Assembly (NCBI RefSeq): GCF_003704095.1
Contig: NW_020846006.1
Coordinates: 186,001 to 250,000, forward strand
Reading direction: 5' to 3'
Source: Pocillopora damicornis
Taxonomy: Eukaryota
DNA: 64,000 nt
Positions 1 through 64,000 of this stretch are shown one piece after another. Below the pieces are notes generated by a model, which made no database searches, was not told where the DNA came from, and worked only from the letters and a program-made list of their open reading frames with translations. A program made the translations under genes and the position numbers. Position 1 is the stretch's first letter; the number at the start of each line of letters is the position of its first letter.

Positions 1-59
1 TCGTAAAAGATGTTATAGCTCATCATGGCGGTAAGTAATAATAAACCGTTTGATGGTTT

Positions 60-465
60 GTCTCACGATGAACCACTTAAAGGAGATCGTGACATTTCAA
101 CTGCTTACTGCTAGTCTTCATCAGGCGATGGAATCGACTGCTTAAAGGTTACTATTTCTATCACGGCGATCTGATGCGATTGGCGGATTTCGATCCCCAT
201 TATTCCGGTGAGTACTGGTTTCCCGGTGTGTTTCTTCATCGTTGGTATCTACGCTTAACGAATTTCGATTCTGTTATCCCTGTGGATGTTATCAGGGTGA
301 AGTCTTATGTGGATAGCTTCCTTGACTCTTCTAGTGCACCAGTGAGTCTCGATCAATAAACTTTACTTCGTTCCAAAGCGGGCGGTGGCCGTTCTGGTTG
401 GCGTGCTCAGAAACGGCGGAGGTCTGGGTACGGGCTAAACGTATATCCCTCTCGTGTTCTTTCAT
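60..465 (-). mobile_element. Decayed Penelope-like retroelement 3' end (GIY-YIG endonuclease C-terminus plus tail with hammerhead motif)
   Basis: Minus strand reads KEHERDIRLARTQTSAVSEHANQNGHRPLWNEVKFIDRD/HWCTRRVKEAIHIRLHPDNIHRD (one frameshift, then a stop), typical of the PLE GIY-YIG C-terminus. It is followed by a CTGATGA...GAAA.GTC motif. Confidence 0.75.
86..129 (-). ncRNA. Degenerate minimal hammerhead ribozyme motif (PLE type)
   Basis: Minus strand: atcgc CTGATGA agactagcagtaagcagtt GAAA tg TC acgat. Core boxes present, stem II gact(a)gc/gcagtt, stem I atcg/cgat; several C>T-type mismatches. Confidence 0.55.
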
Positions 466-969
466 CCTCTCTTCCATAGGTCTTCCCGTTTCACCAATGT
501 AGATTTTGCCGCATTCACAGGGAATCCTTTAAACCACGCTGTCCTGTCTACCTGGATTGACACCTCAATCAATTCTTGAGGAATCTTTTTGGTATTTAAA
601 ACAATATCGCACGCACCAATCAAATCACCGCAATAGGGTATGTGTCTCACACCAATCAGATTGCTGCATTTGTGTATTCTTCTTGCACCAGTCACATATC
701 TGCAGTTGGATATATCGCATGACTCAGAGCGTTTAGGTTCTGCTTTCTCTCCAAAGATGTCATGAAATCAGAAATGACATTGAAAAGAAATTGTGGGCTC
801 AATTGGTAAGTGTCGTGGCTTGTGGCCGTGAGAGCCACGTCGCTTCAGTTCGAGATAAATCGCGATTAGAAAAGTTGGCAGGTAATTTTTTTGTCATTTT
901 TAACTAAAAACGTGTTTTGTTTACCGCTCCTTCGCTCACAACGCATCAGTCAAACAACTTGAAGTCCAT

Positions 970-2015
970 CACGTACTATGACATCGTCTTCATCGTTCGT
1001 TGCGCGTCAGTAGGCACATAAAGCCGTCACATTGTCCGCCCAACTCCATCCCCCCTGTCGCGTGCCGCCTTGGCCACATTCCAGCTCTTCCACCCCGCTT
1101 TGCCTCTCTTTTGACAGTCCTTTTCCAAGTGGTCTTTGGTCTCTGGTGTCCACCCCAATGCCTTAAAACAGTCGTTCACACCCTCTTTCCTGAGTACGTG
1201 TCCTAACTAGTTCCACTTTCTTCTTCGCACCTCGCAGCTAATTTCATTGATCTCTGTCATTTCAGCTACTCTCTTGTTTGTCATTTTTTGCTGCATTCTA
1301 TTCCTCAGTATCCGTCTTAGGCACTGACATTGGAAACTATTCAGTTTTCTTTCATCGGTCTTTTTGATGATCATCGGTCAGACTAAAGTCTTGAATACGC
1401 GTATCTTACTTCTCCTTCCGATTCCTCTGGCTGCTCACACATCTTCCATAGCCTCTGGAATGCACCTCGTGCCTTCTGCATTCTGTTCCTAATANNNNNN
1501 NNNNNNNNNNNNNNNNNNNNNNNNNNNNNNNNNNNNNNNNNNNNNNNNNNNNNNNNNNNNNNNNNNNNNNNNNNNNNNNNNNNNNNNNNNNNNNATGTTT
1601 CCTAATATAAACATCTGTTGCCTGCTCTTCTCAAAGCTTCTTGTCTACACGTTCCTTGATCCGTTTTAGCAGCATCTTGCAGAATATTTTACTGATGATG
1701 GGTAGCAAAATTCGCTCCTCTCTAGTTGTTGCAGCCACGCAAATCATCTTCCTTGAATATCGTGACATTAGTCTCTTCTTCCACACCTCCGGCCACCTTT
1801 CAGTTTCCCAAAGCCTATACTTGTGGTGTATTCCATGTCAGCTCTCAGTAGGTCTGCGCCCACTTCACCTACTCCAACCGCTTTCCCTGGCTTTGTCTTC
1901 CTCAATGCTTCCTTAACTTCTTGTATTTGCCATCTTCCTACACCCATTTCCTCGATCTCCTCCAGTTCTTCTATTTCATCTTCTTCCACTGGATTTGTTG
2001 GGTCGTCTCTATTTA
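970..2015 (-). mobile_element. Decayed RTE-clade non-LTR retrotransposon (RT C-terminal part and 3' end), interrupted by N-gap 1495-1594
   Basis: Minus-strand fragments EEDEIEELEEIEEMGVGRWQIQEVKEALRKTKPGKAVGVGEVGADLLRAD and RPKTTWKRTVKREAKRGGRAGMWP/AGWKSWNVAKAAR...WADNVTALCAY, typical of RTE ORF ends; multiple frameshifts. Confidence 0.7.
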
Positions 2016-4498
2016 GAGTGCCTGTGACACGAAATTTTTTTTTTTTGCATTCTCTGGTCGATAGCTTTATTTAAAATTAGAGATAAAATCGATCTTAGCG
2101 CCTAGCGGGTTCTCCTTGACCATTTTTCTGTGCATTGACAGTACGATTTGACGGCCAAAAAGTGTCCCCATTAATCTTTTGGACTGCATTTGCGCTTTTC
2201 CTATCGTATAAAAATCCTACCAATTGTAGTTTCCATCGCATTTTCATAACAGAAATAAAGTGCAAGCCCTCTCCTTAGCTGACCGATATTCTTGAACATT
2301 GCGAAACCTCTGGCGGATACTGGCATAAACACAAGCTCCAAGGGGCCGCGTATTCTCCTAACCTAGGTTTCCGATAATCCATCCCACGAGCCATCAGTTC
2401 CCCCCTGATCTCAAGAAATTAAGAGTAGCCACAGTAGCAGTGTCATTCTGATAACAGTAATGCAACGAAGCAAATAAAGAAACACAAATTTTATTAAATT
2501 AGGTGGTAGCGAATCCAAGGGCCCTCAGCCCATGAGTAAAATCGGTGCATACGAAATATTCATTTACAATACTGATGTCAGTTATTTGCCATTGAGTGAA
2601 ATGGGTCATACGGCAATGCTGCACTTAAAACTAAAGAAGTTTTTCTCAATTAAAATTCCTATTTGAGATTAACTTGATGACCATAAACTCACTCGTTTTC
2701 CGTTTGACCGGTTCGACGACGATAACCTCTGCCTTTGAAATCTTTGAGAAAACGAGCAACTTGCAGTGAAACTACTCGATGAAAAATTATCGTGCCTCGT
2801 GATACGGCTGATTCTTTCCTCAAAAGTTAGCTTTTGGTTTGCAAAGGAAATAACTCTACAGCAACGAAACTCTACAGAGCACTGACCAAGGGGAACCTTA
2901 GCCTCACTTGCTTCGAAGGAATAAAATATTATGGCAACAGAAACGAACACCCATTCTTATGATAGATTTCGTCACAGAAAACAAAACACAAACGCAACAA
3001 ACTAAACATTCAAACTGAACTCTGCAGGTGAGAAACCGTCTCTGTCAGTCTTCGTGGAAATCTTCGTTTAATGCACCGAGGGTTAAGCCGTACTCGCAAC
3101 TTCTATTTCTCCTTTACTACTTAAGTACGATGTATCCCAACCCTCGGTTGGAGAATGGGCGTTGTGTGACGAGACCAAAATAACGGCTGCGAAGAAGACT
3201 ACAGTAGGCGAAGTACCAATGCATTTTATTTTTGCTTAGATGAATAGCGAGGTTTATCTTTTCTTTCTCTTAGGGTTAAATAATTCGTTCGCTGAAAAAT
3301 ATGCGCAGCATGCTCACATTCTTATTTTTGCTTGGAGAGTTGGTGTATCACTTTAAATTCTTTTTTTCTATATAAGCGACATGAAAAAGCCAGTTCAGGT
3401 TTGAAAAGAAAATTTTTAGATATGCTTCATTAGATATTTTTGTCGTAAATCTTTAATATAATAATAAGTGCCGTTACAAGCCGTGGATGCGTGAGATACT
3501 CAGGAGTTTGTAACCAAATTTTTTATCTATTAGTTAGCTTGTTTTTTTATGTAACCAGTGCTTCCTTCCAGCATTAAAATGAAGGGTACGACAGATTAAG
3601 TTTTACACCAAATCAAAAACGGCACAAATTACTTGAAGGTGCCATTCGAATCCTGACAGGATCCGGCTGACGGTGATCACGAAAAAAAAATGTTTTGTCC
3701 ACGGACCGGAAAACTCGACTTTTTCATTCCTCCAAGAGATGATTTCTCCATCCATATTATGATAGAAATAATACGCACAGGGAACAAAGAAGAAAATATT
3801 ATACAAAACAAAGTAGGAATGAAAAAGGGTACGGTATAGTTAAGATGATTGGATGTAAAGATTACGAATGTAATCGCTTACCATAAACAAAACAAGAAAA
3901 TCATTCACCTACTTATTTCTAGCATCAGAGAGCAAAAAGTTCTATAAACCATCCAAGGTTAAGGAGCTTCGCCCCATTACAAGTTCGCCCCCACCACCTC
4001 TGCAAGCTCGCCCCATGAAGTGTTGCGCGTTCTCCCCCCACCTTCACCAGTTCATCCTCAAATCGTTCAACTCGTTTTTAAAATACGAAAGAATCTCAAT
4101 TAGGCCTTCCATTGATGGAAGTGCTCTAAAGACCAGGTTAAAAGGCCATTTAAGTCCACACAAACTGTCAAAGTATTTTATTCGAAGTGCGTGTCTTGAT
4201 TTCCCTGATCTCAACATAACTCTGCGCGCTTGGCTTTGATAAGGGAAATAGGGCGAGACAAGTACGCAAAGTTTCACGAGTAACTAAGGCCCCTGAAAGC
4301 CCACTAGGTCGGTACATTTTATTTCCAATTACACCACCTACTTTACTGGATCGGGTGAAGTTGCTTAAAGTGACGACCAAATGGGTGTTTGGGTTAAGAA
4401 ACCTCGAGCTTGTTTAAATATTTTCCTATTAGCCGTTCTTGCTTGTGCCAGGTCTCATTATGGTTCGAGATGAACGAAATGTGTTGAGCAATGATCTG

Positions 4499-4533
4499 CT
4501 GACGGCCCCTGACGGCCCCTGACGGCCCCTGAC
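4499..4533. repeat. 10-bp tandem repeat (CTGACGGCCC)x3.5
   Basis: Directly visible: ctgacggccc ctgacggccc ctgacggccc ctgac. Confidence 0.9.
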
Positions 4534-7500
4534 CTTACTGGACAGATGGTCCGGGTGAATAATTATTCTCCACACCACATGATCCAAAAAGCAGCAGAAT
4601 TTTATGATCTTAGTTGATTCTAAGATTCTTATTCTACTCCTTGCAGCCATATCCTCTTTCTCTTTTTCCTCTCAGGAAATTTTCCTAAAAACAGGTTAAT
4701 GATTGTTGGGTAAGGCTTTCGACAGGAAGGTACTTGATGTTCAGTTGCCCACTTCCCTTGAGAGAAACCTTTGTGAAATTTCAAATGAGCTGTTGTCCGT
4801 GGCTTTCCAAATTTTTCTTATTTCCTTAACTTGAAGCCTCATCAGTTTGTTATCTTTAATAGGAATTGACGAAGAGCTCAGTTAGTAAAATTATCGCTTA
4901 ACGGTTTGCGTACCGTATTTCTTAAAAAAGGAGTTCAAATTATGTTTTTTTGTGGGGTTTGGTGTACTAATTTGCCTACCTAGGTGAATGGTAATTGGTT
5001 AGAGGTGACCTTGTCTGAAAGGCTAATCAAATGAAAGTATTTTCACCTGCAGTCCTACAAAGTGTGAAATGTCCTACTGCATGGCGCCTGCGGGTCTGCT
5101 TGAACTAACAAGGTAAGACACCAAGGTGACAAGTCTTTAGAAGAATTCATTACGGATTCCTATTTTCTCTGTGTTCCCAATTCTTTCTCTCGTTTCATCA
5201 TCAGTAGGCCATATAGAAACCAGAAACACAGTAGTGATTACTTCTAAACCCAAAGTTGCGTCTCTCGTTCGAACCAACGGCCACTCTCATTCTAACAACC
5301 AGCGTGAAATACGACGACGTCGGACATAGATGTCTAGAAATACCTGAGTGAGACGCTTAAATCATTTTGACATTAGTTATTACGCGTGATGCATCGCAGG
5401 AATAGAAATTTCATGTATTTGATGGCGCACTGTTGGCTTGGTATCACGTTTAGACGCAAAGTAATTTACATGCACTTAGAGTAGATAACATTACAAGTCC
5501 CGCAAAACGACAGAGATTTATAACCTAATCCGTAAATCCACCAATGGCGTGCGGTTTCCCTAAGGATTTCAAGCCAAACAACCTCACTCCAAAAAGGTGC
5601 CGCGTAATTAATCAAACTTGACAGCTTTCATTAATTATCGCCAACGATAGGCGACAATCTGATTAAATATCTACGCCAAAGACCCGCCATGACAGTAGAA
5701 TTTCTTGAGGTGCTGCCTTGTTGCGGTAGATTGCTTTGTTAGTTTCATTACTTTTTTCATATCTAATAACAAGAGAGAATCTTCTATTCAAACGCCTTGT
5801 GTTGTAGTGATGAGCACTCGCAAATTAAAATGTTGATGTAGTGTGACTGGAATGGTGATTTTGCATCGAATGGATCAACGGAACGCCAAACTCGGATGAC
5901 GCACTTGAAGTAACGCTCAAAATAAAGTAAGTACACCGATTTTCTATTTCCCAAGTTCTTGAAATTGACGAGTGAATGCACATTGCACTTCTTATCTGTT
6001 GAAGACACCTCGAAATTAGGTGTTACTGTGGGGGTCGTCGATTTCCGGTAACACATTTCCTCGTGGTACGTTTTACGGGAAATGAAAACATCATTATAAG
6101 GCACTTCATTTATCTATGGATACTTTCCATAAGAAAAAAACATTTTCCAGTATAATTGTCATGCTTTTTTTACCACATGTAAGTTGCCCTCGCCGCCTTC
6201 TACCAAACTATTCGGACTGAACAGTTTAATTTTGATTTGATTCTCCACCTTAAATATGGGGAATCTACGAAGGGTGATTTTTGCACAAATGTTAAATGTT
6301 TACTCGTTTTTGCTTGTTGTCGTTTCTTGAAGGTTCTATTCTTTGTTTAACTCTGGTATTCGAAAATTTACAGTGGTGACTATTAATCAACCGCACTCGG
6401 TATTGTGGTTCTGGTCTATAGAGTTATAGAGCACAGTAGTTCTTCAGTGTTAATTACGTTGGAAAGGAGGGTGAAAAAAACCTTTAATACGCAAACTAAC
6501 AAAGAAATAGTGGGCTCCTCTTTGATTCAAGAGGGCGAGTATTGAACTTCACTTTGAACTGATTATTTTGTAACAAACGTAACCAGTGTCGATTGACTTC
6601 GCAATAAAAGAGGTCGAGTTCAGCCACAACCCTAGTGTATATGTGTCGCTTGAAAATGAAAATTTTGAAGCCCTTTAGCTGTCCTGAAATGCAAATTATT
6701 CATTATTCCACGATGTTTTATGTCTTAAAATGTAGGGGGTGTTTCTAACGAGAAGGGTAACCATTAGGGCCCAGATTCAAAGAGGAATTTGAGGAGAAAG
6801 CAGGCAATTTAGAAATGACAAACTCAAGTTAATTGGAAACGTAGAAAGAGTTATAAATCACTGCAAACTTTTGCCTTTAGTTTATGTGGACATTGTTAAA
6901 AAGCCAAAACGAACAATGAGCACAAAACACTCCTTTTCTCTCCTTGATTAACTTAAGTGTCATACTCTCATCCTAGATACGATTCAAATGTAACTTCGAA
7001 GAAGTGATTTTGGAAAGCAAGCGAGTCTCCGGGAAAGGAAACGATCTCCCTAAAATAAAGAGGTATTATTGACTCCTGCATTTAAAGCACATAACATGAC
7101 GATGATTCAGACTTAGACGGTTTGACATCTAGATGGCACGTTAAAACTGTCATGAAAAGATTTTAGACTTACTACAGACCAGAACTAGCCACAGTGACCG
7201 AGTTTTCACCATTATTGTTGTAGTACATCCGATTAAATTTTTTGGCATGTAGCATTCGCTTTTGTCTAGGAACCATTACTCCTCTCTTAAATAGTTCGAT
7301 ACACACTCAATAATATTTCCTTCCTTAGATGGCTAGCACTGCTGCTTGGGTCGAAAAACAACAGAGAGAACCAAAAACTCATAAACACTCCTCGCAAGTA
7401 ACCTTCGCGGATATTTTTCCACTCTGTTTAGAACCCCACAGTTTCTTTAAGTGTGAAGTGCAGATTAGTTCTAAATTGAAAAGAATTACTGCCTATTAGA

Positions 7501-8139
7501 AGATGCCATTTTCACACCCTCAAATGTTGCCGCAAGGTTCCTAGAGCATTAAAAAGTAGACGCGCTGGCGACTGAGGTGCGAAAGAAGCCAGTTCAACAA
7601 TACACAGCCGGGATGATGCAAGAAATCTCTTGTTTTCGTTTTGAAAACACCACTTTTGTCTGACGTACTTGACTGTCAAGCCTGTCGAAATAGCTTTCGG
7701 ATTTTCACGTTTCTAGTAAAATTGGAGAAGTTTATCATATGTATTAGATGATTAATACGCAGAAGTTTCTGAATTGTTAAAAGAAAGTGAGAAGCGAAGG
7801 GTTTTTCCTGAATATTCTAAGGTAACAAAACAGGATCAGCAGTGTTCGGTTTTTTCAACATTTAATAACTGAATGTGGATTAAGTCAAATCGTTTGTTGA
7901 TCCTCGGGCCGTTCCTTGGTTTTGACGCTTACTGTTTGCTAGTTTATCAGAGAATTCGGAGGAACCAAACTGAATGTATGATGGTTATGATACATAAAAT
8001 CACAGATAAGAACTCCAACAAAACAAATGAGGAGAATGCAGAACGAGCCAGTAGAGGCCAGCATGGCTTCGATACGGATATTAGGGCCACGATTTAAGGT
8101 CATCGTCATCTCTAAAGATGAAATGAATGAATGCATATC

Positions 8140-9146
<1,007 letters not shown>

Positions 9147-9194
9147 TGTAAGTCGCCCACGTCTTCTTTGTGTTAATACAAGAGCGAACACACA

Positions 9195-9335
9195 TTAATG
9201 ACTGGTGGAGTTCGTATTGTTTCTTATCGGATTACGCTCTCTCTGCTAGCAGACGTTACTAATTACAGGGGCTGAGATTTTTTTACGTCAGCCGGACACG
9301 TCCCATTGGTTGTTAAGTTGTCAACTGACAGGCGT
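9195..9335 (-). promoter_or_regulatory. Putative Gbx proximal promoter
   Basis: CpG-containing region just upstream of the Gbx ATG with a CCAAT box (ATTGG ~9306), CRE-like TTACGTCA (~9283), TAATTA (~9260) and TGACAG (~9326). Confidence 0.4.
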
Positions 9336-11759
9336 GAAGAATAAACCGAGCACAAGGGCAAAAATCCTTAATACTTTCAATTCAGTCAAACTAATCAATG
9401 TATAATGAAACTTGATTTTTCTTCATTGTGTTAAAAATTATTAAATACTACAAGATATTTTCATTTCTTAATTGCCCGGGCGGTATTTTTTTTAAAAAGA
9501 ATTTTGCTGTTTGAACGACACGCTAATTACTCGTAGTGTGAAGACAAACAGATCCTGAGTTTCAGAATAATTCATTCAGATGCTGCGAAGTACACAGCAC
9601 CCACACAGTTGAGCTTTTCCGCATCTATGACCTGACCTCGCTCTCTGATCACCCTAAATCATCGCTCCTACCATTAAGTGTCGCGTATCAAGACTGAAAA
9701 ATACTCTGTTTGATTCTCTATCTTCAAGTTTGAAGCTTCTTTCAACCGGTTTGCCTCAATTTTTTTGCTTGTGATCTACTCGCGGTTGTTACCTAGTAAA
9801 AGGTTTACGTAACTGTCGACTTTGACGCCTTAGACTTCTTTCCGTTGACACCTTGTACAAACTTCCGAGGTGGAACAGGCTAAAATAATGATGTATTATT
9901 TCATCAGAAGAAGACAGATATGATTTCAATTGCCTCGGTGGTCTTTTTAAGAATAAGTGCAAATCATTAAGAGTCTGTCTTCCCTTTCCTTCCGCAGACA
10001 GGTGACCATTTCTATGTCTTCTATGGTAAATGGATACATAACATCAATAACAATACCAACTTAGCATAAGAATGTAACTGGACCGACCGAAGACAGAGCT
10101 CGAAATACTGTTGGTTCAGTTTAACAAGTCTCGAACTTGCAAGAGGGCCAAGAACGCGTGAAGAGGAAGTTATTTGAAACGACTGCTAATCAAGGTGATA
10201 TCACCATGTTTGTCTGGAATACAGTGCTGTAATCCAAATACATCTTACTCACTTGCAGAAATCCCATAACTACTTTAATATAATAAAGTTAAACGCAAAG
10301 GTAAACAAGATGCAATCGAAACCCTTCAAAACCCGAAACCAAAAGCCTTCAAACTGACCAAACCGACCATCCAAGCCCTTCAGTTGTTGCCACTAAAAGT
10401 GTGAAAAGTTATTCAGTGAGAGGCGCCTTCGGGTCTATCAGCCTGTACACAAAGGACTAAATCTGATCAGATTAACTGGTTACGTGCTGATTTTTTTGGT
10501 AATTACCACAACTGATGACATTATTCATTAAATTGTCGTGTGTCCTCAACAGACGATGCCGACTTCGTCCTTGTGATAATCTCTTAAGCTGTTCCAGACC
10601 AAACAACTATGCATTATGCATTTGCTAGACTATAATGAGTTCTGTTGGTTTGTTCTGTTCAAACATTAATTGTTTGCAATAATGCTAACAATAATATTAA
10701 TGATCATAGTAGTGATCATAATAAAAATAATAACGATATTGATAATGATGATGACTGTTGCTAAGCCTGGCACCGACGGAGATAACCTTTGCCTAATGAT
10801 CCGGTCTAAACCGGTCTAAGGGTGAATGATAATCAAACATCCGTATGTTAGTGCAAGATACTATATATAGCATGCGCGAAAAGCTTCATTGCAGGAACAA
10901 CATAACACAAACGTGGGTATATGAGTAACAAGCGGACCCAATACGCGTGCGCTATAAACATGTCTGCAAATTTGTTAAACTGAGTTAGTGTGCAGCCTAA
11001 TGCGGGGCGCCTGCTCCAGTAAGTTGCACCCCACACGTGCGTGATGTGATGTGCAGTTAGCTAACGAACAAGCCCTTTTCAAGTATCTCGTGGCTCTCTA
11101 GAAGTCTAAGGACTCGACTCTCACAGATTTCGCGAGAGGCCCGTGAGGTATACTTTCAGCAGTGACAGTTAGAGTCTACTCGCAGGTTAATATGTACATA
11201 TAACATAATACACTCTCGTGTATGTTGTATTTGTACCATGGCATTTACAAAGAATCCAAATAGCTTCCTGTTGGTAGGAATTTGTGGAAGCAGTGATGGC
11301 ATCTTTTCCTTTTCCTTAAGGGGGAGGTGGAGTTAGGTCAGGCAAGTCTATAACTTGACTGAATTTGTTCAGAATTGGGTGCAAATATCATTGATTAATA
11401 ACCATGGTTGACTCCTTTTCGTTATTGACGGATTTGCGCATGTGCAAAAAAATAATGTTTCCCCTTATTCTTGATTTCAGTGTAATATTTGGTACGCACT
11501 GATCACTTTTTCTCTTTGAAAATAATTTTTAGCTTTATCTCGGAAACAGACGATCTAAAAATTTTCACTGCGCGTTTTGGGCACTTTTCCCGATTCTCAA
11601 AGAATGTGGATTGATGCGAAGGCATGTTTGATTCACATGTAGAATATCTTGGATGTAGATGCTTTCCCGTAGAGGGACTATCACAAAGGGCACTAGCCAT
11701 TCAGAATGGCATCAAGGTGCAGCTAGAGCCTCGAAACGATATAACATCTACTACCGGGA

Positions 11760-12250
11760 CATCCAGTCTGTTCAAAATTCTGTTCCTCACTTTGTCTTCA
11801 AAACTAAGAAATTTGATCGCATTACTCCTACCTGGCTTCCCGTTAGGTGTCGTATTGTTTCTTAAGACTTTTCTTTTAGTTTACAAATCTTTTAACGCCA
11901 TGATCCCATTGTATTTGTGAGAACTTTTAGCATATCGCAAGAGTTCGTTTTCACCTCGATCTACTTGCAACAATGACCTCAATGAACCATCTTCGAGAAC
12001 CCGCACTTATGGTAATCGGTCTTTCGCTGTGTCTGCCTCAAGAATGTGGAACTTGTTGCCGCCTTTTATTCGTAGAAGTTCATCAATTCCATTTTTAAAA
12101 GAAACTTTGAAAACTGGCCTTTTTGAAAAGTTTCTCAAAGAACATTTTAAAACTTTTTTTCTGCCATTATTGTAAAGTGCCAAGGACAATTTTTTATGAG
12201 TTGTGCGCTCTAGAAGCACTCCATTATTATTATTAATATCATTATTATCC
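11760..12250 (+). mobile_element. Decayed L2/CR1-type LINE 3' end
   Basis: Fragments IQSVQNS...FKTKKFDRITP..WLPVRCRIV, LLVYKSFNAMIPLYL, RTYGNRSFAVSASRMWNLLP, FLKETLKTGLF, ending in an (ATT)n tail at ~12222-12248. Confidence 0.75.
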
Positions 12251-13757
12251 CAAGTTCGTCAGCTGTCAGAGACTTCCACATTCGCCTATTCTCAACGGGA
12301 TTTTTTTCGTCGGTGTATCCTTTATTTTAACTTGATGTTTAGCAAGAAGGGTGGTACTTCGTTTCTGTTTTCAGCGGATAACAATTTCTGAAAAATCTTT
12401 AATGCAGTACGTGGTACGCTGTGCAATTTGGTACAGTCGTCAATTCTGCACGCACGCAGCGTACCGCCATACCCAGAAGAAGCTGGTGAAACATCAAGTG
12501 GAGAAACTCTCGTCAATGTCAACTTAAGTCCATCTGTCAGTCCGCAAGTTCATGAGTTGTTGCACTACGTATTTCCATACTTATGGTAGCCCATGAAATA
12601 AGATAAGATCTCTTACCTTATTAATTCTGTGAGCACAAGCCGCACACACTATGTGTTCTTGGTTAATAATTGTTGACACGAAACGAACAAAATCAATAAA
12701 GCTACTATGAATAAATCTCTGAAAATGAATTAATGAGTTGTCAGTAATCGGATCCCTGTGTTTCCGCAAACAGCTCTGGGGTCGCCACAGGGCAAACATT
12801 TCAAGTTGCTAGAAAGAAATGTATGGCGAAAGGTCGTTTGGACGTCCAAAAAAATCGATTTTGGAGAGAGATCAACGTTAGCGTTTGATCGAATGGATTT
12901 CGTTTCGAACTGATTCCACTGTTCAATTGAAAACAAAGTCATATAAACTAATCGTACATGAACTAAACTTGGAAAACGAACGTGCAATTTTGTAACGTTA
13001 TGATATTGTGAGGTATACATGTGATTAAAGGGACAATACTGCTTTTCGCATGTAAGCTGAGAAAACTGTGTGCACCCTTAAGTTGTTCTCTAATTTGGTC
13101 AATCAAATCACGTGACTTACCATTTCACTAAATGACGTCACGGTATCCATATCGATATCGAAGAAAATCGTTAGTATCGTACTTGGTATCGTATCGATTC
13201 GGAAAAACTGAGCGTCTGATTGGCTGAAATGTGTGGTGGCCGTTTACATTATCAATATTGTCATCATTCTATTGTCTCGGTAACCAATATGACCGCCGTG
13301 AAGTCATGCAACGATTAACTCGATCGATCGAAGAAGCTTGCGGAATGTAAAAATCTTGCCACAATGCTACTGGTACTTTCAATTAATGAAAGTTAATTAA
13401 GATAACTTTCTTAAGCGAAGGGAGGCGAGATAAAATTCTGAAACGAGATCTTCAGACCGTTTAGACTTTCGAAATGTCTAGAAAACTATAGCTAGGGGAA
13501 CGTAATTGATGTTTATTAAAGGTGAGCTTTAAGAAAAGGAAAATTTTAATAATCAGGTTCGATTTCCGCCGTTTTCTTGAATCCGGGGAGGAACGCAAGC
13601 CTCGTTAATGGTCAATATTCAGTGCCAGACAATCGTAGAAATAGAGTAAACCAGTTATCCTACGCACCTTATTGTACTACGATCTCGCATTAAGGGTCCA
13701 ACTTGATGGTCAAATCGAGTCCTAAAACCACTTACAAGTGGACCCTTCACTTATTGA

Positions 13758-14482
13758 TAGGGGACCACTCATTATTTATCACCTTTTNNNNNNNNNNGAG
13801 GGGAGGGTTCAAAGGATATTGGGGAATCACGAGAGGCGAGATTAGTCGCCACTGACAGAATATAAAGTGGGGGAGGGGAGGGTATGAAAATTTGATTGTA
13901 TCTTTTTACCCCATTCACAACCTCTCTTCAACTCTATTCCCTCTTTTAGGAGCCTGGCTACGCTGGTTACTGTTTTCTGATGGAGTTAGTTATTCCTATT
14001 GCATTGACTGAATGTAGAAAACATGCATTTAAAGCTGAAATTTAATTTGAACACGCTCGGTTGTCGTAAAGTTAAAAAGGGAACCGCTTGCTGTTCTGCT
14101 TATGTCAAACTTTTATACAATTCCCAGGGAGAACTAGTGACAAAACTATAGCGGAAAACGAGATTTATGAAAATTTTGTTTATACCAATTTGGATTAACA
14201 AAGTACAGTTAATTTTGTAGTAGATGATGACACATCTGTAGTAGTTGTTAACATCCGTTAAAAAGCTCTTTTATAGGGCAATAAGTTCTAGGCTGTACTG
14301 CCGGCATAGATTTTTGATATTAGTATAAGTATTTTTCGCTTAGACACCATAGGAGAGGGGATATGAAAATTACAACTACTAATGGAGTGGGAGGGCGTCA
14401 TCGAAATACTGTAGCTATAGCCCTACAGGGGGTGAAACCACTGTCCTCTGACTTCCCAGGCAATCAATAATGACTGGTCTTA
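13758..14482. repeat. G-rich MITE-like repeat with imperfect termini GGGACCACTCATTATT...AATAATGACTGGTC
   Basis: Imperfect inverted ends at ~13760 and ~14465. Related termini occur at 57003 and ~57745-57760 in the PDP intron. Confidence 0.4.
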
Positions 14483-17400
14483 AAGAATGCAAATATAACC
14501 AAAATAATAATGATTAATTTGGCAAATTAGAAACAGAGAATACAAGCTAAAGTCTTTTAAAAGATTTAACTGAATCGTCAGAAAGTTAGGTTAGATAATG
14601 GACTCCTACATAAAAGTTAGTAAAGATGAAGTACAGGCTGATAGAAGGCCATAATTACAAACTGAAAGTTCTTCACTTAATTCCCAATGCGTTAATCGCA
14701 AGCCAGATTTGAGAAAGAAGGTCAGGTGTCTTTTGGTGTGTTAAAAACTTTCTTAGTGAAATGATAAATTCTAAAAATATATTTAATCAAAGTTAGTTCT
14801 CCATTTTAAAGAATCAGGATATAATTTGTTTTAAAGTAGCCATTTGATACTAATCAAATATACGTTGAATATCCCTCCTTCCTCCCTTTACTCTTGGGAA
14901 TTTCATCGCTAGATTTACTGATGTTCCACACAGAAGAGTAGTTTGGATGTAATAATGGGTTAAGCGTTACTAGAATAGAATGTGTTGCGGTTCACTTCAT
15001 TTTGGTTAACAATTCGTTGACGCTCTCTCACGTTCACTTTTATGTGGTGAAAAACATAATTGATTATATTAAAAGACCTTAAAATAGAAGATCAAAATAA
15101 ATTTCCAAAAAAATTTCCTACCTTGGGTATGGGAAAAAAACTCAACATCGACAGATGAATAGCTGTTTTTCATTTAAGCGAGGAAACCTCTCAAGAGGAG
15201 AGCGGTATTTCTGCAATTGGTCTGGTTCGATTCTAATTCTTCATTTAATCTTAGAACGATTCCTAAGCCGATTGTTTCGTTGATTGTCATCAAAAATAGT
15301 AAACAGTGTTACTTCAGTATGCAAGCTTATGTTGGTAATCCAACAATTTCGTATCTTGTTTTCCGCCGTCCAAAGATTGAAAGCATGAATGCACTCAGCA
15401 ATGATGCAAAAGTTATGTAATGATTTTACAATGCTTTAGACTAGTCAAAAGAAAGAACAGGCAGATTTTCTCTTCTCGACATTGCTGAAGACTTTTTCAA
15501 TTGTGTCAGTGATGGAAAAAGGAATCAGCAAATCACGGTACATTACTCAGTTTCCTTTTTTGGTTTTTGTTTGTTTTTATTCCAGTTATTCGGCTCGATA
15601 CAACGTTTATGTATCGTTGAGCTGCTTGGGCGACATTGTGCGTTAATCTAAAGTAAATAACAGTAGTACACTGTATTATAGAGGAAATTGCATTGAAGTG
15701 AGACTCAGTTTAACAATGGACCGGACTCATGTATATCAACTGTGCAATAGGCACATGTTTGACATAAAATATAAATCATATCAGATCATAGATCGTACAG
15801 AACGGGGTCACGTCTCACACGTAACGCTAGAAACCATGCAAAATATTGCTTTCTTTCACGGAGTCACATCTCCTATGGAGCGAGCGAGGAATGTGATCGG
15901 TGCGAAGCGGAATTTAGCAAAAACAGATGTATCTGACAAGGATTAATCATTCATTTCCAAGGATGTTTGCAAAGTTCTAGTTTAACAAAAGAGTTAGACT
16001 GAACATTAGTAAGCACTGATTTCTGAGTACAATAGCTCATAGCCACTTTTATTCTGTCTTTAAGAATTTTTTTAAAACGTTATCTTCATCAATTCGGTCA
16101 GTTGTCCATTCACGACCGGCCAAAAGGTTCCCTTGGCTTTCATTTCTAACCTTATTTAGTTATAGTTATCTGCAGGGTGGACTGAAAGGTTACAAAGCGG
16201 GGACCAAGGATGTCCACTCGTGTTGAGAGTGTAAATCAATAAAGGAAATCCTCCTTACGAGGATATTGATTTCTTGAAGCGTGACAAATGTGAGAAATTA
16301 TCCTGTGAAGCATCTGATGCAGTTTGGAGTAGAACTGCGTGTCTTGAATTACTCTATTTCTAAATCTTCTACAATCGTGGTTTGCATACAACTCTTCTCG
16401 AACTGACTGAAGTCTAACTCTTGGTTTTAGACATAGGTTTTGATCAAGTGTAAACTTAGCCCATGTTTAGTCTTCCTTCCGGATTACTGCAGAAAACACA
16501 AGTTCGTGATGGAATGTTTTATTGTTCTTTTCAACAGTTGTTTTCATAGTTGCATGGGTAAAATGACCAAAAGAAAAACAGTAACGCCTGAAGAGCCGTT
16601 TGTAATAAGTTGTACAACGTTGATCTATGTAATTTTAATGTATTTCCTGATAGTTTTAGATTAGAAATCACTAGTTTCATATCAGTTTATGGGATTGACT
16701 GCGATTGAAAAGTTAACTCAAGTTGAATACCAAAAATGAAGAAGACATGTGGCTAAACATGTTTGAACAAATCTGCTGTTATATCAAAATTAAACTGCGA
16801 GTTTCGAGCCCTAAGAAGTGGTTTCTTTTGATTGACGAGTCAATGGTTCACATCTAACTTAATTTTTCACCTTTTCATTTTTATTTACTTATTTACTGTA
16901 GAGGCAATGTAACTTTTAAGCTTCAAATTGTTGGTTTGGAAGAAATAATGAAAGTGATCTTACAAAGCAGTATAATTTCACTCTTCGCCTCGAAGGTTAA
17001 ATAATAGAAAGACGAATACCGTTTTTGCCAGCCCTAAGTTAGTTTGATTCATAGTTTTACTCGTCATTATTCCTGAAATGAACGACATAATTCAGTCTTT
17101 CACAAATAATTGGATGACTGAAAGGAATAATCAAGTGAAAATATGTTAATGCGATCGATCGAAGAGTATCCCATAGTAAGAATGCAATTTTATATTCAGA
17201 GAGGGAGGTAAAAAGTACAGTCCCCACGCAACAGCCAATTTTCGAGAGCAGTAGAGCTACCTGCCACTTGTGACGCAAATCAAACTCTTACCTCTGGGCC
17301 ATTTCGGTTTAAGGACAAGGAGGGTAGATATCACAGAACAAAGGTACTTCCTTCCGGCCTTATTTCAAACGAAAACACTCGATCAAAGTTCGTGATGGAA

Positions 17401-19111
17401 TGCTTTTACTTGGCAGAGAGATTTTAAATTCCATTCTATCAACTGCAAACAATTACTAAAACAATAGGAGGTGTGTCACCGCAGGGAAATGTACACAGTA
17501 CTGGTTCGAGAATAACTAGAAATGAAATACAAACCAGACGTAAGGAACTGGTTTGTTTTTAACCTTACCTTGACAATGATCTAAAAACGTTCGTGCTGAT
17601 TGTCACAAAGAATGACACGCCCACATGTTCCCGTCATCGGTACGGCAGACACCGCTAGTTGATGTTAAGTCCTTTATACCCCAATATCAGATGTCTTTTT
17701 TCTCATATCCTGTAGTCTAGAGGGAAGTTGCGCCTGAAGATAACTCAATTTAAGTTGTCTTTTCTCAAACATGAGAATAACATTGGATAAGTAGCACAAT
17801 ACTGGAATTTTGCTCTATAGTATTTATAATCAGTTTAATATTTCTAAAAGTTTAAATACTATACATCCGACATTCCTGATTTTCTATAGTTTTGGTTTTC
17901 GGTTGAGACAAATTTATCAAATGGTGGCGCGGTGTCACCTCAGACACTCAATCGTGGTGGGTATGGCATGTACCATCTCTTGTTTTTATGTCTGCACGTC
18001 TGAGGCGCCCGTGTATTAGGAAGAACAACGCGTTTTGTATGTGTGGTGTTTTTTTTCCGCAGGTTCCTACTCGTTGCAGTTCGATCAAGAGATCATTCGG
18101 ATCCTGTGCTTACGACAAGGGGCTCCTTAACGTGAACCCGAGAGGAAACTATATCCTCTGGCTTTTTTGAAATTTTGTAAGAGCAAATTGGAATATTAGC
18201 AACTAAAAGTGACTCCACTCTGATTTTCAAAGTCATTCTCAACCCCTCCCCAGGCACTTAGTAAAATTTTCTGGAGGATATCGTTCAAATTACTACGATC
18301 AAAGGGTGGTCGTGATACTCAGAGTTCATGCTGAGAACTAAACAAGATGCCGCTGCTCCAAAACGGCGGGGAAGCCGTGAGCCGAACGGTACTTTGCATT
18401 ATCTTAAGTATTGTCATAAATTTCATTGTGCATTTATCCATCGTAACCCTTCCTGCTTTTTAGCGCTTTGTTTTCTTTGGAAAATGATCTTAGTCAAATA
18501 AAATAAGGTTGACCTACAATTGTGGACTTAAATGACTGACTATTCGTTTCCGAATTGGATCGCACAATGTTATGTGCGCAATCTAAGATTGAAAAATTAC
18601 AGATTAATCTGTCTCTGCATCGAATACCTTTTCAAATGCTTTGCAAATTATGATTTCCCGTCCGGAAAGTGACAGAAATTGAAGTTTAACTGTGCTACTG
18701 TTTCCTCGCAAAGATGTGCCCCTCAGCACGAAAGTGTGGCAATGCTAGTTTGTATTTATTTCTGTCTTAAGTCGCACCACTTAACTTATACCACTTTTCT
18801 CCCTCTTACTAAAACTAGTCATTTCTCACTGCGCTGTGTGACTTCTAAAGTTTGTCCCAACAAGCGATGAAAGACTTTTCCGACGAAAGCACGGGAGTTC
18901 AAAGGGAGTGTAAATGTCTGCTTCCTGACCGCAACCTATTTACAGTATCTCAACGAGCCAATTAAGTTACAGTACTCCAGAGTCATGATTAGCCGGTTAT
19001 CAAAGCGCGAGACTGGAGTCTCCAGACTAACTTATATTGGTGCCAAGCAGCCGAGAAGTTGACTGCTTGTAAGAAATTTACCTGGGAAGGGACATAATCA
19101 GTTGAGGCAAT

Positions 19112-21455
19112 ATGTCTTCTAGAGTGAAATATGGCTCGGCTTTTTCCCCTGTCATCCCTTCTAAATCCGTCTTAAATCATCCTTTCTCCATTAAAAACCT
19201 GCTCAGTCTCTGCGACGACCGACGAGGTGAAGACAACGAACATAATAAAAGATTCGCCAATCTTTCCCCTGCCAGCGAAAACACGGCAAGGAAAACACGC
19301 CCCGTGAAAGAGGGCACAGGTTTGAGTGCAGCACAAGGTAACTTCGATCTAAACAGTGTCTGGCCGGCATGGGTTTATGCTACGAGATATTCGAGGCACG
19401 GTATCCCTCCAGGTTAGTTATAATATAAATTAGATTAAAAGATATGACGAAGCCTTGAAGCTACGTTATACATAAGTAAAGCGGTGCAACATTTTCTACC
19501 TTAGCAGACTCCCATCGGAACTGCAATAAATCATGTATGACCCGTCTCAACGTGATACATGAAATAGCACCTTCTTGGAGAGCATAACTTTTCACTTCAT
19601 AAACAGCTATCCAGCGTGCGATTTCTGAACTTGAATTAAATTTTAAAAAAACATATCTGTGAAACGTATTCTTTCCCCAATTTATGTTTCAATCGTGCAA
19701 AGGTTAACTTCTTAGGGTAATGCTCTTTTAAATAAATACGCTAAAAAGGGCTTGCACATCTAATACACCAAACAATAATACTCGCAATGAAATATAAATT
19801 TATGTGGCTTGCAAGCCTTTAGCTTAGGCCGTAACATTTTGTATAATGTTTGCGTCAGAATTTCAAAATACACACCAAAGGAGGTGAACAATCAGAGATG
19901 TGTCTTTAAATATAATACTAACATTAGGCCAATATCGTATAATAATTTTTTTTGAATGGTGAAGTGTAACATTTATCTATTCGAAGAGGAACTCCGTGAA
20001 CCACTACATATTCAGTGGGTAATTAGAAGGGGTGTTTACCGACCTTTTAATTGCTCGGAATCAGAACAGGAAAAGACATAAAACGAAGTTTCATCGGATT
20101 TTACAGCTGCCGGTTTCCCATGATCTGATTCTTTGGCGTTGTTTCTGTAGACATTGTTTGGGAGCTTTTCAAAGTGGAAAAAAACCGTCGACTGCATTAG
20201 TCATCACAATTGTTTAGATGTATCAAAGAAGTTGCGAAAACGACCTCAAAGGTGCTAACTAAGTTAGCCAAACATGATTAGCGATGGCTAAAATTATCAA
20301 TCACTTTCGGAAATATTTGGAAAGTTCAAACTGATTTCCTGAAGCGTAAAATTGAAGCTTAAGTGGACCGAATATGAGAGGACGCTAGCGGATGTGCTAT
20401 ATTTATTGGCTAAGAGTAACCTATAAGCATTTCCGCTGGACTCGTGTGTTCCCCACGCACACGCATACGAACAATACGTGCAATGGTAAACATCTCCACT
20501 TTAATAAAAATACAATGGAACTTCGGAAGCTGGCACTTTTGGCACAATCTGACGTGCAATTTACTGACGTGCCTGAATAAACGGAATCCTTTCAAAATGC
20601 ATTCAATTCCTCTGATTCACAGAAACCATTGTGATATTGATAGATTTGTCAGACTGAAAAAATGATATTTTACCGTGACCTGTGATACAGGTGGAAATTG
20701 ACATTGTTATATCTCACCAAGAGATTCTGGAAAATTTACGTCGGTAGCCGATGAGGAACACACATTACACTCAAGCACTGATTTAACAGTTCTGGTTCGT
20801 TGTCAGGCTTTGGAAAAAACTGCGACGGACATGAAGGTCATGAAGAGCAAAAAAAATGCAAGGAAAAGTTATGCTGATAACTCCCCAATCATATATCTGA
20901 TTTCTCAGTAAATGGGTACTTTCAGCTCTGAATGCGTCCTCTCCACGAACTGGAGAAATGCAGAAAATTGAGTTTGCCAACTCCTATGTTCATTTGCAGT
21001 AACCTGCACATATTGCAGTCTTTTGGGCTTAGTTGGTTGTTACTTTTATTTTTCTTTTTTAAGCCCAAATATTAACTATTACGGTTAAAGACCTATTATG
21101 TTATCAACTGATTTAACTTACAGCAAACTATGCAAACCCACGAAGGCCTCGCAAACCTATCAAGAGACAGAAGCAACGGCCTCTTTTCTCGCCAGAACAG
21201 CTCCAAAAACTCGAAGAAGAGTTTGTCAACGAAAAATACATCTCCAAGTCTCGACGGTGTAAACTAGCCGCAGAAATAAGCCTTACTGAAGCGCAAGTCA
21301 GAACATGGTTTCAAAACAGACGAACAAGATGGCGTAAAGAAGTACATGAAGAGGACGACGATCCCAGCTGGACCACGCACACTGGAATGGCAAAATATGA
21401 CGCTAGTGTCTTAACTGCTAACTGTATGATAGTACGAGGATATTGCTCATCTTGA
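19112..21455 (+). CDS. Divergent ANTP-class homeobox protein with eh1 and Engrailed EH2 motif (engrailed-like), 2 exons, ~210 aa
   Basis: Exon 1 19112-19412 (eh1 FSIKNLL 19184-19204; WPAWVYATRYS 19361-19393; donor AG|GTTAGT, phase 1). Exon 2 21124-21455 (acceptor TTACAG, phase 1) encodes ANYANPRRPRKPIK-RQKQRPLFSPEQLQKLEEEFVNEKYISKSRRCKLAAEISLTEAQVRTWFQNRRTRWRKEV-HEEDDDPSW...*. AATAAA at 21573. The gene model is secure; the family assignment is uncertain. Confidence 0.9.
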
Positions 21456-23664
21456 AACTGTGACTTCCACACAGATGCATTTACCCTCATTTTAAAGTCC
21501 TGTTAGTTACTTTTTCTCCGACAATAACACTCGTGCAGTGCAGTAAACTGAGTAAGAAGAATATTTGCCATCAATAAAATACGTGGCAAACCAAGGATTT
21601 CCAGGCAAAATGAAAGATAGAAGACAAAATTATTCGACAGATTGTGCGTGTATTTTCGGAGTTTTTGAGCAAATGAAAAATCAGCTTATAAAATTAACTG
21701 ATGCATTTTAGATCGGTAAGGAAATTTCCAGAATGGGAAATTAGATTGGCAGCCGTGATCACCATGGAAAGCTGATTATCCAGGGCTGCTGGTTAAAAAT
21801 ACGAGGCCTTGTACACGTATTTCAAGGAGGCGAGCATATTCACTGTGGCCGTTTTAATGATGAAAGTTACATTTTTTGTCACAGGACTCGGCTATAAAGC
21901 TGAAGTGCGGAAAAGCACAATCTTAGGGAGTTCGCATCGCACCATCGATGATTTGTTTCACTCGAGTTAGTTCTTCTACCACGGTGTTATTACCAGACCA
22001 TTTGCTTGTCAGGTTAGAGCGTGTCATTTCGGTGAATTTTGTACATTTTAATACCTACAGAAAATTTTTTTGTGAACGCACACTCTTAAAGAGGCGGTGT
22101 TGCGTTCCCAAGAAGGCTCTTGTGCAACTTCACCGACTCAAAAATCTTGCTTAACCAACTCTTGTTCTTCTAAAATTTAATTATAAGCAAAAAATTTTGG
22201 TTGGCAATTTTAAAATACATTATTTTCAAAGGATGTTAATGTGTAAGAGTGTACGTGTTATCAATCGTGTTCTCCATATGATGGTAACCTTGCCCGTGTA
22301 GATTATCTATGGACGTTCGAAATTTCAACGTTACAACTAGACCTATTATTTATTTCTTAGTTCATAAAAAAATTATGCGTCAAGCAGATTAATAAAATCA
22401 GTCGTTTAACCAACTGAATTGAGTTTTTACTCATTCCCTCAAAGACCACCTGGACTCGATATGCTGATAACCCCCATTATTTACCATTCTAAAGTGTATT
22501 CCATTATTATTTTCGGGAGATTATTACCGTGAGCTTTTATTCATTATATTCGGAAGTTCAAAATCAAATCCTCAGAGAAAGATGAAGCGAGAGAAAGACG
22601 TGGTCAATGCTTACTTTCCTTTACAATTTTAAAAAGGCAGTGTATTACACTGATTTCATCATTTCCTTACCATGCAGTGGTATACTTTGTTTCCAAGTAT
22701 TATGGTCATAACCGTACTCTGTTCCCCTTCCTTACCGAGAAGAAAAGGTACGTACTACTTCGGTTTAACGAGCGAAAGCAATACACTGGCCACGTACACG
22801 ATCTTTTTTTGTTTGAAACGATTCATAAATCGTGTAAGCAGCAGCCATGCACAGGTTTCTAGCCAAGAATCGCTGTTGTATGCATCGTGAAATGAGTATG
22901 TATCCTTTGTTAGCCTCTGCATGCCGAACTAGCTTTCTAGGAAAATGTGCTTTACTCATTCGCTTGTAAAAAGGAAAAATGTCATTTCATCAGAAAATTT
23001 GGTTCATCATATTCTCGACTGGTATATTAATAGGCCGGAGAATATTGTCTAAGTGAAAGTGTTAATCCGTTCCTAACCTACAAACGTTTACAGACACTTG
23101 AGTCAACAAAGAGAATACCAAGGGAGATTAAAGCATGTTGGCTCAACAACACTAGAATGTCCTTGGATTATTGCGAGCTTTTTTAGTACGAGGTAGGAAG
23201 GCCAAAATATGTCATAAGTGTTAATTGAGGATACTGTGAATAAGAAAATACTAATAGTATGTTCATTCACTTTCTTTCCGCGGCGCGGGTGAGTTCCTGA
23301 TCGGCTTAAATCTCATCGTCTGGTCGGTAAAGATCTGTTCTTCAACACTCCCACTAGCTCTTCTTGTAGAGAGAACACTGGAGGTGCTACTTTAAAATAA
23401 ATTGAATCGTGACCTGCCATATTTTTGTAAGATCATCGTTCCCTAATGGCGCTAAAAGATTCCTAGTCAGTTGTGAAGGCGCCGGAGTGAAATCCAAATG
23501 TCTATTCTACATAGTTTTATTTCCCGCCTTTAACAAGATCTTGTTCAATGTTATCGTGAGTTCACGGTGTTACCGGTTCTTATCAATAGAAAGAAACGTA
23601 AAAAGCTTTGAAGTTTCTCCCAAGAGTTCTAGAAGTAAGAAATACCGAAATCGCGTCTATCTAG

Positions 23665-23773
23665 GACGAACGAGATGGTGTAAAGAAGGAATTGTGGATG
23701 ATCTCTGCTGAACCTTGCACACGTGGAATGGCAATGTATGACCCTGTGCTAATGCTACTTTTATGATAGTTCG
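23665..23773 (+). pseudogene. Decayed partial duplicate of the 3' part of exon 2 of the engrailed-like homeobox gene
   Basis: gacgaacgagatggtgtaaagaag...gcacacgtggaatggcaatgtatgac...tatgatagttcg aligns with 21319-21436 (gacgaacaagatggcgtaaagaag...gcacactggaatggcaaaatatgac...tatgatagtacg). Contains TGG>TGA and indels. Confidence 0.8.
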
Positions 23774-25469
23774 TGACTGAAAACAAAGTGTCTTTGAGGA
23801 ATATTTTACCTACTATTACATTACGGTACTAGGAATATATGCATGTATTAGTGGTTCGGGGATTTTCGTCTCTCAAATTTGAAAGACTAATGACTGACTA
23901 ACCTCCGGAGTCTAACCTCCTAACTTGGAGAACCTGACATGGAATCAAGTATCAGACTTTATATTTTGACTTGCTTACAACTAGTATAACAGCTGAGTCA
24001 TGTAGTGAAAATGAAAATGATGGCCGAACTTCTCCAAGTTTTACTTTCATTCACAACACTTTTGTTATCAGTTTGTTATCAGTTCACTGAGTGCGCGACA
24101 AAAAAGATGAAACTATTAGCAGCCGAGGCAAAGGAATCGACTTAATTTCAGCTGCTAAGTTCTGTCTAATTTTTCATGAAAAACGTTGCGCTTCCTTAAA
24201 TCTCCAATGTCAGGCGAAGTANNNNNNNNNNNNNNNNNNNNNNNNNNNNNNNNNNNNNNNNNNNNNNNNNNNNNNNNNNNNNNNNNNNNNNNNNNNNNNN
24301 NNGATCATGTTGACCGTGAAAATACGCCACATTCGATGGTGTCGCTTTTCACACATCGCATCCGGCGAAGGTTCAATATTTCTTTATCCATTTAAGATCA
24401 TTGAAGGTCCATGCACCGAATCAGTCACAAAACCTATTTCACTATTACTACTTCCTCTCCTTCATTTGCTTACAAACCAGAAGTGTTGCTCTAGAAATAA
24501 ATTGACAGACGTGACAATTACACTTAACTTTTGAGATGTTCTTTTTCGTTTTTTTTTTTTTATCCCTTTCCTTTATCTTAGTTAAAATTTGTTCTTGAGA
24601 GAAACTACAAACGTATGATAAGAACGTGCGGAACATATCCTTCGAAGTCAAAATTGATTAAGTAAACTATATTTAGAATGCAAACGAAACCTATCAAAAT
24701 AAACCAAACTTTAACAAAGGAACAAATGTCTGTTTCAAATAGATCTAATGAGTGTGTCCAACGGGAAACCTGCGGCTTTCAAGGTCAAAATACGGCAGAT
24801 GGCACGTGCACCACCGAATGTAAACGACAGTCCCATTGGAGTTTGTCTCTAAACCAAATAGCACGTTTGTCAAATGGGTGCCAATACATCACCACGTAAT
24901 TGAAGGGTACGAGATAATCAATCGTTTTCTCATCTGCAATTAATAAAGCGAACTACGTAAGGGTTAAGGTGGCAAGTGAGTTTTTTTTACAAAGAAAACC
25001 TTAAAAAAACAGCGGAAAGTTGTAAAATATTTACGTTGGGGTAAAATTAATACGATTCCAGTGCTCGCACTGGTTTCGCAATAGTATCTCCTGTCGATGA
25101 ACAAGTGGAGATAACGTTGTTTTGTGAGGGAATTTGATCTTGCGGATTTGATCATATCAGAACATATTCTTTTGAGAGGTCATAAAGCTACTCTTTAATC
25201 GGTTATGGCGGTGGATATCAGATTGCCTTTAATATAGATTTCCGTTGCTCCCGAATCCTCAGAATTATCATTTTCGGTCCCTCCACTGCCTCACGAGATA
25301 CATTGTTAACTATATAGATTTCTTGAAGGAAAGCTTTTTGGTACGTTCATGAGCCCTTAGTGTTTTTTGTGTTAAGTTTTTCAACGGATCCAAATCGTGG
25401 GGCATTTCAGTTTTCACGTACGGCCGAAGTCATCTGATGGGGGGCTAAGTCTAGTGGGTATTATGTTAA

Positions 25470-25495
25470 GCGCATGTGCAAACAAAATGGCCGAT
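25470..25495 (+). promoter_or_regulatory. GATAD1 core promoter motifs (NRF1-like and YY1-like)
   Basis: GCGCATGTGCA immediately followed by CAAAATGGCCG, ~100 bp upstream of the ATG. Confidence 0.45.
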
Positions 25496-25590
25496 GATAC
25501 TAACTGTAATCTGTGTCCACGTAAATTTAGTGTGATTTAGCTGCATATCTTAGATCGGTTTAAGATCTTCCAAAAACGAGCATTTGAATA

Positions 25591-28216
25591 ATGTCACTTG
25601 ATCATAATCCCCAATGTTCTGCCTGCAAAATAGCGAATTCTTTGATGTGGAGGAGAGGGTCTAATGGCGAAATCCTTTGTAACAGCTGCCATTTGAAGCG
25701 AGTTAATTCTAGCGTTCGTGCTCAGCGACAAAGCTCTAAGGAGAGCAAAAAGCTCATTGCAAGGATTAAGGCAGGAACACGAAAAGGTTGGAATGGAAAG
25801 TCAGGGGAAAGATCAAGAGGTCGCCGTTCCTTGCAAAAGATGAAACGAAAGGTAAATTTAAGTAAATGTTATATTTTACCTCAGTACATACCACATGAAC
25901 ATTAAATTGTTTTATTGTAAACTGCCAAATTTATTTCCTGAGGCTTTTTTTTTTCATAAAAAATGTTTACTACTCTACTGAGGTCCTGAAGGAGAGAGGT
26001 GACCATAAACTACTCGATGAAAAGGGTCTGTATTGATCACTAACAACAAATTAATGAGAAGAAATTTCACGTTGGCCTCAAAGGATAGAAAAAAAATGTA
26101 CATTAAGACAATAAGTATAGTGTAAAACCCAAACGACCACTTTTTCGATTTTTTTTCCAAAATGCGCCCAGACTTCCAACTTCCATGCAATAGACTTACA
26201 ATTTTTACGTGGCTGTAAGGATAAATATCTAGCGAGTTTTGAAGGGACAGGTTACTCCTGTGAGGAAGTCCAACTCCGTTTTTTTAATTCTTGCGTGAAT
26301 GTGAGGAACCGATATATTGACTCAAATTCTTAACTGAAATCCAAATATCTCTGCAATTACTCTTTTAGTCGTTTTTAGACAAAACTGTCTTTGCAAACTT
26401 TTAGGACTTGTCCAATTTGATGAAATACATGACATTGCACCTTGTGCTTGTAGGAATGCAACTGTTTTCAACAATCATTACTTTAATGCCATTTTCATCT
26501 GACTTCAAGATGTAAATGGTCATAAAATGCAAACAATGGCATACCACTCTGCTGAACAAAGATAAAACTTTTCCTAGAGTGAAGCTCAGTCAGCATGCTA
26601 CATTTACATGTATACACTCTTTTAACAGACTGGGTGTTTTACAGTTAAATTAAGTAATTTCTTGTTACTTTTAGCATAATAATTAGGAAGTAAAGATTTT
26701 ACCACATTAAATTTGAAGTTATCTCTGTATGGTTCGTTTCACCCATTTGAATCAGTGACTTGAGTCAAACATCTTCTTTAAAGATTACCTTAGCACTTGT
26801 GAATACCCCAAGCTTAAAGGAGGTGCACTACCTTGTACATTGATAGACACTGATGTTATCGGTTGTCAAATATGGAACTATTTGTCATTTTGATTGCAGC
26901 CTTATAAGTCACCAGAGGGTTTTGCTACTGTAGTTGCAGCTGACAGGATTTACTTCAAAGTATGGCTTTGTGGAAATTTATTGTTAAAAATAATATAATA
27001 TATAATATACTTTATATTTTGACCTGGGGATGATAGTCATAAACTAATTGATCCTCTCATCATGTGTCATTATTTGACAACCTTTAGTCAAAAAGGCCAA
27101 ACAGAGAAGGGAGGGAACAATTGAAATATTCTAAGTTGATAACTACTAGTTTAGTCTTTTTCAAAATGAGTAAATTTAAGAAAATAGTTCAAGAGAATTA
27201 TTGTAAGTGATATCCAAGAAAAATCCTGAACACACAAGAGCTTATTTTAAGAAAACCTCCTCTGGTGGAACAAATAATCTTTAAATTAACAAAAATTATC
27301 TCACAAGTTAAAATTTATCTTGAATGGCACTGAAGTAGCTAGAGGGAGAAAAAAACGAAACTGATCTGTCATCTTCAAACTGGAATTCTCCATCTCAATG
27401 TTTAATTGTATGTAATTACCTGTATGATTCCCTTGGGACTCAATTAAATGAAAGAGCTATTGTCTCTTGATAATAATGACAACTGTATAACATCATGGAA
27501 GCCAAAATGGTGTTTTCCAAAATGCGAGCATTGTTTACTGTATTTTGTACATTTCAGTTCTTGTTTCCTAATGTTTTTAAACTAATCTTCATGAAGCATA
27601 GCAAGTTGTTTTCCAAATGGTGGTTTATGAGTTGGTTGTTGTTTAGACAGGGAAGGTGGACATTTGTACATGATTTCACACAGTTAAGTGTTTCATTCAT
27701 TTGCATTTGTTAAAGGGTATTCTTTACCAGGCTGGTGACATAGTATCCATCGAAGACATAGAGGGTGATCTGTATTATGCCCAGCTTAAAGGCTTTCTTC
27801 AAGATCAGTATGCACAGAAAACTGCAGTTATTACATGGCTTCTACCTATGGTTCCTAAACCATCACACTTTGATCCTGCTCTCTTTTTACCAGGTACAGT
27901 ATGTGTACTTGTGATGAATATGAAACATGTCAGTTAACATCATGGTTTCTCTTGCTTTGTCTCAAGTTATTTTCAGACTATGTAGAAGACAGGTTTAACT
28001 CTAACAGAAGAGCTCTGATGTTTCAATTTTTCAGGACCTGAAGAAGACACTCCTAGACCGATGGAATGTATGGAGTTTGTTTGTAGAGCCCCAACAGAAC
28101 TGTTTAAAGCCAGAAGAGAACATCCTCCATTTGTAACTCCACGACAACCCGACCTTAATGATTTAGCAACAGTTGCAGAACAACTTCTCTCAAATGAAAA
28201 TCACCAACAGTTATAA
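25591..28216 (+). CDS. GATAD1: GATA zinc finger domain-containing protein 1, 4 exons, ~226 aa
   Basis: Exons 25591-25851, 26900-26959, 27716-27893, 28035-28216, all GT-AG and phase-compatible. N-terminal CSAC...MWRR...LCNSC finger; C-terminal GILYQAGDIVS...YYAQLKGFLQDQYAQKTAVITWLLP...FDPALFLPGPEEDTPRPMECMEFVCRAP. Confidence 0.93.
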
Positions 28217-28493
28217 GTTGACATTACTCTAGTTGGTGTAGTACCCGTATGCCTTGTTTGGGTATTGCACAGCAAATTTTATCTTTGTTGGAGCTCTTTC
28301 GAACATTTTCTCTCCATTTAGCAAGAGACATACAGTTCACAACCAAATGACTTTGAAAACTTAGTCATTGAAAAGGATGTTCATGATTTAAAACTGCCTA
28401 CACGTACATATGGGAATTGTGTGTAGTATACTTAACTCTGTATTTGACCAAAACTTTCTCTCATTTCCTTACTCAGACCTTTATTAATTACTT

Positions 28494-28672
28494 TTAACCC
28501 TTAACACCTAACATCAGTATGCATATTCTCCATACTATTCACTACACATTTCCTAAGGTGCAAACAAGAGCTGCTTTAGTTTAATCTTGTGACCTTAATT
28601 AATGTTTGATTCAAGGGTGATATTGTAAGAGGGGAATTAGATGCAAATCACTCTTACAGGTCAAAGGATTAA
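28494..28672. mobile_element. TTAA-flanked piggyBac-type MITE, decayed
   Basis: Starts TTAA-CCCTT and ends AAGGA-TTAA; same architecture as the 60012-60223 element. Confidence 0.6.
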
Positions 28673-29244
28673 TGATATCATAATTAATTTGAGAATATTC
28701 ACATTACATTGCTGTTTCTTCAGTTCTGCCTGATCGAATAGAGATAAATTACCAGCTGAATAGGAGTTGATAATCCAGGACATAATAGACTATTCAACAT
28801 AGCAGAATACATACTATGTGGATGAAAACTGCAGAGATTCAATACATAATGGACTTTCTTAAAACAGTGAACATGGTTTGACAATATTACAAAAGATCCT
28901 AGGTTGACAGAGGAAGTAAAAGTTAGTGTCTGATTGCCAACTAAAGCTTGCTGGTAGTGCAGCCAATTCCTGGCTACTGGCTGGCATTTCTGGTCAATCA
29001 TTTACCACATATAGTAACCAAAGCTTGCTCTTGAACAGCTACATTGCTGTTAAGTTAAGTTAATCCATTCCATCACTTGATTGAAAGTACTGGTCCTTTT
29101 TTTCCATGCTGAAACCAAGTAGCGATGTCAAAAATGTCCACCTGCTTCCATTTCAACAGATTCAGCTAAAAGAACAATAGCTGAGCACTGCCTGAGGTAC
29201 CTCCTGGTGTTCAATTCAGTGTTTACTTCTGAAGAGCCCCTGAA

Positions 29245-32200
29245 TCAGAACATTTTAGTTACTGTTGCTGATGTAGCCTTCTCCATGTTGTATTGGCGAA
29301 AAAAAGACTTGGAATATTCATAAGTGCTGATCATTACAGCACATGCTGGCGCCACTTTTATCAGTCTTGCTGATACACCTTTCAAAGGAAAAAAAATAAA
29401 GCTGACACCTTACACAGACTTACATTTCTAAAAAGGATTTTGTATGAGGATCATAAGGATTTTAGCATTTGGTTTGGGCTGTATCTTCCTTCAGACACTC
29501 CTAGCCATCAAGACTATGNNNNNNNNNNNNNNNNNNNNNNNNNNNNNNNNNNNNNNNNNNNNNNNNNNNNNNNNNNNNNNNNNNNNNNNNNNNNNNNNNN
29601 NNNNNNNNNNNNNNNNNNATGTTATTCTTTGACATAGGAGAGCACAATTTACGCATGGTTGATCACTTCAGTGATAACTAAGGGATACAACAACACACAA
29701 GATAGCTTGACCAGTGAAAACATTACATACTAAACACAAGTTCACCAAGTTCCATCTGTCTGTGTGTTTTAACCACATCAAATGGCGTTGTTATCAATGC
29801 AGCCATCTGCAAAACAATGATTTTCAGGAATTGAAAAAAGTTTCAAATTGTTAGTAGGCAATCTATCAAATATATGCCTGTTTATCTGTCAGTCTGTCTA
29901 TCCATCAGACCTATTTATCTATCTATATTTCTATCTACCTGATGAGCTGAACTGTACAAGCTTTTGATTGGTTCTTGCTTATGACATTGGAGGGCAGACG
30001 TAGATGATGTCACCATCCACAACACTTTGTTTTTTAACATTTGAAACAAATAGATTATATCTGGCCATGGATCTGTACAGTAATAGATCACAGAACAGCT
30101 TTGTGCTGTGTCACTTTTTTTCCTCACCAGACTTTAATGTCATCTGTAATCTATTACTAACCAGAAATGGAAACATGCATGTATGTGAAAAAGATGTGAT
30201 GGATGATTAGGGCAAATAATTGCACTGTGCATTCCTGATAACTTGAACCTTTGGAGGGAAATTGAAAAACCTTGCATTATAAATAGTTTGAGTCATTAGA
30301 AGGTTGAGAAATGATTGGAAATTAAGGAAAAATATTTTCTCAAACAATAAAAGTTTTGTCAAATTTATCTCTCTCAGTATAAGTGTTGGGTGAAAATGGA
30401 ACATTTTGAACAAGAAGTTTAAGAAGCAAAGCTTCATGGAAATTCAAGGTACTGTAATTATTAAATGTACTCTTAACCAAGAAAATGTTGAGGGGATTTA
30501 CACAATTGGTGTAATACATATTTTTTGCATCTTAATGTAGAGGGCAGATTAGTTTATAAGAAATTAGGAAAAGTTGGGATGACCTTGGATTCTTCTTAAA
30601 ATATATACTTCTGTGAAATAGTCAGTAACATTTACTTAAACAACCTGCAAAATGATACATGGCTATAAACAAGAACCCTAGTCAAAGAAATTAACTTTTC
30701 TGGATTACAGCAGAGTACATCTTGTTTCCACTTGTCAAGCATTGACAAACAAAGTCAGTGCTACAGAGGAAACCCAGATTTTTTGAAAATGCAGGTCCCC
30801 TGGTTCAAGTTAGTGAAATGTATCAGTTGTCCAGGGTACATGTTACCAAGGTAGTCTGCAGTGCAGGCATCTTATTAGGGCAGGTTAATGTTAAGAAGCT
30901 TGTAGTCATTTATTCAACCAGCCATGTTTGATTTGGAGTTAGAGTCAATGAAGGGGGAGGAGATGGGGCCCAGCAAAAAGAGGCCTGTCTGAGGGGGCTG
31001 TTAAGAAGCATAATGACCCCTGATTAGTTATGTGTCACTGCATTTTGGGAAAAGAGCAGTTAATGAGTTTACTCAAAAAACCAGAAGCACTCTTATGCGA
31101 CAAAAACAAACACCTAGAGCCAATGAGTGAAAGAGTGAAGCAGTTTTTCAGCCAGGAGAGAAATGGGTTGAACAAAACCTCCTACCCATTCACAAATATA
31201 AGCTGATATTTGCTGCACTTCATAATTTTCCAAATGACAATCCTTGAGTGTAGCTGCCATTAATCCATTTAATGATATTTCTTCCATTATTTCCATTGAT
31301 GGTAAACAATACTTTAAAACAACATACACTCAAACATTTACCCGCCATCATTCACTTGATGCACACTGGCATCTGAAATATCAAGCTCTTCCAAAAACTA
31401 ACTGCTAATGCTGCCAGGAGATCTTTTCCAAAGATCAGTGTAGAAATTATGTCTATTTGCTCTGCTCCCTCTCCTCACTCACCCCTTCAATACAAATTTC
31501 ATTCTCTCCAGCCTTTTGTGACTGTTAAAATCAAAGGTGACAGCTATAATTTTCACAAAGTTAATATTTGCTCCTGCCAATTACACCTTCTCTGCAGACT
31601 AGTTCCCAAGGAGATTTCCAGTCATTCCCAGTCAGTGAAATTACAATACATGTGTGATGCAAATCCAGGGAAAATAAATTTTCCTTTCAGTTAACACAAG
31701 GTTTTATTTGGCAAAGGTTCAACTTATCAAGTGTCTTCCCAGGTATGTAAAATATGGATGTAGGTAAAAAGGAGAATCTGCAAATTTAAGTACAAAAGTG
31801 AACTAAGCTTCATGTCTTGTGATATAAATGGTCTGCTGTACTTCCAGAGTTTTGTTTTTTACACTGTACTACAAAATATAATGCGCAGAATATTTAGCCT
31901 ATGAAATAAATAATGAGAAATGAGACATGTACTCACAGCTCCAGACAGCACTCCCGATGAAAAACTAGCAATAAATCCTGGCTCAGCAAACTTTGATTTT
32001 AGGACTTCATAGCCCATCCAATAAACAGCTTTTAAAAGACAAACAGAAAATCAGCAACAATACTTAGGTCAACAATAAGGTAGAATTTCTACTACAATAT
32101 GATTAACACCAATATGCTGGTGTTAAATTTGAAATATCCTGTTGATGTTGATAAAAAAGGACATGTAAATAAACTACATTATGATATTTTTATTTTAGTT

Positions 32201-35200
32201 TGATTTAGATGATAGAAAATGACTAAAAAATGGGGTCAATTCCATTGAAAATCAGTTCTTGAGTCAAATAAATACTACAGCTGGAATCAGTGTTACTGAT
32301 TAATACAGTCCCAACCTGAGAATGGTACATCCCTGAGCAGTGTAGGTCCTAATCCATGCCAGAGTGATAACATTCCCCCTTGCTGAATGGCATTCTTAAT
32401 AACACTTACAAGCTCTGAAATAAAAACAAAGAAATGCATTAGAATATTGCAAAAAAACACCTACAAAGATGATACCTACATTCATGACAATCGTCTTAAA
32501 ATTTCAACTACTGTCATGCATAAAAATGATTCCTACTTGATGCATCTGTTCCATTTACCAGTAACTGGAAACATTCAACAGACAAAGTGCAAAAAAAAAA
32601 ACAAAACACTACACCCCAAATATCATAAAAGTTGGACTTCATGTGTAGTATGTGATGCAACTTAGATGAACAATACCTTTATAACTAAATTCCTTTCTTG
32701 ATTGCAGTTTGGTTCTGATCATTTCTATTGGTGATATGCATGTGATGGAGGCAGCTGAAGTAAAAAAAAATATGATCAGATTAGTCACCAAACCCAATGG
32801 ATAATGTTGTTGTATTTCAAGTAGATAGAAGGTAACATTTACATTTAGTCTCATACACACAAGTTGATAAAGAGTGGTCATGTTGACTATTACTTTTACC
32901 ATACATCAAGTTATTCAGTCATTCAGACTGAAAGCAGGCCCGAGAGGTCATTGAGGTATTGTTTAAAATACCAGTTCATGAATGAGATGTGCATGTAATT
33001 TTCAAATGAATTTTGTTGGTTATGTAAAATGACAAAAGAGGAACCAAATATTACTTCGAGCAGTAACTCCAGCACACATTGGTGACCAAAAGTTTTCCTC
33101 TCCCTCTTTAAATCCATACACCACTTTAAGCTGATCATAAAGAGTAAAATAAATCATTGTGTTTGGAACAGCCATAACTCTGCAACACAACCATAAGAAA
33201 AGTCAGTCAGCACTCTGAGCAAACTCTTGTTGTCATAGCAAGAAAAAGATTTTTGGAAGTAAATATGTATGAAAAGTTGCAACCTTGGTTTGGTAGTCAT
33301 TCAACAAGTAATGGTGTGTTTACTACTTTGTGCTTATGCGTGTTTATGGTCTAGAGTTAAAGTGACATGCAGTATATTTTATATGTGGATTGCTGTGATC
33401 CACTCATGAAATTGTCATCCATTTTGAAATAAATGGTAATCTTTGTAACCTGATTGGCCCTTGATGATTTGATTTACTCGCAAATCAAACCACTTTGTTG
33501 CTCTAAATAGCATTTTTCCCAGCCAATGAGACAGCTTTACTAAAACAGAACAATCAATCAGATTTCAAGGCTTCTAGAAAGGAACAAATCAAATAATAGG
33601 AAAACGAAAAACAACTTTTGTAACGTTTTATAGACCAGCTCAGCATTGGAAAAATAAAACATTTGTATAGACTAAAAATCCTGTATTTGAGAAACAGAAT
33701 TTTACAATTTCAAAATAGATATAATGAAGTGATTGAACTTTGTGTCATGCAATTTCGGTCTGAAATCATACTGTAATACAACATAATTTTGGTCTGAAAT
33801 CACTACTTGTGTAATTTTTAAATCACTCATATGATTTCAGGTTGCACTTCACTCAGTTCAACTACCATTATTTATCACCAACATCCGTGACACTTCTTTT
33901 AAACTTCTATCAAATGTTTACTAAGGTAATCTCCTGGTGCAATGCTTCCAAACTTACCTTTTGCTGTTTATCTATTTTCATTCTCTTCAAATTAATTTTA
34001 TCATCAGTCCAGTGTTCTAGTTGCCCACCAACTCATGCACAACGATAATTTCTTTACAAACTAAAAACTTTCCTTCAGAAACAGACCCAAACCAATTTCA
34101 AACAATCCCTCTCAGCAGCAATCATAAGCCACATTGTTCTGAATTTCACAAAGAGAGTTAAACAAATGAACTGCTCAAACCATCTACTTACAGAGTTGGT
34201 GGTAAGCCTCTCCACAATGCTGAGATGCCTTCATAGCGAGGAATTTTCATCAAAGCATCCTGGAATTTGAATAAACTGTTCTTAAATTAACAATCATTTG
34301 AGGTTATTTGAGTACACATTGTTGAACTGTGTACTCAACTGAAACAAAACTGTCATTCAATTCCATTTCAAGAATTATCAATCGAAAGTTCATCTGTATA
34401 ATAGGAAAGGAGTAAATCACAACATATTCCTGGACACAAAAATCAAATTTAGGTGCTAAATTTACAGCAAATGTTGCCAATTTAGCAACCCATGTTCAAC
34501 AATTATGAGAGCTCTGGAATTTTCTGTTCATATTCTCAAGTTAAGTGAGATAAAAAATGGTACAAAATGTTGTACCACTAATTTTTAGTGGTAGGAAGTG
34601 AGGAAAGTGTCTTTTTGGCAGTAAGAACTGTGGTAACCATTTTAAAGCTGGCATTTCATTAGAGGATTCCAAGGGTTTTCCAGGCACTTTCCTATAGGTT
34701 TATATCCTGACCACTTAATTTTGTTTCTAGAGACCTCTTTATCATTTTAGGTCACTATGTAGCTCCTTTGGAAAAGCCTGAACTTAATATCTCGAAGTAC
34801 CATGATCATGACGGTGACACTACCTCTGACTGCTAGTTTGAAGAAATAATCTTATTATGTAACATTAATAGGAGTACCAGTACATTTTAACGAAATCTTT
34901 TCATACATGTGCCTAGTGTAGTTTCACATATTTATAATTCCAACCCACACATAATTAGCTGAAAAGGGGAAAAAACCACTGGAAGTGCAGACCTCTTTAG
35001 ATTTATTATGGACAACATATTTTAATAACTGCAGTAAAGTGCTGATATTCTCAGACTTACCAATGTTGAATCAAAAGGAGGATGAGGAGCATGAGGAAAT
35101 GGACGGAAAGGGGATCCAAGATTGGCACATAAACACAGATGATCCATGAGACCATTACAGAACAGGTAACATGGAGCTAAAGGATTAAAACATGAAAATA

Positions 35201-38200
35201 AAACAGTTAGAGAGAAAAGATATGTGTATGTCATAGTTAAACTGATTTTATACAAGTTTCAACACTTTGTTATTGTTGTTGTTATTGCTTAACAATCAGG
35301 ATGATGAATCTGGACCGAGAGGTAATAAAACTTGACCTACAACCCTGAAGATTACTACCATTTTGACCAGAATTTCATTTTAATCTGCAACATATACATT
35401 TACCAACATAGTCATTCAAAAAAAATTATGACATCACAGTTTTATGAAGATGCTGGGATCAATGTCAGTATCTTAGCAAATGTGCACCTACCTCTCCCCT
35501 AACCCATTCTTAAGTTTAACATGTCACCAGTTGATCATTGAACCAAAATGAAGATTGATTTTTTTTTTTGGTTTTAGAACAGTTATCCTTCAATGTAAGC
35601 ACAACATGAACTCTTGTACCACAGATAGCCATTTTCAATTATGATATCTTGAATCCATACATACATACATATGGTTCCAATTTTTCTTTATATCTTTTAA
35701 ATGTGTCATCTCTAATCAATCCTATATTTCAGATAATGAAAGAGTCCTGCACAAGGATTGGTTGTTGTTAAAGATATTAATTTCATCTTTCCCTTCTAAC
35801 CAGCAAGTTGAGCTGTATAACCAAAAAAAAGGACAGTCAAAGAATGCATGCAGCTACTAGTGTAGCACAATTTTTATTGCATTGAAAAGGACCAGAGGTT
35901 GTACAATGACAACAGAATGTAGTGTTGCAGAATATTTGTCCCACTTACAAAACAGAAAACCTGTGGCATTCCACATATTTATGAGTACCCTGTTCCACAA
36001 GAGAAATGTGATTCAAGAATATGTTGTGAAACTGACATTAAACAATACCCAAATGGTAGCAAATAATAATATCAACAAAAATAATAATGATAACTATAGT
36101 AAATAATAATAATTTAAGGGGCTGGCTAGAAAACCTTATGGTTCCCCAATCTTCTGGGCTCTAACAATAAATACCTAATAGTATGCTTACTTTAACTTTC
36201 TGCCAACACTGTGTGCAGACAACTAAGTGACCTTGGAAAGAAAATTGACTGTGTACTTAGTACACAGTCAATTTTCTCACAAGTAGGAAAATCTCCAAAA
36301 TTATAAAAGTCACAGAAACAAAGCCCTCACAGGTAAACCAACAATGCATTATGGATGAATTTTAATGTAATTTGTGTGATGTAAATTATAAAGGCTACAT
36401 GAACCATCACTTCCACCTTCACATTAAGGAGCACAAATATTCCATCATTCATAAACATCTTGAGAACAAACACAATCAAAGACCGAACAATCTTCACGAG
36501 CAATTTTTCATCCTAAAGAAATGACAGAAAGTTTGAGTGCCTTATTTGTGAGATGCTTTTAATAAGAAAAAGAGACAGACTCTGAACACTCAAAAAGACT
36601 CCATTCCAGTGAAACCGTTCATTTAATTATGTATATTCTTTTGTTTTACTCCACCTCATTTGATTCTAATTTAGTTTCACTTTCCTTTCTTTATGTCACT
36701 GAACTTAAAATAATTTTACATTTGATAATGGTGACACATTGTTGCTGAATGTCATGTTTTAATCTCACTACTTTTTATTATGAAATGTTTTCTAAATCTT
36801 TCATTATCCTTTAACTTTGCCTATAAGTTGTAAATGACTTTCTTATCCTATAGCAATTCCATTTCTTGAGACTTTTGTTTCATGCAAAAACACATTTCGT
36901 GTTTTATGATACTCCTTTATTCTACATCTTAAGATATTCTGCCATTCCATTATTCCTCAGTTCCATCATTCTATTGACTGACTAAAAGTATTGCATTTCC
37001 TAGCTTGCCCGCTTCACAAATTCAGAAGCTCTCTTCCCCAGAAGTCACTTATTCAAACTGTAAAATTCTCTCTCTTAAAATAAAAAAAAGACTTCTCAAA
37101 GCTTCCTTGATGTGCGGATCACATCTATTGAGATATTTCTGCAAGTAAAAAGTTTTGATTTCAATTACGCATTGCTGAATGCCACTGTGAAATCATTTTG
37201 AGATTGTCTTTCACAGTGTCAGGCAGGAACTGAAAAGATTATATCTTCCAATCTACATAATTTGCTGATTTAGATGGTTAAATGCTCTCTCTTTAAAGAA
37301 AATAAGTGCCCATGTAGAACTACTTAGATATTAGCAGTAGAAGTAGCACCTGGAAACATTGGGTCAAGATTGGAATTTTATTGTTACACTTGCTCATCTC
37401 AACAACATAAATGGCTTCCCCTCCTATAGGAGGTGATAACCACTAAAATTGAACCACACAGTAATAGTCCTGCTACAACTTGTAGTACAGTAATATAATG
37501 TCATGATTGGTTCTAAAGGGAAAGTAGAAAAAGAAACAAGGAGGTCTGGAAATTGGTCTTTCAACTCCAAAAGACTCAAATAAGATGGTAATAGTGAACA
37601 ATGGTTCCCATTTTTGGCTGTTGATAACCTGTTGCTCAACTGTCAGCCAACAGGTTACCTACACATTACCGACAGTCAGCCGTCATTGATGTTTGATCTG
37701 CACTTCAAAGAGTAGGGATGTCATCTTGCTCAGAAATGAAAAAAAACGGCTCCTTTAGGAGCCACCAACTTTGCAAAAGTGAATGAACCAACAGGTCAAA
37801 TAGTTCTAATAAAGACTTTCTGAAAAGGGTTTTGGAGGCAGTGTATTTAGGGGATTGGGAACTAGAAAAACTTTTCAATATAGCAGATAAATGAAATCAA
37901 ACCAATTTGGGAAAGTTTCACCAGCCAAAAAAAAAGTGGGCAAAAGCCATCGTAGCTATTGAGAGTACAGTGCAAGGTATCTTTTTGAAATGACTTTTCT
38001 CCTTTTTATGTATTTTTAGAAGCAATATATAGGTAAACGTTTATGATCATTTCAGTTTACAACCTACAGACACGTTACCAACAGGATACTGACAGGTTGC
38101 CAACAGGGTGGGGACTGTTGGCTGACAGTCGGCAAAAACTTTGGCCTGAAACATAATGAAAACTGCTGGCCAACTGTGAGTCGACTGTCAACCAACTGTC

Positions 38201-39239
38201 AGTTTACAGTTGGCCAACAGTATCTTTCGGGAACTGTTCTTCACTTTTACCAAGAAGACATAATGCTGATTTTTCTCCTTTCAATCTATTCAAAACATAC
38301 ATACTTTGCAGTTCATTAATTAGGCTTTAATATCTCATCATCATTGAGATTAAACTTTTAAATAATTGTTTCTACTGTTATTATCATTAATGTTCTAGTA
38401 ACTGGCAAAAGACAAATAGAAAAGAAGGCAAACCACAAGCAACAATAGCAGTCTCTGGCCGTAGCCCTAAGTACCCAAGTGCAGGAGAAGAATTGACTGC
38501 TGTTAATAACATTTATTAGCATCATCATCATTGTCAGTATCATTAATATTAGCATTATCATTGTAAATTAACAAAAGCCATTTCGTAAAGAACAATAAAA
38601 TCAAAAGAAAACAAATTCTTACATTTTGGGATAGGCTTGAGCTGAGCTTGCAGTCTTGTTTTTACTACATCAAGAGGAGTCACTTAAAATAAACAACAAC
38701 AAAAGACATGAAAATGTCGACGAAGTAATTGAGACACTTTGGATTTTAATCGTCTTAGGGAGGAAGGCGCAAGAGAGGCCATAGCAAAATGCAAAAGTCC
38801 CCCTTTCAATTACATCACTGGTAACGAGTATATGAAAGATGTGCACGTGTTAAAATCACCATCGAACAAGAAAGTAGTTAAGTTCAGGCGCAACACATAC
38901 TTACACAAAACTTACATACCTGCCCTGCCCATACCCCTTTCCCACGCTCTTGGCTACTTGCACGTGATAAGTGAAATGCAATGTTACATCATGTCAATGA
39001 ACTTTTTGAGAAAACGTGAAATTTGCCATGAAACTCTCCTTTTAACCAACCCAAAACTGTTTCAGAAACGAGAAAAAACTAAGAGATTACGAGGTAGTAG
39101 CCTCAAGTATCTAAAGGTTACCTTTGAGAACACTCGTTAGAAACTTACCAAAGAGACTGGTTATCAAAGCTCCGGACCCTGAAGATATCATCTGTTGGAA
39201 TGGTGTTATTTTTCCGGAGCTTTGGGTGGAACTGCCCAT
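29245..39239 (-). CDS. SLC25A40: Mitochondrial glutathione carrier SLC25A39/SLC25A40 family; at least 10 exons, one further exon probably lost in N-gap 29519-29618
   Basis: Exons 39239-39149, 38682-38623, 35176-35061, 34259-34192, 33179-33055, 32754-32677, 32414-32316, 32028-31937, 29806-29731, 29378-29245. Three carrier signatures [24 protein letters not shown]; family motifs [46 protein letters not shown]. Confidence 0.93.
33420..33880. repeat. Interspersed repeat in SLC25A40 intron
   Basis: Internal duplicated GGTCTGAAATCA motifs and an end in ACCATTATTT, resembling the ends of the 39965-40370 / 45450-45856 family. Confidence 0.4.
36340..36790 (+). mobile_element. Decayed Penelope-like element 3' end (GIY-YIG domain) in SLC25A40 intron 2
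   Basis: Fragments [73 protein letters not shown], followed by a decayed tail TTGATAATG...GAATGTC. Confidence 0.75.
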
Positions 39240-39964
39240 AGTGACAGGTTTTTGAAGTGATTTCGTTTTAAAAACTTATATATTATTAATTTGAGTTGAA
39301 ACAAACATGTCAATGCTAAGGAACGATATGTCGTTTTGCCGCACACCACGGGTGTTCTGTGAAATGCTGTCGGCCATGTTTATCCGTTACTTCTGAGACG
39401 AGGGATTTGGTACGACCGTTCTAGTGCCAGTCTCTTTTCGTGAAATCGGCTCATGGAAAGTTTTTCACTTCATTGCGTGACAGGAAGTCCTCTGAATAAA
39501 CATGAAACGAGACGAAGTAGAGCCCAAGAGCCCAAGAGCCTTTCAGAATATCGATGAAGCAGGTGTTAAGTTCCTTGTTGAAAAGAAAAGCTAGAAGAAG
39601 ACTGAAGATGTGGATTGGTAGATTTATTCCCAAGTCTTCGTGATTACTCAGCTTCGCTTATGACCATAAGTGTTGCTATTTAGGATGCCTGAACAGATCC
39701 GAAAACTCTATCACTAAGTTTGTTGATCCGAACGGGCTGACCGTTAATAGGCTTTTTGAAGAGAGCAACTAAAAACAGCCACATAAGTTCCAATTTAATA
39801 CTTAGGGAACAATAGAGTCGATTGTAAAACTGTGCTGTAAAGTTTCTTATATATTTAACTTTGAAAGCACAATTTTGTAAACAACTAATGATAACACAAC
39901 AACAAGTCTATTATCTATCCGGATACGTTACGCAGATCCTGTCCAATCTCTAATCGTTCAGTAG

Positions 39965-40370
39965 AGCTGTAATCAGACAGTTGGCTATAATCAGACACCT
40001 GTAAAATCAGACTGTTGAAGTACTCAATCATACCAAGTCCACTCAGCCAAATCCACCAATCACAGAATTAAACACAATAACCATACCAACCGCTACTTAT
40101 CCTAAATAAAAATTGAGGAATTTCCAACATGAAGAAATTTTTTTACTGTAGACATTGTTTCTACTGGAGATATTTGACCTAAATGAATTTTTTGTTTTTG
40201 GAAATTCAAACAGTTATGATTAATTAGTAACAGGATTCTTGTCATCCAATTCTGTTAGTAATCATACTTGTGATGGACAAATTGGACTCCTGCTTTGTGG
40301 TCATCCAATTTTGTGAATCTCTTGTATGATTACAGAGCGAATTGTTCTTCACTCAGTCCTATTACCATTA
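39965..40370 (-). repeat. Interspersed repeat, copy 1 (inverted relative to 45450-45856)
   Basis: Reverse complement of 45450-45856, e.g. CTCAGCCAAATCCACCAATCACAGAATTAA vs TTAATTCTGTGATTGGTGGATTTGGCTGAG, and TCCTATTACCATTAT vs ATAATGGTAATAGGA. Confidence 0.85.
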
Positions 40371-40733
40371 TCAACTAAAAGGCTAGTGGAGAAAGAAACT
40401 ATTTTTTTATAAACTAATTTATATTACAACTTTCCCTTTTACCATGAAAAGATACATTTGTTCCAGTAGTTACTAATTTCATTAACACTCGAGGATTATA
40501 ACAAACTTATGCTACATATCGTAACATTATCTTAACAAGTGCATGAAGGACAAAACTGCTTCATACCCAAGAAACACAGTAGCCTGGATGCCAGGAATAA
40601 GGCAGGCAGCCCTGTCAAGCTATGCAGTTTTAAAACATAACACCATTGTGGCTGAAAGACAGTTTTTATGGGCAACATTTTGGAAATTCTTGATACTGAA
40701 GAAACAGAAACCAACAATATTGCCTAACTATTT

Positions 40734-41215
40734 GTGGTACACCACAACCAACTTTTTGTGATAAAAGGAAAGATCAGTGAAGTAGGTGGTACTAAAGAGG
40801 TAAACACAGCCAATGATGTGAAGGAGAAAACTGACCACTATATTAGTGATCCCACTGGAACAGTAAAAGTGACACCAAGGGAGAATTTCACTATCAGTGT
40901 TCAGGATGGCAAACATACATTTTCTCTAATTTCAGAGTTCAAGAAGAGTGTAAGTCAGAGCGATTGATGTTGAGTACACCCCTGTTTACTGCAACATGTC
41001 AGAATCATCAGAATTTACCCCACCTGTGGCTGAACCTCTTCAACTGCTAGATTGTTTCACAACCCCTAAGGCAAAGGTACACTGTAAATACTATTGGTAT
41101 CACTCAGTTTGGAAAATTCCCTCTCCTGTTTACAGTGTAACTAGAAAATAGCTGATGGATGGTTTGCTTTCAATATCTTGAAGTGTCATTACTGCAGCCT
41201 TACCCAGAAAAGGAA
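40734..41215 (+). pseudogene. Decayed RPA1-like (OB-fold plus C4 zinc ribbon) coding remnant
   Basis: VIKGKISEVGGTKEV...KEKTDHYISDPTGTVKVT resembles an OB-fold strand pattern (D-x-T-G-x-I/V-x-V/L-T). Downstream LSCLQCN*K...ILKCHYCSLTQK is a CxxC...CxxC ribbon; stops and frameshifts present. Confidence 0.5.
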
Positions 41216-43804
41216 AAATGCAAAGAAAAGTGATGCGTCCAAGCTTAAGAGTCACATGATGATAGTCAGTTTTATTACATTTTTCCATTAGGAAATTCTG
41301 GATATATCGAATGGGGGTTGCTCAAGATCGAGGACAAAGTTAAGCAAAACAATGATGTTCTGTTTACTTTCTATTACAATCTACTGTTTAAGGGCTACAA
41401 TTCTTGTGTCAGTTGTTGTATTGTTATGTCACTTATAATAAGATAATTTGTTTTTATCAACTGAGTTAATGATGTAAATTGGCCACTGTAAAGAGTTTCT
41501 AAAGCAGACATTTTAAGCACTCACCCTTTGCAATTAATAAACAGTTCACCTCGAGAGTGAAAAATGTTTGTAATTCTGTTCCTGTTTCCAGGAGACACTT
41601 TTATGCACTGCTGAAGTTAGATTGTACTCAATTTTAATCAGCACATTCACTCTACAACTGAAAACCCTCAAAAAAACTTGTAAGCTGAATGCAACTTGTA
41701 CACTTCTTGTTCATTTTTAAAATGAAAAAAAAAAAATAGAGACTGCACTTACAACATTGTTGTAACATCTTGCTTCAGATATGGAATAACGTTTTACTTG
41801 TTTTACGATCAAGCGTCTGCCATTTACATAAATGTGAGTAGGTGAGACATCATCTCGCGCTGGACACATGTACGCATTGTGGACCTATTTTCTCCTTGTG
41901 CCATCTCGTTACTGCGGCTTAGTAGGTCGTGCGGTGCCTCTGAAGTCAGCTTGCAGGCTATCGTTGACGAAAGTGGAAGAGTAAGTGGCTGCCATTTTGG
42001 ACTCTCAAAGAAGAAGATTGGGGAAAAATAAATTCCGGGAGACGTTTGATAGCGAGAAGCTTTCGCTTGTCTTAACGTGGGAAAGGGTTCCACTGGACTT
42101 AGAGATTTAGCTGTTTTCTCGCACCTTTACATCTAAATCCAGTAGGGGGTCTGTATTCATCTTGATGCGTTTTTTCGGCGTTAAGTTGAAAAAAAAAAGT
42201 TAAACAACTTCTTTAAACTTTTTATAATAAAACTCCATCGATATTTTGAGTTCTGTAAATTTTCTTTTTCAAGCCGGGACAGTCTTTGGTTAACCGGTCA
42301 AGTCGCCCGAAGTGAAACATGTTTGAGTAACACCAGAAGCGTTGTTCGTTTCTAACAACGAGGTGAAGCGTTGTTTGTTTGGTATCATGCAGTAGATCTT
42401 TAAATTACTTAAGCAGAAATCCATGAGTGGGTGTTATGGTCTGCCACTTAATTTCTGGAAAATTGAAGTCGCCAACTAAATAACTGTTATATAATTTTTT
42501 TAGTTCAATTTATTTACACATTATTGCATTCTTGAAGTGTAGCATCTGTTTGTCTTTAACAAACTCCAACTAGAATACTTTCTTTGATTCTCTGGCATAT
42601 TTTTTCAGTCAATTCTCGTCGAACTACAGAAAGAACCCAATTTAGTATGTCTCTAAGGTGGATAAAGTACTCTTCTAAATAAGTACCCTTCAACACTAGA
42701 ATCCAATCAGATTCAGTTCAGTAGGTGAAACAACGGGAAACTGACTTTCTAAAAGCAAGATCTATTGATCAAGGACTTTGTTCCTCGTACTACTAGCTCT
42801 TTTAGGGGCAATGCAGAAAGTTTGCCGACTTATCCTTGCTACAGGTCTCGATCTATGCAGAAAGCTCAGAGCCAGTTCAGTCTGCAAGCGGTTTTCTGCT
42901 GAACGTTCAAAAAAGTCAGGCAGTTGAGGTAGAGCACAGTCAGAGCAGATCCATTATTCCATAAAAGATGCCTTCTTCGGGAAGAGACTCGCACCCGATT
43001 TCAATGCGATAGGCTGATGCCAATGAAGCAGTTCACATGCTTATAAACCAGTTTCCGCCGGACTACCTTAAGCCTTTTGTTTAGTAATACGTTTAGTAGC
43101 CTTGGTCACACAGAACCTTTCCCGTAAAGTTCAGCAAGATCTGATGGTCACTTTCGAGGCTTTTCTTTTTCTATTTTGTGTGTTTTAATAGTTCCGTTTT
43201 TACTCTATAGTGTTTTTCTATACTTTTTGACGAATGCTATTTCCATAGCAACGATGGTTAAAGCTCGGAATGCCTTCCTTTTCGAAGGGAGAGCGACAGT
43301 TCATATCGCACATTTTCCACAAGGGAAGGTCTTGTTCTTCACTTTTTACCCTCGATCCCTTTGAGTTTCATAACCATCGAATGGAACCAAGTTGCCTATT
43401 TCCCGGCCCCGAAATAATTTGGGTCGACCAGCTTTATGATTAATTTCATATCATTGTTTCGTCAACAAATTTCGGGTTATGAAATAAGATTTTTATCTGA
43501 TATTAAAGCTGAAACTTTCTATTCATTTGTTTCCTTGTTGTCTTTGTTTCACCAAAAAGTGCCATGCTCAGGGAATGCAATTTTGTGAAATAAATCTAGC
43601 GACTAGCGTTAAGCGATTTTCATTAATTAGCTTCATTCGCTTCCTTCTTGCTGTGACTTTTCACCCTTACCCTCCCCACCCTCAAACAACGAACCCAGCG
43701 GCTAAAGTTTTGATTGGCGGAATTAAATGACGTGCCTGTTTTCCACCAATCGATTTCCCGGCGAGAATGAGAAGATTTCTAGAGTCTTGTATTATGGAGA
43801 AGTA

Positions 43805-46800
43805 ATGGCGTTTTCCGCCCAGACAGACCATGGGCAAAATGAACATAAAGACGCAGTTTTGTGCGAAATTGGCAAAGAAACATCGAAAGATAACACGAAG
43901 GTTTGTGTTAGCATCGTAGGTTTCATTGCTGTCCCATTGATGCAGCTGGAAGCTGTTTTTTTATGCAAACTACGAGGGAGCCATTGTGCCACTCTCGCTA
44001 AGAGCGTTAGCATACAGAAAATTTGGCTTTTTTTCTCTTTTTGTGTTTTTCTTTCTTCATGCCCTTTTTAGAATTGCACAAATTCTTGAGTATTAATTCT
44101 AGTTCTCACACCTTTTTCGGAATTGTTACCAGTTTGTCCCGAACCCCGCTGCCAAGCCGTTTGTACCTTCCAACTTGAATTCAACATTGGGTCGCTCAAA
44201 CAGGACATGGGCAACTATCGAAGGACAACATTCTAGGGTAAGTACAAGGTATTTATTTTATTAGATATTCGGAGTTGAAATTCGTTTTTGCAAGAAAACA
44301 CAACTGTTCCTAGTTACATGATTTGAGTAGTGAAGCGTCTACTTTCGGGTCACAATGTAAGCTGAGCCAATGCCGCTCGGCTCCGTTCCGGGTCGGTGTT
44401 TGTAAAGAAGCAAGTAGCGGCGCATGAACGATCTAATGCTCCCCGAATTTCACGAGATGAAAGATTTTGAAGATTACGGTTTCTTTATGCTATTGCCCAC
44501 TTCGACATGATCATCAGCTATATTTTCGAAAATGTACTCCTTGGAGACAGCAGTCAACTGAGTTCTTACAATTTCGAAACTCAGCAAGCGTTTGCCAACG
44601 CAAGATCTGTTCGATAGCAGCCTTCAAGTTTTCTTACCCATCGGTTTGCCGTTTTCTCGTTGTAGGGAAATTCTTTTTCACGTAAATAACGAAGTTATTA
44701 CTCTTTGTGATAAAGTTATTTATTTGACGAAAAAAAAATGTATGGTTTACTTGTTTTTGTGGGCTGTTGGTTCAGTGTGGATTTGCCCTGAGACATATTC
44801 TTTTTCTCCAATTCGATTCATCCGGCGTAACGATATATTTCAAAAACCGAATTTTTGATATTTATGGAAATAAAAATCATACTCATCTTGAAGTTAGTTC
44901 CGACCGGATTTTAGCCATAATTTTACGTAATATACGTTCCGTGTTCTGTTGGTCATTGCTATTCTAATTATAGATTCGGTGAATCTGAAGGCGAGAGATC
45001 TATTTGTAAAAATAGTTTCGTCTGAACAATTCCTATTTTGGACTACATCGTCAAAGTTTTAAATCGATGATGGCAAATCCCTATTATTTTCTAATCTTTT
45101 TTGGTGGTATCTGGAGTTCAGCTGTTATACCTTCGAAGTCTGTCAATTTACTCAAGTGCATCGAAAGGCTGTCGTATATTTCAACGAATTTCTTCTTCTT
45201 TAGAGGCTTATTTCCCTTGGTGGGGGAGTTTTCAGAAGTGATCTTGTCCTTCTTGGATTTGTTCTCTTGGACTTGTTTGAGTCAAATGGCAATCACTTTT
45301 GTAGATTTACTTATTAACAGGCTCCCTCGTCATAATAACTTTTATGATATTGCTGGTGCTCATGGTTGATGTGAAGTGTGCCCTTATTGGCTTGGTATTA
45401 GGGCATTATTCTCCAGCTATACCCACAGGCCACAAAACAAATGATAAATAATGGTAATAGGACCAAGTGGAGTCCAATTCAGCCTGTAATCATACAAGGG
45501 ATTAACAAAATTAGACTAGTGTAAAGGGGAAGTCCAATTTGTCAAGCACAAGTATGATTACAGTCAGAATTGGACGACCAGAAGTCCTCTTACTTATTAA
45601 TCATAAACATTACAGTTTCCGAAAAATACTAAATACATTTAGGTCAGATATCTTCGGTTGAGATAGTGTCAAAGGAAAACAAATTTCTCCATTTGGGAAA
45701 TTCCTAAGCTTTTTTTGGTTAGGATAAGTGGTTGTTGCTATGGTTATTGTGGTTAATTCTGTGATTGGTGGATTTGGCTGAGTAGACTTAGTATGATTGG
45801 TTACTTCAACTGCCCAATTACAAGTGTCTGATTACAGTCAACTGTCTAATTACACTATGCTCTCTTATGCTTTACTCTGATGTAGGGCTGATGCTTGAAA
45901 CATCAGCTTTACAACTCTTTCTGTGGCCAATACTTAATTACCTTGCCCGATTACACTTTCCAATTACAATTGTACAGAATGAGTTGTGAAAAACAAAGCA
46001 GATAATACACCAATCACATATGAAGAAATTGTAATGGTTAAGATTATTCAAGAAATAACTTCTTGTGGAAATTCAAACACGTGAAGATGATAAGGGCCAT
46101 TAAACACTACAAAAGAGAAGATTTTTTCAACAACTATACCAACAACTAAAATTTTAGGAATAACAGGAATAATTGAGTCTGAGTCATTTCAAGTTTCTAG
46201 CTGCAAGGTTCCAAAGGCAAATCCCACTTCAAATCCCATTGTCTCCCTACTCAACACAAGTTAACATACCCCTTCACGGTTTTTTTTTTTTTGTGGGTTA
46301 ATGTAATGGGCTAGGTGCAAAAGCATTCAAAGTTTGTAGTCAGATAAATCACCAAGTAAAAGCATCAGCAAACCTAACAAACACCTCCAACTGAACACCA
46401 CAGGAAGGTCGTAATTTCTTTGATTCTGAACCAGTTGTCAAGGATTTCATATGACAGTTTGTGTTGGATATCAATAAATTCTCTAGCTATATGATTGATA
46501 TAAGCAGGTTTAAATCAAGTTAACAGTGGTAGTGCCATTTGGCTTTGTGTTGTGCCAGGATCAGGAAATTATCAATCAGGAAGAATTTTAGTGGTAGTGT
46601 TTCTTTTCTTATCTGTGATCTGGTTGATAAGGATGACAATTCTAGCCCCTCAAACAGACCACTACCTTTTAAAGGGGTAAATTTCTAAAGAAACTGTGGT
46701 GTTGCGTCTGTGAGAGAGTATAGCAGGTAATTTAGTGTTAACAACTGAGTTGAAAATGTAAATTAGCCATCATAAAGGGTAAAAAACTGACATTTTGAGC

Positions 46801-49800
46801 ATTAGCCCTTTGTCTATTGCTCTGACGAAGGGCTAACACTCCTTTATGGTGGCTAATTTACGTTTTCAACTCAGTTGTTAACACTAAATTACCAGCATTA
46901 CCTTTTAAAAAAGTCAACAATTAGTCACCAAAGTGGATGTGACCAGTGGTGGATACTTTTTAAATAACTACTGCTAGCCACCGACTCTGAGATGAATAGT
47001 TGTATTATTATATACTAAATGTTACATGTAGAAAGTGATTGCAGCATGTTGCAAATGGTAATTTGTTCAATGAAATAATGCCAACTTCATGTTGCATTTT
47101 TTCAACTGGTTTCATGACTTATTATCAATGCTTTATTTCAGATACAGTACAAGTAGGATTTCACAATTACCATAATTGATTTAAACTAAGGTTGAGAAAT
47201 CCAACTGTTTTTGCCTCCTATAGGTTTTTAATCTTGGTGGAAATATTACCAGTTTGAAGGCTGCAAGGCATAATGTGATTGTCCCACAGCCCTACATGAA
47301 TGGTCCACATAGTATAGATCATGCTAACAGCTGTGGAATCCCTCCAGAAGAACCCAGGACACCTACAACCCCTCAATCTAACAACCACATAGCTTTTCAC
47401 CTTGTTTCTAAAGTTCTTGAGGATGAAAGCATTTTTAATTTTTCAAGCATTGAGGAAGCAAATCCAGGTGTAGAGCCATTCTCACCTCTTTCTCTGATAC
47501 ATCCTGATAGGTATGGTAATCCTTAGAAGTTTTTGTGCATGATAGTATCCTTAAGTGTGCCTGACCTACATGGATCACAAGTGACTAAATACGGGGTTGC
47601 AGAGGAAGCTTTCAACAACAAATCACATGCCTGTTTTTTCTCAATTCCTTTTTCACATGCACTTTGTAAGTCTTCTCCATGAACATTTTTTTGGTTGCAT
47701 GGAATGAAAGCAGGCAATCCCCATCTTGCCTGCTTGGGTAGCCAGTTACCGTAATTTCCGGTTGTTTACCCGCGGGTAATCTGTTGATTTTGCATTAAAC
47801 GTGCGCCACTGCAGGTAATAGGGAGGTGCTGGTTATGTGACAATTTTAAAATCTAGTGGTAGTTGAATTGAAAAAAATTATCACCACCATGCATTTCCAT
47901 AAGAGTGCCGCAAAGCGGCACAAAAACATGATGCTGACTTGAGTTTATTTCACGCATAATTAGTTGTGGGACGAACAAATTTTTATCAGCTCGCGTGAAA
48001 ACAAAACCTTGATGGTGACAAAAATAATCCAAAGATATTCGGCGCATCAGTAATAAATTTCCATTTAACACTAGCTTGAGCTAAAGAGAATTCTCCCATT
48101 TTAAGGGACTTGTTAGGCCCAATAGAATCAGAGATATCGATTTTTTTCAGAAATCGCCAACAGTACGTTATAATTCAAGTTTTAATACTCACCCAGTTTT
48201 TTTTTCAACAAATCAACATGACGCTGAATGATCGCTCGCACAAAATGTGGCCACAAATTCGCATTCTGTCAAGTATGAAACATTGAGATTTGGGCATGGG
48301 CTGCTAGTGTTTTTACTGTATAATCTTATCAATAAAGTACATGCCAATATTGACACAGAATTGTGCACGCGTCTGAATTTCTTTGACCTTTAAACTCGAC
48401 AAAGACACTTTCAAGTTTTCAAAAGTTGGATCAGACAACTTTTAAAAGACTGAAATGTATTACCTTAATGTCACGTTTTCACCACCAAAAAGTTGAATAA
48501 CATAATGTGCGGGTTATCCACCAGTGCGGGCAATCTGTTGACTTTTTTTTTCGCTGTATGCAATAATCAGCTGGTGTGGGTAATCGGCCGTGTGGGTAAA
48601 CGACCGGAAATTACGGTATATCTGTTACAGATTCCCAGGATTCCCTTATCTCAAAATCACACAATATGGGTATGGTTATGGGTTTGAGTATTCCAGCTCA
48701 AGTTTTGTTTGTTGTCTGTTTCAGTTTTGATGGCACATCTCATTCATGGCCCCTTTCAGCTGTACCCAATGGTACCATTCCAGTTCCTGCATCAACATCC
48801 AATCGCAGTAATGCAGCAGCTAGAAACTTTGGTTCTTTTCCTGGTCAAACTATCTGGTCATCAGAAGTGATTGCCCATAGCACCCCACCTTTGTCACCAG
48901 TTGATTTGTCCCCACCCTCAAGTTTAACAAATTCTTCACTGGGAACTACCCCTCCATTTCCCTCAACCCCATTAATTCCTGCAAGTTCTCTGACCAATTC
49001 ATCAGGCAGTACATCACCTACTGTGAATGGTTATAATGACGAACTCTCTCCCTTCCCATCCCCAACTGGGCAGCAGTTTGGCTCACAAGACACCTTGCCA
49101 ACTATGTTCATGCCAATTAAAGATGCATCTACAGGAGGCAAGGGATGGAACTCTTCAGAATCTGGTTACTATTCAAGTAATGGCTCCAGTCGTCGTTCTC
49201 AACCATCCCCAAGCTCAGCCCCTGGACTAGCACAATTTGTTTCTTCTCCTAAGACACGCCCACAGTCTCTAAATTTAACAAATGGCCACCATTACTGTAG
49301 TTCACCCAGTATGTCCCCTTCTTCACCGCCAGGACCAGTTCATAGCCACTCAGCTCCAAAGCATTTTAGTTCAAGTTATGATGTGAATGGAGGGTCATGG
49401 CTCAAACATACATCAGGCAGAGAGCATATTCCTCCAAGCTCTTTGCCAAGGGATGCAAATGGACATTCTGGAGGTCATGTGATTTTGCATCGTACTAAGA
49501 GTCCACTGACAAGTGAGCTGCACTATAGACTTGAAGAGTGTTATGAACAATTGCGGTGTCTAGAGAAAGAGCGAAAAAAGGTACTTGTTTGTGTGAGCTT
49601 TCACCTAATGGTTCTCCTTTTGGGTATTTTGTGACATGTTAAACACTGTATTCAGTGTAATTTTTTTAAATGTAAAGTCATGTTCATCACTTCAGTCTGT
49701 CACTCATCTTTATTTTAGATTATCGTTAGGCATTGCAAGATTTGTGCGCGTAAGATAATTATTCATTTTGCTGTAACTGTAACTGAAATGTTCTTTTTGT

Positions 49801-52522
49801 CTGTGTAGGCAGAGGCTGAAATCTCACACCTATGGTCAGGGCGAAGACTCTCATCTGGAAATGCAACAAATGTTAGACCTCCCCCTAATCCATCTAGAGT
49901 GGACAAGCTAATTGTGGATCATTTGCGAGAACATGCAAAGGTATTTGTACATATTTCAGCAGTCATTTGTTAAAGGGAAAGTGACTGCTGTGTAATTGAT
50001 TTCCCTAAAAGAACATTGTTCAGATTTACCAGTGTCCAAAAGAGGAGCCCTGAATCTTTTTCTTTATTCCTGTGCTATCAGTCAAGGAACTTCACCCTAT
50101 TAGAGAGGCTAGTACCAGGTTGGTGGCATGAAAACCCCTTATGATGGGAACTTTTCACCTTTAAACCTTTGTTTGAAGACATCAGCAATAAAAAATTACA
50201 TTGAATGGGTGGAAGGCATCTCAAAATTTGGAAAGTATCCCTTCAAGTGTTAAAATAAAGTTTCAGAAGTGTTCTTGCAGCCTATAAGATTAAGGCAAAT
50301 TTGAGGAATTAGTAATTATGAGTCTCACTTCAGCTTATAACAAACAATTCCTCAAGATAATGACTCTGGTGATTCAGCTTGCTGAAACAGTCTTTTTTTA
50401 AGACTAATCTCAACACAATGATCAGAGTAGATGATCAACTAGTACCAAAGTGGAGATATTATCTCTGTAGACAGTCAAAGTAGGAGATTAAAAGATGACT
50501 CCTGTCCATTTTGGTTTATTTTGGTTGTAGCATGATAATTGTAAAGGGTGTTTTTGCTCTGTTTCTTTCTGTGAATCTCCTTTAGCATGTGACAAGTTTC
50601 CCATTACTCCTGTTGGGAACATGTTTACTTCAACCATGTGCTATCTGGTTCCAAGACCAGGAGACTATGTTTTGTTACAACTCACTGAATTTTGCAAATA
50701 TATTTACAGTACCAATTAACAAAAAAGAAAAAACTTCGCTTTTGGTAAAATATAGCTTCAATCTAAACTAAAATCACTGTATCACCAACACTTTCTAGTT
50801 GTGATACATTTGCTTTCTTACCTGTTTGGTTCATGTATGTTTTTGCAATTTTTAAGGTTGAAAGGTTGGGTGGTGTGATATTACTACTAAGTTAATTATT
50901 TAAAATGGCAGCATTTTGGCCACTTGGAAGTGGATTTTCATTAGGATTGGAGCAACTTTTTCTTTCACATTCAAAACATGTGGCTGCATACTGAAAAGGT
51001 CTCTTGCACAATACAGCGCACAGAAGTATGTTATTAACCTTGGCTTACCTTGCAATAGGAGACCATTCGCAACACATAAAAGTCTTAAGATCATACAAAT
51101 TAATTGACCAATGTCCTCTTAAGTTTACTGATTAAACCTATTTTATCAAGAGTTCACTGCTTAACTGGCTTCTTTATTGCTGTTTAGTGAATATAGCTTG
51201 ACCCCCTTGACACCCTCTTATATCCTTTCAGCAAGAGGGAAATCCCTCCTTTATAATTACTAAAGCAGATGCTAATTATTTCATTACATACATATTTGTG
51301 TACATATGTATATATTTGGGTTATTAAGCAAGAATGATGCCCGTTAGTAAAGAAATATTATATGCTGTTTAATTGTATTTCTGTAATGTGCGAATTGTTA
51401 TGTAAATGCTATTTAGGTTGAAGCCTTAGTTGGACGAATTGAACGCATTCGTCACTCTCCTCTCCATGTCAGCATTAGTGAGGGAGTTGATCTGTGGCAC
51501 AATGGAATTCGTGAATTGCAGAATCGTAGGAGGGAGGAACTTAGTAGCAGTAATTGCTCAAGAAGTAGGCTGAATGGTTCTCTACGGAATCAAGATATTA
51601 CAGGTATTGTCAGTTTAATTCCTTCAAGAAAGACTTCAAATCTCTGAAGTTAAACAAGAAAGGGACTGTTAGCCAGGAAGACCCACTGATGAAATTTTTA
51701 AGGGGAATCTAGTAAATTGTTTATCTAGTATGGAGGTAGACAATATCACTGAGCAGATTGGAGACCGAAGTGTTCTGAACAAGCCACTTAATTAAAAAAA
51801 AGCCATTAAAAATTAAAAGCAAAAACACAAACATTGGACTCTGAATAAATAGTATCAGTGAAATCTCTCTAGGAACAGGTTACCGCAAATTTTCCCCAAA
51901 AAATGTAATCTTGAAAACTTCAGGGTAGGCAATTGGTAACAACGTCAAGGCTAGTACAACTACAGAATAACTACTTGCAAATAGCCTTTAACTGTGAGCA
52001 AATAGGATTGGTACTAATGGTATTCCCATCCATTTTTACATAGCTGTATGGAATGAGCCAGTGTGTTAAATCTGTGTACAGTAATTTACATCAACTATTT
52101 GTGGATGGAAGATCAGAATTAGCTTGTTTGAGTTTGTTATCTGTTATCCTAGTGTCTTATGCTTAAAAAAAACCTGACTCACTTGTGATTCTATGATAAG
52201 CCATATACAAGCTTGTATCCAAGTTAGCTTTTTTTACTGCAGTTGTTGACCCACATCATAAATATGTAATGATAAGCATCATGATTTTTCTCATTTATTT
52301 CCGTTTATTTATGTATTTGTTTGTTTGTTTTAATCCTTCACAGAACTCTCAGCCTTAGTATCAGCTGTGAAGACACTGACACAAAACACACGTGCAACCC
52401 GTACAATCATTTGGTGTGCTAATCAGCTTGTCATTGGTGATACTGCAGTTAATGACAACACTTCAAATGATGTGGACAACACAGTTGTGATATCCAAGGA
52501 AGTCATTGTGGATGTGTCTTGA
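43805..52522 (+). CDS. MEIOC: Meiosis-specific coiled-coil domain-containing protein MEIOC, 7 exons, ~613-623 aa
   Basis: Exons 43805-43900, 44133(or 44103)-44237, 47224-47510, 48725-49580, 49809-49940, 51417-51603, 52344-52522; phases consistent. C-terminal domain SELHYRLEECYEQLRCLEKERKKAEA...NPSRVDKLIVDHLREHAKVEALVGRIERIR...TRATRTIIWCA. The first two exons are less certain than the last five. Confidence 0.9.
45450..45856 (+). repeat. Interspersed repeat, copy 2, in MEIOC intron 2
   Basis: Reverse complement of 39965-40370. Confidence 0.85.
46726..46893. mobile_element. Palindromic Penelope-derived short element with ~53-bp inverted arms and two opposed hammerhead remnants
   Basis: Arms 46726-46778 (GGTAATTTAGTGTTAACAACTGAGTTGAAAATGTAAATTAGCCATCATAAAGG) and 46841-46893 are near-perfect reverse complements. 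The centre has CTGACGAAGGGCTAAC (+) and a decayed copy on (-). Related copies at ~41451-41530, 45875-45940, 54210-54360, 57455-57520, 62180-62240. Confidence 0.75.
47749..48616. mobile_element. Non-autonomous Tc1/mariner(pogo)-type DNA transposon, 868 bp, in MEIOC intron 3
   Basis: TA flanks at 47747-48 and 48617-18. TIRs CCGTAATTTCCGGTTGTTTACCC / GGGTAAACGACCGGAAATTACGG (23 bp, 1 mismatch). No transposase ORF. Confidence 0.85.
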
Positions 52523-54535
52523 CAGATTGCTCATACATTTAGATGGTTTCATCCCCCAACTATACTTGAAGTGTGTCACATAATTGGAAATGAATTCCAG
52601 TGGCATAAATTGGTTCAGTGCTACTGAGTATCATCAACCTTCCAACATTGTGGAGAAAATCTGGTAGATCTAACCTCAACACAAGACCCCTGACCTTTGC
52701 ATTGAAAAAAGGTGACAAGTTTGCAATCAATTATAAATTGAACTGAATCAAGGTGCATTATGGGAACAGTAATCTGGTAATAGAGAAATTCTGCTTGGCA
52801 ATGGTGCTTCAGGTTTTTTTCATTTGGGTTTCCAAGCAACATGTACTTAGTTGTAAGAATGACTGAAGCAGGAGTCAAAGGAGGAAAGAATTTTTTATAT
52901 GGCAAAGCAAGTGAACCTTGCAGTGTAAAGTACTGCCTAACTAATTGGATTTTAAGTGTTTTTCCACATTTATGGTTCAAGAAATGCATTGAAGCTAGCA
53001 AGATAAAGGCATCAATTATGTCTATCAATCATTTTGAGAAAGAATTGGCAAAGAACACTGAGGGTGTTAGAATGGTTGATATTGAATACAATTATGAATG
53101 TAACTTCCCACACTTAGCTTCAGTGTGTCAGTGTTGCTAGGCAACAGACATTTTATAGCAGAAGATTGTACTTACTCAGGCAACCGATATTTTTCTTCTA
53201 TCATGCATTCCATTCATGCACCAGAATGTTCCAACAAATAAGTCACAGTTGTGCAATGGGTTGGGGAAGGTGAAAAGGAGTCTTGGCAGGCCAAGTGTTT
53301 CTTACTAGTGAATAAATGAAAGGAAACATGGCAGACACAACATTTTGAATAATTTGTGCAACTTTGTGTTGCTCTAAGCAGAGTTCACTTATTTGTGTCC
53401 TAAGAAGACTAATGAAATTTTCTCATTAATCACCACCTTCCCAACCTGGTAACTCTACTCATGTCATCCATCATTAATGAAACAAATCAGGTTAATCATT
53501 TCTGATAATTATTCTGCACACTTAGTTTCTGGCGATAAATAATTCATCTCATTGAAGATTGGCAAATAAGTGCAGCTTAACATATTGTTACATCCATGAC
53601 AAGTGTTCATCAATTTACAGTCCAGCTTTTGAAGCACTTTCTGACTGTAGATAAGTCTGCAACAAGAATAGCATGTGTAACCACCAACGTGACAGGAGGC
53701 AGTGCTTGTATGGAGAAAATTCTAAGCCAGTTCATATTGCTTTACTGCTGAATACATCCAGACATCTTCCAATGGAAATGTTCCAAAAATAAAAGCGCAT
53801 TATTTCGTTGAATTGTTTGTTGTTGTTTAGCTATGTTCAAGTATGTTCAAGTCTTGATGCTGTTTGTTTATTTGTTAGGAGTATAAACCTTCAACTTGAA
53901 CATTTTCCATCTTTTTGCCTTTTCTTTTTAAAGGCCTGTTACATACTATTTGGTAATCTCCATCACTTGGCCTTCAAATTAGATGAAGCCAATTGGACTC
54001 TATCTAGGAAAACTTCAGAAAAACTTAACCTTACTTTCCCAATTTTCTTTTAGTTGCTAATAATGCACAGGAGTCATCCATGTCTGGTTTATGGCTTTAA
54101 GCCTGTAACTATAGAAGTAAACTTGTTTCATAGTCAGTTTGACTTTGTACATGACTGAACATGATGATGTGGGTAAAAAAAAATTTAAAAAAAACCTGGT
54201 AATTTGGTACTATCAACTAGTTGATAATGTAAATTGGCCACTGTTAAGAGTTTGAAAGCTGATGTTCCCAAACATAAGCTTACGATCGGAATTCAGCTTT
54301 GAAACTCTTAACACTGGCCGAATTATGCTAGTAACCCAGTTGATAACACCAATTTATCTAGTTATACTCCGCCCCTGACACAGCACCATAGTTTCTTTAG
54401 AAACTCACTCCCTTGTTAAAAAAAAGACCACTCTTGGTTATTGAAAGAGGTATGTTATTTGCGCAAATCAGATTTATTGGGTTATCTTGCTGGCACCAAT
54501 TAGATCAGTTAGGGCTTGTTGCTTGCATCAATTAG

Positions 54536-54662
54536 GCCCTGGTTGTTTGAAGGGTGGATAATGCTACCCGCTGAACAAATTTGTATCTGGAGGATAGCAT
54601 AGTACATTTTGCAATTACTTAACTGATAGGGAGCATTATCTGCACTCTTTACAACTGGGCCC
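54536..54662. repeat. Short MITE-like repeat (GGCCC.GTTGT...ACAACTGGGCC); related copy ~63711-63850
   Basis: Imperfect inverted termini and shared GTGGATA/GGATAGC motifs in both copies. Confidence 0.5.
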
Positions 54663-56136
54663 AGATTTATAAAGGTATGATGCTTGTACTAGTTTTCTAC
54701 AGGGTTTGTTGCTAACACCATTCACAATGCACCCTTGAGGTGTTTTGCAGTTTTCTTGTCATTGGTGTTGTGTAGTAAATCAAGATTCTAAAGTCTTTTT
54801 AGAGTAGCATGCTAGCACATACAGGATATGGTTTAATTTGCTGTGCAGTTGCTCACTAAGGTTAAAAAAACTTGGTTTGTCACATTTACCTTATGCTTAA
54901 ACCTCTTGTGTGTGGCAATATTCTCTTTGTTTTTTTAAGTTTTCCATGTGTTCACTTGGCTGTATTGGGTAATCCCCCATGAAAAGTAGGTCATTACTTG
55001 TCATATGCAGTGGTATGCGAAAGCAATTGAAGTAATATTCTCATTCTACATTAAAAGTAATTTCACTTAATCAGAGTTGAGAACCTAAAACATGCTCTTG
55101 GTCTGGGTACATCAAGGATAAATTGGACTTATGACTTTTTTGTACATGTGCCAAACCATTTTGTGTGGTGTTAAATTAACTTAGATTAGAGAGGTTTTTC
55201 TCCAAAATGGCCTTTTGAACACACCCCATGATTCCATGAAATTCCACAAATTCCATTACACCAAGTGAACTATTTTGTTTTTCCCACATTATTAGTAGAA
55301 TCATAAAGCACGTGAAAATTTCAAGTCATTGCCATAAATTTGTCATAAGATATTTTATTCCCAAAATTTGCAAAAATTCACCAAATTAGCCTCTGGTACC
55401 ACCTTAATTCATATGGTTTCTTAACTGCATAGTTCAAGGATAAATTTTTAAGACACCCAGAACTTCTGAATTGTAGGTTTCAAAATTCAAACACTAAACC
55501 TGGTAGTTAAAATGTACTTCACTTATTTCTATTACACATGGTCTGTCCAGGTACCATCATTTTATTTACCTTGCATTAAAAGTTACACAGAATTGCAAAT
55601 GAATCAAACTTTGCTTTCTAACAACTGAAAATAGTGCAACAATCAATTTCAGAGAAACTGATTTATTAGTTGAATATTTTAACCCCTTCTCATAATTGTG
55701 TTGGGTAATCAAGTTCCTAGTAAGTGGTAAAGCTGGAATTTGGTGATAAAATTAAAATACTACAATGTAAAATAAAAAATTAAGGAAGTAGCACTGGCCG
55801 TGAAAAATATGCAAGTATGCTATCTGCCCTGCCATCATGTTCACATTAGAAGCTCCATCACTCTAGTAAAAAGGGGAATGACAAATTTTCCCCATGAGCT
55901 TATATCAGTAACTGTAATGTTCCTAGTCAATGGTTTTTTTTCATCTGGTTGAACATTTTGGGTAATAAAATCAAGAATTAGGTGCACTGCAATTGTTTAT
56001 CATAGAACTTAAAGTATAGCTCCTACTAATAAGTAACTGTAGTTCCCACTTTTGTTGCTTAAATTCTTTTATTGTAAACAATATAGATGTAAACTTGTCT
56101 TTGAACTGTTAAAAAATAAACCACTGACCATGTCTC

Positions 56137-58773
56137 CTACAGCTTAGATAGGAGGACATCTGAATCAAAAAACACTACAGTGACAGTAATATCATCTCTC
56201 CACATACGTCTATATTGCTCTGGAACCAATAACATCTGAGCTACATAGCCATGGTCATTACCACCCAAGGCATGACGAATGAGATGAGTGGCTGCATTTT
56301 GTTCCAGAACTTCATCCCCTGCATCTTTGATGTCAGTGGGAGCTACAGCAATCTCTTTATCTTTCCTATCCTGCTGAAGAAAACTGGCAACCAAGCCAAC
56401 AGCTTGCTCATTGCTAAGAACATCCCACAAGCCATCTGTGGCAAGGATAAGGAATTTATCATGGGGTTGTAAACGGTGATGTGTAACAACAGGTCTTGCT
56501 GTGAGGTAAGGTGGAGTTATGTACATATTTGGTGGAACAATAGGACCCCCATACACCTGTGTGAGAACATGGGAATGGGTTACTTTATCCCACTTGTATT
56601 GAATGTCACCAAATGATCTTAGTGGCTGTAGTTGTCCGAGGAGACGCTTGTTCTTTATGACAAAGGCTTCACCAGGGTGCTCTAACCTAAGTCTCTCTAC
56701 TTCATCATCATTCTCAGCTGTCTGATCAACAGAGAGTGGAGTAGCCAACCAAGAGCCATCCCCTTTTGTACTTCCAAGAACAGCTCTACAATCACCTGGA
56801 ATACAAATTTAAAAAAATGAATCAATCACTTATCTTAAAATACAGTGACAGTTTCTCATCCCAAAAAGATAAAATTGCATAGTATATATAAACAATCAAC
56901 ACATATAATTGTTTTTTAGACCAACAAATAATCTCTAGGAATTTTGATAGACTACCTTCAGAGTGTCCCATGGCGTTGACTTTTCAAAGAGGATATGTAG
57001 CCAGGGAGCAGTCATTATTTACATAGAGTGGGGGAGGGAAAAGTATATTAGAAATATCAAAATTTCTATGAGCTCTCCCCCCTCCAGGCAATGAAAATAG
57101 CAAATGACCCCCTTCTTTATTCAATATTTAATTGATGATCCCTTGTCACCTCATATCTCTTCTTAGGGACTTGTCAGAAATTAGCAGGGGGGGAGGGGGG
57201 GTGGGAATTTTAAATTTGGGTTCGGAAATTAGGTGACCCATCCCTGCAATGGGAGTGAAATTTGCTAACCCTCCCCTTGAGCTTGGCCCAAAATATCATA
57301 ACCCTCCCCCTCTTGTATAAATGATAAAATCTAGTTCTTGCAATACACTAGGGTNNNNNNNNNNNNNNNNNNNNNNNNNNNNNNNNNNNNNNNNNNNNNN
57401 NNNNNNNNNNNNNNNNNNNNNNNNNNNNNNNNNNNNNNNNNNNNNNNNNNNNNNTCTGACGAAGGGCTAACGCTCGAAACGTCAGCTTTTTACCCTTTAC
57501 GATGGCTAATTTACGTTTTCTCTTCTTATATACCTAGTAATTATCAAAATTCATGTCACAAACAATCATAAGATGATTACTTTGCATAACACCCACCTTG
57601 AGCAATGGATCACTCTTAAAGTGTACCTCAAACTGCTGATCCTCCCTAAACTTCTTTATTAAGAGTTTTGCCCCCCCTCTTGCCAAACTGAAATAGCCTT
57701 GACCACCCTTCCTTTTCTTTCTTCCCTTCCCCCACTTTACATAAACAATGGCCAGTCCCTTTATTTAGTAAAATGACCTTACAACAGATATCCCCATTAC
57801 CATGTTACTGCTGTAATCCTCCCAGCATTACATAAATATCAGTAAAATGCAATGAAAAGACTGCTTTACTCTACATAGCTGATCATGTGTTACTGTCTAC
57901 ACACATACCTGTGTTTGCCACATAGATGTTTTGTCCCTCAATATAAGATACTAACGCACAAGCCCCTGAAGCTCCAGCAACAAAGGAGTCGTCAAGAACT
58001 TTTACTGGTATGGCTTCAGTAGAAATATCGTCATCTAATTGTGTAAAAGCCAAACTAAGGGATTCCTGAGTAGGCATTCGACCTTCAAAAGGCTTCCCTA
58101 TCAAGCTTTTGATAAAGTACTTTGGTCCTGTTTGAAAAACTTCTTGTTTTTGACTTAAAGTATAACCAAAATTGCTCTGAGATGTGCTTTCCATTGCTGG
58201 TAACCTGTCCTGTAAAATTTTAACAAAATCATCCCCTGAGAAACCTTTCGAGAGATTTCTCTCCAAGATGGTCAAATCAGATTTTGTAAGGAAAGATACA
58301 GCAAGATAGAGAGGTAAACGATTTTTAACCATTTCTGCACACTGCCAGCCACCGTGCCCATCAAATACACCAAAGGTTGTACCGTTTGTTTTCAATAACA
58401 GCCATTCATTGGCCCGATCTTCACACGGAGAATTGGAAGCGAAACTGTTTGTTTCAAAGTGAGATACTACTCCAATATTCACATTCACGCTTTTTTCATT
58501 CTTTCGCAAAATTTCACTGGCCTCTTTAGGACTTATTGGAGGTTTCTCTGAACCTTTAGGGCCCTGTACAAAATTATGGATCCATTTCTGCAAAAGGTCT
58601 CGTAATCCAACGGAGCTTGACGCATCTTCTTCTCCGCTGCCAGCACGAACCGTTAGGGACCTGTTGAAACCAAACGTGTACATGGAGCCAAAGAAAGCGG
58701 CTGTTGCGCCGAATACTGGCCATTTCCATTTACTCAAGGTTCCAAAAAATTCTGCTCTGTTCATTAGGGACAT
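56137..58773 (-). CDS. PDP1: Mitochondrial pyruvate dehydrogenase phosphatase catalytic subunit (PP2C/PPM family), 2 exons
   Basis: Exon 1 58773-57909 (first in-frame ATG; true start may be 58862, see findings); exon 2 56795-56137. Motifs SNSPCEDR, FGVFDGHGG, VANTG|DCRAVLG, RLLGQLQPLRSFGD, TPPYLTARP, FLILATDGLWD, NAATHLIRHALGG, RDDITVTVVFF. Likely co-orthologue of PDP1/PDP2. Confidence 0.93.
57455..57490 (+). ncRNA. Minimal hammerhead ribozyme motif with intact core (PLE type)
   Basis: CTGACGA-A-GGGC-TAAC-GCTC-GAAA-CG-TC-AGC: intact core boxes, 4-bp stem II, palindromic ACGT stem III, GUC cleavage triplet. The 5' strand of stem I falls in the N-gap. Confidence 0.65.
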
Positions 58774-58957
58774 GGGACGATATTTAAGATTCTTAGAACA
58801 AACTAAACGAGAAAAATCAACCACACCATCACGTGTTAGTTGTCGTCCCGTCTGAACGCCATAATAAAATATGTCATGATGGAGCTAGGATGGATGTTTC
58901 GCAGTTAGGATCCAGACTCTCTGAGGTGTTGCTCTACACCCTGGAAACGAGGTAAAC

Positions 58958-58988
58958 CCCGCCCTGTTTCCCGCCCTGTTTCCCGCCC
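58958..58988. promoter_or_regulatory. 12-bp tandem repeat giving three GC boxes upstream of PDP
   Basis: CCCGCCCTGTTT CCCGCCCTGTTT CCCGCCC, ~100 bp upstream of the 58862 ATG. Confidence 0.55.
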
Positions 58989-59423
58989 TCGGACTCAATT
59001 GCTTCCGGACCGTCTCGTAACTCAATGGTCAGGGTCCATGTCAATTTTAAATTCTAAGAGAGCACTTTCCCATCACATCCTGTTTTCAGGCAGGTTTTAA
59101 GTGACCCCTTCACATAGCTATGACTGAATTCCTGAATCTTTGATGAAAGAGTTTCTGTTCCCACTCAACTAAATTCACAAAGCTCCTCAAATCATGAATT
59201 GTTCCCGTACCTGAATCAATACTAAATAGCCCCACAAAGCTTCAGGGGAAAGAGGTCAGGATTTATTCTGACAATTGCTCGTTACCCTGACTGAAATCGG
59301 CGATTTGTAATCCTTGGGTATTNNNNNNNNNNNNNNNNNNNNNNNNNNNNNNNNNNNNNNNNNNNNNNNNNNNNNNNNNNNNNNNNNNNNNNNNNNNNNN
59401 NNNNNNNNNNNNNNNNNNNNNNA

Positions 59424-59941
59424 AATCAGAGTCGTCACTACATAAACGACGAAGTCTGAGAAACTGTAAAAAAGGTATGGAGTTCTTGACATGTGATGGA
59501 TGTGAGGATGAATACAACAAGTAACTATGTGAATCTGTAGGTTTGTAGTAAACACTAGTACATAAGCCGTTGCCTTCAATTGAAATTTATTTTGATGTCT
59601 AGAAAAGCCAAAGAAGTGTCGGAAATTTCCCAGGTATATTTAAGAGCCGGATGAAAGGAATTGACGGCGGTTATAAATTGAGTGAGCTCCTCTTTGGTAG
59701 AGGAGGTAGCGCCGATGCAATCATCAATGTAGCGGCCGTAGAGTTGAGGTTTTGGGCCGTGGTATTGGCTAAAAATTTGATGTTCGATAAAACCTACAAA
59801 AAGATTGGCGTAGCTGGGTCCCATTTTAGTATCCATGGCCACGCCATTAGTTTGTTTGCAGTAGTTATCATAATTGCTTTTCATTCGGTGGTAACTACTA
59901 CAAACAAACTAATGGCGTGGCCATGGGTACTAAAATGGGAC
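59424..59941 (-). mobile_element. Penelope-like reverse transcriptase fragment with 5' inverted duplication
   Basis: Minus strand KQTNGVAMDTKMGPSYANLFVG...YGRYIDDC...VNSFHPALKYTWEIS...FLDIKI/YKPTDSHSYLLYSSSHPSHVKNSIPFLQFLRLRRLCSDDSD; the plus strand at 59872-59941 repeats NCFSFGGNYYKQTNGVAMGTKMG. Confidence 0.88.
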
Positions 59942-60011
59942 GCACCGTCGTCTTCAATTTTAATATGCACAACTTCCTACCACATTTACACATGTCCAAC
60001 CAAATGGAGGC

Positions 60012-60223
60012 TTAACCCTTCAACTCCCAAGATCTCATTAGTTATTCTCCTTACTATCTCCCATACAGTTCTTGTGATGTTAGTTTGGAGAATTTGGCAT
60101 TGGATCAACTAATAATCCCCTAATTAATATTTTTCTATATTCTCATCACTTTTCTGCTCAGTATTGTATTGATATTGTAAGGAGAAATTCTGTCTTGGTC
60201 ACTGATGGGAGTGAAAGGGTTAA
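60012..60223. mobile_element. TTAA-flanked piggyBac-type MITE (~210 bp)
   Basis: TTAA-CCCTTCAACTCCCA ... TGGGAGTGAAAGGG-TTAA. Confidence 0.8.
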
Positions 60224-60294
60224 CCATTCTCAAAACTGTTTTGAGCAAATTCTTTAAACAGTGCCCTCTACAAAATGAATATGATCTGTTTCCA

Positions 60295-60600
60295 ATTATC
60301 AGTTAGTTTCCATGTTGCTGTGTGTCTGTTCAGTAATAGATCACAGATCATCAAAATGTGGTAAGAACAAAAAAGTGGCAAATGGGGAGCAGCCAAGTTT
60401 GTCACTGTTGTTCGTACCACCTTTTGATGTCTTCTGTGATCTATTACTGTTCAGACACATGGCAACAGAAAAGTTGTTTGTTTCAAATGATAAAAAAAAA
60501 CAAAATGTTAAAGGTGATATCATCTATGCATCTGTCCTCCAACAGATCATAAATAAGAAACAATCAAAATGCATTTATAATTCACTTTATCATATAATAC
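60295..60600. repeat. Interspersed repeat; decayed relative at ~30040-30180
   Basis: Shared CAGTAATAGATCACAGA ... TCTGT(G/A)ATCTATTACT internal inverted motif. Confidence 0.6.
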
Positions 60601-61101
60601 CTATCAGATGAATGAAAGCTATCAAAGCGTTAACTAAACAATTCTGAAAAATTTGTTGCATAAAGGAAATTCAAATTGGGTCAAGAGAAGGAGAGAAATT
60701 GTGCAAGCATCTTTTAACCAACAATGTAATTTTCAGAATTATATCAGAGGTACACTGTAACTTTTGATAGCTCTATGGGAACCACTGGCTTCATGTCAAC
60801 TGTAAGGAAAAGATTACCAGGATAACTCACATAAATAATATGTTATAGTCCAAAGGTACCATAACTTTGCAATACAATGGTACTAGAATACTGAAAAAAG
60901 CTGACAATTTTGTGACCTTCCACTGACAGTGGTTGGTGTTGTTTATACTGTTTGGAAGCCACAAATATACAATTTTCTTAACTAAAATAAAACCAAATGT
61001 CACATTATGGCAGGAATAGATACACCTTTGTGACAAGCAATCATGCCAGACTTAGTATCCTGGCCATATTATGTACAAATTTTTAACTATCATGATATAA
61101 C

Positions 61102-62740
61102 TTAAAATAATTGCTGGTCCTTAGGAAATGTTCCCATATATTTGCAAATGATTGATAGCATCACTTCATCTGCTCCACCGCCAATTGACAAAAGACGGTT
61201 GTCTCTATAAGCGCGGCTGACTTCCACTTCTGAAGTAAAACCCATTCCTCCCCAGAACTGCAGGCAGGAGTCAGGTACCTCTCGTGCAAGGCGACCAGCC
61301 TTGAGTTTGAGCATTGAGGCTAGCTTGTTGACATCTTTACCTTTCATGTACAGATCTAAAGCATAGAAAAGTAAATTAGTCAACAACTTAAGATAACAAT
61401 TTGTAATAACAGAGAGACCTAGAGTCCAAACATGGCACCCAAAGTGAAAAAAAGAAAAAACATTCAATAAAAGAAACAAGGATAAAACAAAAAAAAGAAA
61501 CACACACACACACACACACACACTTAATAAGCCTAATAAGAAGCACAAGTTCCTCTTTATGGTATGATAACATGTTTCTTATATAATCATTATTAAATTT
61601 AAAGAATTGGACCAAAGCATAGCTTTCTCTCCCTCTATGACAGTAGTAAAACTCTAACCAAAATTATTTAAAGCTGCCAAGAACCAACCTGTAGTTCTAT
61701 ATACAAGTGACCTGAGCAGTTCAACTTCAGTTTGAAGCTCAGCAAGGCGGAAGTGAACATACTGATTGTCTAGAATGGATTTGCCGAATGCCTTCCTTTC
61801 CCTGCAGTAGGTGGCAGTTTCAAAAATAAGTCTCTCCATAGACAACAGAACTAAAACAAAAAATATATCACATAAATAACAAGAAAAGGTATCTATTATT
61901 TTGATAAAAACCCTCAGCTAAATAAAATAAAAGTTTTACTTAGTAAGTCCATTCACTTTTGTTCTTATATTTATCATATCCTTTTACCACGAAAGGGAAA
62001 ATTTAGTGTTCATTAAAATAATAACTAAAAATAATTCTATCATTATGACTTTTATCATTACTATTTAACTGTAATATCATAATTTTTACCATTGTAATTA
62101 TGAATGTGACTTGTTATTATTACTGACATAATTATAAATAAACTGTGGCCCTGCCTTGGCAAGGGGTAACTCAAGATAATTTGGTTTTATCAACTGAGTT
62201 GATAATGTAACCTTGTCTCTGTAAAGAGTTTCTAAAGGTAACCCCTAAGTTTCAGAAACTTGGAAAACCCATACAAACTTACTCTACGGTTCACACTTCA
62301 GTACGTGATGAATATACAGTGTTCCTGATCTTGAGCCTTAAACTCTCTCAAACGTGAGCAAGAATTCTTTCTAGACTGATAATAGGAGTTTCTTATGTTG
62401 TCTTTGTTTTTTGGTCATCCTATAATACCTGAAGCCCCAGCAAAAACTCTTTCCTCAACAAACTGAAACATCTGGTAGGGAAACCCCATTCCTTCCTGAC
62501 CAATCAGGTATGACTGTGGTACTTTCACATCCTCAAAGAACAGCTCTGCAGTGTCTGATGAATGCATCCCAAGCTTGTTAATATTCCTTGCCTTATGGAC
62601 TCCAGGTAGATTGAGAGGAACACAGATCAAAGACTTGTTTTTATGCAGTGGACCTCCACTTGTATTCGCTAAAAGACAAATCCAATCTGCCTGGAGACCA
62701 TTTGTAATCCATAACTTGCTTCCATTTATGACAAAGTCAT
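61102..62740 (-). CDS. Acyl-CoA dehydrogenase, ACDH-6/AtuD (citronellyl-CoA dehydrogenase)-like; last three exons, 5' exons not found in window
   Basis: Exons 62740-62429, 61850-61689, 61355-61102 (all phase 1, GT-AG). Motifs INGSKLWITNG, KLGMHSSDTAELFFEDVKVP, RKAFGKSILDNQYVHFRLAEL, CLQFWGGMGF, YRDNRLLSIGGGADEVML. Confidence 0.9.
61500..61523. repeat. (CA)n microsatellite in the last intron of the acyl-CoA dehydrogenase
   Basis: About 11-12 CA units directly visible. Confidence 0.95.
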
Positions 62741-64000
62741 CTGTTACAAAAAAAATCATTTGAAGCCTTGTGGACACAGACAGTTTAAATAAACTGTTGA
62801 AATACTAAATCAAACAAATTATGGATACACCCATATCAGTTTTCCTTCTGGCCTTCTCTGCAAGGGCATACCCTTGTAGATTGACAAATTTATACACCTG
62901 TATCTACATGCTATGGCTATATAATTACATTCTATAAGTAAAAGGTGTTGCTTCTGTAGTTATCAACAGAAGTAAACTAAAATATAAAACACAATAAAAT
63001 ATAATAACAATGCAAAACCTTGCGTGTTCCTCAAAAAATGGAATTAAAAGGGAAACTTACAGCAATATTCAGGCCAGTCTATTATACATAGTTCAATTGT
63101 AACCCCTCTTGGTCACCTTAACAAGATAAACAATTCCATAATATAGGATTCTTTGTCCCATTTTCAGCTTGCTGACTCAGTCAAGATGTTTTGACTGTAA
63201 GCAGTCTGATAAATTAGCTGGATCAAAAATTAAGAGGTCTGGAATTAAGCCCTTGCTTGGTCATTGCATCATGTTCATAGGTAAGATACTTCACCATCAC
63301 AACACAGTACCTCTCCTCCAAGGGCATAAATGAGTAGTCCTGGGAAACAAGACTATGAGCAGTCCTTTCCATCACACAAGCAAAAAAAAATTCAGAGAAA
63401 AAAAATTGATGTTAGCACATCACAGGGAGCTCTTGATGCACTGCAGGGGCTTTATGAATGAGGCTCTCAAAAAGTAGGGACTACAGATTAAGCTCAAGAG
63501 TTTGACCTCCATGTTTGGCGCACAACAACAAAAATATAATTGGCTACTGGATGGATGTGTCAACTCTTCTCAACACTGCAGATTAATCATTGTCTGATGA
63601 CCTGTAGGAATGTTTGTTGCCACTTCTGACAATTTGTTTGCTAAAACCAGGACAGACAGAAGCGCTAGAAGCTCTTTTTGTTAGCAAAGAAGTTTTTATC
63701 AATTTTGCTAACCAGCATCGGAAAGATAACCTTATCCACTGGATAAATCATTATCCCATGGATAGCACAATAGGTTATGTTAACACTCACCAGGTGGATA
63801 GTGATTTATCCTTTGGATAGCATTAACCATTCTTTGAACAACTGGGTCCAGGGGTTTTGTCCCACAAGACAATCATCAAGCCCTGAAGCATATCCTTATA
63901 ATTTTATTGCTTAATGGCATTGTGGTGGAACAAGCAGCTCTTCAGTTATCAGACAAGGGCAAAGACTACATGACTTATTTTTCAGAAGACAAATTACAAG

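Follow-up and report, generated by a model that had tools for sequence, protein, structure and literature searches.

Positions 19112-21455 hold an intact ANTP-class homeobox gene of a Pocillopora coral, which has two exons and is transcribed and spliced. It carries a near-complete Engrailed-type EH2 motif but is very probably not a one-to-one Engrailed orthologue. The anthozoan gene family to which it belongs likely corresponds, in cnidarians, to the Abox/Engrailed lineage of bilaterians, either as an Abox orthologue or as a joint pro-orthologue of Abox and Engrailed. An earlier note had described the gene as cryptic and missed. This description has to be withdrawn: RefSeq names the gene engrailed-like, and Copley 2023 (bioRxiv 10.1101/2023.03.14.532566) found the same anthozoan genes, so the core discovery was already known from the RefSeq names and the 2023 preprint. 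What is added here is RNA evidence for the splice, the intron phase and RRPRKP linker spacing that the gene has in common with bilaterian relatives, and a flanking paralogue with a decayed EH2.

Structure and transcription of the gene

All parts of the gene lie on the forward strand. Coding exon 1 (19112-19412; 100 codons plus one base) opens with the start ATG at 19112, and its translated open reading frame is 100% identical to residues 1-100 of the public protein P0182. Coding exon 2 (21124-21455), which includes the TGA stop at its end, is in translation 100% identical to residues 102-210. P0182 is RefSeq-derived and named 'homeobox protein engrailed-1-B-like [Pocillopora verrucosa]'. The two exons were searched separately, and P0182, identical to both, was used where a full-length protein was needed. 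The intervening intron (19413-21123, 1711 nt) is a phase-1 GT..AG intron with the donor G|GT at 19412/19413 and an acceptor AG ending at 21123; the split codon G|CA encodes Ala.

Three of four RNA runs, each belonging to a different study, yielded spliced contigs (1557, 1701 and 1271 nt) with the junction 19412/21124, for which RNA support had been sought. The spliced contigs start at 18994 (X5), 19044 (X12) and 19070 (X1), which gives the 5' untranslated region a minimum extent of 18994-19111, as contigs cannot fix the true start. They extend 442-513 nt past position 21900. The 3' untranslated region covers 21456-22413, with AATAAA at 22391-22396 and an approximate end point. Word depth in the RNA contigs was higher at the spliced junction than in the intron. 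Low-depth contigs also cover the intron region in the RNA libraries, and these indicate only unspliced RNA or DNA carry-over. The host was confirmed to be a cnidarian, since the protein is identical to that of Pocillopora verrucosa and the runs with the sequence carry coral or marine-metagenome labels.

The encoded protein contains eh1, EH2, the phase-1 intron, a basic linker and the homeodomain in the order known from Engrailed, and every element was found where the earlier note had placed it. The eh1 motif FSIKNLL (residues 25-31, 19184-19204) is of the Groucho/TLE-binding type and gave a weak HNF_C match (eh1-like start). The EH2-type motif WPAWVYATRYSRHGIPP comprises residues 84-100 (19361-19411), its core WPAWVYATRYS being encoded at 19361-19393 in exon 1. 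In exon 2 the basic linker RRPRKP (21141-21158) ends two residues 5' of a homeodomain of 60 residues (21165-21344; Pfam PF00046, E 5.7e-20, 71.3 bits). The key homeodomain residues are E17, E19, I26, K28, R30, Q50 and R52; the length of 60 residues, isoleucine and no proline at position 26, and Q50 place it in the ANTP class. Near the C-terminus the motif CMIVRGYC (21423-21446), which is not EH5, is conserved in the orthologues.

Conservation and genomic neighbourhood

Conservation of the protein extends over Scleractinia and Actiniaria; orthologues are present in Oculina, Orbicella, Exaiptasia, Actinia and Nematostella, and full-length orthologues were recovered on transcript-sized contigs of roughly 1.2 kb. 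In Pocillopora, Orbicella and Actinia, RefSeq names the family 'engrailed-1-B-like' or 'engrailed-2-A-like'. A protein similarity search with P0007 and with region 80-176 of P0182 returned, under its word filter, cnidarian relatives only and no Engrailed or Abox protein. All orthologues have kept eh1, and the coral, sea-anemone and Nematostella proteins share the C-terminal pattern [LMI][IV][IV]RGYC. Orthologues without WPAWVY would have spoken against the Engrailed reading. The Nematostella orthologue has lost EH2. In Scleractinia, however, at least 15 separate protein clusters retain the EH2 pattern WPAWVYATRYSR[HQYG]GIP, and WPxWxYxTRY occurs at a single locus of the 234-Mb genome even with one mismatch allowed. 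For these two reasons the EH2 of the coral gene is no chance match. All papers found to contain the string WPAWVY concern Engrailed.

A Gbx gene lies on the reverse strand at 8140-9191, with its homeobox exon at 8140-8574 and its first exon, which encodes an eh1-like FSIESII, within 8817-9191 (open reading frames and tblastn). It stands head-to-head with the EH2 gene about 10 kb away; the Gbx call comes from reading the homeodomain and not from a family search. On the far side of Gbx, 30 kb upstream of the EH2 gene, there is an Abox-like paralogue with a degenerate, decayed EH2, so that the cluster order is Abox-like paralogue, Gbx, EH2 gene. The EHGbox linkage also takes in Mnx, but a search of the 280-kb contig (E up to 1e-6) showed no Mnx-like homeobox. 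The same genome contains a possible partner, a PBX gene (PBC domain, 105.8 bits), the homeobox of which is split by an intron. The window, that is the whole 64-kb stretch analysed, includes 491 N.

Comparison with Engrailed

Engrailed and the coral gene have in common eh1, EH2 followed directly by a phase-1 intron, a basic linker of the PR.RKP type, the E19/R30 polarity and the linkage to Gbx. FSIKNLL conforms to EH1, a motif that is not specific to Engrailed. The core WPAWVYATRYS matches the Engrailed EH2 WPAWVYCTRYSDRPSSG at 10 of 11 residues, a count that holds against the natural Engrailed proteins P0258 and P0368, whereas the EH2 tail reads RHGIPP in the coral and DRPSSG in Engrailed. A literature search for a statement of the Engrailed intron position found none, and therefore the position was read from the Anopheles and Molorchus loci, where a phase-1 intron lies at G|PR.R.

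The homeodomain, in contrast, does not classify as Engrailed, in agreement with the earlier note. Its identity to the Engrailed sample, which was essentially arthropod only, averages 23.4/60 (range 20-26, about 39%), the lowest value among the groups compared. The coral gene has E17, K28 and R52 where Engrailed has K17, E28 and K52; I47 and A54 of Engrailed are also missing, and the recognition helix is RTWFQNRRTRWRK versus IKIWFQNKRAKIKK (En-type IKIWFQNKRAK). These Engrailed residues are retained in all 60 of the 60 distinct Engrailed homeodomains recovered. Among solved homeodomains in the PDB, Cll/Tlx, BarHL2, Eve, Pdx1 and Gbx1 ranked ahead of Engrailed by similarity, and the nearest ESM Atlas clusters were the unspecific Hlx and Dbx2, with Engrailed at ranks 9 and 12.

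Further differences concern the linker, which is shorter and of fixed length in the coral gene, and the C-terminus, where the coral protein has the IVRGYC motif in place of EH5. Neither exon 2 nor P0182 matched EH5 (PF10525) at E up to 5, whereas the natural Engrailed P0368 did match in the same Pfam run; all but 3 of the Engrailed hits carry a precomputed PF10525. Across the whole genome no match to PF10525 exceeded the cut-off, and no second Engrailed-like gene was found in it. The identity of about 23/60, the absence of K17, E28 and K52, the lack of EH5 and the lack of a second Engrailed-like gene together lead us to conclude that the coral gene is very probably not a strict Engrailed orthologue.

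Comparison with a probable Abox group

Proteins of crinoid, sea urchin, annelid, spider, mite, ostracod and nematode, with no vertebrate member named, form what we call group C (for example P0109 of Antedon, P0130 of Diadema, P0142 of Owenia and P0116 of a spider). Three features make us regard group C as probably the bilaterian Abox: the taxa it spans, the residues E19/K30 and the remnants of EH2. No source gives it that name, however, and the NCBI label of one member is 'barH-like 2'. Like the coral protein with its eh1 and near-intact EH2, group C proteins have eh1 and vestiges of EH2, such as WPQWLYAPDITRHPF in Antedon. The layout of split codon, five residues, RRPRKP, two residues and homeodomain is identical in the coral, Antedon, Diadema and Owenia, the linker of Owenia being the variant RRARKP. 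Using this spacing of intron and RRPRKP as a mark of Abox is our own choice. Intron phase 1 is the same in the coral gene, its paralogue, the group C genes and the insect Engrailed genes. Since Engrailed and group C both have this phase-1 intron after EH2, it does not discriminate between them. Many ANTP genes likewise have an intron that separates such a motif from the homeodomain.

Within the homeodomain the coral gene and group C share E17, E19, K/R30, R52, T47 and W56. They differ in the arm (RKPRQAY in group C, KQRPLFS in the coral) and at position 28 (V versus K). Group C has a motif behind the homeodomain, ARLKIAQRQGLW, which the coral gene lacks; the EH5 Pfam model did not match this motif, and its resemblance to EH5 is our own reading only. 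The group C genes also have a second intron inside the homeobox, whereas the coral homeodomain lies within the single exon 2. Homeodomain identity is 29.6/60 to group C, 30.5 to Ventx-like and 28.3 to Tlx proteins. As the value for group C does not stand above the other two, it counts against placing the gene in the Abox/Engrailed lineage. No Engrailed gene was found within the 10-kb flanks of the group C genes of Diadema, Antedon and Owenia, a result that carries no weight for the identity of group C as Abox, since the Diadema genes lie at contig ends.

Phylogenetic tests

Trees were calculated from 60 and from 68 alignment columns. The sequences in them were selected from the hits, leaving out multi-homeodomain proteins and most Hox hits; none was named Abox, and group C stood in as probable Abox. 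The homeodomain phylogeny that had been suggested gave a clade of the coral gene and its anthozoan paralogues with supports of 95/87 (60 columns) and 98/93 (68 columns) and did not separate a placement with Engrailed from one with Abox. The backbone was unresolved in both trees. In the free trees Engrailed grouped with Hox and Eve, apart from the cnidarian clade. Constraining the cnidarian clade with Engrailed cost 2.14 and 1.34 lnL (p-AU 0.40 and 0.46). Constraining it with group C cost 2.39 lnL at 60 columns (p 0.39), whereas at 68 columns the tree under the same constraint was the most likely of those found and exceeded the free search by 1.02 lnL (p 0.52). In all, the four AU tests on the two alignments rejected neither the Abox nor the Engrailed nor the joint-ancestor reading (p 0.38-0.52).

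Possible origins of the gene

We considered whether the gene could be a true one-to-one cnidarian Engrailed orthologue that retained EH1, EH2, the intron and the linkage to Gbx but changed in its homeodomain and C-terminus. The motif order with its 10 of 11 EH2 residues, the phase-1 intron placed as in Anopheles and Molorchus, the adjoining Gbx as in the EHGbox cluster, the engrailed-like NCBI name and the absence of any other Engrailed-like gene from the genome would all agree with such an origin, and the AU test does not reject a cnidarian-Engrailed clade (p 0.40, 0.46). Nevertheless we regard it as very unlikely. The homeodomain is least similar to Engrailed of all groups compared and lacks K17, E28, K52, I47 and A54; PF10525 is absent while the control P0368 matches it; the linker spacing is of the group C and not of the Engrailed type; the free trees put Engrailed with Hox and Eve; five other families precede it among the solved homeodomains; and the reciprocal searches and tree of Copley 2023 gave Abox. 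Of the earlier proposal of a divergent Engrailed orthologue or sister gene, strict orthology thus fails on the homeodomain and EH5, although the trees do not reject it, whereas a sister gene or joint pro-orthologue is a live reading.

If EH2, eh1 and the intron were old characters of the ANTP class, kept here and lost elsewhere, the gene could belong to a family restricted to cnidarians, with no special tie to Engrailed or Abox. EH2-like motifs reported in cnidarian Msx, Nk1 and Msxlx fit this explanation, as do the unresolved backbone of both trees, a homeodomain about equally similar to Ventx-like, Tlx and group C, and the ESM Atlas ranking, with Hlx and Dbx2 nearest and Engrailed only at ranks 9 and 12. 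We nevertheless judge it unlikely, as the exact RRPRKP with the same spacing to intron and homeodomain is common to group C, E19/R30 is a 'HOX-like' polarity that differs from Msx and Nk1, Gbx is linked, and the complete WPAWVY.TRYS string is otherwise reported for Engrailed only. An origin of the locus as a pseudogene, through misassembly or as an accidental pair of reading frames can practically be dismissed: both frames are open, and the spliced contigs of three studies together with the conservation in Scleractinia and Actiniaria refute it.

We favour membership in the Abox/Engrailed lineage because E17, R52, E19 and R30 match Copley's Abox list, because Gbx and the paralogue are adjacent, and because the layout of phase-1 intron, RRPRKP and homeodomain is shared with group C, with which the cnidarian clade formed the most likely 68-column tree. 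Within this lineage the anthozoan gene could tentatively be seen as the surviving joint pro-orthologue of Engrailed and Abox, with its Gbx linkage left from an ancestral cluster of the EHGbox type and its nearly unchanged EH2 as a working PBX dock older than the cnidarian-bilaterian split, an idea already proposed by Copley 2023. If so, cnidarians do hold an engrailed-lineage gene.

By motif homology the coral protein is predicted to act as a repressor, recruiting Groucho and binding DNA jointly with PBX. Its Q50 homeodomain is expected to recognise TAAT-type sites, and eh1 may recruit Groucho/TLE and so cause repression. The two EH2 tryptophans could dock on the TALE homeodomain of PBX and permit cooperative DNA binding, with RRPRKP as a putative extended basic arm or nuclear localisation signal. 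The presence or absence of an engrailed-lineage gene in cnidarians matters for the origin of the ANTP homeobox families and of the EHGbox cluster, and also for the age of PBX-cofactor docking by EH2, the long form of the hexapeptide. As a clean, expressed example with Gbx adjoining, the coral locus is well suited to PBX and Groucho binding assays and to studies of expression in corals or Nematostella.

Comparison with known systems

The earlier note had placed an EH2-type interaction before the bilaterian split. An EH2-like double-tryptophan motif of that age had already been proposed for cnidarian Msx (MH2) (PMC2655272), and similar motifs for Nk1 and Msxlx (Copley 2023). Routine occurrence in a non-Engrailed family had been named as evidence against the Engrailed reading, and these published motifs provide such cases. 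Compared from the literature, the cnidarian Msx, Nk1 and Msxlx proteins resemble the coral protein in having a Pbx-type motif with two tryptophans on the N-terminal side of an ANTP homeodomain; their homeodomains are different ones with the NK-like polarity R19/E30, whereas the coral gene has E19/R30.

The closest known system is the anthozoan Abox of Copley 2023. In that study, which had Pocillopora damicornis among its core species, cnidarians were searched for EH2 as a sign of Engrailed candidates, and the EH2-bearing anthozoan genes found were classed as Abox by reciprocal searches and a tree. The E17-R52 salt bridge and the E19/[RK]30 polarity served as Abox marks, the EHGbox cluster was described as including the Gbx linkage, and it was stated that 'in some cnidarians ABOX is adjacent to GBX'. 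For the bilaterian genes that group C probably represents, a place next to Engrailed is stated in Lytechinus and Saccoglossus. A single ancestral Engrailed/Abox gene was proposed; introns are not mentioned. Further anthozoan paralogues in that set carry E28. The coral gene has all the features of Copley's anthozoan Abox, namely eh1, EH2, E17-R52, E19-R30 and the adjacent Gbx, and differs from it in nothing essential.

Structure, annotation and transcription of the EH2 gene

The EH2 gene consists of two coding exons on the forward strand (19112–21455). Reading and translating 18800–21700 we found that the ATG at 19112 starts a frame of 100 codons (exon 1, 19112–19412), which contains the eh1 motif FSIKNLL (residues 25–31) and the EH2 motif WPAWVYATRYSRHGIPP (residues 84–100). 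A phase-1 intron follows (19413–21123), with the donor G/GTTAGT at 19412/19413 and a pyrimidine-rich acceptor up to 21123. The frame picks up again at 21124, and the split codon G/CA therefore encodes alanine. Exon 2 (21124–21455) begins with NYANP-RRPRKP-IK, followed by a homeodomain of 60 residues (21165–21344; Pfam PF00046, E 5.7e-20, 71.3 bits) and a C-terminal tail of 36 residues ending with CMIVRGYCSS before the stop at 21455. The order proposed in the earlier note, eh1, WPAWVYATRYS, phase-1 intron, basic linker and homeodomain, is thus matched base for base by sequence and translation. The product combines a Q50 ANTP homeodomain with an eh1 and an EH2 motif; the homeodomain carries E17, E19, I26, K28, R30 and R52, and its helix 3 reads RTWFQNRRTRWRK. 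The window contains 491 N.

The two exons were used as separate queries. Exon 2 was compared with 1.84 billion representative proteins in a full HMMER scan, and a subsequent word search, started from one full-length match, gave P0182, 'homeobox protein engrailed-1-B-like [Pocillopora verrucosa]' (210 aa). Residues 1–100 and 102–210 of this protein are 100% identical to exon 1 and exon 2, respectively, and residue 101 is the alanine expected from the split codon. The species is a scleractinian cnidarian, which agrees with the cnidarian host supposed earlier. Orthologues are present in Orbicella faveolata (named 'engrailed-2-A-like'), Oculina patagonica (hypothetical protein), Actinia tenebrosa ('engrailed-1-B-like'), Exaiptasia diaphana ('ceh-9') and Nematostella vectensis (P0194, NCBI name 'HMX3'). 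Full-length orthologues of 208 aa were found on contigs of about 1.2–1.35 kb, which are too short for the intron and are therefore transcript assemblies with the same junction. The gene had been called cryptic; since it is publicly annotated and named engrailed-like, it is not.

In a run search the stretch was present in RNA libraries from several studies, with coral or marine metagenome as their label. Logan contigs from four RNA runs of four studies were placed on 18700–21900. The runs X1, X5 and X12 each gave one contig (1557, 1701 and 1271 nt) in which 1711 bases with GT..AG ends are skipped; the joint, reported as 19409/21121 'cut +3', corresponds to 19412/21124. Hence the junction expected from the sequence is crossed by single spliced contigs in three of the four runs. 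Their word depth (19.5, 40.2 and 5.9) is higher than that of the intron contigs (about 3–7). They start between 18994 and 19070 and extend 442–513 nt beyond 21900, placing the 3' end near 22413, right behind an AATAAA at 22391–22396; being contigs and not reads, they do not reach to strand, exact ends or expression level. This is an intact, conserved and transcribed gene whose RNA is spliced.

The intron (19413–21123) also has low-depth contigs of its own in poly(A)/oligo-dT RNA libraries, and this coverage may stem from unspliced RNA or DNA carry-over. One contig of run X6 skips 19639–19853 (215 nt, AA..GC, no splice). Together these contigs resemble unspliced RNA or carried-over DNA, combined with an indel variant or an allele of a sister species. 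Small indels in the 3' UTR (21473–21654) vary by run: ATG is inserted after 21488 in all four, 12 nt are missing at 21617 in three and 8 nt at 21654 in one, which suggests that the RNA came from Pocillopora genotypes or species other than that of the assembly.

Conservation and possible function of the EH2 motif

The motif WPAWVYATRYSR[HQY]GIP is kept in at least 15 scleractinian clusters. The question whether orthologues retain the motif is thus answered positively for these corals, but only in part beyond them: the sea anemones have [PS]P/SWIYATRYCRQGIP, the first tryptophan being gone, and Nematostella has only the remnant SSWLCIPGRS. The Nematostella protein P0194 has lost EH2 and the RRPRKP linker and retains the homeodomain and a C-terminal VVRGYC. 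This loss of EH2 may be the reason why surveys of Nematostella did not find an En-like gene. Throughout the Pocillopora genome (234,350,878 bases, 4393 contigs) the degenerate DNA pattern for WPxWxYxTRY matched only the EH2 gene locus with one mismatch allowed, and the reversed control pattern gave zero matches. No second copy of exon 1 was found in this genome, and PF10525, the model for the C-terminal En signature EH5, had no match above the cut-off.

In Engrailed, eh1 has been studied by Smith and Jaynes (1996) and the interaction of EH2 with Pbx by Peltenburg and Murre (1996), as cited in passages of bioRxiv 10.1101/2023.03.14.532566 and PMC2655272. A PBX is encoded in the same coral genome (PBC domain, 105.8 and 85.3 bits), its homeobox being interrupted by an intron. 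By analogy to Engrailed, eh1 would recruit Groucho/TLE, the EH2 tryptophans would dock on PBX and lead to cooperative DNA binding, and the protein would act mainly as a repressor. We infer this mechanism as a whole from the likeness to Engrailed.

Genomic neighbourhood

On the 280 kb contig of the window (C2641) only three homeoboxes passed the cut-off of E 1e-6: a paralogue at 175.3 kb (+), Gbx at 194.3 kb (–; window 8140–9191) and the EH2 gene at 205.1–207.5 kb (+). The paralogue lies across Gbx from the EH2 gene, about 10.5 kb to the left of where the window begins, and has two exons (L006:5412–5806 and L006:7318–7697, in locus coordinates; G000:C2641:173412–175697 in the genome). It encodes the eh1 motif FSIKNIL, a decayed EH2 (NYPAWICNTSF) and a homeodomain with E28. 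In Oculina the counterpart P0221 retains IPPWISNSHF. Extra anthozoan Abox duplicates with E28 have been described as lacking EH2 (Copley 2023); because of these remnants they are not wholly EH2-less. In Oculina, Orbicella and Nematostella, too, paralogues and orthologue share a chromosome or contig. Gbx and the EH2 gene are arranged head-to-head about 10 kb apart and could therefore share regulatory DNA. The first exon of Gbx (8817–9191, –) contains an eh1-like FSIESII. Downstream lie a MEIOC-like exon (48666–49634, +), a PP2C phosphatase (56137–58824, –) and an acyl-CoA dehydrogenase (61102–62777, –), all unrelated, so that in this direction the EH2 gene is the last member of the homeobox cluster.

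Relation to Engrailed and Abox

We considered two affiliations, with Engrailed, as the earlier note proposed, and with Abox. All nine literature matches to the string WPAWVY have Engrailed as their subject. By the earlier note, routine presence of the motif in a non-En family would speak against its reading; EH2 motifs are on record in cnidarian Msx, Nk1 and Msxlx (Copley 2023), and for Msx in early-branching animals EH2-like MH2 domains with a double tryptophan were reported earlier (Finnerty et al. 2009; PMC2655272). That the homeodomain does not classify as En was correctly seen. All 60 distinct natural En homeodomains retrieved have K17, E28, K52 and IKIWFQNKRAK, whereas the EH2 gene has E17, K28 and R52. 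Of the 60 homeodomain positions, the mean number identical between the orthologue group and others is 34.0 with the anthozoan paralogues, 30.5 with Ventx-like proteins, 29.6 with group C, a bilaterian group described below, 28.3 with Tlx, 23.9 with the neighbouring Gbx and 23.4 with En. The best 150 of 17,642 exon 2 matches include no natural En, the only En-derived entry being an engineered tandem engrailed construct (P0088). Among solved structures single En domains (47–49 bits) rank behind Cll/Tlx (63), BarHL2 (58), Eve (55), Pdx1, Tlx2 and Gbx1. Pfam did not find EH5 in the coral protein, while a natural En in the same scan was positive. The gene therefore fails two defining features of Engrailed, the homeodomain signature and EH5; what stands of the proposed relationship is that, with a diverged homeodomain, a sister or pro-orthologue reading is plausible.

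Group C is a tight group among the top matches, comprising crinoid, sea urchin, annelid, spider, mite, ostracod and nematode proteins; no vertebrate is named. It has eh1 and EH2 remnants (Antedon WPQWLYAPDITRHPF, Diadema WSPWCQPAGFGRPP), the linker GRRPRKPG, E19/K30 and the post-homeodomain motif ARLKIAQRQGLW. No source calls the group Abox, and it is from the taxon range ('absent in Olfactores') and the residues that we take it to be, quite probably, Abox. ARLKIAQRQGLW stands directly behind the homeodomain in P0109, P0130, P0131, P0116 and P0119 of this group; the coral gene is without it. By eye it resembles the EH5 core LMAQGLYNH of En, a likeness that, if real, would tie group C to En; the Pfam EH5 model does not match it.

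Orthologues and paralogues of the anthozoans group together as one clade in the trees, with support of 95/87 (60 columns) and 98/93 (68 columns, the homeodomain plus the 8-residue linker). En joins Hox and Eve in the free trees, whose backbone is open. Joining the cnidarian clade to group C changed lnL by –2.39 (60 columns, p-AU 0.39) and +1.02 (68 columns, p-AU 0.52), joining it to En by –2.14 (p-AU 0.40) and –1.34 (p-AU 0.46), respectively, and joining all three by –4.19 (68 columns, p-AU 0.38). None of the five constraints was rejected; the data, from a chosen subset of matches with an arthropod-biased En sample, lean slightly towards group C.

According to Copley (2023; bioRxiv 10.1101/2023.03.14.532566) no convincing non-bilaterian En is known. 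In that study, whose core species list includes Pocillopora damicornis, EH2 was searched in cnidarians as a route to En candidates, and EH2 genes were reported in Acropora digitifera and other anthozoans. By reciprocal searches and phylogeny these are orthologues of bilaterian Abox; they retain an E17–R52 salt bridge, which En does not, and Abox adjoins Gbx in some cnidarians. One EN/ABOX gene, clustered with GBX, MNX, NEDX and DLX, was suggested for the cnidarian–bilaterian ancestor. This work and Finnerty et al. (2009) had already put the finding and the main inference on record, and the gene is not to be counted as cryptic or new. It is best assigned to the EH2-bearing genes of Abox type that Copley (2023) described in anthozoans, and the trees fit several En/Abox relations.

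A phase-1 intron behind the EH2 region is common to the EH2 gene, its paralogue, the group C genes of Diadema, Antedon and Owenia, and the true En-family genes of Anopheles and Molorchus. Group C has the exact layout of the coral gene, a split codon, 5 residues, RRPRKP, 2 residues and the homeodomain, whereas in En PR.RKPKK follows right behind the split codon and the linker is longer and variable.
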